Shown here piece by piece: positions 1 through 64,000 of a stretch of DNA of 64,000 bases. Each line of letters begins with the position of its first letter. The first letter of the stretch is position 1. The stretch is from contig CM097884.1 in the NCBI GenBank assembly GCA_044892505.1, positions 66,154,001 to 66,218,000 on the forward strand, read 5' to 3'. This stretch comes from Schmidtea nova (Eukaryota). A program made the position numbers and the translations under genes. The notes beneath the pieces were generated by a model. It was not told the origin of the DNA and made no database searches. It saw only the letters and a program-made list of their open reading frames with translations.

Positions 1-1311
1 TCCCACCTAATATAAAATAATACTAATTATAAAATTCGATGTACTATAGCCGTTGCCGGTTTCTTAGGCCTCAATAGTAATATAAAATTTTATGATTAAA
101 GTTTTATCCAAAATTTTAATATAATTTTATAGACTAATGGGAGCAATTGATTTTGATAAAACTGGTATTTAAATCAAATTTAATTAAATTTTAAAATTGA
201 ATAAATAATTTGGAAAATCACGAAAATGATAGCCACCTAGATCAAAATTAGCAGCGACTAAATATCCCCAAAAACATGCTTTTTGTAAACGAAAAAATTG
301 ATTCCCGAATTGAGTAATGATTAGTTTGATTCTTTGACGATTTATGTACATGAATGGATGTACGAGGTGTGCTTGATGAGGAATTAATAATTTATCTTTT
401 GTTTTGTAAAATTAGAAATGGAGGCAAAATGGACGCCATGCTTCAACAGACGACCGAAATGAACCGAAGCCAAAAGCGATTATCGATCCGCCTTGCCGAG
501 ATGGAAGAGGAAATGAAGCTTCAGTGGAATGAGCTTAGAACCATGATGGAACGCATCGAGAAATTTTGCACTTAGTGTCGAAAGATCGAGGTCACGTGAA
601 CAAACATTAACGACACTGAGAAGATAAAAAACAACTAAAATTGCTGCATGAACAAGCGGCCGAAGATGCGCACCAAATGTGGGCCTAAAAATTACAATCC
701 AGAATCGTGATGCCGAGATCGCGCAACTGACAGTGGATACCGGCATTGAGTCGGCAATGCAGCCATCCAAATCAGGATTACCAGCTTTAGAACTGTTCCC
801 AGTAAGAGTGGGCGAGGGAACAATACCAAATAATTCCAATAAAGACTCAGTTGCCGATCGACCCAAAAACTGTCGATCAAGTAAAGGAGTACGCGCTCAT
901 TGGAAGCGAGGAGACTTGACTCCTTGGTCAACTGCGAAAAGTATCAGTAGAGACAATCGATCTATCTATTGCAGATCGAGATTGTAAACCTATTTGTAAA
1001 TCACAAGTACATTCATTTGTGTTCAATATTGTTAAATTTTAAATATATGTATTCTATTTCTTAGTTTAGTTAAAAGGTTGAATGGATTGATTGAATGATA
1101 TTGAGACTGATGAAACAAAAATGAAATAAAACTCGTCAATAACCTGAATATCTAACCAATGCGAACAATTTTCTTTAGAATCTTCTTTAAATTGTCGTTT
1201 ATCTTAGTAGGAATACAGTATGTATTAAGGGACTCAAATTGGTAATTAAACTTCTATCGGTAGCCATTAAACACACTGTGATATTCATAGTTTCGATTTT
1301 TTGACACTCAC

Positions 1312-4297
1312 TGTTTGCGAACATCCACCAACTTGTTGCATTACCAACGTTACATTGTGACGGACAACAAGATGGTTTACTAAGATTTTATGTGTTGAGT
1401 TGTTGATGTGAGCCACAACAACGTCAAGGTCATATTGACGGTCAGCAACCGACCAGAATCAATTAAATCAAAACTCTTCATTTCTATTTAAAGAATATAT
1501 TACTATATTATATTACAAGGTTATACAACAGATCAAGAGAAAATTGTCATGGATAATCACAAAGTTAATTGATAGCTGCATTGAGCGTTTAGATAGAGAC
1601 TTTATCATTTTTGATCGCTGATGTGGTTACGTTTCTTAAGCTCTGTGGGACTATTAGTAGCATCCAAGTTCGGTAGAGTTTGGGTGGGTTATGAAAACCA
1701 TTTGTCTAAATTTATCGGCCGAATTTGATCTCTTAAATCATTCTGAACAAACGATTGAGCTAGATGTCACTGGACATTTTGCATCTCTATCTGCAGCACT
1801 TTCATCTCCAAGTTAAGGTCTTGTACAGCCTGTATGGCGCGAAATTATTTATCTTTCACCACTTTCATTTCTTGGTGCGAAAAATAACTTCCCTCCATCT
1901 GTATGATTCTTCTTTTCAACAGCCAGATTTAATCTCTCGACGTTTCGCGGTCACTTCTTCCTTGATGGTAGCTGTATTAGTTGTCACTCGGCTGGCTTTC
2001 ATATTTGTGTTATCTGGAAATTAGAAGAGTTGTTGTTTTTTGTTTTCCCTCGTCGTTACGCTTACATTCTGACAACGACCGTGTTCTTATTCCCCCTTTA
2101 ACTGTTAGTAATTCACATCGGATGCATAATACTTTTATGTCAACCCCTTTTCTTTTATTGTATTATCACGCGAGGTTTCTCCCACAATACTAGGTTCGGA
2201 TTTACTATTCACTTCAGTTACAGTTTCTAATAATATTTAATGTAGGCACATTCACGATTTAACATTCATTTACTCGCAAAGTTCCAACCCTCATGACCTG
2301 TGTATACTTATTTTTACTCCCCTGTCTCAATTCTCTTGGATAAATCACTATAATACCCTGAAGGAACTACATTCGACAAATCCACATAAAAACTATGACA
2401 ACAGCATAATATGAAGTTAAGAACTAAACTACGAAAACAAAATTCTTTTACATTTTACTCTACACTAAATAACTTTATAATACAACACAAAATTGTTTAT
2501 GATGATTCTTGATCATTTACATAGGTCAGTGATTGGCCCGCTCGTAAGATGATTCCATGTGACTGAGGGAAAGTCGGTTGGATTGCTTGATTCCTCTGGC
2601 TGGATGACATATCGGCCAATTTTCTTTAACTACTCTTTCGGCATATTTCCTGTGAATCTAACCTGTTTTTTGTCCCGGTACTTTGCTCGGAGTCTCCATG
2701 AAGTATTTGGGACACTCTATTGGGTAGATAAAATATGCATCGATTGGCCAGTCAGCGCTCTCATGCCAGATTATCTCATCTGGGCTATCTCGGTGGTGGC
2801 TGAAATCTGTTGAAATTCCATATTGAGCGAAATCCCGCTGGTGCTCATCAAAGATCTTCTGAGCTAAATAGGCGGGATCGCTTTTATCGGCATTGCGATG
2901 ATCAAATACTTTTCCGGAGTTGTGTTCTTGGATTGACCCATTCTCTGTCCTGGTTGGTGACTCTCTCCAACCACAGTTCCATTTGAAATCCTGGCAGAGC
3001 ATGAAGCACCTACCACTTAGCCACATCGATGTACACTCATTGTTTTTTCGCCACTCTTTTTGTTAATGGCATTTATATTTCCCCTCCTTGTATCACCCGT
3101 CTCTTTATGACAGTGGGTTTCCGTTTTTGAAAATGCAGTTAATTGATCCATTGTTCCTGTTTCGCTAAGGGAACTAATATTGCTTCATCTTCTGGTGACA
3201 TTTCCATGTTCAAATGGATTTATTTAACAATCTGTAACAACAAAAAAATCATTTGAATTATTTGTTCTAAAAATGTTTTAGGGGAAACTTGGTTTAAGCA
3301 TTTTGGTCATTTTCCGTATTCGTTTAATTTTTGATGTGTCGACTTTTTAGGCGATCTCGATTACTACTACACAAATCAACAAAATGATCAAGCTTTCGCT
3401 TCGCCTAACTCATCAAATTCACGAATACTCATTCAACTGTAATTTATATAATAACTATTTAAATTTAAGTCTGCCGATGACTTAAGCCATCTGTCCCACT
3501 TGTGCGGAACAGACGACTCGAGCCACCGAAGGTCAGCGACCCGGAAAACCGTCATGGCCTTACACTTCGAGAATTTAAGCAATAAAACCATTAGACAAAT
3601 AAAAATTAATAAATAAAAGAAAAACTATAATGAGAATGCATGAGGGGTTACCTCGATTAAAACTAAACAAAAAATTTACTTGATTTACTAAGTTATATTT
3701 GTATAACAAATTCCAAGATTGTTCCACTACAATGGTCTTCTAGGCAATCACGAAAGATTGTTCACGATTTAACACAATTGGTTGAGTCAACTGAAGTCAG
3801 TTGTAGTTGTAATTAAAATTAAGTTTATTAAAAGGTGTTTAGTTAAGTTAGGTTATTTCACTGAGTTTGGCTGCTCCTTTTATTCTTTTTTGTTCAGCCA
3901 AACCAGCCAATCAAATATTTGCTCCCTCATAATTGGTCCAACTAATTCAATTCATTTATTCAATTAATATGGATATTTTGACCAATTGCATTCTTTGGGG
4001 GGATTATATATCTATTTTAAATTATGTTTTATTTTTTCTTTCTTCCATGTTTCTGTTATTTTCTTTTCATATTTTCTTTCTTCTTTTATAGGATTTATTT
4101 TTAATACCCTTTTATCTTTTCTTGATTCTTTAATTATTTTAATTATTTCTGTTTTTTTCTGTTCTTGTGGAGTTTTCACTCTACAATTCGTTATAAATTT
4201 GGATTTAATTATTTTTCTAATATTTTCAACTTTTATTTTTTATTTATTTTATTATTTTACTTTTAATTATGTGTTTATGAGTTGTGCTAGCCCAACA
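1312..4297. mobile_element. Putative ~3-kb TG...CA LTR-like element (left end uncertain)
   Basis: Ends in GCCCAACA like the elements at 14059-17022 and 41243-44195, and is followed by TCAC. TCAC|TG occurs at 1308-1313, giving a size like the 2.96-kb element, but a second TCAC|TG lies near 1767. Contains broken minus-strand ORF remnants. Confidence 0.35.
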
Positions 4298-4300
4298 TCA

Positions 4301-4560
4301 CTAGGGTTACCATAACCCACATACCTTCATGAAAATGATTAAATTACGTACTCTCACTCGTGTATCCATAATTACTCGTTGGTAATCGATGTTGATGATG
4401 TACAGAGTGGTGCGAGAATTCAATAAGCAGGTAAGCTTTGTTGCCAAAACTACTCCTCATTGTATTCTATCTTTCGGGTTCCTGTTGCCGATCGAATGAC
4501 TTACGCACTTTCTCTTTCAAAGGTCCTCTAAACTTATCAAGTCTTAACGCTATATAATAT
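4301..4560 (+). repeat. 5' block of an LTR-like repeat family
   Basis: Aligns by eye with 14097-14330 and 42760-43000 (shared CTAGGG, CTCACTCGTGT, AGCTT.GTTGCCAAAA, TCGGGTTCCTG, GACTTAC.C). Confidence 0.7.
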
Positions 4561-4668
4561 CTCTTATATTATCTAATATTTTCACCTACTTCTAGGGTAT
4601 TTATTCCCTAACAATTGTCAAAATTATGTTAATAATATTGAGTAATCTTGTTACCTTTTCTCTTATAG

Positions 4669-6888
4669 ATTATTACTCATGATAAATACTTCAAATGTAG
4701 CCACAAGATCAGACAAAATAAATTCTGTTTTTGGTCAGCCAAACAAACTACCAGATGCTCAACTTCCAAAGTAAAATTTTTTAAATGTTTCTTATGGCAT
4801 AGACAAGCAAAAACAATAACTACCAGAGAAATTGTCAAAGTAGTTGTCGGTGACATTTTGTCTATTTGGGAAATAGCAAGTATACCTACGATTGCTTATG
4901 AAAACGTTCTTCAAAGTGAAGAAAGGTTGATCGAAAAGGGAAAGGAATTACAGAAGTTCTCACTTGCAAGGAGAAAAACGAAACCATTTTGTGAAAAAGA
5001 AAATCGCTTCAAATAACTGTTTGACATTTGTTCGTGCAAATGTGTGGATAAAGGATTTTTCGACAAAGTAAAATGTCAATACTCTGTTAAAATCTCAATA
5101 CTTGAATGGAACTTTTGGATAGATCAAAATACTCAGAGGGAAATGATTATTGGCTTGGTAGATGCAGAAGTATCATCCCAATTGCAAAGAAGAATGGGAA
5201 GAGAAGAGAAAGTGGAAAACCGTAGACAAGAACACACAAAGAAAGGTTATGTGAATTATGTGGAAGATTCAAGTGAAACCCCTTTAGATTATGCAGTGCC
5301 GCACAAGGAATCAGCTTCGTCTTCTTCTTCAAACAATGACTCTGAATCATTTTCTGAAGAAACTATCATTAAAAACAGACTCCGATATCCTCATTTGAGC
5401 GAGATAATAGAGAGAACTGAGATAAGCAATCGCGATGCGTGCAAGATCATAAATGCTTGTTTGAAAGACATGAAACTAGACACTCCAGAAAATTTAATCA
5501 AACCAAGCACATTATGAAGGAAGCCCATATATTGGAGAAAGAAGGATATAGAAAGTCACGCTCTTCTGCTCTCAAATTTACTTTGCATTGGCTTTGATGG
5601 AAGAATTGATGAGACAAAACTAGTGGAAGGTGGTTCTCGAAAAATGAAAAAAAGGAGATCATCTTGTTATAGTATCTTATTCTGGGGAGCACTATGTCGA
5701 TCAGATATCACCTCAAAGCTGGAAGGAAAATGATTTCATCACTGAACTTCTATCAGTCATTACTGAAACCAATTCCACCAAAACGCTTTGTGCCATTTTA
5801 TGTGATGGTACAAATGTCAATACTGGAGAACACAAAAGAGTCATTCGGCACACAGAAACAGTGCTAAAGCATCTTGTCCAATGGTTGATTTGCATGTTAC
5901 ATTTGAACGAGTTACCATTGCGCGAAGTTTTCAAAAGAATTGACGGGGAAACATGTTGACCACATAGTTTCCAGGGAAATGTAAGAAGTAAATTGAATTA
6001 TGATCCAAGGACATTAACACTCGTTGATTTCGAGCCTATTCACGGCTATGTACAGGACATTTATGATGGTATTAGGAATGACCTGAGCTATGACCAGCGA
6101 TTTTTGTTGCGCGCTTGTTTTGCAATACAAGGCAAGAATGAAACAAATCAGAATGATCTCAAATTTCTTGATACAGCTTCTCATGATCCTCTTAATCATG
6201 CAAGGTGGCTGACATGCGCTAACAGAGGGCTTCGCTTGTACATGAGCCCCCAAGAACCTTCAATTCAGCTTCAAAAATTAACTGCCTTCATTGTCCAAGT
6301 TTATGCTTCAAGTTGTTCCAAAATAAATCTCACCCGTTGTGCTTTGACGGCTCAAGCAGCTTCTTCTATAAGATTCAAAAAAGTCGATATTTGACTGACA
6401 GTCTTATGCATGACTCTGTTGAAAATACATTATCAAGAAACAGTTATTTTGCTCATTCTGAGAACATTCTCCTTGCTGCTTTGACGGATAACAATCTCTG
6501 CATTAGAAAAGACGCTGCCAATAAGATTATGTTAGCAAGACAGATAATGCAAAGCGAAGCTCAAATCAGAAAATTCTCGAAAATTCAGATCTTTATCAAA
6601 TTTGACACCACCACTTATTATGACATGAATTATTGTGAAAAATCAGCTGTGGCTGCTCCACCAATCATAGAATCTTTGGCAAGTGAAGAACTTTTACAAC
6701 AGGTGGAACTTGGTCCTATTTCATTTCCTTCAATTCCGTGTCATACTCAAGCAGCCGAAAGAGCTGTCAAAGTAATCACCAGAATTTCATCGAAACTTTA
6801 TGGTCATGAAGCGCGTCATGGAATGATTGTTGCCGTAGAAGAATCCAGAAGAAGGTTAAAAAAAACTGAAAGCGAAATAACATTTTAA
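4669..6888 (+). pseudogene. Degenerate DNA transposase of the hAT-related 'hATm'/Cc8K15.2-like type
   Basis: Collinear motifs across frameshifts and stops: TRSQTK..FGQP..LP, CSCKC, DGRID.T, CDGTNVNTG, QWLICMLHLNELPLR, LNHARWLT.ANR, NSYFAHSENILLA, IPCHTQAAERAVK. Possible right TIR (TTTCACTCCACCATA) near 7201-7215; left TIR not found. Confidence 0.7.
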
Positions 6889-8316
6889 TCAATATCAAAT
6901 GAATATTCATGTTCTCGTCAACAATTTATTTCTTGGCATAGAACTTCCATGGATACTCTTTTACGATTTCTTCTTGGTTGCATATGTAGCACTCACTTGT
7001 AATTTGAATATTTGTTAATATATACTGTTATTTGTTGAATAAAATAAGATTTCATTTACATCCAATTTTACTCAATTTTCGGTGAAAATGTGGGACCCCT
7101 AAATAAAAGTTTAGACACCTAAATTTTTGCATACGAACTTATCTCACCTATTAGCAACTTTCCCAGGCTGAAATGATTAACGATTCAAACTTTCGTATAC
7201 TTTCACTCCACCATAATGAGCAATACTATGCGCTTTCAAAAGTTGAGTAAACAAAATGATCAATAATATAGTATGTTGTAAGTTGCGAGCAAATTAATTT
7301 TATGTACTTTTATAGATTAATTAGGCAATTTTCAGCGTTGTGATTGAATTTAAGGGATGTTATTGGATGAAATGGGTAACTTAACAATGAATATAAATGA
7401 ATTGATTTTTGTATAGATTCTCTGGCTGCAGCATGATGTGTATGGGATGTTAATGAGTGAAACAATATAATTTGAATGCATTTATAGATGAATAAATTTT
7501 CGTGTGTGGTATTAGATATAGATGATACTAATGAGTGAAAAGGATGTATTACCTGACAAACATGGGTTTTTCTTGATTTAAGAGGGGTAATTTATAAGAT
7601 AATATATATGAAAAAATAATTTTGCAAATTTTGAAAAATAATTATCAATTTTAGGATTTATAATTTTCAAGAGTTTAAATTTTAAAATTTGTAAAAATTT
7701 ATATAATAATAAAAAATAATTTTTAGATTTATAAATTTTATACTCTACGAATTTAATTTGAATTTTTTAAGGTTTTCATAATATATTGTTTTTGATAATA
7801 AAATTAAATTTTACTAAAATTAATTTTGATCGTATGCGAACTTCCCAAATAAAATACACATAAAATTTTCGAGATAATTCACTTACAAATTTTGAATACT
7901 CAAAATTATAAATCAAAATTTTAAAAGTTTTTATGAATAATCTTTCCGATTAAAGTGAAGTTCAGATAAATAAAATCAAATATAATAAACATAATCTAAT
8001 ACAATCTATATTCTCTATTATAATCAGTATACCAAAACAGCATTGATACGTTCCAGTGTGGTTTGCAATAATAGATTAAGTAAGTTTATTATTCAATAAT
8101 TTTCATTTTAATACTTGTAATATCGATCAAAATGTTTTTTTTTGGTTGTTAGGTACACGATCAGAGCCGGATTTACTCTTGAGGGGCCCAAGGCTAAAAC
8201 TCTTATAATTTTTTTAAACAAAAATAGTAATTTGTTTCCTGCTATATAGTTAAAATAATAATTTAATTTCGAAAATAATATTACATTTATTCATATATAA
8301 AAGATATAAACATGTA

Positions 8317-10250
8317 AGGGTATAACTTGTTTAATTCGATTATCCAAGAGACCTTAAAAATTAATCGAATTAAACAGGGAAATATTCTTATATTTGTGAC
8401 TACTAAGTTTAATAATATTATTAGACCGTAGTAGGAAAATTTCAAAAACATGTTACATTTTTAAAACAAATTTATTAAAAGTACATAATTAAAAATAATT
8501 TGCCCAGAACAAACATTTAATCTGTTTCTAAAAAAACATCCATTTCATTGAGCGTATTTAAAAATCTTTGTGGTACAGAAGATCGCTGTAACATTCCATT
8601 TCTTAACTTTTGAATACAGTCGATAATTTCTGAATTTGTCACAAATGAGAATTCAGAAGACAAATTCGTTTCATCCACTTCCCCACCAATGCTATCCTCG
8701 GATATATTACAGATAGACATTGATTGATTCTGTACATTTTCAATGATATCTTCATCCGTCATAATATCCCAGACACAACAATAACATTACAATCCAGACA
8801 ATCCGTAAACTCCTCTCTGAAATTGGATATAAGCCGCAGGGAAATAGAATTTGTTTCCGTTGTTTCAATAATATTTATTAACGGATTATTATCATCGTCA
8901 TCATTGAAATTGTCATCATAGAATCCAGACTTCCTGAAACAGTTTTTGATTGTTATAGGAGAGATGTCTACATCCCATATTTTCGAAATTCGTTTTATGC
9001 AATCTAATAAGGTAATTTGGGGTCAATTTTCTTTTTTCTCAATAAACCTAAATATTTCTTTTATTACTACATTTCTGTAATGCACTTTTAAGCATCTGAT
9101 AATACCCATATCCATTGTTTGAAGAAGCGCTGTTAGGTTAGGAGGAAAGAATTCCAATCTGATATTATTTAATTTTGATTTAAGATCACCTTTTCTTTGG
9201 GTTTAGCAATTATCGAAGAAAAACAAAACTTTCCGATTTTGCTTCCCAAATTCTACGTCCAATTTCATTAACCATTTAGCAAAAATGGATGAATTCATCT
9301 ATGCCTTTTTGTTATAATCATAATCCACTGGCAGTGAATTGGCATTTTTAAAACAATGTGGACTTCTCGACTTGCCAATAACCAACGGTTTCATTTTTTC
9401 GGTCCCTGACATATTAGCACAAAGCATTATGGTTATTCTTTCCTCTGTTCTTGCCTTTTTGACAGCTATCTCCTTGTAACACAAATGATTTACCCCGAAG
9501 GCATTTAAAAAAAAGACCGGTTTCATCCCCATTAAAAATATCATTTTCATTGTAAATCCGAATAATTGGTTTCAATATAGTTTTAATCCAATTGTTTGCT
9601 ACATTTTTGTCGCAATCTACTGCATCTCCAGTCAAACAACGCCACTTTATTACATTTCTTTTTTTTAAACCCTCGAGCCATCCACCACTAGCTCTAAACG
9701 TATCACAATTTAATGCTAATCCATATTGCTTGGCTTTCTCTTTAAGCATATTTCCATTTAGAGGAATATTATTATTTCTGGCTTCTGAAACGAAGCTTCT
9801 GACAGCACTATCTACCATATCAAAATTTCCTGTCCTCATTCTTTTTCTTTTTAGTAAGAATGGATTAACACTTAGCACATTTTCTAATTTTTCTTTGTTC
9901 TTACGGATTGTTGATAATGTATTTGCTGGAACACATTACTTTTCTGCAACCTTTTTAATGCTTTGTCCATTGTCAATTTCTTGAATGGCGGACAGTTTTT
10001 GATTTAAAGTTAAAGTTTTGTATTTTATATTTCGTACCATTTTGAAATCTTAATAATTTTTTTAATTTAAATTAATTCTAAAAAATGACATCGAATTAAA
10101 CGGGTACTTTAATTTGATTTTTTTAATAAAAAAATTCAAATTAAATTTATTAAGGTAATCGAATTATCAATGTAATTTTTAATGAAAATATCAAGTGACC
10201 GATAAAAAATCGAATTAAAGAGGAACATCGAATTAAACAAGTTATACCCG
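8317..10250 (-). mobile_element. pogo/Tigger DNA transposon
   Basis: 24-bp TIRs (A/C)GGGTATAACTTGTTTAATTCGAT, 23/24 identical, each flanked by TA. Confidence 0.9.
8517..10040 (-). pseudogene. Tigger/pogo transposase (HTH-psq, CENP-B HTH, DDE_1), frameshifted
   Basis: LTLNQKLSAIQEID, IPLNGNMLKEKA, FRASGGWLEGLKKR, IFNGDETGLF, RITIMLCANMSGTEKMKPLVIGKSRSPHCFK, LQ.MDMGII; internal stop and frameshifts. Confidence 0.92.
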
Positions 10251-10876
10251 TATTACAATTCATGAATAAAAAAACATTAATTTAAAAAAACTTTTTCATC
10301 TAGATATTTTCTCTGAAAAATCTTCAACAAAGGAATCAAAATCCATTTCGCGGAGAAGTTCAGATTCTATAGCCATTACTGATAAGGCATTAAGTCGGTC
10401 TTGTTAAGTGCAGCTTCTTATATGATTTTCAGCACGAGATAATGTTGAAAATGATGTTGTGCTTTCGTGAAATTTTTACTTTAGAAAAGTATTATATTAA
10501 ATATAATATGTTACATAATTAAGTACTTCTTTACTTATATTACATAAATAAATTAATCTGCAAATAATTAAAAGATGTAATAAGTTTTTATAATAATAAT
10601 ACAAAGTTTAGGGCCCCCATCAGTCGGAGCCCTATGCTTCAGCCTTGTCCGCCTAAGGGTCAATCCAGGCCTGTACACGATATTTAGACATCCTTCATAA
10701 ATTGTGAATTAAATTTATTATCCATCAATGATTAGATCAATGAAAGATGTCTGAAGAAAATTAAAATTTTCCTTTACCTAAATGGACTTTTCCTCTTACA
10801 AAATGAACAGACCAATTGATAATTGAAAGAATTAATCTCATAATAATTTGTCGATATTATATTGGAAATTTAAATT

Positions 10877-11591
10877 ATGATTAGATGCAATTCTGATTTA
10901 TCCGAGCATTCTGCTGAATTGGAATTTTTTTCATTGGCTAGCGAAGATTCAGAAGACTGCGAGAATACATTCTATAATACAGCCGATGAAAATTTATCCG
11001 ATTCATTTGGTATTAGTTTAAATAAAACTATTGAATTGTCATCCGGTAACATTGATATCAAAACAATAAATATATTTTTAAAATATAAATATCTAGGGAA
11101 TTATAAGACAAAATTGAATTGCCAAGCTGTGAATCCAAGCGGCCACACAACTGCCGATGTGATCTCCAACCAAATTTTCGATGGTTGGGATTCTCCCGTT
11201 AAACTTGATACAAAGCTTCGATTTAAGAAATGTTTTCAATTCTTTTCGGAATTATCCAATAAAAATAATCAATCTGTTTTTTCTTCAAATTGTAAAAAGT
11301 TCAATTTAATAAAACCGTCTTCACAACTAAATGAGTCTATTAATGCCAGTCGAACTAATAAAGACAACTCAACAAATACCCTTTCAGTGAATAAAGTTGA
11401 CAATGAAACACAAACCCAAATCATTTTACAAAGCTCTCCACAAAGAGGATTTATATGTGTTGAAAATGGTGATAAATATTCGTTTAATGAACATCTGGAA
11501 AATGAACTAGAAAGTAATCAGGATTCTATAGAAAATAAATGCCTTTGCAATCATTCAACTGTAGGAGTCGCTGGAGATTCACTAGTAAATG
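10877..11591 (+). CDS. Probable first coding exon of the host AJM1-like gene (Ser/Asn/acidic low complexity)
   Basis: 715-bp open frame from ATG, ending at a strong phase-1 donor AAT G|GTAAGA (11592). The phase matches the acceptor at 47318. Confidence 0.55.
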
Positions 11592-11638
11592 GTAAGAATT
11601 CAATGCATTTACACTTAATTAGTTTGTAAAAAAAATTT

Positions 11639-11811
11639 TTAAAAATTATTAGTTTAGTTGTGTTAACATTTAAAATTCTATTTATGAACCTTTTTCTATA
11701 TAATAACTTAATTTTTTATTATAAGTTATAATAAAAAATTAAGTTATTATATAGAAAAAGGTTCATAAATAGAATTTTAAATGTTAACACAACTAAACTA
11801 ATAATTTTTAA
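11639..11811. repeat. Perfect palindrome (86-bp arms, 1-nt loop at 11725)
   Basis: Direct base-by-base reverse-complement match. Confidence 0.95.
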
Positions 11812-12090
11812 CACTTAATTTTATAACTGCTTTTAGTAAGTGAAATACGGTGTTCATTGTATAACGCTGAATGCCACCTCCTAATATATAAAATTAAATT
11901 ATATTCTAGAAATTACAAGCACTCACTTGCGTGTTATCAGTGTGCTAAATCTGTTTTCATACATTAGGAGATTCTATGATATAAGATAAAAATTAACAAT
12001 ATCAAATGAAAACGTACGTTGATGTTAAAATTTGACTTTACATAGTTTAAGACATTTATGTAATATACAAAGTGGAAAAAAAAATAAATT

Positions 12091-12800
12091 ATACACACAA
12101 ACACAGCACACAATGAAAAATGCATGCAACCTTTTAGGTCAAATTATTGTACGTGATTATGAGTTCTTTAATAATTTTATTTGTTTTCAAAATATGGTTT
12201 TTGGATAAAATTTTGAAATATTTCCTAGAGGAGTTGTTGAGAAAATGAATAAACAAAGTCGTAAGTTTAATTTTATACAGTGAATTTTAATATAAAAATC
12301 ATGTATTTCCGAAAATTATTTTGTAAAGTTTTTATGTTTTCAGTAGTCAAAAATATAATACCGTCTAATTAATGTTTACATGTTTACAATGCAATTTAAA
12401 CTATTGTGAATTCTCAGATAATGCAGGACAAAAAAATTTGGAAAGGCCTGAAAACAAAAAATAAATCTTGAAATTTCAATGTTGAAAATAAAATACTATA
12501 ATGTAATTTCCGAAATTTACCAAATCAGAATAATCAAAGCCATGTAAAATGGCAAAAACTACTTCCGATTTGGAAGATTTCTTAGAATATCCAAAAAACC
12601 TTTTTCTGAAATAAATAGAAATTTTTATTTAAAAATAATTATTATAATAAATTTTAGTTTAAAATGATATTTTGCTTACTTTTCGTGTAAATAATTCCCA
12701 AAAGATGTTAAAAATCATGATTTCATAAAGTATTTAAAAATTAAATAAAATTTTAAAAATGGCTAAATAATCTTCAATAAAAAAATAATTGAGTAACACG
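12091..12800 (+). repeat. Diverged dispersed repeat, second copy at about 39893-40550
   Basis: Both begin ACACACAAACACAGCACACAATGAA and stay collinear by eye for about 650-700 bp. Confidence 0.65.
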
Positions 12801-13268
12801 TAGGTTACTTTTAGTTACTCTTAAGCTATGAAAACATGTGTAGCAATGAATAAAATCTTAATTGTGGCATTCAATCCTGTTGACAAGCAAGATATGAAAT
12901 GAAAATAAACACACAAAATTGAACAAATACATACATTTATTTCCGACAATAAAAACGATGGAAATGCATTGACAGTTTGTATATATCGTCAAAACTTTAT
13001 TTGCATTTTCTGTTAAAATATAAAATTAATGTATCATAATGTAAATGATAAATATTATAAAAAATGTATAAATAGTATTGATAAATTACTACAGAATAAA
13101 AGATATTCAAAGTCTTTTTTGTAACGAATGGTGTGTGAAACTTTTGATAAGTGTGTAAATAAGTTGAATGTAATCGATGACAAAATTTCACCTGGTGTTG
13201 ATTTGTGTAATTCACTTGATAGTGTTCCTTTGATTGAAACAGGTGATGTTGCTATGGGAATGAATGAA

Positions 13269-13320
13269 TGATGTTGATGTTGATGTTGATGTTGATGTTG
13301 ATGTTGATGTTGATGATGAT
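13269..13320. repeat. (GATGTT)n microsatellite
   Basis: About 8 hexamer units; produces the HQHQ run in ORF 13055-13393. Confidence 0.9.
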
Positions 13321-13724
13321 GAAGGCGTTCAGAAGTACCTTTAAAATTAACAAAATTTACGGAACTTTGTAAAATGCCTGTTACAAGTAACATTATTTGA
13401 CGTTACTTGGGATTTTATCAATCCATCAGAGAAAGGAAGGCAAGGATAGACAAAATTACAGAAGAAATGATATGTCCTTGGATGAAATTTAATTTTCCCG
13501 TTGTATCAAAACAACATATTTCCGCTAAAATAAGTAATTCGTTTGATCTACATCCTCATAGTAATAATTACAATTTGGTTCAATAAATCTTATTTAGTGT
13601 TGAACATTTGTTGTTATTTACTAAAGAACACATTAAGTCAGAAATAATCAATTAAGATTTTTTTTTCATTTATATTAACTTTAGACTATTAATTTTCATT
13701 TTTTTATTAAAAACTAAATAAATT

Positions 13725-13840
13725 TTTTTATTTGTTTAAACGCGCACAAATTTTCAGCACAGCCTTTTTCAAGTGTGTATTTGAAAAAAATCTGTACCGC
13801 AAATTCGTGTATGTTTATAAAAACAAAAAAATCGATCTAT
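13725..13840. repeat. Foldback MITE-like palindromic repeat, diverged copy
   Basis: GCACAGCCTTTTTCAAGTGTGTATTTG core shared with 46441-46570 and 60795-60995. Confidence 0.55.
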
Positions 13841-14058
13841 TATTTTTATAAAAAATTGAAAATTTCTGAAATAGAAACGCAAAGATCAAAAGTGAAAATA
13901 AGAGACATTATTGATAATAATTTTATATTTTAAAAATTGAGTGTTTTTTAAATCTGTATTTAAATCTGTGTATGTGTGTCTATTACCTTCAGTGGGACAA
14001 ATGTTTCCTGTTGGTATTCTATGGATTGAAATATTTGGAAACAAGATTTTCTATGTAG

Positions 14059-17022
14059 TGCTGGGTTTATCTTTGTGTTTAGATAAAATATGTCGACTAG
14101 GGAACTCCTCACCCATATCCCTACATAAATACGAAATTATCCTACTCGTGTGCCTCTAGCTAGTCCCCATCCAACTACGCACGGTGCTGAAAAAGTGATG
14201 GGCTGGCGAGCTTTATTGCTTTAACTACTCCTAATTACCTTTCCTCGTCGGGTTCACGCTGCCGATAGAAGGTCTTACGCTGTTAACTAAGTTGTAGGTC
14301 CTATTAATTTTTATCAATTTCTACTATTACTTTATGCATGGGTATTTTAAATTTTTTCTAGCTTCGATTAATAAGTATAATTCGTTTTGAAATTTTCGCT
14401 ACTTCTTTTTGGGTTTTAAATCATGACCAAGAAGAAAATCAATACAAAGGTTTTTAATTCATTTATTTTAATTACAAATTTGCGTTTTAGAGCGGTAATA
14501 TCTCTGCCAGTAAATCTAATTTACATAGATCGTTAAGCCTGTCTACTTGGGTGGCCAACTGTTGTGCAAATTCTCTCTTGCGACGCCGCTGCTTTGACCC
14601 CAGCCTTCTGTGCTTAGCGACTATGTGCATGTTCGGTGGATTTACTGTGTTCCGCATGGCTTCGATGGGTTCTGAAGTAGGCAATCGGTACCCACTGAGA
14701 AGTTAGTTGAGCCTGTTGTTGCCCATTGTTGAGCCGTTATTGGCCTGATAAGTGTCCGAAGTTCGGTGTCGATATAAGAATGTGTTACCGCGTTTAATCA
14801 GTTCCGTAATTCTCGTTGTAATGCGTCGAGTACTTCTTTTGTCTCGTCTACGACTCTTTTGGCTCTTTCTGTTTTCACGGTTTGCTCCTTCATCTTCTCT
14901 GGAGCAAATCATTTCTGTCGCAATTCTTATTTCTGGGCAGTGATTCTTTGCACTTGTTGATGAAGCTCTCATATCTGCTGATTCTGTCTCTGTTGGTCTA
15001 CTTTATTGGTGATCTTTACTGTGTTCATCGTCGGACTTCAATAATGAAACGAAGAAAATCTTTAGTGAACGGCTATTGCATAACTTGACTTTTTAACTAT
15101 AATAAATAGATTTAGAGACACGAAAATATTTGAAAGAAAGGAATGGATTTAAAACGATACTACATTTATTAACAATGATCATTCGATGCACAATTTGTCC
15201 TTATAGGAAAAAATGTGGTGAATCTGAAGATCCTTTTGAATAGGGCTGGATACATTGTTTGAATCTGTCAAAAATTTTCGTTGGGCCTTTCGTAGGGGCC
15301 GGATTGCTGTCACTAATATGAATCCCAGCTCCTTCAGTGCTGAGGCCGGAATGTAGCCCCAATAAATGAATGTTTGAGGATATTCTGATTCATCCAGTAG
15401 CAACACGAACCAGTCGATATACCCTTTTCATAATCCGCTCCTGTAATGACAGGCCAATGCGGGCTTCCATGGTACCATACGTGGTGCCTTGCATGATACC
15501 ATACCGTGAAAGGACAGGCGGTGTATAGCTCCCGGTGCCATTACCACATGCGTTGGTGAACTTGCTGGAGGATCTCTAACGGAAGATTTTCAGCGGACTC
15601 ATGATTGACTCTTTTTGCACTGTCATTCGATTTTTTCGGTTCCAATAGCTTCGTCTGGACTTCTCGTGATAACGGTTTTTTTGATAGTGTCATATGATGA
15701 TGATCGTTTTAAATAGAACTTTATATGACTGTCATAAGTTATTAATTTGGACCCATAGTTAAATACCTTAGCGCAAAAATATTCCCAAATACTTCCCTTA
15801 ACATCGGAATCCCCGTTTGGTCACTAGCAATGATCATCCCGATTCCCCCTTGCCTCAATTATCACTAAAACTCTCTAGCCGTCAATGTCAGTATAACCAA
15901 TGTTTCCTCGAAAATTCTCTCTAGTCTAAATTATTTTGGTGATTAATGTGTGAAAAATATTCTGCTCCTAACCGAAAATCCCCGCCTGTCCGTTATAGTT
16001 ACGAATGAAGTTTAATATTTCTATCGTTAACCGACCTGTTATCTCTTATGAAAAATTAAACATCCTTTCCGTCACTTATCAAAAATCCCTCCCTCACTAT
16101 TTCGCGAAACCCGGAAAATATAAAGTTTCCTTTCAGTAGCAAAATAGTCGTTTTATTACCCCTTCTTGTCATCTGTACAACCTCGACAAATCTAGAATTT
16201 TACTCAACTGTTTTAAAATGAGATTATCATTAATCTTAAATTTTCTTAGACCAATCACACACCATGGCGTGGAACCAATAGACTCCACGGTCACGGATGG
16301 CACCCAAAGTAGCTTGCGCTCCAGAGGTAGTGCATAAAAACTATGATTAGATATTAAACATTATTATAAATGAATAAGAAAAACAATATCGTATAAAATT
16401 ATATAATTATGATTCAATCATGGGAGCATGATACACAAATACATAATAAAATTACTGAAATATGTCCTCGCAAACTCTGCTCTGATGTTCAGGAAAATTA
16501 AATCAAGATTTCAGTTGTTAATTAAAATTTCCCTCTAAATTTTAAGTCTACAAGTTTGATTAGTTGAATGTCTGTAAAGTCGACAATTTAACTAAGTCTC
16601 AAATTTGAGTGCTGAAAATAATGAACTTAGGGTCGGTATTTATACCAATCCAGTTCGTCCGATTGACCAATCAGGATCAAGCCGCCCTTCACAGTAGGTC
16701 CTCATTAAATTTTAATCATTCAATTAAATTTGTCACCAGATTTCGATTTTCAAACTCAATGAACTAATGAAAAGTACTTTTATTTATTTTATTTTAACAT
16801 TATTTTCATTTTTTTCCATTCTAGTTTCTACAATTCTGCGGTTCTTGATGCGTTGGACCATAAGCTTATAATTATTAATTTATTATTTTTTCTATTTACG
16901 CTATTATATTTATTTTTAGTCTCATGTTGGGTCTTTATGGTTTAGCTTTTGCTGGTATTTCATTTTTTGTTTTAATTAATCGTCATATTTTAATGTTTTT
17001 TAATCATTTAGCTGGCCCAACA
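14059..17022 (+). mobile_element. ~3-kb LTR-like element (solo LTR of a large Gypsy, or non-autonomous)
   Basis: TGCTGGG...CCCAACA termini, 4-bp TSD GTAG, and the 5' block shared with 4301 and 42760. Confidence 0.65.
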
Positions 17023-17903
17023 GTAGTTTCTCGAGGTTCTTATATTCGTAAAAATACATTATGGACATTTAAGTTATATTAATAAACAACATTTGTTTTA
17101 ATTAAGTATTTTCAATTCGAATCTTTTAAAATATAAAACAACAAAATTACAAAAAATCAAAGATATTACAACTGAGGAAAACTTTGAGTACAGAAAAAAT
17201 TTTACATCACAATAGTTAATTATAATATAAACAAATAGCAAAAGCACATTAGTAATTTATGGAGTTTATAAGTACAGAGAGGAAAGACATGCAAAATTAC
17301 AAACACAATGAAAAATCAATTTACAATTTTCCTTTCTAAGAGAATTTTTAAATATTTAAAAAATTTGAGAAATTTGTTTCTACAATAAATAGAGTTGACA
17401 ACAAAATTATTTTAAATACACAATTTTGTTTTCTTATATTTTTAGATTCGTGTTAATTTTACAATGTAAATCTTTAAACGTTTCTGTTATAAATAAATTT
17501 TCAATAAATGTTTTATAATTTTTCTTATTGCCAATGTAAACATAGCCTACTGACAATTGTAAACAATAACAATTTACTAAGAGGAAATCAGTAAACAATG
17601 GTGAATCTTTTGATTTGATATTTGTTACTTAATTAATGTAATTTCTAATTAATTTTTAAATTAAATTATTTAATTTAAGTTTAATTGAGTTTAAAAATAA
17701 TTATTTTTTAAAAGAACGTAATTAAATAAACTAAAATACACACTTGAAAAGACTGCAGAAAATTCGTGTACTTTTAAAAAAAATTTTTGATATAATAATA
17801 ATAATAATAATAACTTATAAAACTCATAAAAACTTATAAAAATAAAAACTAACAATAACTTATAACAATAAAATTAAGAAATCTATAATTTAAAGACAAT
17901 AAA

Positions 17904-18803
17904 TCAAGCAAAATAGTCATGATCATTATGATACTCGTCAATGAAATGACATGGATTGTCTGGATTGCTTTTATTGTTGTTTTGATTATTTCCTTCAATA
18001 TTGATATGATCGTACAAAACTGGTGTCATTGGTCGATTGAACGGCTCTGGATCGGCATCTGGCTTGTCAATAAAGGTATCACCCACCCGAAATTTAAACT
18101 TTTATTTTTTATGACCCAAAACCTTGTCGTCCATATTTCCAAGTGTTTTTTTGTTCTTAATGCTATATATCTGATGATTTTTACTACAAATTCTAAATTG
18201 CGGTACCTTATAAATCCTATTGTTGACATAGCAATCAAGATACGACTCATGACTTAGCCCAGTATCTTTCAACTTAACTCCCTTAGCCTTCATGTTACTC
18301 TCATCACTCAACAGACTGTAACATTTAGGCCTCAGGAACACCCACTCCTTATATAATAGTCTTCTAATCTCGTCTTTGAAACTGCCAATGACAAAATCAA
18401 GGTTCCTATTATATAACAGATGATTTGGGTCATAGTTGGATGTGTCAAACAACTGGTCTCTAATCATAACAACTAAAAGAATATCAAGACTACAATTTTT
18501 AATCTCCAAAGAAGGAATCAGTGTCTCCAGCAACTCTATTAATCTGATAGTTCAATTCGTTACGATATCTTTGTAACTAATTGTACTGTAGCTCGTACAT
18601 TCTCAGTTTCGATAAATCTAGTACAGTTTGACTAATGTAACTAGGTCTATCCACTGACTCATTCCTAAGCAAAACCGAAATCAAATCGTCGTCTAGCTTG
18701 GCTGTTTTCCTAAATGTCAGTTTTGAGGCATGTGATAAGTTTTTGTGCTGAATTGCACAGTCGCAAATTAATTCGTTTTTTCAGGTTTTCAACAGTTTTT
18801 TCC
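17904..18803 (-). pseudogene. pPolB C-terminal remnant
   Basis: GKTVENLKKRINLRLCNSA, DRPSYISQTVLDLSKLRMYELQY, AGDTDSFF, DQLFDTSNYDP, WVFLRPKCYSLL, with stops and frameshifts. Confidence 0.92.
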
Positions 18804-19168
18804 ATCCGATAATATATTTTAAGTCTGGTAGATTTTAAATTATGAGATGCAAGGAATTTATTATGTGATGAAAAAGTAAAGATTTATGATTTAACAATCC
18901 AATCGATTACTGTAACAGTAGACTTGGGATTTAGCTGTAATTTAAATGATTTGGCTAAATTAATAGAATGTGTTTACGAGCCAGAAATATTTCCAGCTTT
19001 GAGACATAAAATATAATCCCATGCGTGTTCATATATTTGTAAGCGGTAAATTAGTAATATTATGATTAAAAGCTAGGGACTATTCAAATATAGTTGATAA
19101 TATTATTACCGATATATAATCAATTATTGAAGATAAAGTTTTTGGATTTCATATTAACACGTGACTCA
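18803..19168 (+). pseudogene. TBP-like gene remnant (paralogue of 24960-25427)
   Basis: PIIYFKSGRF, LTIQSITVTVDLG, VYEPEIFPAL, IFVSGKLVIL, with stops and frameshifts. Confidence 0.88.
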
Positions 19169-19418
19169 TGATTGCAATAAACCTGCAAAAATAATGCACG
19201 ATTCTAATTGGCTCAATGTGTATTTCACGAATAAAGACATGTTATGCATACTCGAATCTGATTGGTTCAGTTTGTAATATTTTATACATACTTTGTGTCT
19301 CTATCGTATATATACAATGGACATTTTGTAATCATTTATATTCACAGTCAAAAATGTCCGATATAATAAAAAGTTAAAAATTTACTATTTTTTATTTTTA
19401 TAATTTTTTTAATTTTAG

Positions 19419-20000
19419 AAAAATTAATGGCTGTACTTTTCACCAAACTTGAAGAAATCTATCCTATGCTGATGTCGAAGCTGACCTATACGGCACCGGA
19501 GTTGTTTCCCTACAAAATTCAATGTCTGGCCTGGATCGATATTCACCAGGTCTTGCTCGTTACCTGGCCAATAGAGACTCTGAGATTCCTTATATGGCGG
19601 AGCACATCCTCTGTCCCTACCAATCTGGTCACTGTACGGACAGCATCCAAAAGTTTCAAATCTGGATGCTTAGGAACGTACTGAAACAATTTGAAGAAAA
19701 TAAATAAAATACTATCAATGAAGAAGAAGAGGCAGATGACCGAAAAATGACCGAATTCAACATCAGAAGCGTCCGATTGTGAAGGATTGCCTGATTATGA
19801 TTGTCAAAAAACGGCTGTTTGTAATTGCTAAAAATCAGCTGTTCAACTCAATTGTCCGAATTCCTTTATCTTTTAGTTGTTCGACTCCCAATGGATAAAT
19901 CGCCCAAATGCGATGAGTCGCCAAAAAGCGATGAATCTATTGAATTGCCTCAATCGCCTGATTGCGGATAATGTCATCGCAAAATCAGTGATGATATGTG
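19419..20000 (+). pseudogene. Paralogue of accessory gene 24216-24765
   Basis: KLEEIYP.LM..LTYTAPELFPYKIQ, MAEHILCPYQSGHC; same upstream intron acceptor (TTTTAG|AAAAATTAATG). Confidence 0.85.
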
Positions 20001-20199
20001 ATAAATCAACAATATTCAATGTATAAGCGTTTTTATTTATTTTATTAATCAGAATTAGTTAAAAAATGTTTTTTATTTGTCCTTTTATGAGGTATCATTT
20101 TATTTAATAAATGTTTTAATTATTCATTTTTGGTTTTTAATAAGTATTTTTATTAAGTTGTTATTTAATTTTTAAATAAGTTATTATAAATTTGCAGTC

Positions 20200-20608
20200 A
20201 CGCAAATCAACTTATAACATCGATGAAGAAAGAAAACTCCAGACTGAAGTCAAACCAGTCCAATGTATTATGATTACAAAATCTATTTCTTGATAGAAGA
20301 AATTCTGTTTCGTTTGTCGTGTCCACTGAAATTAACAAAGTTATTGTATGAGAGTTTAGCTGCAATTATTGCTAAAGAAGATGTTGTTGCACTATATAAA
20401 GTTTTATTGAAAATCAATAACAATTTAAGTTGCGAAGAAACTATTTATATCAACAACAGAAAACTCATTTCCATGATGCTTTCCAATCTATCAAATACAA
20501 GGGTCAAGAACATTGGTTCATTACTATAATCGTTCAGGGATATAAAATCGATACTGAAGATGTTATAACTCCAATTTGGAGAATTGATAGTGCACGATAT
20601 GCATAAAT
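20200..20608 (+). pseudogene. Paralogue of accessory gene 23257-23673
   Basis: TEVKPVQMYYDYKIYFLIEEI, IIVQGYKIDTE.V.TPIWRIDSARYA, with frameshifts. Confidence 0.85.
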
Positions 20609-21489
20609 GTTATTTAATAAATTTTAGTATTTTCAATTTTAGTTTTTCTTGTTCAAATTTTTATAAGTCTTTAAAACTTTTGGTAACATANNNNNNNNNN
20701 NNNNNNNNNNNNNNNNNNNNNNNNNNNNNNNNNNNNNNNNNNNNNNNNNNNNNNNNNNNNNNNNNNNNNNNNNNNNNNNNNNNNNNNNNNNNNNNNNNNN
20801 NNNNNNNNNNNNNNNNNNNNNNNNNNNNNNNNNNNNNNNNNNNNNNNNNNNNNNNNNNNNNNNNNNNNNNNNNNNNNNNNNNNNNNNNNNNNNNNNNNNN
20901 NNNNNNNNNNNNNNNNNNNNNNNNNNNNNNNNNNNNNNNNTAACATGTCTTTGTTAAATTTCAGCTGTAATGTCGTTTTTTTAATGTACAAAGGGGGAAA
21001 CAATTTGCAGTAGGTATGTGCATCATACTTTTAATTACCTTTAGTTTGATACCAATATTATATGGTTTTAAAAGATTTTGAACCTTGGACCACATGAGGG
21101 TATGACCATCATACTCAACTTTCAATTACCTTTAGTTTTATATATATAAATATATATGGTTTGATAATTTTGATGGTTTAGCACCTTTCGATGGTCGAGA
21201 ACCCACCATACATCTTCGAGGGAACCACCATCATACTTGACTCGCAATTACCTTTTGAATGATATATATATTATAAGGTTTTAAAATTTTGAATCTTGGA
21301 CCCTTGGAGGGTATGACCTTGATACTTGTGATTGAATTACCTTTAGTTTGATATATAATTATATATATATATATAGTCTTTGAAATTTTGAAGGTTTTTG
21401 AACCCTTGAGGGTCTAACACCCATTATAAACCTTCAAAGGTATGATCATCACATGTACCCTTCAATTACAGTAGACAGAAGTGTGCACC

Positions 21490-22275
21490 ATGAGTCATCG
21501 CAGAACAAAGGAAATGACGTCATCGATGAGTCATCCATGACCCCCCCCGATGACTCATAAATGACGTCATCGATGACTCATAAATGACGTCATCGATGAC
21601 TCATCGATGACTCATCGATGACTCATCACATGACTCATCGATGACTCATCGATGACGTCATCGATGACTCATTTCAAATTTGAATTTTATGACGTCATCG
21701 ATGACTCATTTCAAATTCAAATTTTAAATTTAAATTCCCAAGGGTCCAATAAGGTCAGACCTTCAAACAAGGGTATCATTCGAAAGGTCTTTTAAAGGTC
21801 TATCCAATGGTCATACCCTCGAAGGTGTATGGAGGGTCCTTAACCTTCAAGGGGTCAAAAACCTTCAACCTTTTACAATCCTTATAATATACATATCAAA
21901 CAAAAGGTAATTGGGAGGTAAGTAAGATGGTCATACCCTCGAAGGTGTATGGAGGATCCTTAACCTTCAAGGGGTCAAAAACCTTCAACCTTTTACAATC
22001 CTTATAATATACATATCAAACAAAAGGTAATTGAAGGGTGCACACAATGGTCATACCTTCCAAGGTCTATGGTGGGTGCTCAACCTTCAAAGGGTACAAA
22101 ACAAAGATATAAAGGTAAGTACGGTTTTCTTAATGACTCATACTGATGAGTCATTGGGATGACTCATTAGTATGACTCATCAATATGACTCATCAGTATC
22201 ACTCATTGGTATGACTCATCAGTATGACTCATCAGTATGACTCATCAGTATGACTCATCAGTATGACTCATCAAT
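21490..22275. promoter_or_regulatory. AP-1 (TGAC/GTCA) and CRE (TGACGTCA) motif arrays within the TIR
   Basis: About 21 TGA(C/G)TCA and 5 TGACGTCA by eye, in an 11-bp-unit block (21490-21710) and a 13-bp-unit block (22130-22275). Function is inferred. Confidence 0.6.
21806..22092 (+). repeat. 120-bp tandem repeat (about 2.4 copies) within the TIR
   Basis: ATGGTCATACCCTCGAAGG...AAAAGGTAATTG recurs at a 120-bp period. Confidence 0.9.
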
Positions 22276-22367
22276 AAATATTAACAAAGACAATGCAATC
22301 CATGTGCAAAGAAACAAAGACAATGCAATCCATGTGCAACGAAACAGAGATAAATTGTGTGTGTGTT

Positions 22368-22545
22368 TAAGACAAATCACAGTACTCATTGAACGCGCGT
22401 GAAACGCGCGTTCTTCTTCCTTGTTTTATAAGACAAATCACAGTACTCATTGAACGCGCGTGAAACGCGCGTTCTTCTTCCTTGTTTTATAAGACAAATC
22501 ACAGTACTCATTGAACGCGCGTGAAACGCGCGTTCTTCTTCTTCC
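22368..22545 (+). repeat. 62-bp tandem repeat x3 with a GAACGCGCG-TGAAA-CGCGCGTTC hairpin
   Basis: Three near-identical units at the inner TIR edge, mirrored at 38474-38645. Confidence 0.92.
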
Positions 22546-22588
22546 CTTGTTGTTTAATATAATAATAATAATAATAATAATAATTTAT

Positions 22589-23206
22589 TTATTTATAAAT
22601 ATATTGTTGCGAACGTGTACAAAATTTGGATTCAAAATTATTACTACTAGGAATATTATTCATAGGAACATTATTTACAGGAATTTTATTCTTATTAATA
22701 TTCTCTAACCTTATCGATGTTGCCAATATCAAGATCATTATTAATATGAATAAACTTATGTAATGTAAAACTATCGATGTTTTTTCGCTTTCAACTGTTT
22801 GATTTTGGTATCTGACTTCATATTGTTTTTTAACAATTGTTTGATTCGTACATTTCAAACTTTCAACAATTTTCATCATTATTTTCAACATTATTTTTTC
22901 CATTTCTTTATTAATCAAATCATTTTTTGAAGGACATTGTAATTTTATTTTGCTAATTATTTTTTCAATATCATTATTATTAATCAAATTATTTTTTGAA
23001 GGACATTGATCACATTGTAATTTTATTTGATTGCATTCAGTGTTTGAGTAAACACATATTTCATTATAACTCGCACAAGTACTATCTTCTCTTCTAAACG
23101 GATGGGTTGATTGGCAAGCTTCTAAAGCCTGTTCTCCATCAGTATTTTGAACACACAATAAAAATACAAACATGGTTATAAGCAGTTTCATTTTAAATAA
23201 ATACAA
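22589..23206 (-). CDS. Type-I membrane glycoprotein with a Cys-rich N-terminal ectodomain
   Basis: Signal peptide MKLLITMFVFLLCVQNTDG, 6-Cys cluster, two NQT sequons, TM segment IVLHYISLFILIMILILAT, short tail. Confidence 0.75.
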   Translation of the reverse strand: MYLFKMKLLITMFVFLLCVQNTDGEQALEACQSTHPFRREDSTCASYNEICVYSNTECNQIKLQCDQCPSKNNLINNNDIEKIISKIKLQCPSKNDLINKEMEKIMLKIMMKIVESLKCTNQTIVKKQYEVRYQNQTVESEKTSIVLHYISLFILIMILILATSIRLENINKNKIPVNNVPMNNIPSSNNFESKFCTRSQQYIYK

Positions 23207-23256
23207 AATAAAATAAAAAACTAAATTTGTTCATAGTAAAATTTATTAAATAACAA

Positions 23257-23673
23257 TTAGGCGTATCGTGCATTATCAACTCTCCAAATTGGAGTTGTCA
23301 CTTCCTTTTTATCAACCTTGTATCCTTGAATGATTATCGTAACGAACCAGTGTTCTTGATCAATGAACTCGATTGTTTGATAAGCATTATGGAAACGAGT
23401 CTTCCTGTTATTGATATACATCGTTTCTTTACAAATTAAATTCACATTGATTTTTGAAAATACTCTATTTAGTGCGATAATATCCTCTTTATCAATAATA
23501 ATAGATAGACTATCATACAACGACTTTGTTAATTTTACGGGATAAGATAAGCGAAACGGAATTTCTTCTACCAAGAAATAGATTCGGCTATCATAATACA
23601 TCTGGACTGGTTTCACCTCAGTCGGGAATAATCTTTCTTCGCTGACATCATAACCTCGTTTTCGTGAATCCAT
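23257..23673 (-). CDS. Conserved Polinton accessory protein of unknown function (138 aa from MDSRKR)
   Basis: Homology to the decayed paralogue at 20200-20608 starts at this Met. Confidence 0.7.
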   Translation of the reverse strand: MDSRKRGYDVSEERLFPTEVKPVQMYYDSRIYFLVEEIPFRLSYPVKLTKSLYDSLSIIIDKEDIIALNRVFSKINVNLICKETMYINNRKTRFHNAYQTIEFIDQEHWFVTIIIQGYKVDKKEVTTPIWRVDNARYA

Positions 23674-24215
23674 TTTTATAAATTGTGACAAATTTGTAGA
23701 AATGACTTTGTATTTATAGTGAGTACTGGATGCCTTTGTCCAATCACAATCATGCATTTGTATTGCACACGTTATACATGTCTTTGTTGTAAGTGTGTGT
23801 GTGTTGTATATGTTCAAGTAATAAGCTTTTGCATATAAAAACCATAACAAAAGATGTACTGATAGTAAGGGTCTGTAAGTGGATAAAATATTTATTTATA
23901 TCACAATAATTTATTTTACAATAATTTTTTTATAAAAAATACTATTTTTAACCTTGGTAAATAAAAAGTTTAATAATTACTCAAAGTTAAAATAATTAAT
24001 TAAATTCATAATAATAATTTAAAGTTAAATAAAAAATTATTAATAACTATTACTAAAAACTATTAAAAAACTAAAACTATTTCTTAAAAACTGTTACTTA
24101 AAAAACTAAAAAACTAATACTAAAAAACTAATAAAAACTAAAACTGAAACTAAAAACATTTATTAATATGAAAAACCTAAAAAATCACTGTTTACAAATA
24201 CACACAAATTGATAA

Positions 24216-24765
24216 TCAATGTTCTTCAGGAACTCGGTGACATTCGTCACAATCTGGAGATTCGGGAGACTCCATCGGCTCATCGGATTCGATTGGATAT
24301 GGCCCATCTAGAGTTGGGCAATCAGAATGAGCCGGACAATCTGTAGAATCCATCGATTGATCCGGAGTTGAATTTGGCCATGGCTCTTTGATATCTTCTT
24401 CCTCAATTGTTTCCAGCTGCGAATCGAATTCCTTCAATGCGTTTCTGAGAACCCAAATGTGGTATTTTCGGATCCTCTCAACACAATGATCGCATTGATA
24501 AGCGCATAATATATGCTCAGCAATGACGGGCAAATCATTGTGGATATTGGATATATGATCCAAAATTATTTTATTGAGATCGATGCCGGTCAGCATTTGA
24601 ATCTTGTACGGCAGAATTTCTGGTGCCGTGTATGCCAAGGTAGGCATTAATTTCGGGAAGATTTCTTCGAGCTTGCCCAGGACCACATTCATCAGTTTTC
24701 CTGAAAAAAGAAATAATATTAAAATTGAAAAAAGATTAATTAAAATCTTTACCATTTTTATTCAT
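24216..24765 (-). CDS. Accessory protein with a His/Cys cluster and acidic Pro-rich tail; 52-bp intron 24701-24752
   Basis: MNKNG|GT...CAG|GKLMNVVL splice is in frame; HILCAYQCDHC and CDECH motifs; paralogues at 19419 and 57551 share the acceptor. Confidence 0.75.
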
Positions 24766-24959
24766 ATTTTCTTCTAAGCACATTTTTAATTCTAAATTAT
24801 GAGAAAATGTTCTTAGTATATATACGATAGAAACACACATCATGTACGAAATGAACAACTTTAAACCAATAAGAATCAAGCATGCACAACATGTCTTTAT
24901 TCTATCGATACACACTCGACCAATCAGAATCGTGCATTTCCATTGCATGAATATTGCAG

Positions 24960-33456: not shown

Positions 33457-36400
33457 TTGATAAATTTAGGTAAATTATACAGTTCATATTGTAATAGTAC
33501 TTTACATAATGACTGTCACAGTCTTATGGAAAAGTATTATTATTACAAATATAATAGTATTTTTTACCTTATTTGCCCTACATGCAAAACTTTACAAACA
33601 AGCACATACATCGAATTCTACAATACACATAGAAACCATTTAACACAATTCAATGGTTCTAAAAAGAATTTATTTAATTCAATTTTCGCGAAAAACATTC
33701 AACAAAATAGTAATAAGCAAAATAATGTGGACAGTGTTCCCAAATTATTAAAAAGTAATGTGGACTGCGTTCCCAAACAAGTAATTATTAATGTGGACTC
33801 TGTCCCAACCTCTTGCAATGTGGACTGTGTTCCCAACCAAATAAACAATAATGTGGAATGTGTTCCCAATTTATTAAAAAGAACAAATACAGAAATAGTA
33901 TGTGAAACACCAAATAAAATAGGTAAATTTGAGGTTATTGATATAAGTGACGATGATGACGATGTGGTTGTTATTTCGTCAGATGAAGAGGAAATAGACC
34001 CTATAGTTTTAAACTGTTACTCTGTTAAGCAAATAGGTTTAGGGTTAATATCTGTTGATTCTGATCTCAATAATTCGCACATCATCGTTAAGATGGATGT
34101 TGCACATTTAAATTTAAATAATCTTTCTGTTCCATCTCTTTTACTAGAAAAATTAACATCGATTATTTCTGCCATGAAATCTGTTAAGATCCAATTTTGT
34201 ATAAAGGTTGAAATGATGAAAGACGATGAATACCAGTCTTTTGTCATTTCAAATTCAGCGCGTGTATGGACGACTGATTTCATTGATGAGGGCGTTACAC
34301 ATCTCAACGAAAAAATTATCCAAATGAACGAGAAGGGTTCAAATTGGAAATTAAATAAAATAGAATATATTAGTTTTGTAATAACGAAATACTCAGAAAT
34401 TACCAGATTAAGAGGTAAAAAATTTCTTTCAACACCGAAATCTTTACTTAATAAGGATTGCATTATCAATGTCAATAACACCGACAATCTTTGCTTCCTT
34501 TATAGTGTCTTGTCTGTTAAAAATTATAATCAGGTTGATGATGAAATTCGACAATTACCAACAACTTATAACTTGACATCACTTCGCTTTGATATAAATG
34601 ATATGCCAATGAAGCTAAGTAACATTAGCAGATTTGAATTATCAAACCCCGGTTATGCAATTAATGTATTATCGTATGACGAAAATGCGTTAGTTGACTT
34701 GACTAATAAAAGTGAAGTGATGAAACATCCATTCATCGATATTATCTATAAAAGTAAAGTAGTGGGGGGCACTGTCATAAACCTACTTTTAATTGAAAAT
34801 AAAAAAGAATTTCATTACGCAGGAATATATAACATCGACAAATTTTTAAATTGTAAAACTTCGGCGATAACCCCAGTGAGAATTTATAATAAATGGTGTC
34901 CTAGGTGCTTGCATGGCTTCCGTAATTCAGATACATTCAAGAGACATCGTGGTCTTTGTGATGCCAACCAAATAGGCACAACTTTGTATACACTTCCTAA
35001 TAATAAATTTTTACGTTTTAGCGACTGGACGAAGACAGTGACCCCTCCTTTTGTAATTTATGCCGATTTTGAGGCAATTTTACCTCGCGACTCGAAATAT
35101 TACCAAAAACATTTGCCCATTTCTGCGGGTTTATTACTTATTAATAATTTCACTGGGGTTAAATTATATAAATCCTTCTATGGCCTTGATTGCGTTGCCA
35201 AATTCCTGCAAGAAATTGAAAATATAAGTCGAAAAATTGTAACGCCCTATTATTTCGCAAATAAAAATAAGCAAATAATATTAACCTACGAAGACATGCA
35301 ACATTTTTCTTATGCAACACACTGCTACTTGTGTGAAAATATTTTAGTAAATCCTGTTAAAGACCACGATCACTTTACAGGTGCTTACCTAGGAGCAGCA
35401 TGCAACGAATGTAATATAAATAGGCAAATTCGACACACTTTGCCGATAGTTTTTCATAATCTACGGGGATATGATTTACATCATATCCTCAAATTCGGAC
35501 TTTCTAAATACGAATCGTGGAACATTAGCTGTGTTCCTGTCACCAGTGAGAAGTTTCTCAGTCTTTTTGCGAGAATCGGATCACTCACAGTGAAGTTTAT
35601 CGATTCGTATCAATTTGCCAGCGAATCTCTAAATAACTTAGTAAAAACTCTAACATCTTTTCCTCTTACTTCTTCGGAATTTACCGGGACTATTATCACC
35701 AGTAAGGGAATTTTTCCATATGATGTTGCTACATCTTTATCTGTCTTGAGGTCGATCACTGAATTGCCGCCGATTTGGGAAGGTGTCGAAATTGCTGATT
35801 ATGAAAAGGCAAAAGAAATATGGAGAGAAAATTCGTGTACCTCATTATTTGATTATATGATGGTTTACATGAAACTCGACATATTTCTTTTGGCTGATTA
35901 TTTTCAACAATTTCGTGCAAAGAGTATAGCTCATAATAAACTTGAGCCGTTGAATTTTTTGGGTATACCAGGTATGAGCTGGTGTTCTGCATTAATGACT
36001 TTGGAATCTCCTATCGAGCTTTTGCAAGATATGGAGATGTACAACTTTTTTGAGGGTGGAATCAGGGGCGGCCTCACTTTCGTTAATAAACATCATGTTA
36101 AATCAGGCCCAGATACAGAGTTGCTGTATATAGATATTAATAATCTGTATGGCTGGGCTCTTTCACAAAACTTACCGGACGGGGACTTTGTTTGGGTCAC
36201 GGATGACCACTTGCTTCATGACATCTTGTTGGAGTGCACTACGGTTGATTTATGTTCACTTAACTATGGTTATACCATAGAAGTGGATTTAGAGATACCG
36301 GCATCTATTCACGACTTACTGGATGATTTACCAGTAGCTGCTGAAAAGATGTGTGTGCCAGGTTCGAAGGTGCATAAGTTGCTTTTGACGCACATGCCTA

Positions 36401-37518
36401 AGAAAAACTATGTGCTTCATTGGCGACTTTTGCAGATGTTTCTGAGGTTAGGTGTTGTAGTGACCAAAATACATCGAGCTATTAAATACCATCAAAGTAG
36501 GCTTTTTAAGAAATACGTTGATACAAATACTGCTTTGAGAGCTTCTTCCACCACGAAACTCGACAAAAATTATTTTAAGTTATTAAATAACAGTCTCTAC
36601 GGTAAAACCGTAGAGAATCTGAAAAAACGTATAAATTTAAGACTGTGCAATTCGGCACGTAAATTAATAACATATAGCAGTAGCCCGTATTTTAGGAAAT
36701 CAACGAAAATTGACCATAATCTTATATCAGTGCTTTTGAGGAAGGAGTCTGTGTGTTTAGATAGGCCAAGTTATATAGGACAGACGGTCTTGGACTTGTC
36801 TAAACTAAGAATGTATGAACTACAATATATAGAGTTAGAGAAATATAGGAAAGAGTTTAATTGTAAGATTAATATTGCAGCAGGAGACACAGACTCCTTT
36901 TTTCTTGAAATTGTTAATTGTAGGCTTTCTGTTCTTTTGCCCGCTATGGTGAGGGATCAACTTTTAGATACTTCGAACTATGACCCGAGCCATCCCTTAT
37001 TTTCGCGTAATTTGGATTCTGTTATAGGAAAGTTTAAGGACGAAAATAAGGGCTTCAAATATGAAGAGTGGGTTTTTCTTCGGCCTAAATGCTATAGTTT
37101 ACTTGGCGACGAGGAGTGTTTAAAAGCCAAGGGCATATGTTTGGCTACTGCGGGACTTAACCATTCGCATTACCTAGACTGTTACACAACAAGTAAAATA
37201 TATAAAGTCCCGCAGTTTCGTATAGTCTCAAAAAATCATCAGGTTTATAGTGTCAAAAATACAAAAACGGCACTCAATTGCAACGACGACAAACGCAATT
37301 GGGTGTCGAAAAACAAAAGTTTTGCATATGGGCACTATAGGGTAGAAAATACTATTATAGGTTATGATGAAACAATTACCCCAGCCGAACCTGATGGATT
37401 TGATGATGAGGAGTTCGATGATGGCGAAACGGCTGAATCGCGCAGACTCCACGAATACCTGGTGAGGATGGAGCAGCAATTGCGTGATCAGCCATCTACA
37501 TCCACCGGTATATATTGA
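33457..37518 (+). CDS. Protein-primed family B DNA polymerase (pPolB) with an inserted endonuclease-VII-like Zn/HNH domain; true 5' end uncertain
   Basis: YADFE (ExoI), CYLC...KDHDHFTG..LGAAC..CN, FHNLRGYD, FIDSY, KGIFPY, YIDINNLYG, KLLNNSLYGK, GDTDS, FLRPKCY. Confidence 0.97.
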   Translation: MINLGKLYSSYCNSTLHNDCHSLMEKYYYYKYNSIFYLICPTCKTLQTSTYIEFYNTHRNHLTQFNGSKKNLFNSIFAKNIQQNSNKQNNVDSVPKLLKSNVDCVPKQVIINVDSVPTSCNVDCVPNQINNNVECVPNLLKRTNTEIVCETPNKIGKFEVIDISDDDDDVVVISSDEEEIDPIVLNCYSVKQIGLGLISVDSDLNNSHIIVKMDVAHLNLNNLSVPSLLLEKLTSIISAMKSVKIQFCIKVEMMKDDEYQSFVISNSARVWTTDFIDEGVTHLNEKIIQMNEKGSNWKLNKIEYISFVITKYSEITRLRGKKFLSTPKSLLNKDCIINVNNTDNLCFLYSVLSVKNYNQVDDEIRQLPTTYNLTSLRFDINDMPMKLSNISRFELSNPGYAINVLSYDENALVDLTNKSEVMKHPFIDIIYKSKVVGGTVINLLLIENKKEFHYAGIYNIDKFLNCKTSAITPVRIYNKWCPRCLHGFRNSDTFKRHRGLCDANQIGTTLYTLPNNKFLRFSDWTKTVTPPFVIYADFEAILPRDSKYYQKHLPISAGLLLINNFTGVKLYKSFYGLDCVAKFLQEIENISRKIVTPYYFANKNKQIILTYEDMQHFSYATHCYLCENILVNPVKDHDHFTGAYLGAACNECNINRQIRHTLPIVFHNLRGYDLHHILKFGLSKYESWNISCVPVTSEKFLSLFARIGSLTVKFIDSYQFASESLNNLVKTLTSFPLTSSEFTGTIITSKGIFPYDVATSLSVLRSITELPPIWEGVEIADYEKAKEIWRENSCTSLFDYMMVYMKLDIFLLADYFQQFRAKSIAHNKLEPLNFLGIPGMSWCSALMTLESPIELLQDMEMYNFFEGGIRGGLTFVNKHHVKSGPDTELLYIDINNLYGWALSQNLPDGDFVWVTDDHLLHDILLECTTVDLCSLNYGYTIEVDLEIPASIHDLLDDLPVAAEKMCVPGSKVHKLLLTHMPKKNYVLHWRLLQMFLRLGVVVTKIHRAIKYHQSRLFKKYVDTNTALRASSTTKLDKNYFKLLNNSLYGKTVENLKKRINLRLCNSARKLITYSSSPYFRKSTKIDHNLISVLLRKESVCLDRPSYIGQTVLDLSKLRMYELQYIELEKYRKEFNCKINIAAGDTDSFFLEIVNCRLSVLLPAMVRDQLLDTSNYDPSHPLFSRNLDSVIGKFKDENKGFKYEEWVFLRPKCYSLLGDEECLKAKGICLATAGLNHSHYLDCYTTSKIYKVPQFRIVSKNHQVYSVKNTKTALNCNDDKRNWVSKNKSFAYGHYRVENTIIGYDETITPAEPDGFDDEEFDDGETAESRRLHEYLVRMEQQLRDQPSTSTGIY

Positions 37519-37811
37519 GGTAAATTTATTTATTATTTTATTCATTATTATTATTGTTATTATTATAGACTATACGCCAATAGGAAAAAGAAGAAAAATA
37601 TTAAGAAGAATATTGCTGATTTTTACTATGAACAAAGCTTTATTTGGAATAAATTGAATGGAAATAAATTTTTTAATTTAAAATAATTGTTGTTTTTTCC
37701 CTATTGGGTTATATTTTTTAAATATTTGTTGAATTTTATTTTTATAAGTTTTTATTATTTTTGTTAATATTATATTTTTTCTATGTCTTATATTATTTAT
37801 ATTATTATTAA

Positions 37812-37843
<32 letters not shown>

Positions 37844-38473
37844 TTTTTCAAAGTTNNNNNNNNNNNNNNNNNNNNNNNNNNNNNNNNNNNNNNNNNNNNN
37901 NNNNNNNNNNNNNNNNNNNNNNNNNNNNNNNNNNNNNNNNNNNNNNNNNNNNNNNNNNNNNNNNNNNNNNNNNNNNNNNNNNNNNNNNNNNNNNNNNNNN
38001 NNNNNNNNNNNNNNNNTTTTNNNNNNNNNNNNNNNNNNNNNNNNNNNNNNNNNNNNNNNNNNNNNNNNNNNNNNNNNNNNNNNNNNNNNNNNNNNNNNNN
38101 NNNNNNNNNNNNNNNNNNNNNNNNNNNNNNNNNNNNNNNNNNNNNNNNNNNNNNNNNNNNNNNNNNNNNNNNNNNNNNNNNNNNNNNNNNNNNNNNNNNN
38201 NNNNNNNNNNNNNNNNNNNNNNNNNNNNNNNNNNNNNNNNNNNNNNNNNNNNNNNNNNNNNNNNNNNNNNNNNNNNNNNNNNNNNNNNNNNNNNNNNNNN
38301 NNNNNNNNNNNNNNNNNNNNNNNNNNNNNNNNNNNNNNNNNNNNNNNNNNNNNNNNNNNNNNNNNNNNNNNNNNNNNNNNNNNNNNNNNNNNNNNNNNNN
38401 NNNNNNNNNNNNNNNNNNNNNNNNNNNNNNNNNNNNNNNNNNNNNNNNNNNNNNNNNNNNNNNNNNNNNNNNN

Positions 38474-39542
38474 AGAAGAACGCGCGTTTCACGCGCGTTC
38501 AATGAGTACTGTGATTTGTCTTATAAAACAAGGAAGAAGAACGCGCGTTTCACGCGCGTTCAATGAGTACTGTGATTTGTCTTATAAAACAAGGAAGAAG
38601 AACGCGCGTTTCACGCGCGTTCAATGAGTACTGTGATTTGTCTTAAACACACACACAATTTATCTCTGTTTCGTTGCACATGGATTGCATTGTCTTTGTT
38701 TCTTTGCACATGGATTGCATTGTCTTTGTTAATATTTATTGATGAGTCATACTGATGAGTCATACTGATGAGTCATACTGATGAGTCATACTGATGAGTC
38801 ATACCAATGAGTGATACTGATGAGTCATATTGATGAGTCATACTAATGAGTCATCCCAATGACTCATCAGTATGAGTCATTAAGAAAACCGTACTTACCT
38901 TTATATCCTTGTTTTGTACCCTTTGAAGGTTGAGCACCCACCATAGACCTTGGAAGGTATGACCATTGTGTGCACCCTTCAATTACCTTTTGTTTGATAT
39001 GTATATTATAAGGATTGTAAAAGGTTGAAGGTTTTTGACCCCTTGAAGGTTAAGGATCCTCCATACACCTTCGAGGGTATGACCATCTTACTTACCTCCC
39101 AATTACCTTTTGTTTGATATGTATATTATAAGGATTGTAAAAGGTTGAAGGTTTTTGACCCCTTGAAGGTTAAGGACCCTCCATACACCTTCGAGGGTAT
39201 GACCATTGGATAGACCTTTAAAAGACCTTTCGAATGATACCCTTGTTTGAAGGTCTGACCTTATTGGACCCTTGGGAATTTAAATTTAAAATTTGAATTT
39301 GAAATGAGTCATCGATGACGTCATAAAATTCAAATTTGAAATGAGTCATCGATGACGTCATCGATGAGTCATCGATGAGTCATGTGATGAGTCATCGATG
39401 AGTCATCGATGAGTCATCGATGACGTCATTTATGAGTCATCGATGACGTCATTTATGAGTCATCGGGGGGGTCATGGATGACTCATCGATGACGTCATTT
39501 CCTTTGTTCTGCGATGACTCATGGTGCACACTTCTGTCTACT
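38474..39542 (-). repeat. Right TIR
   Basis: Reverse complement of the left TIR; inner edge abuts an N gap. Confidence 0.97.
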
Positions 39543-40862
39543 AATTACCTTTCGAATAACTTGTAAGGTTTGAAAAAATTCGAAGGTTTTTAACCCATTG
39601 AGGGTTCATCACAAACCTTAGACTTTCAAGGGTATGACCATCGCACCTCTCGAAGACCTTTCGAATGATACCCTTGTTTGAAGGCTGACCTTTGGAAATT
39701 AATATTTGAAATTTGAATTTGAAATGAGTCATTGATGACGTCATAAAATTCAAAATTGAATTGTCAAAATTAATACATGCCGTCATCACGATAAGTCATC
39801 GATAACGTCATAAACATTTTCTACGTCCGAGAATGACGTCATTTCCTTTGTTCGGCGATGGCTCATACTCCACATAACTTTCTACTTATAGTACACACAA
39901 ACACAGCACACAATGAATAATGCATGTAAACTTTAAAAATTATCATCTTTTATACTATTAAGTTATAATAATTTTATTTAATTTTAAAACAGAATTAGGG
40001 GTAAATTTTTTGAGTATTTCATAAGGAAGCGATTGAAGAAATGAATAAATAATGCCGTAAAATTTATTTTTAATGTATATAAATTTAAAATTTCATATAT
40101 TTCCGAAATTTCTTTTGGTAAAACTTTTCCGATTCCAGAAGCCAAGGATATAATACCGCCATAATATTTTCAATTTATGAAAAATTAAGTATTCATACAT
40201 AGCAATTTAAATACTTCTTAAGTTTCAGACAATGTTGGACAATAAGATTTGACAATCGTTGAATTAAAAAATTTTAATTATAAATTTTAATTGATCAAAA
40301 TGTTGAAAATGTAATATTATGATGAAATTACCGAAATCGATCAAAAAAGAAAAGTCAATATTATGGAAAATGGCGAAAACTACTTCAATTTTAGAAGATT
40401 TCTTGGAATATCGAAAAAAATATTTCAGAGATTATTTTTGTTAAAAAATGATTTTAACTTTTAATTTAAATAATTCCAAAAACATCTTAAAAATCATAGT
40501 TTCTTACAAAGTTATTAAAAGAAAAATTAAATTGTTGAAGATTAATAACCTCTCAAAGCTTGTATTGTGATCTCATAACATTATGAGATCAAAATATAAG
40601 CCTTTAAAGTTATTTTTATAAATTAACCTACCTGAAAGGCAAGAGAAATAAATAAACACTTACAATCATGATTAACAAAATCTTTATAGTGAAAACTATA
40701 AACAATTTGACACAAAATAATCCCGTGCTTTTAAATTTAAAAATGAAATTATAATTTTATTCAAAATATTTCTGATGTTTTCACGGCATTAACTATCTAA
40801 ACGACAAAACTATCAAAATCTGTAAGATTATGTTAAATATTTAGTTAGGTTGTAAAACATTT

Positions 40863-40946
40863 TAACCAACACAACCACACACACGCAAATATGTAATTTC
40901 ATATATATATAATTACATATGTGCGTGTGTGTGGTTGTGTTGGTTA
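40863..40946. repeat. Hairpin with 36-bp arms (1 mismatch) and a 12-nt AT loop
   Basis: TAACCAACACAACCACACACACGC...GCGTGTGTGTGGTTGTGTTGGTTA. Confidence 0.85.
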
Positions 40947-41289
40947 CAACTAAGTACACAAACGTGCGATTGATAAGACACTTAATGATATTAAATGAAA
41001 TCTAATGAATTACTCTATTGGTAATATATAATTGTTTGCATTCCAAACTTATAATAAAAACACCACCATAATTATTTGTCGTTGATCCTGAAGGCAAAAT
41101 GATCTTATTTACCATTGCTACATCAATGGAAACTTTTTTTTCAATGTTAATATTGTGTAATATCGTCGAAAACTAATGAACAGGTGATCTCAGTTGCCAT
41201 AGCTACTCCTAACTAATTTCATTTGCTACATTATTTGACAACTGTTGGGAAGTATGAGTGTTGTTATGAAAATTTATAGTTGGATACTA

Positions 41290-42757
41290 CCGTCTTAACC
41301 CGAAAATAACACTATGGTGTTATGTTTGAATATAAGACCACTCTGGTGTTTTATTCAATTATAACACCATGGTGTTTTAAAATATTTTAATGTAATAACT
41401 TTTTTTTATTTATTTTTAATATTAAAATAATAAATAATAAAAAGTATTTTTTAAAATTTTATTATTATATATTCTTTTTTTAACTCTGTATTAACTTCCA
41501 ATTTCTGTTTGTTTTCTTGTCAAACTTTGGATCGATTTTTAACCCACTTCCCGATATCCAATCAATCTGAAAATTTGCGAGCAGACTCGTGGTGGCCCAC
41601 AAATTATTCCTTTGAAAAAAAATTTTGAAAAAAATTTTGAAACAATGTGATTTTTCAATTTACTGTTGCCAAGAAACTACCAAACAATGAAACAACAATA
41701 AAATTAACCGAGAACATGAGAAAAAGAAAGAGTTACATTAAAAACTTGTTTTTATGGGTTCCTTTTTTTTAACTCTTTTTTTTAACTTCCAATTTCTGTT
41801 TGTTTTCTTGTCAAACTTTGGATCGATTTTTAACCCACTTCCCAATATCCAATCGATCTGAAAATTTGCGAGCAGACTCGTGGTGGCCCACAAATTATTC
41901 CTTTGAAAAATTGAAAAATTTTGAAACAATGTGATTTTTTAATTTACTGTTGCCAAGAAACTACCAAACAATGAAAAAACAATAAAATTAACCGAGAACA
42001 TGAGAAAAATAAAGAGTTACATTAAAAACTTTTATGGGTTTATTTTTTTTATAAAATATCTTTTATAATTTTAAATTTTAAGTACTTTTAAAATTTTTCA
42101 TATGAATATTTGATATGAATATTCACCATCCACCTTTAAAAGCTTTATTTCAACCATCTTTTGACATTACTATCTGGAATGAATTATATACAACTGAGTA
42201 TGTTACACCTGAAAACGATATAAATGAAGAAAAATATCAGCCACCAGAATGGTACTTACCAGATTCAAATACTGCAAGCTTTTATATGTGTGTACACCAC
42301 AAGAAATATGGTAATCAAGCTGAAAATACTTGGAAAGAGTATAAAAATCAATTAATTTTATTTATGCAGTCTCTGCATGAATTATCTGATTTAGTAGATT
42401 CTAATTATTTTGAAAACATTCAGAATGATGACATACCTGCATCTGAAAACGAGATTTTTGCTGTGTCCATTAAAGAAAATTGGAACATAATAATAAAAAA
42501 TGCAAATACTAAAACTTCATTTGAATATCTAGTATCAAATCCAATTCAAACTGTGGTAATGGTAGAAATTGATCAGTATTTTGGGATACATATGCTTGGT
42601 TAATTAGCATTATATTAATGTTTAAATATTAAATAAAAAACCATGGTGTTATATTTAAAGTGGTGTTATATTTGAATTTTTCTTCAATGTTTTAAAAAGT
42701 CAAAATTTTTTAAAAACTCAAATACAACACCATGGTGTTTTTTTCGGGTTAAGACGG
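41290..42757. mobile_element. Non-autonomous Tc1/pogo-type element with an internal ~290-bp tandem duplication
   Basis: TIRs CCGTCTTAACCCGAAAA / TTTTCGGGTTAAGACGG flanked by TA; duplication at about 41471-41760 and 41761-42050. Confidence 0.85.
42115..42603 (+). CDS. Uncharacterised 162-aa ORF inside the pogo-like element
   Basis: ATG-initiated open frame of ordinary complexity; no transposase motifs recognised. Confidence 0.3.
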   Translation: MNIHHPPLKALFQPSFDITIWNELYTTEYVTPENDINEEKYQPPEWYLPDSNTASFYMCVHHKKYGNQAENTWKEYKNQLILFMQSLHELSDLVDSNYFENIQNDDIPASENEIFAVSIKENWNIIIKNANTKTSFEYLVSNPIQTVVMVEIDQYFGIHMLG

Positions 42758-43035
42758 TAGGGCTGACTACACCCCATACCCCTTCATAAATATTAAACTA
42801 CCTCACTCGTGTACCCATAGTTATTCCTTGGCTAACTATGTTGGTACTGTACACGGTTGCAAGAATCTAGTGAACAAGTGAGCTTCGTTGCCAAAAGTAT
42901 TCCTCACTATATTCCCTGTTTCGGGTTCCTGCTGACAATATAAGGACTTACACATCTACTTACCTTACAGTCCTATCGCATGATTAAATCTTAACTTTCT
43001 ATTACTTGATTCTATCTTCGAGTTTCACTTATTCC

Positions 43036-43040
<5 letters not shown>

Positions 43041-43125
<85 letters not shown>
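43041..43125. repeat. (AT)n microsatellite
   Basis: About 42 dinucleotide units. Confidence 0.97.
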
Positions 43126-43126
<1 letters not shown>

Positions 43127-46100
43127 CCTCTCTTAGGTGCTTCGGTTTTCTTTACACTTATGTCCTTAATTTGCCTATCTCCATCACCCAAGAGTTAATT
43201 GTCAAAAATTTTAGGTTGCACTCACCGCACAAGCGAAAATTCGAAGAATTCCTAGCAGTGCGGCTATTACCCTCACGGCCATAAACCACAGAGGACTCAC
43301 CTATCTATATTAGGAGCAGATTTTAATCGGGAATATCTTAATTAAAACCAAACTTTACCTCAAAACTTTATTGTAAACATTACATACTGATTATTCCAAA
43401 AAACATTAGCCAAAATAATCATAAAACATACTTCTAAAATTGATCCACGAGACTGACTGGCGAAATCCAAAAACTTGCTCTCGGTAAACTAATGCCAACT
43501 AAGTTTAGATTGTAATTTTTCAGCGTTTATTTATACTAATTCTACTGACTCCTACATATGTTGTTATTTAAATAATGATATTAACGATTTAAACTTACTT
43601 ATTAGTTTTAATAAGTGAGTATTTATTTATTTTTCATAAATTTAACTTTATAATCTTATTTATTTATTTTCTAAAATATTTGTTTTTAATTCTATTAATT
43701 GATGTGTGTATCTATTATTTTTTGTGCGCTAATTGATTGATTTAAACAATCAAATTTAATTCCAAATCTATTTTCATTCCTATCTGATATTTTTAATATA
43801 TTTCAATGGGGATTTTTTTCTATCATTTTTAATAAATTATTTTCTTTATTCTGATACCGATTTTATTCTTTGATAATGCTTTTCCTATTCACTATACAAG
43901 CACTGATCTTCCCCATTCAATTATCGTGCGCTCATTCGTGTGTAAATCCGACTTGCATTGAAATTGTGTGATCTCTTTTGAGAATGCCCCTTTTTTTTAT
44001 CGTTTCAACCTTTTCTCGACCGACTTATGAGATGCGGTTCGTATGACAACTATTTGTGCTTTAGTACTTTTTAATTCTTTTGTGTCGTTTTACTGCCTAA
44101 CACTTTATCGTGCGTTTTGAATTTGTTTCCCTTTGTATATATTTAATTTTTGATGAATATTAACAAAATTTATTTTCGATTCCGCCAGCCCAACACAACC
44201 AGTATTAAAATTTAAGTCTACTTTCTCCTGCTGCTTTCACGGAATCGACATTTAAGATACACATAACTTTATTAAATCATTACAGTTAAACTTTTGTTCG
44301 TCAATTATAATATAAATGCAGAATTTTTCAAAATATTTGTCCAAATTTTACAAATAATTTGTGATTTCCAAATTCTATAAATTTTGCAGCGCTCGGCCCT
44401 GTCTTAATTATTTTAATTTTGACTACTCTATTTATGAAGCTGAGATATTACTCTTTCTCCACTAAGCTAACTTTTATCTTTCCCAATTAACATTTCAAAT
44501 TGTAGACCAGTCGAAAATTCTCTTTAGGATATTTTTAATGATTTCTAATTATTGTCTTTCTTAGGCTAATCCAACCATAATTGTTTCCCTTTCTTTTATC
44601 ACTATTATTTTACTTTCAAATACCTTCGTAAGGGTATTGGTGCATGCAACCTGTTGGGTTGAAAAAACTTTTTTTATTTTGAGTTAGTAATGAAATTTGC
44701 AGTGCCAGTGACTGACCATTTCGGTCGTTAAAGGCCAATGGAAAATCCTTTTCACTAATTTTATTATTTTCTTATTATTTTTTTAAAATAGAATTCATTT
44801 TAATGATGGGATTTAATCGGTTTTTGTTTTTATATTTAAATAATAAGATTACTAATAAAATGATAAAAAAACGGAAGTAATGGAAACTGACGCAAAATGG
44901 GAACAGATTCCTTGAATTGATGTTTCCGCATCAAAAGAATTTTCATTCACAAATATTTTACTACTGGAATTTTATGTTACATTTATTCCCGATTTCCCAT
45001 CATGAAAAGAGAAGTGGAAATTTCAGGAAAAAAATTTTTTATTTGTAACGTTTTAGTAAGTAAATTTCAATAGTTTCTGTTGCACACTATCGAAAGAAAA
45101 CACAAGATTTTCAATTCTATTTGTTGGATAATGTCTAACAAAAATTCAGTGAAATACAAACAAACAGCTCTAACAGATTCCTGGAATTTTTAGAAAATAT
45201 TTATTTGCCATTCCAAATCACTCGAAAAAATGATTACGTATATAATAAATTTATTAGACATGTGTTCTTCCTTTTCAGCTTCTCTTCTTATTTTACGACC
45301 ATCTGCTCCACTTCGCTTTTTTCTTAACATGGATGAAAAATATTTATCCCTTTTACAGACCAGAAGTAAGCAAATTTTTAATTAAAAGAGCATATTAAAA
45401 AATAAGTTTTTAAAATTAAACTTTGAAAATATAAAATGATTTATTAAAATCTTTGACAGATTATTTCAAATTAGAGCAAAAACGTTAAGTGAAAAAAATC
45501 TATAGTTAAAAACTGTTATATGACAAACCCAATAGTCCGTGAAGCGTGAAACACATTTAAATGGAGTGTTGTAAAGTGTGAGTACATGTGTTGATGGCTT
45601 TGGTGTAGCGTCTGTGCGATCGCGATATAAAAAGATTTCAAAAATTTTAGGCGGCCACCCCATGATCCATCGCTTAGGGACATATGCCCTACCATTTTGA
45701 TTCGCCACTACATATATTTGAATAATTATTTTAATGTGAAATTAGATTAACAAGAAATACTAATAAATTAAATTTTGTACACTAATCATTAGTGACTAAT
45801 GGAATTTTAATTTTTAATTTTAAATTAACTCGACTGTGAAACAATTTGAATGAATTTATTTAATTTTTATATTCAGATAAGTATTTTGAAGTTTTGTTTT
45901 AAAAATTAAATAATTATTTATAAAATTAATTAATTAAAATAAATAAAAGTAATTTTCGTATATTTCATATATTTTCATTCTTTCGAACTATAGATCAAAA
46001 TGTTTTGAATTTAACGAATTGTAAATAATAGACCAACGGTGATAATGGTAGCATCAATGAGAGTCAAATGAGCTCGAAATAAATCTGTCATTAGAAATCG

Positions 46101-46440
46101 CATCGAATATAATATTCACAACTATAATTTTATAACTATAGTTCAAAAACCAAAACCAATTTAATTCTATAAATAAAAAAATAAAATTTGTATTTTACAA
46201 CACTAATTTTTAATTATTGTTCCACCAAATTATGGAAAAAATCATGTATAATCAATCTGTATGTCTTAAAAAGTCAGGGTCAATTGTATCTAAAAATTCT
46301 AGATAAAAATATTTTTTTTGGATTTAAAAAAATCCAGCGAAATATTTTATTTCAAATTTTTTGGCATCTTTATGAATTATCTTTTGGTTTCACCTTTGAT
46401 CTTTTTTTAATTCAATAATTTTCTTATTAATATTTTTAAG

Positions 46441-46570
46441 TCTATAGATCAAAATTTTTTCTGGTTGTTAGGTACACAATATTTTGGCACAGTTTTTATC
46501 AGTGTGTATTTGATAAAGACTGTGTCAAAATATCGTGTACCTAACAACCAAAAAAAATTTTGATTTAGTC
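46441..46570. repeat. Foldback MITE-like palindromic repeat
   Basis: ATCAAAATTTTTT.TGGTTGTTAGGTACAC...GTACCTAACAACCAAAAAAAATTTTGAT inverted arms. Confidence 0.75.
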
Positions 46571-47318
46571 TTACAATATTCATATGAAATTTTTTGAATC
46601 TTTATGAATGCTGTTTTAAGTTTATTTGATAATATAATTTGTTTTAATAGTAAGCGATAAAATATCCTTATTTTATAAAAAATATACATAATGAACTAAG
46701 GAACGCAAAAAAATTATTAAGTGGACTGTGACTATAAAAAGGTTAAGAACCACTGTTATACAATAAATATTATATAATGCTATTATTAAAATTATTTAAA
46801 CAGTTTATATTAATTTAATTTTACATAACCTTCAGCGTACTAACCCGGAACTTGCCGAAATTTCTATTTTAAAAATGTACTTTGTGTTATTGTCTAAAAT
46901 AAGAATCCAATGACCACATTTTGAAAATTTATAATACTTTACCCGTTGCAAATGATTGTATGTATATTTAATTTTTCCCATTCAATTTATCTTCATTCTG
47001 ATTGGTTGAGTAAATATCAGTGAAACAACAAATGCAGATTTGTTTCTAAAAACACGTGTTTAAAAATTTAAATACTACTTACAATTTACAACCAGTAATA
47101 TGAAGCTTTTGAATTTTTGATCAATAATTCGTTATATTGAATTAGGAAATGTCTTTTGTCGACGACATTTAATGTGCGGATCTTTCTTGTTTAGATTTCC
47201 TGTTTTTTTCAAAAAAAAGAAAAGATTGTGTGTATTCGTTACATACAACTAGAGGAATTGTGTATTTTTCTATTCGTGTTACCTATATAGTAAGTTGAAT
47301 ATTTTTTACTTCATCTAG

Positions 47319-49696
47319 TTATAACTGCGATTGCTACAACTGTGGTATCTATTAAAAACGGAAATCGAAATCGAGTTATAAATCACAGTTTTACAGTTCA
47401 GTCTCATAATTCAAATGTCTCATGTTGTTTGGCGTCATCGAAATCTATTTGTTTATGTTTAGCAGACTGTGAAAATGATCTGAACCGTTTATTATCAGAA
47501 CAAGTGCAGCCTCTTATTCAGCTGTCAACCAGTTGTCTAATAAAACAAAATAATTGTGGAAAAGAAAATATTATTGTCGAAAATCCATATTCTTTTGTTG
47601 TACCGCAATTAGCTCACATATCCAACAGTTGCACATCATCCTCGCCGACATCATCGTCAGAAGAATCACTTCAAGGAGCATCAAAGGTTTTTATTGCGAC
47701 TCCCATTACAATGTCAACTGCTCTAAGTGAGATCTCAAACAACTCCAATTCTATCAAATATCATAATTCCGATCATGTCAAACACGATGGAATTCCAAAA
47801 GATCTACGACGAGAGCATTTAAAATTGGAAATATCTCCAAGTTTCTCGTCGGATAAGTTTGCTCACCAACACAAAATTTTACAAAATGTCTTTTTTCGCA
47901 CATCTACTCCGCTTTCTGAAGCTCATTGTAAAAAAGAAAAAGAGATTTCTTCATCGTTTCAGACGAACTCGTTGAATAAAGAATTAAAATTCAACTCGTT
48001 TAATAATAATTTGTGCTCTGCTGCTATTGGTCAGAATAAAATTAAAACAATTTCTAATACAAAAAACAATTGCAATAACAAACGAATTTATTTATCCCTC
48101 TACAATTTGACATGCCAAGACCTTTTTGATGTTGATGAAATTCAAACTATGAAAAACCCAACGAACATATTTTTCTCTCATTCCAAATCTTATGGATCTT
48201 TGAAGGAGACCGACATTGATTCAGGATTGGAAATATATCGTGAAAGATATAAGGAAACAGACTTGGATAAATATAGTAAAACGAATAAGAGATTTCAATT
48301 TAAAACATCAAGTCTTAATAATTTGTATCCATCGAAACCCGATCCAAGTCTTGTCATTTGTCCAGATCTCGATGAAAACATCCTAAACAAATGCACAAGC
48401 ACCGGATCTGTGTCCAAAAGCTGTAAGTCTTTATACTCACGGTTATGCGATAAAGCTGAAACACCGATACAAATGCGAGTAGCGAAATCGATTACAAAAT
48501 TAAACATTCCCAGTTGGTTGAGTTCAGTGGAATTCATAGAAAAAGACAGAACTAGTTCCAAAGTGAAAAGAGATTTAAATTTGTCTGATATTAAAATCAA
48601 ATCCAAGCCAAAAGTAAAAGGAATTGCTAAAACATTAAATGCAATTAATTCGTCACATAAATCTCGAGTCAACAATGAAAAAGTGAACGTATCTTTACCA
48701 AGTAAAAAATATTCCCACAGTATTCATAGACTTGAACCAATTGCTTGTTCAAAGGCCAGAAATATTCTGACTAATTGCCAAAGAGAGAAAGTCATTCAGT
48801 CGCGTAGTATTTCGGAAAATAATGTCAAATCGATTCAAACAAAACTAGAGGAATTGTCATTTGAATTTTTATCTCAATTTCCTAACTTGAAAAAGTCATT
48901 TATTAACATCAAAGAAAATTGGAAAAATTCAGAAAGAAAATCGAATAATATTTGTGCGAATATTACATGCTGTAAATTGATTTCTAAAACGAAAGATTCT
49001 GTGATTGGTTGCAGAGAATGCCAAACGGTTTATTGTTCTAACCGATGCCAGTCTGATGATCTTAGCAATCATTCTAAGAGTTGTCATCAAGAAATTCTTC
49101 AATATTGGCTCAGTTTTCTCATTAGTAATTTATCGAAAAATCAGATTTTTCTTTTGTCAGAAATATCGAAAATCGGTTTGGAAAATTTTGGAAAAGGTTT
49201 CGTGCTGTGGACAATCGAAAAAACGAAATCTCAGAATATATTTTCAAAATTTCTCAAATATTCTCTGGCATCAGATTCTAAAAGTTTTGGAATTGAAATA
49301 GATGGAAATAAAGTTATCAAATCGGAATTTTTATTCGTCCTTTCTTTGATAATTGATTCTAATAACAATCGCTTGACAGAGTCGAAGTATTTCTCAATCA
49401 ACGGCAATTTAATTCAATCAAAAACTGTTCGGATAATTGCGGGGGAAAATTTTTCCGTTAATAAACATCGAGAGAAACGACAGAATTTTTTCAATGAAAT
49501 TAACAAATTATTGTGTTATTTTAATGTTAACATTCAAGAAACTTATCCAGCTTTTTATTTTCATTTGATTGAATATGTGACAAACGGAATTTTGTTTTCC
49601 AATCAAAATGTTATTGTCAGTGATCCTGTTACCGGTTCTAAAGTTAAACTTATTATTATGCCTGATCAAGTTCCATTGCAGATTCCAATTGATTGA
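47319..49696 (+). CDS. Large terminal exon of a host apical junction molecule (AJM1/C9orf172/ajm-1)-like gene with a MYND-like zinc finger
   Basis: Acceptor TTTTTTACTTCATCTAG at 47318. C..C...YCS..CQ..D...H...C finger, then LSEISKIG....GKGFV, and C-terminal FF.EI...L....V.I...YP..Y..L.EYV....F......D..TG....IIM resembling the recalled AJM1 C-terminal domain. Confidence 0.7.
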
Positions 49697-50945
49697 TTTA
49701 CATTTATCTATTTTTTTCAATGAAAAATAAAATTGTTTGTTTGATTGAATTTCATTCTTTGACTATTAATGCTGATATCAATCCAAAGTATACGCGTAAT
49801 AATTCCGCTGTCCAAGTGTTAATATTAATTAGTTCTTAGATATCTTCAACTTGCTTATAATTAATTTATAATTTATCTTATAAATTTATCTTATAATTTA
49901 TCTTATAATTAATTTATCCTATAAGTATTTAATTGGTAACTAAAATATTTTACAGAATTAAGAATCTGTTGTTTCTAATGATTTCTTTAAGATTAAAACT
50001 CTAATCTGGATCCGTATGTTCTTTACCGCATTTAATGCTATATGCATCTCAGGTGATTTCCAGTAAAAGTTTACTTATGTGGCATGATGATCATCGATGA
50101 TATAATTTATTTATGTTAATTGTAATGTGAGTAGGGGAAGTAAGTGCTTGGTGCCGCTTTTATCACATAGCAACAGTTGCTAATGTAAAAGTACACATCA
50201 AAATATAATCGCGAGTAAACTAATGCTAACAGAAATACACACATCGATATGCATCCACTTAGTAACTGCTGTTAACGTAAATACAATTTGTGGTGTATTC
50301 TCAACCGAACCTGTTCCTAAGGAAAACACCCACGTCTACATGTAATCCGCGTGGTAGCTGTTGCTAAGTTAAACACTCCACATACACACACCATTGTATA
50401 ACCTCCATGACAACTGTTGGTAACGTCAAAACACACAAAACATTAATTATTAACCGTACCAAGTGACAAACACGATAACATGTTTTTTATTTAATTGAGT
50501 GACATTTTTGTTTTAATTAAGTGACTAACATTTCAAGTAGTTGTTCAACATATTTTTAACCGACAACATTCGATATATTACATAATTTTATAGCAATGAG
50601 CCTTAGAAAAGTGAGTGTGAGAACTATGAAAACGGATGAAATTAATGCGAGAATTGTGAGAGTAATCATAAGATATGAAGATAATTTAACAGATAGGAAC
50701 TGCAAGAGCGGATGAAATTTATTAATATTATAAATATTAATTATTTATTATTATTTCTAAACAGAGAAATAGTTATTTTAAGATTAAATAAAAACGATTG
50801 AAACAAATCATAAAAATATTGCACTAAATCAGGATGAAAAACCCGAACGATTAAACCAAACCGAGTCAAATTTGAACAATACTTCAATTTCAAATAATAT
50901 AATACATAATAAACCAAAGAAATATAAAACTAAATACAATGAAAC

Positions 50946-51772
50946 TGTTGGGTTATTATGGAAAAGTCGGGTACTATCTGACTCCTCGTGTGATTTCTTT
51001 ATAAATCAAATGACAAAACCCCAACACAATAACTTTTAATTAAATATAAATACACAATTACAATGTCGGTAACACTTGTTGCTTATTTACTTTTCTGAGA
51101 ATAAAATAGGCTTTTCAATGGGAGATCCCCCTTTCTGGTACGCAATAATTGATTCAAAGTGAACTTTATCCAGCATTCTGTTTAACTCTAAAAATTTGTC
51201 TTCACAAAACTATTTTCAACTAACTGACAAGAATACTAGATTTGCTTCTCTTTTTATAGTGTTTTGTTAGATGACTTATTGGTCATCGCGTCTCAATCAA
51301 TTAAACAAAAAATCAGCTCGAGCTTTTTCTATTTCTCTCGGTTTCCCGATAATTAATTTTGTTTGAGGTAATTACATAAGGTGCTGCTCACCCGGGCTTT
51401 CTCTATATCATCTAATTTTCCTTGTTAAATAAATAATTTTGTTGACGACTCGGGTTTCCCATACCACTTGGGTTTCATATTTGCTCGGGTTTTCCTTTAG
51501 GTAATTAATCTCTTTAATTAATCTCTTTAATTAATTTGTTTTTTCTTAATATTTCTGTTTGAGACCACTTTCTAATTTTATATTACAATATTTGAATTTG
51601 TCTCATCATTTGACATCCTCCCATACCAGTTTCCTCCGTTAAATCTTTATTTTTTAATTTTTTAAAATTTTAATTAATTTTTGTACTTTAATTATTACTT
51701 TTTCATTTCATGTTTTTATTGATTTTTTGTGCGTTTTATTTTATTTTGTGCCGGTTTAGGCAAACTCCAAAA
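50946..51772 (+). mobile_element. Solo LTR (about 0.8-kb family)
   Basis: TGTTGGG...CTCCAA(A)A termini, TSD AAAC; internal CCTCCCATACCAGTTTCC and CTCGGGTTT motifs shared with other copies. Confidence 0.75.
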
Positions 51773-53448
51773 AAACCAATTATTTTTATCAAAGTTTTAT
51801 TCAATATACATCTGAATCTGAGATATAATCTGAATTGAGTTTTGGATTTGGATTTGGAACACTAACCTGATCTTTTGATAAACGAGTCACATCCCTTGTA
51901 ATGTCCATATACAAAACTCTCATTCTTCCCCACCAAAACCTTTTTATCATTTAAATAAGTCATGGCTATATTTGAATTTTTATGTGTAAATAGTTGGTGG
52001 TTCTTACTAACTATTCTGAATTGTTTAACTGAAATTATCGAATTATTATGATAACAATCTAGGTATGACTGATGTTTGAGGTCAGTATTCTTCCATGTTA
52101 TCCCTTAACTTTTATACTCTCTTTTTCATTTAAAAGACTATAGAACTTAGGTCTAAGAAACACCCACTCTTTGTATTTAAGTTTTTTATTCTCGTCTTTG
52201 AACTTGACAATGACGGAATCTAAATTTTTAGAATACAAGGAATGACTAGGTTTCCAAAAGGCTATTTCTAATCATAGCAGACAAAAGATTTTTAAATTAT
52301 AATATTAATCTCCAACAAAAAAGAGTCTGCATCACTAGCTACTATATTAATCTCACAGTTGAAGTCGTAACGATATTTTTGTAACTCTTCATACTGAAGG
52401 TGATATATCCTAAGTTTAGATAGATCCAGTACGATTTATCCAATGTAGCTGGATCTATCTAAACATACAGAATCCATTTTAAGTAACACATAAATAAGAT
52501 CATCATCAATTTTATGTTTTTCAAAAGTCGATTTAAATGTGTGCGTAATCAGTTTTGACTCTGAATTACAAAGTCGCAAATTAAGTCGTTTTTTAAGATT
52601 TCCACTGTCTTTTCAAAGAGACTATTATGTAAAAGTTTGTAATAGTTTTTATCTGAAGCCATGGAGAAAGCCGCCCTAAGCTGGATATTATTTTGTATGT
52701 ATTTAAAAAAATCGATTTCTGTTTGTTTTGAACCGCTCGATGAATGCGTCTTATTTTAATACTCAAAGAAATAAAGAACTTGAAAAGCCTCCAATGAAGT
52801 ACATAATTCACTTGGGATAATGCGTAAGCATCAGCTTCTCAATTTTTAAACCTGAAGCACACAATTTTTCTAATGCAACGGGTAAATCATTTAATTTGTC
52901 GTGTATTTCTGAAGGAATTTCAAGATCCTATTCAAAAGTTATACCAAGTATAAATATCGAATTGATTAAAATTATTGATTAAATTATTTAATTCTCCCTT
53001 ATCAATAATCCAAGAAAACTCGCCATATGGTAATATTTGACTTAAAGCCCATTCATATAAGTTGTTTTTGTGTGTTTTAAAAAATGCTCAGTCATTTCGG
53101 AAGATACTACGTGATGTTTGTTGACAAATGTCAAACTACTGAAAGAAATCGGTTAGAAGAAAGACATCAAGTTTAAGATATATCATCATATAATCACAAA
53201 GTGTTTGACAATGGGATTCCCTCCAAATCACCAGTGTCTTGTCATATTCAGCTTGACTAACGCCTTCCCTGATTGGTGGTAATTCATATGTTTCATTAAA
53301 GACCTCTAAAGAAGTGGCAAAGTTTTAAGTGAAGATACCCTTACAATCAACAATAGTCCCGGTGAATTATGATCTAGCCAAAGGTGTCTTAACCGCGTCA
53401 TTAAAACTAGAATTAACAAACTGGCAAGAATTGATAAATTTATTGGTT

Positions 53449-54247
53449 TGTTAGAGTTTGCCTGAATAGGCACGAAATAAAATAAAACGCACAAAAGCTG
53501 TGCAAATCAATAAAAATGAAATGAAGGTTTAAAAGTAATAATTAAAGTACAAAAATTAATTAAAAATTTTGAAAATTAAAAGAAAAGATTTAGCTGGGGA
53601 AAATTGGTATGGAAGAATGCCAAATAATGAGACAAATTCAAATATTGTAAAATAAAATCAATAAAGGGGTCTCCAGAAAAAAGTAATTGTAAAATTTAAA
53701 AATTAATTAAAAGTTAATTGACTAAGGGGAAATCCGAGCCAATGGAGAACTCGAGTATTCTTAGAAACCCGGATGATCAACAAAATAATTTGATTATCCT
53801 GGGGAAAAATAAGTACGAAGAAAACCCAAGAACCTAATTGATAGCAAAGTAATTTCAAGTTGAAATTGTGTAAAGAAAATTGTTGTAAGATTTATTTTTA
53901 TAAACTATTTATATTTATATCATTTACATTTTATTATTTGAATGTTGTGGTATGTTGAAATTGAATGTTGAATTTGTTCAAAATATTATTTAGATTTAAA
54001 TTAATTCTCCATATATGAATTAAGAAAATACTTTGTTTAAATAATATATAATTTTTTACGACTTTGAATTTTTAATGTATAAATCTAAAACAAATCCTAA
54101 CAATTGTCATTAAAAATTGTATTGAATAAGTGTTGTTAAGTTGTCATATATTTGAATAAATCTTACTGTGTTGTGTTTCTTGAATCAATCCTATAAGAAC
54201 ACCAGGAAGTTAGACAACAACACTGACTAATTGATATATACCCAAAA
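53449..54247 (-). mobile_element. Solo LTR inserted in the decayed pPolB
   Basis: TGTTAGAG...CCCAAAA termini, TSD GGTT; reverse complement of the 50946 copy. Confidence 0.78.
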
Positions 54248-56079
54248 GGTTAAATCACTGACAATTCCAGAAAAAGTTATGAATTTCTCGCTAGTTGTCT
54301 GAATGCGAGAAATTATCCAAGATTTACATGAACTCAAGCCGTTTTTAATGATATGGTGCATGTCATATCCTTTTAAATTATGAAAAATGACAGTCAATAT
54401 TTTGCGTAACAGTCGGGACTGATTGCATGAATTACATGCAGCCCCGAAAATTCTCCAGTGTAATGGTCATGGTCCCCATCCGCTTTGACTAAAGTTTTCT
54501 TACAGAGATAACAGATAGTAACAAAAGAAAAAGGTTGCGGATGAGCCACAGTCACAAAAAGAGATTTCTTTTAATTATTTTTGAAAAGGGGGTAAACAAT
54601 TAATTCAGAAATATCACTAATTTCTAAGAAAAACTTAGTAACACAATCATCCTAAGAAAATCTTGTAAATTTTTTCTTCAGTAAAATTATTTACAAGTAA
54701 AAGACCTGCAGAGATGAGAATATGCTTTTGAAAATACTTATCATTGGTAGGTAAGGTAGCTTCAAAATCGACGTAAACTACAAAAGTGGAGTTATTTTCT
54801 TAGACCAATTAGGAAATTGTAAATTCCTATTTCTAGGTAAAGTATATAGAGTTGTACCCAATTGATTTTTAGTACATAACTCTTGATGACAATCGAATGC
54901 TTCAAGCATCGATGACACCATATACTTTGTACACGAGCAATAGAAAGCGATTTATTGTCATAATTCAAAGGCCTATCAAGATCGGTGACTGAAATATAAT
55001 GATAAGCGTCACCCTTTCAAAGAAATAGGGTTAATAAGAGTACAAATTTTGTTACGATGAAATGGATTTTATTGGTTTACTGATAACCAAATTACTCCAC
55101 TTATCATTATTTAAGGTCCTTTTTCATAAAAAAGAGCAATACTCTCATCTAAAAAGTAATGGCTCATACGTCAAGCAGAATTTGAAATGATGAATGATTG
55201 AAATTCGCCATCTTTTTCAAACTACACGTCAATACACAAATGTATTTTTACTGAAACCATCTCAGTAATCTCATTATTTAATATATTAATTAAAGTTTCG
55301 GGTAAAATAAAGTTTTAAAGCCATGTTCGAAACAGCCATTTTCACAATGACATGCAATTTTCTCAAATCAAATTTAACATTAGGAAGAAAATAACCATCT
55401 TACTGAACATCGTTTGGGTTATAGTAGGAGGTAGTGTCAGGTCTGGATCCACTACCCCACATGTGTGTATATCATGTATTCTGAGAAATACACAATTGAT
55501 AAAGGCTGTGCCGAAATATTGTGTTATTGTTTATAAAAAAAAATTTTGATCTATAGTCATTATGAGAATTATTGATAATAATAATAAAAAAAGATCAAAG
55601 GTGAAAAAAGATAATTATGATAAATCAATAATTAAAAATATTTTACCAATTGTATTCTCATTTTCATCTATATAATTCAAAGAGATTGAAATATTCTCAC
55701 TCTTATTTACTAAATTAATATAATAATAGAAAATAAAAATATATCATTTTCTTTGTCAATTGGTTCTTCATTCATAAAATTTATTTTCATGGAGCTCATT
55801 TTTAAAGATTGGCATATGTTAAAAGTGAATAATGAACCTTTCTAGCAGAACCTTTATTAGCAGAACCTCTTTTGTGATGGTTTTTATCTGTCAAAGCTTA
55901 TTACTCACACATATAGTTATTATTGTTACAATCAACATTATTTATTAACATAACCCATTATGATCTTTGATCAATTACATTATCACAATGTTTCAGTTTT
56001 ATCCAGTAACAGACACAAAATGTGATAGGTTTGAAAACTTCTTACTTGAACATAAATTTCACAATATTTCCGTACACTT

Positions 56080-57020
56080 TCATAATATTTCAATGATAAT
56101 TTCTGATGTATGTGATGATTTTCTATGTATTTTTGATATTTTATCTGTATTTTATCTGTATTTTTGATGATTTTCTTTGTATTTTTTATATGCTTTCTGT
56201 GTTTTCTATGTGTTCTATGTGTTTTCTATGTCATTTTGTGATGATATTTTGTGTGTGTGATGAATTTCTCTGTATTTTTGATATTTTCTGTGTATCTTTG
56301 TTGATTTGTGATATATTTTCTATGTTATAGAACTATAGTATGATAAAATTTTGTGATGATACTTCATATATGTGATAATATTTGTATGTGTGATGAATTT
56401 CTATGTATATTTTGATAATTTGTGTGTATGTTTGATGATTTTCATGTGTTTTGGATATTTTGTGTATTTTTGATGATTTGTGTGTATGTGATGAATTTCT
56501 ATGTATTCTTGATATTTCGTTTGCAATTCTTGATAAGTTTCTAAATATTTCTGATATTTTGTGTGTACTTTTGATGATTTTTGGTGTATTTTTAATGTTA
56601 GTGCACTAAAGTATTATGACATTTTGTGATGATATTTAATATATGTGATGATATTTTGTGTGTGATGAATTTCTCTGTATTCTTGATATTTTTGTGCATC
56701 TTTGTTGATTTTCTGTGTTTTTGATATTTTGTATATTTTTGATGTATTTTAGATGCTATTACACTATAGTATGATGACATTTTGTGATTCGATTTTGTAT
56801 GTGTGTGTTTATTTTCTATGTATGTGATGATATCCTTTGTGTGTAATTCTTGTATGTAATGATATTTCATGTGTGTTTTGCACTATAATGTGATGATAAT
56901 TTGTCTGTATGTCATAAATTTTTATATCTTTTGTGTGTGTGTTTGTACTATACTGTATAAAATATTGTGTGTGTGTTTGTACTATACTGTATAAAATATT
57001 TTGTATGTAATGATTTCTAT
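56080..57020 (+). repeat. Degenerate TG/T-rich minisatellite
   Basis: Recurrent TGTGATGAATTTCT.TGTATT.TTGATATTT units. Confidence 0.8.
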
Positions 57021-57550
57021 ATTATGATAATTTATCGTGTGTATTTACCCACCCAGTCTCGTATGATGCTTTTCGTCATTTATTTATCATAATGACAGAA
57101 CCTTGGTAGCAAAATCTTTGGAAACATAATCTATTTGTGATGTTTTTTGAGCTTAAAAGCTATTTTCAAACCAATGTATGATCACATGAATTTCACTATA
57201 TTTGATAATGTCCATGATAAAAATGCTACTTTGCTATAAATGTCCATGTTACCCAGTAAACTATCATTTTAACATATATCAAATAATACAATATTTACTG
57301 TAATTTACTTCAACAAATGTAATTCGTTTGTCTGACTAACAAATTTAATGAGTACCAGAACTCTAATAACAGAATCTTGGTGATTAAAAACCCATTTGTA
57401 TTGTTTTGGGCACATTTATTAAATAAAATTATTAAAATTATATCTAGTAATTAAATATTCATAAATAAACATCATTTGTTATTTATTTAATGTCAAATTT
57501 AACATCAAATGATAAATTTTAATTATTTTCATTTTAAATTTGATATTTAG

Positions 57551-57730
57551 AAAAACTGATGAAAATTTTAATATTCAAGAGCTTTATCAATTAAAAGAAT
57601 ATATTGGACTCCAGAGATTATACCATTTCGAATATTGATGTCAACTGGGATTGATCTTATGTACATACCGATGTAAAAGCTGCATTGATCGATGGAAGAT
57701 TTATCATTTTGAGGAAGGAGTTGGGAAAAT
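57551..57730 (+). pseudogene. Third copy of the 24216-family accessory gene
   Basis: TTTAG|AAAAACTGATG acceptor; YWTPEIIPFRILMSTGIDL and YRCKSCIDR align with YTAPEILPYKIQMLTGIDL and YQCDHCVER. Confidence 0.7.
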
Positions 57731-58334
57731 ATCATTTCACATGTAATGTGGATAATTAATAAATCAGTTAATTTGTCTTTTTTTTTAAAGTTTTTATTAA
57801 AAATATTTCACTGGTTAATTTTAAAATTTCGGGATATTAGTAAAACAATTTGCATGCAATACGAGTACAACAAACATAAAGTGACTCACATAGGGATGCA
57901 CCTCAACAAATGCATATCATGAATAATTCACACATGTCTCATACAGGTCACAATCATTTTTCGTATACATCAACCATGCTTCCTTCTTAACTGTAACCTT
58001 GCCTTATTATTATTGGAAATATTTTAGAAAAATCTGAGAAATGTTACAACTTGTGGTCATTATTAAATCAATGCATTTGCAAGTGTGTGCGATTTATTGA
58101 ATAAACCTCATCGATTTACTCCAAAAACCAGTATTTGTTATCAACTGTTGTCAAATACCACTAAAAAATGACAAAATGTTTACTAAAAATAAGCACAAAA
58201 ACCCTAAACAGGTATGTTTTCACTAAGAAATCTCTCTTATTTACACATAAATTACTTAATAAATTACCTGACAGTTACGAATCCATCCATTAAACTTTAT
58301 ACTATAACTGTGATATACCCCATGATTATTCTAT

Positions 58335-58740
58335 CAGTTTTGACCCATCGCATTCCATGTTATAAGATAGCGCCATTTAACTATCAGCTTTGACCCATCA
58401 CATCCCAAGATAGCGTCATTCGCCTATCCATTTTCACCCATCGCATCTCATGTAATAATCTAGTACCATTTACCTATCAGCTTTGACCCATTTGGTTCCC
58501 AAATCCGATAAAATTAATCCCAATGTTTGATAAAAACACACGTGTACGTTAATTTGTATATAAAATATTAAATACAGTACAATTGCGATCCCACCCATTA
58601 CAATTCAACAAGTATTTATATGTCGATATCATCTTTGACCCATCGAAGTCCATGTAATATGATGCCGCCATCAACTTTGATACACGGGGTTCCCAAATCC
58701 CAATGTTTGATAAAACACATAAATATAGCCATTTGGACGC
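58335..58740 (+). repeat. Imperfect tandem repeats (TTTGACCCATC core, about 50-bp unit)
   Basis: Core recurs about 5 times; GGTTCCCAAATCC..ATGTTTGATAAAA is duplicated. Confidence 0.65.
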
Positions 58741-60794
58741 AAGATTTACATACTCCGACATGTTTAACTAATATTAATTAGGTCATTCATGAACCACTTT
58801 TATTAAAATTTCAACGAAAAACTCCTATTTTTCATTAAAATTAGACAATTCAACTAAATTGAAAATTAAATTTAAAGTTAAAATAAAATTTATTACAAAC
58901 TCTAAAATCTTAATATAAGTTAGATTGTAAATTATTAAATAAAAATTTTCAAAGTTATATTACAAATTATAGTTTAAATAAAACTTTCAAAGTTATATTA
59001 TAATTTACCTTAATTTATAAGTTTAATTTAGTTTTATCCAAATATTAAGTAAAGACTTTTTAAATAATAAATTAATCAAGTAAGTCTTTTTGTTTTTTTA
59101 TTTCAACTTAATTATTTTATTTTAGATCATATTCAAAATTAATAGTAAGAAATCTTTTAATTTTTGATAATTAATTACTTTTTATTTAGATTGTTATTTT
59201 AAATGAAATTGGATAATTGTAAGTTTATTTTTTATTTATAAATATATTTTAATTTAGATAATTAAGGTATGATGAAATGTTTACTGTATGGAGAAACAGA
59301 TTTCAAATTTAGTTATGTAAGTGTTTTTTATTTTAAAGTCATTAAATTAAGATTAATATAAATTATAATTAATTATGAATAATATTTTAAATTTTTTACA
59401 TTTTTAAGAAAATTAATAATCCAACAATTTTAATTAGTCAATTTAATAATAATTAATCTTATGTAGTAATTTAAATTGACTTTTTTTTATTAAATCTTTG
59501 GACTAATAGGAATTAAACAAATTTTAGTTTTAATAATTTAAATTTAATTTAGTATTTTAGTAAATTTAGTTATTATTTTTAAATAAACACATTTCAATGG
59601 AAACAATAAATTAAAACAAATTTAATTAGTAAATTTTATAATTAAACTTAGTAATAATTTTAAATTAACTTTTTATAACAATTTTAAATTTTAGCATTTT
59701 AAGGAAAATAAATAATTTAAACATGATTAATTTAACTTTAAGTAATTATTTTAGGAAACATTTTGTATTTCAGTGTAAACTAATAAGTTAAATAATGTTT
59801 AGTTAAATTAGTAATAGTTTTTTTTAAATAAATGTATTTCAATGCAAACAATTAATTAAAACAAATTTGATATTATTATAAATTTTAACTTTATATAATT
59901 ATTTCAAGAGTCCAGGAGAAACCTCTAGCAATGGTAATTAATTTTTAATTTTAATTATTCATTAATTTCAGATAAAACCAGATACTTGAGGACAAAATGA
60001 AGAAAAAAATTTATTTGTGTTTTATTTTAAAATATATTAGGGTGGGTGGGTTCCGTTTTCACCCTTTATTTTTTTTGAAGCATGCCAGTCGTCGTGGTGG
60101 GTGACCGTAATCCAACCAAATTGTAGGCCTCTGCGATGATTGCTTATTTTTGACTAAACATTAATTAAATTCGGTCATAGTGTCTATAACGATATCTTGC
60201 CGGCACATTCATGGCGTATGAAACACTACGTTGTGGATGATGTCTTGGTAGCTGGCTACCATTGATTATCCGAGACATGATCTCTATAGATAGCGAACTA
60301 TTGATGCCCAGGTCCTATTGACCCCACTTTGGGGGAGGCACCGACGACCCTTATGGACGCGATTACTTGCCCAGCGTGTCTTTTAGGCACAGGCATTTAA
60401 TCACCGCTTTTTAGGACTGGCAATATTAAGCACTTGTTCTTCATCTTGTCTTCTCTTTCCTTGATANNNNNNNNNNNNNNNNNNNNNNNNNNNNNNNNNN
60501 NNNNNNNNNNNNNNNNNNNNNNNNNNNNNNNNNNNNNNNNNNNNNNNNNNNNNNNNNNNNNNNNNNNNNNNNNNNNNNNNNNNNNNNNNNNNNNNNNNNN
60601 NNNNNNNNNNNNNNNNNNNNNNNNNNNNNNNNNNNNNNNNNNNNNNNNNNNNNNNNNNNNNNNNNNNNNNNNNNNNNNNNNNNNNNNNNNNNNNNNNNNN
60701 NNNNNNNNNNNNNNNNNNNNNNNNNNAAAAAAATAATTATAAAAAAATAATATTAAATAAAATAATAATACTTATAAAATATTATTAGTAATAA

Positions 60795-60995
60795 AAATTA
60801 TTATTATCAATAATTCTCATAATGACTATAGATCAAATTTTTTTATAAACAATAACACAATATTTCGGCACAGCCTTTATCAAGTGTGTATTATCAAGAA
60901 ATACACACTTGATAAAGGCTGTGCCGAAATATTGTGTTATTGTTTATAAAAAAATTTGATCTATAGTCATTATGAGAATTATTGATAATAATAAT
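60795..60995. repeat. Foldback MITE-like palindrome (about 95-bp arms); right half duplicated at 55485-55625
   Basis: Near-perfect inverted arms around the ATCAAG loop. Confidence 0.85.
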
Positions 60996-61950
60996 AAAAA
61001 AAGATCAAAGGTGAAAAAAGATAATTATGATAGTAATAAAAATAATATTAAATAAAATAATAAAATAAATACAATAAAAAAAATTATTTAAAACTTTTGA
61101 AAATTGCGCTAAAAATTTACTTTGATTAAACAAAATGACGCTTAAATTCAAAAAATTGCAACAAAAACTTTTAACTAAAATTCAAAAAAAATGCGGTAAA
61201 ATTCAAAAATTGCGCCAAAAAAAATAATTATTAATTTACTTTATTTAAACAAAACGGCGGTAAAATTCAAAAATGGCGCCAAAAATTTAAAATTTAAACA
61301 AGAAATGACCTTGGCCTCGAAATGACCTTGGCCTTTGACATCGATTACGTAATCATGACATCATAACTCGTGTGCTATGTAAAAAGCCCGAGAAATATTA
61401 TGTAATAACGTGTGTGCTATGTAAAATCCGAGAGTTACGTAATCATGTGTGTTATGTAAAGTCCAATCGATTACGTAATATATACACATGGGGGTAGTGG
61501 ATCCAGACCTGACACTACCTCCTACTGGTTATTATTATTATTAAAACTTATATTAGAGTAGGAAAAAATTATCGTATTGGAAATTACCTTGTCAACTATA
61601 TTACTTAATGTTCTAAATTTTGAGGGGTATGTATTATTGATAAAGACATTTCTTTTATTATAAATAATATTACTATCAATACTAATAATTGATATATTAA
61701 AAATGGATTTTTTCGAATAACTAAATTTACTTCAGTGAACTTTATGGTTATCATAAAAAATTTTAAAAAAGTAGATTTTTGGTTTGTCTTACATGCGGGA
61801 CATATAAAAAACTCCTTTTTACAAATAGCGATAATGTTTTTCCATTAGTTGAATGTAATTATTATCAAGAATCGATGATCGACGATACTTAAATATAAAA
61901 AATAATAAAAAATATGCACAGTGTATGTCAAGTATTTTTATAATAAATAT

Positions 61951-63506
61951 TATTGAGGTTCGTCTAAAGTCGTGCAACATAAGACGAGAGTGCGCGAGGA
62001 ATCGTGGTAAATAAATAAAAAGCCCGAAAAATGTAAAATTTACAATTGATAAATAAGTACAATAAATTAATTAAAAATTAAAAAAATTAAAAATTGACAT
62101 ATCGAGATGAGTATGAATATGATAACAGAATATCAATGTAAAATCCCTAGAAACAGATATTCAATAAATAAAAATTAATTAAAAATTAATGAATAGTTTA
62201 TTAGTTTTGCAGAAAACCCAAGTCAATGGGACACCCGAGTAAATGGAAAACCCGAACAAAAAGAAAACCAGACATAAAATCAAGTTAGTGGAATTGCAGG
62301 CCGAAAAAATCGAGTTATCATAAACAATAGACTTAATTCTGCGAAAATCCAATTATAAAAATGATAATCATATTATAAAAATATTGTAGAAATTTGTTGG
62401 GTTATTAATGAGAAGTCGGTTGGTATCTGACTCCGGTGTTCTTTCGTTCACAAAACAATTTGACCCAACACAGTAAACTTTATTTTCAACAGTACCACAA
62501 CAATATAAATCACAGAAAGTTCCAATATTATCCGCACTCTGGTACGTAGGAAATTGAACGATTGATACTTTATAACTTGTTATTGTTTCAGCTTCCTTTT
62601 CCACTTGCAAATTCTTCGTTTAACTCTTTAGATTTTTCTCCGACCAACTGGCGAGTACTGCAATTTTGCCTTGCCTTTTATAGTGTTTTTTTTATTGTTC
62701 CTGTCACACCTTAATGGATCTGTCAATTACAAAATTAATTTGGTAGTTGCCGCTAAATGGGACACCCTTCAATTTTTCCATTAATTTTAATAAATCGATT
62801 TGCTGACGCCCCGGGTTTTTCATATCGATCGGGTTTTCCACTAGCTCGGGTTTCCCATTAGCTCGGAGTTTCCATTAGCTCAGGTTTCCTATGGGTAATT
62901 AATTATTTTAATTAATTTGTATTTTTATTTAATATTTCTTTCTAGGGACCCTTTTTTATTTTTATATACCCATATTCGAATTCGTCTCATCATTTAACAT
63001 CCTCCCATACCAGTTTCCCCCGCTCAAACTTTATTTTGATTTTTTATAAATTTTTTATAAATGTTTTCACATTAATTATTATTTTTCCAATTTTTGTATT
63101 TTTTATTGATTTGTGCTATTTAATATTTATTTTCTGTAATATATACAACCCCAACAAATTTAATTGATATGCTAACACAATAAAATTATTATAAAAGGAA
63201 AAGAAAAACGACAGTAAATCGTCTGTTTGGTGAAAGCAAAAATTATTCGGGAGGTGCAATTATTGTCAAAAATCTAATATTCACAAACAAAGCGTATCTG
63301 AAAGAGAAATTTACCCTTGGTAAACCTACTCTTATCGATAAAATAAAAGAAGAGTGCGGAGTGTTTTACAGAAATATGAAATTGTATTGATTTAACGTTT
63401 TATAATTGTGGAATTCAAAAAATTTATTGTGTTGGTTTTGATGATTTGTAATTATAGGTTCACGAGGAGTCAGAGTAGAAACCGACTCAAAATAAATAAC
63501 CCAACA
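61951..63506 (-). mobile_element. Solo LTR (about 790 bp net) interrupted by an inverted solo LTR of the same family
   Basis: TATTGAGG...CCCAACA termini, TSD ATAT. Confidence 0.7.
62395..63156 (+). mobile_element. Solo LTR nested in the previous one
   Basis: TGTTGGG...CCCAACA termini, TSD AATT. Confidence 0.8.
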
Positions 63507-64000
63507 ATATTAGATTTATTGTTATGAGATCATTTTAAAAAATAAATAATATTTATAACAACAAAAATTTAATTAAGTAATTTAAATATTATGAAAAATA
63601 ATATTAATTAATTTCATTTATTATAATCAAAACTAAAATTGCTTTTTATAATTAATTATTTACAAATAAATTAATAATTTAAAAATAATATTTTAATATA
63701 ATAATTTTCATATAAAAAATATTAATTACTATGAAAGAAAATTAATTATTTCAAGTATATTTATTAATAATTAATTTACTAAAATTTAATTGCTAAAAAA
63801 TATAGTAATTATAATATAAACTAGAATTGTTTTAATTATTAGTTATAAGCTAGAAAATAAAATTCAAATTTTGAAATTATTTATTAACTAAAAGTAAATA
63901 AATTATTTAATTAATAAATCATTACGTTTTCTGATAATCATTAAAATTTTCATATAATGTAAATAATGTTCAAATATGAGTACTATACAATTTATTGTAA

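Follow-up and report, generated by a model that had tools for sequence, protein, structure and literature searches.

AP-1 and CRE site arrays in the terminal inverted repeats of a high-copy Polinton/Maverick element of Schmidtea nova

The stretch of DNA considered here ("the window") comprises 64,000 nucleotides of Schmidtea nova (assembly GCA_044892505.1, contig CM097884.1, positions 66,154,001–66,218,000, forward strand) and harbors a Polinton/Maverick element of a young, high-copy family designated family A (Table 1). Its length (18,073 bp) and terminal inverted repeats (TIRs, at least 1,069 bp) are within the criteria for this group, i.e., 13–25 kb, TIRs of 100–1500 bp, and target-site duplications (TSDs) of 5–8 bp; TSDs of 6 bp were also found in three of three other paired copies checked. 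With Polinton/Maverick elements and adintoviruses, as described in 10.1101/2023.08.22.554363 and PMC8502044, the window element shares the size, TIR length, 6-bp TSD, integrase, ATPase, protease, and capsid protein, along with a putative polymerase.

The TBP-like protein encoded by the element retains the YEPELFP stretch in its second repeat, the first one being shortened; its predicted model (pLDDT 94) matches TBP structures (E 2.5e-9), and a TBP-like gene is listed for related viruses in a figure legend of PMC8502044. For a 179-aa gene of the element, the atlas search gave no usable match. The 1330-aa putative polymerase had no polymerase match in Pfam or the PDB; its assignment follows the six exonuclease and polymerase motifs, the labels of which we take to be those of family B. 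The genes adjoining both TIRs are read towards the element ends. Several repeats are scattered over the coding part, e.g., 3.8 copies of a 26-bp repeat between the capsid and protease genes (30403–30502) and, upstream of the polymerase, 15 copies of a 43-bp repeat (32637–33321). A small repeat-coding frame, also upstream of the polymerase (32242–32526; 24–30-bp repeat), holds four of the five CC(A/T)6GG boxes of the window, presumably SRF-type, which may be coincidental to the peptide repeat.

Table 1. Features of the Polinton/Maverick element and its insertion site (positions in the window)
Feature	Position	Strand	Remarks
Polinton/Maverick element, young high-copy family A	21470–39542		ends AGT...ACT
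Target-site duplication AATTAC, 6 bp	21464–21469	+	second copy 39543–39548
Left terminal inverted repeat (minimum extent)	21470–22539	+	~1.07 kb
Distal bZIP array: 11 AP-1 9-mers and 5 CRE 10-mers	21490–21709	+	mostly 11/12-bp units, CG spacer
120-bp repeats between both arrays, without bZIP sites	21805–22101	+	
Inner AP-1 array, 13-bp unit repeated 11 times (10 perfect)	22133–22275	+	motif conserved, spacer variable
30-bp repeats with AACAAAG and 61-bp repeats with ACGCGCGT	22283–22541	+	
Conserved 166-aa gene	23257–23757	-	
TBP-like protein, 155 aa	24960–25427	-	Pfam TBP 6e-15
A32-like packaging ATPase	25517–26140	+	Pfam Pox_A32
rve integrase with C-terminal chromodomain	26753–27797	+	Pfam rve 9.5e-09; two reading frames in the window copy
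Double jelly-roll major capsid protein	29180–30400	+	model resembles the capsids of iridovirus, PBCV-1, and mavirus (best E 5e-14)
Adenovirus-type protease, partial open frame	30674–30919	+	Pfam Peptidase_C5 8.6e-06
Putative family B DNA polymerase, 1330 aa, EndoVII-like insert	33526–37518	+	pattern matches to three motifs each of exonuclease and polymerase type
Right terminal inverted repeat	38474–39542	-	mirror arrays 38740–38880 and 39304–39522
Outer part of the older relative's TIR	39543–39886	-	continues ~21096–21469 and further left; bZIP sites: 3 perfect, 4 with one mismatch

The element came to lie in the TIR of an older Polinton, a relative, and is oriented opposite to it. The earlier note on this DNA, made from the sequence alone, supposed that it sits in a host gene; this is not supported, since the site lies inside the older TIR, and the 94 of 132 flanking open frames that were searched gave only Tc5/DDE transposase matches, revealing no host gene around the insertion (small exons could escape; the 38 frames left out were mostly Polinton remnants, low-complexity tracts or the reverse of a 661-aa frame). 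This 661-aa open frame (47711–49696) gave a weak match to a MYND finger (E 0.009). A target preference for older TIRs was considered as well and rejected in view of the varied flanks at 29 other ends. In the older TIR, the perfect sites are one AP-1 (39724) and two CRE (39735, 39833), and the one-mismatch sites are located at 39777, 39791, 39802, and 39858. At 29 other ends of the older subfamily, there are 2–7 AP-1 and 0–2 CRE sites, the inner array being found in none within 1.5 kb. The reading of 39720–39870 as carrying decayed versions thus needs a correction: this TIR belongs to a different, site-poor subfamily, so that its shortness comes from its ancestry, with decay in addition.

In the young element, a pattern count gives exactly 21 ATGA(C/G)TCAT 9-mers and 5 ATGACGTCAT 10-mers in the left TIR (21490–22275) and the same in the right one, bearing out the earlier eye count of about 21 and 5 per TIR; the 11-bp and 13-bp units noticed by eye were likewise recovered by Tandem Repeats Finder as the periods of two arrays (21514–21672 and 22133–22273). 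When the left TIR was dinucleotide-shuffled 1,000 times, the mean numbers were 0.03 (maximum 2) and 0.004 (maximum 1), respectively, so the enrichment against shuffled sequence, proposed as a check, is evident. The window contains 43 perfect AP-1 9-mers, 42 of them in the TIRs of the young element and one in the older TIR. The distal array spans 20–240 bp from the terminus, with the first site 20 bp from the end. Over 1,069 bp, the left and right TIRs differ by one 1-bp gap and ~1 mismatch (the latter from the alignment score); at its inner end, the right TIR runs into N. The word AACAAAG in the 30-bp TIR repeats is presumably Sox/TCF-like. The bZIP sites match the cores TGA(C/G)TCA and TGACGTCA exactly, with preferred flanks, as befits the canonical AP-1 and ATF/CREB palindromes for which they had been taken. 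The commonest context of the AP-1 site in A-type ends, GATGACTCATC (140 sites), agrees with the extended JunB/FosL2 motifs tabulated in PMC11240583.

The inner array allows the motif to be compared with its spacer. When the 13-bp units are placed in register and the eight fixed motif positions of each are scored against the majority, 1 of 88 motif cells is off the majority vs. 12 of 44 spacer cells (p 6e-6; this and the following p-values are too small, because tandem units are not independent); with each variant letter counted once, the figures are 1/24 and 7/12 (p 6e-4). Two diverged copies of the array have motif vs. spacer mismatches of 1/88 vs. 18/44 and 5/112 vs. 24/56, the latter copy giving p 0.06 on the once-only count. 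Among 30 young-family ends, the inner array is present in 25, with 6–13 units, and absent within 1.5 kb in five. A larger set of 78 A-type ends, mostly found by motif-bearing queries, includes 74 with at least two sites and one with none; the first site is usually 20 or 36 bp from the terminus. The sites persist across A subfamilies with polymerases ~64–76% identical to that of the window, so the conservation of the motifs across family copies, the lack of which the earlier note named as grounds for giving up its interpretation, was found. Overall, a motif-specific constraint on the arrays is supported by the sequence comparisons.

The reach of these sites is genome-wide. ATGASTCAT occurs 164,987 times in the whole genome vs. 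5,057 for the reversed control (~30-fold), and ~15,300 occurrences are expected from base composition; depending on which expectation is taken, the excess makes up 91–97% of the AP-1 9-mers. For ATGACGTCAT, the corresponding counts are 24,742 and 1,207. In a sample of 110 AP-1 sites (20 loci round the first 100 listed sites, three listed singletons being left out), 107 lie inside an A-type terminus, no farther than 2.6 kb from it; the pattern places 101 of them and visible termini the other six. Twenty evenly spaced 10-kb stretches contained three AP-1 9-mers (two in Polinton-matching DNA) vs. a genome mean of ~26; this sparse sample fits strong clustering, without by itself confirming the share of the TIRs. 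Family A is young and very large: all 40 ends scored are ~100% matches, and the TBP-like protein gave 19,235 first-look candidates, with 145 identical among the 150 scored copies. The Polinton load is very high. Of 200,000 bases sampled, 23,056 were covered by matches to six Polinton references; a Maverick expansion in planarians is reported in 10.64898/2025.12.11.693146.

Other Polinton families of this genome differ in the motif they carry. Family B, likewise young (copies 97–99% alike), is 87% identical to the window element in the ATPase, 65% in the capsid protein, 64% in the polymerase, and 58% in the TBP-like protein. Its nine ends out of nine are devoid of AP-1/CRE, each having 4–13 TTACGTAA. 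At the same position as the A array, after a C-run, lies a 19-unit array of ATTACGTAAT with an 11-bp period; this motif (genome-wide 23,718 vs. 5,143 for the reversed control) differs from CRE by one symmetric base-pair change. According to PMC10941009, ATTACGTAAT is the site bound by both NFIL3 (0.042 uM, on CATTACGTAATG) and C/EBP-beta (0.018 uM). Five recurring one-base variants of the family B array (42/53), mostly transitions, all retain bZIP-type half-sites.

Subfamily A2 (L159, L163, L164, L171) keeps the AP-1 array and has beside it arrays of TTTCGCGCCAAA/TTTCCCGCCAAA, which we take to be E2F sites; TTTCGCGCCAAA is found 30,145 times genome-wide vs. 57 for the reversed control. The capsid-side genes of A2 are ~90% identical to those of the window and its polymerase ~70%, which suggests module exchange; one B-type body has an E-type end together with an E-type polymerase. 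In family H, a ~48-bp unit occurs ~22 times close to either end (C1 481292–482400, mirror near 493787) and contains GTTGCYARGGTAAA, presumably a core of RFX X-box type that overlaps GTAAAYA, a forkhead-like word; the pattern of this type counts 11,278 genome-wide vs. 17 for the reversed control. A comparison of motif and spacer in the family H array is skewed by the anchor used and carries no weight here. No perfect bZIP array was present in family D (three of three copies) or family E (three ends seen). Since family D is young and abundant, the arrays are not required. A family D element (C2 58656322–58671078) is 14.8 kb long, with 3.9-kb TIRs each harboring a TBP-like and two other genes; its center gave matches to protease and polymerase only, and none to capsid, ATPase or integrase. 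In family E ends, 60–120-bp repeats carry CACGTG as well as TGATGCAA/TGACATAA words here and there, which might be E-box and composite bZIP sites, although the likeness is weak. In the polymerase tree, support is 71% for a group of the AP-1-bearing lineages and 95% for the pairing of B and H; the deep nodes are weak (45–71%), so no order of the motif changes is claimed. The TBP-like gene occurs in families A, B, and D whatever the array type. The idea of a two-part transcription hijack by this gene and the array, voiced in the earlier note, is therefore rejected: the same gene accompanies another motif in family B and no bZIP array in family D.

Any proteins reading the arrays are most likely to be those of the host. 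A PF00170 search of the host genome (150 of 194 candidates scored) gave at least 11 loci and no high-copy family; the bZIP genes include Jun-like, Fos-like, and NFIL3/PAR-like ones, along with ATF/CREB-like genes judged by eye, and the Fos gene is 92% identical to Fos-1 of Schmidtea mediterranea. No bZIP was recognised in the unmasked frames of the element (masked stretches, e.g., 37856–38473, could conceal a small gene). Host factors are thus the likeliest readers, since matching genes exist in the host and a bZIP is found neither in the element nor as a high-copy family. The terminal genes point towards the TIRs, hence the arrays are not proximal promoters. The AP-1/CRE arrays are probably bound by host Jun/Fos/ATF dimers and probably serve as a position-independent enhancer and/or a helper of a replication origin, similar to baculovirus homologous regions (hrs). 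Unit number would change by slippage or unequal exchange, and selection on the copying of the element would keep those units that bind a host activator. Bound dimers could open both ends at once and either act at a distance on internal promoters or help load the element polymerase at the termini. Families would differ in the host factor, i.e., AP-1/CRE, AP-1 with E2F, or NFIL3/PAR/C-EBP.

The trigger is a more tentative matter. Planarian fos-1 and jun-1 are described as wound-activated immediate early genes (PMC4716842), which makes wound induction a plausible, putative trigger for the AP-1 family, with the chances somewhat short of even. In a related planarian, Polintons are reported to be piRNA-silenced, de-silenced during differentiation (PMC8532177), and mostly situated in the B compartment (PMC8532177, PMC10558129), so most of the sites may be closed. 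A broader proposal, in which co-resident families split host cell states by swapping TIR arrays (AP-1/CRE for wound/stress, AP-1 with E2F for cycling stem cells, NFIL3/PAR/C-EBP, and possibly RFX/forkhead) and the ~30-fold AP-1 inflation rewires or titrates the wound response, is doubtful at present.

Other explanations of the arrays deserve consideration. They might be structural or neutral minisatellites without any protein reader, grown by slippage and forming hairpins in strand-displacement replication. Compared with shuffled sequence, the folding of the distal array, a long hairpin, is indeed much stronger (z -7.2), as is that of the family B array (z -7.2), and the palindromy of both could therefore be kept for structure; the AP-1/CRE pair amounts to a center indel that any palindrome tolerates, and the family B motif is one of 15 symmetric single-pair changes from CRE by our own count. 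The spread of 6 to 13 units among near-identical copies, the many other repeats of the TIRs, and the families D and E lacking arrays are compatible with this explanation, too. Still, hairpins fail to account for the inner 13-bp array, which folds weakly (z -1.9, centroid nearly unpaired) yet keeps its motif beside a changing spacer; the E2F-type array of A2 does not fold (z +0.7), and one and the same 9-mer recurs between different spacers and also singly, at a constant distance from the terminus. A purely structural or neutral origin is, for these reasons, improbable.

About the same credit, if anything slightly less, is given to the notion that the palindromic units are sites for a dimeric protein coded by the element itself (the polymerase/terminal-protein region, the integrase or another gene), with their likeness to host motifs being due to convergence or chance. 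Several genes of the element have no assigned function, and the TIR type appears to travel with the polymerase type more than with the capsid module, judging from A2 and from the B-type body with the E-type end. However, linkage alone accounts for this co-travel, because the polymerase gene adjoins the right TIR; both bZIP spacings occur within one array, the sister arrays match distinct canonical host classes, and a bZIP was recognised neither in the unmasked part of the element nor among high-copy families. The least probable of the explanations considered is that a host bZIP protein binds without activating genes or an origin, but opens chromatin for excision/integration, recruits repressors or is caught by a decoy blunting the stress response. 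The terminal genes pointing towards the TIRs agree with such a role, ~160,000 excess AP-1 9-mers make a large potential sink, and NFIL3-type factors can repress; known analogues, the baculovirus hrs, nevertheless activate, as described in PMC13513840.

These hrs are a close parallel to the preferred explanation, i.e., host dimers acting through the arrays. According to PMC13513840 (citing Landais et al. 2006), hrs function as enhancer and origin, their CRE/TRE count tracks enhancer strength, and recruitment of host bZIP proteins was proposed for them. Like the window arrays, hrs are tandem repeats with clustered CRE/TRE motifs in a dsDNA virus (PMC13513840), but theirs is a 30-bp imperfect palindrome in ~72-bp units, dispersed and acting with viral IE1 (as stated there). 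In the window, by contrast, the bZIP site itself is the 11–13-bp unit, the arrays are confined to both TIRs of an element that integrates and has no recognisable IE1-like gene, and sister families use different motif classes. The window arrays, with their short units and confinement to the TIRs, therefore work like an hr at most and are not hrs. Adenovirus ITRs carry sites for host factors, namely NFI, Oct-1, and ATF/CRE. As in the window element, these sites lie just inside the termini of a linear genome; the polymerase is of protein-primed type in adenovirus and putatively so in the element. However, adenovirus ITRs have few single sites, with the early genes read inwards, instead of arrays with terminal genes read outwards, so an adenovirus-type geometry is not supported for the element.

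Plant MITEs offer a parallel in the amplification of motifs. They are reported to amplify E2F and bZIP60 (TGACGTCA) motifs, 49% of the bZIP60 motifs in peach being of this origin (PMC5950925, citing Henaff et al. 2014); there, as with the Polinton, much of a genome's stock of a factor's motif comes from one family of DNA transposons. Unlike a MITE, the Polinton is an autonomous virus-like animal element with 26 sites per end, and the excess implies ~90–97% of the perfect AP-1 9-mers. The MITE E2F motifs are bound in vivo (PMC5950925), whereas binding to the Polinton arrays is a prediction.

Similar arrays were also sought in viral contigs and metagenomes. The AP-1 triple-array pattern gave five loci in three viral contigs, all of them Met-Thr-His-type or other coding repeats in non-Polinton viruses; in a giant-virus contig (L061/L063/L065), several paralogous genes start with Met-Thr-His repeats spelling tandem AP-1 sites. 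The TTACGTAA triple pattern gave nine loci, none with a match to the proteins of the element, and the only annotated one was a baculovirus, where TTACGTAA arrays are present at two hr-like loci of a 111-kb contig (L194, L198). Capsid, ATPase, and TBP-like queries revealed no relatives in the viral contigs. In metagenomes, 56 loci have the TBP-like gene, 39 of them also with another gene of the element; no dense array was seen in the 56, none of which clearly includes an end. A post-hoc pattern, AACAAAG next to ATGAC, gave 11 matches in 8 of these 56 loci and is weak.

Clusters of host-factor sites in viral repeats and the amplification of E2F or bZIP motifs by transposons are already known (see, e.g., PMC5950925). 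What is new is the density of the arrays, the constraint on motif over spacer, the fact that sister families differ in bZIP class at one and the same position, and a 30-fold increase in AP-1 sites in an animal that regenerates. In the titles and abstract openings searched (subscription journals and supplements lying outside), no description of arrays of bZIP or other factor sites in Polinton TIRs was found.

For the activation of endogenous Polintons, the arrays name candidate host factors, giving each family a different predicted trigger. In planarians, tissue-specific de-repression of transposons is tied to cell-type chromatin changes, with Polintons among the most affected (according to PMC8532177); family-specific arrays would add a cause on the side of the element to this phenomenon. 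If ~90–97% of the perfect AP-1 9-mers indeed stem from one transposon clade, motif analyses of regeneration enhancers would be affected, and the levels of free Jun/Fos may be affected as well.
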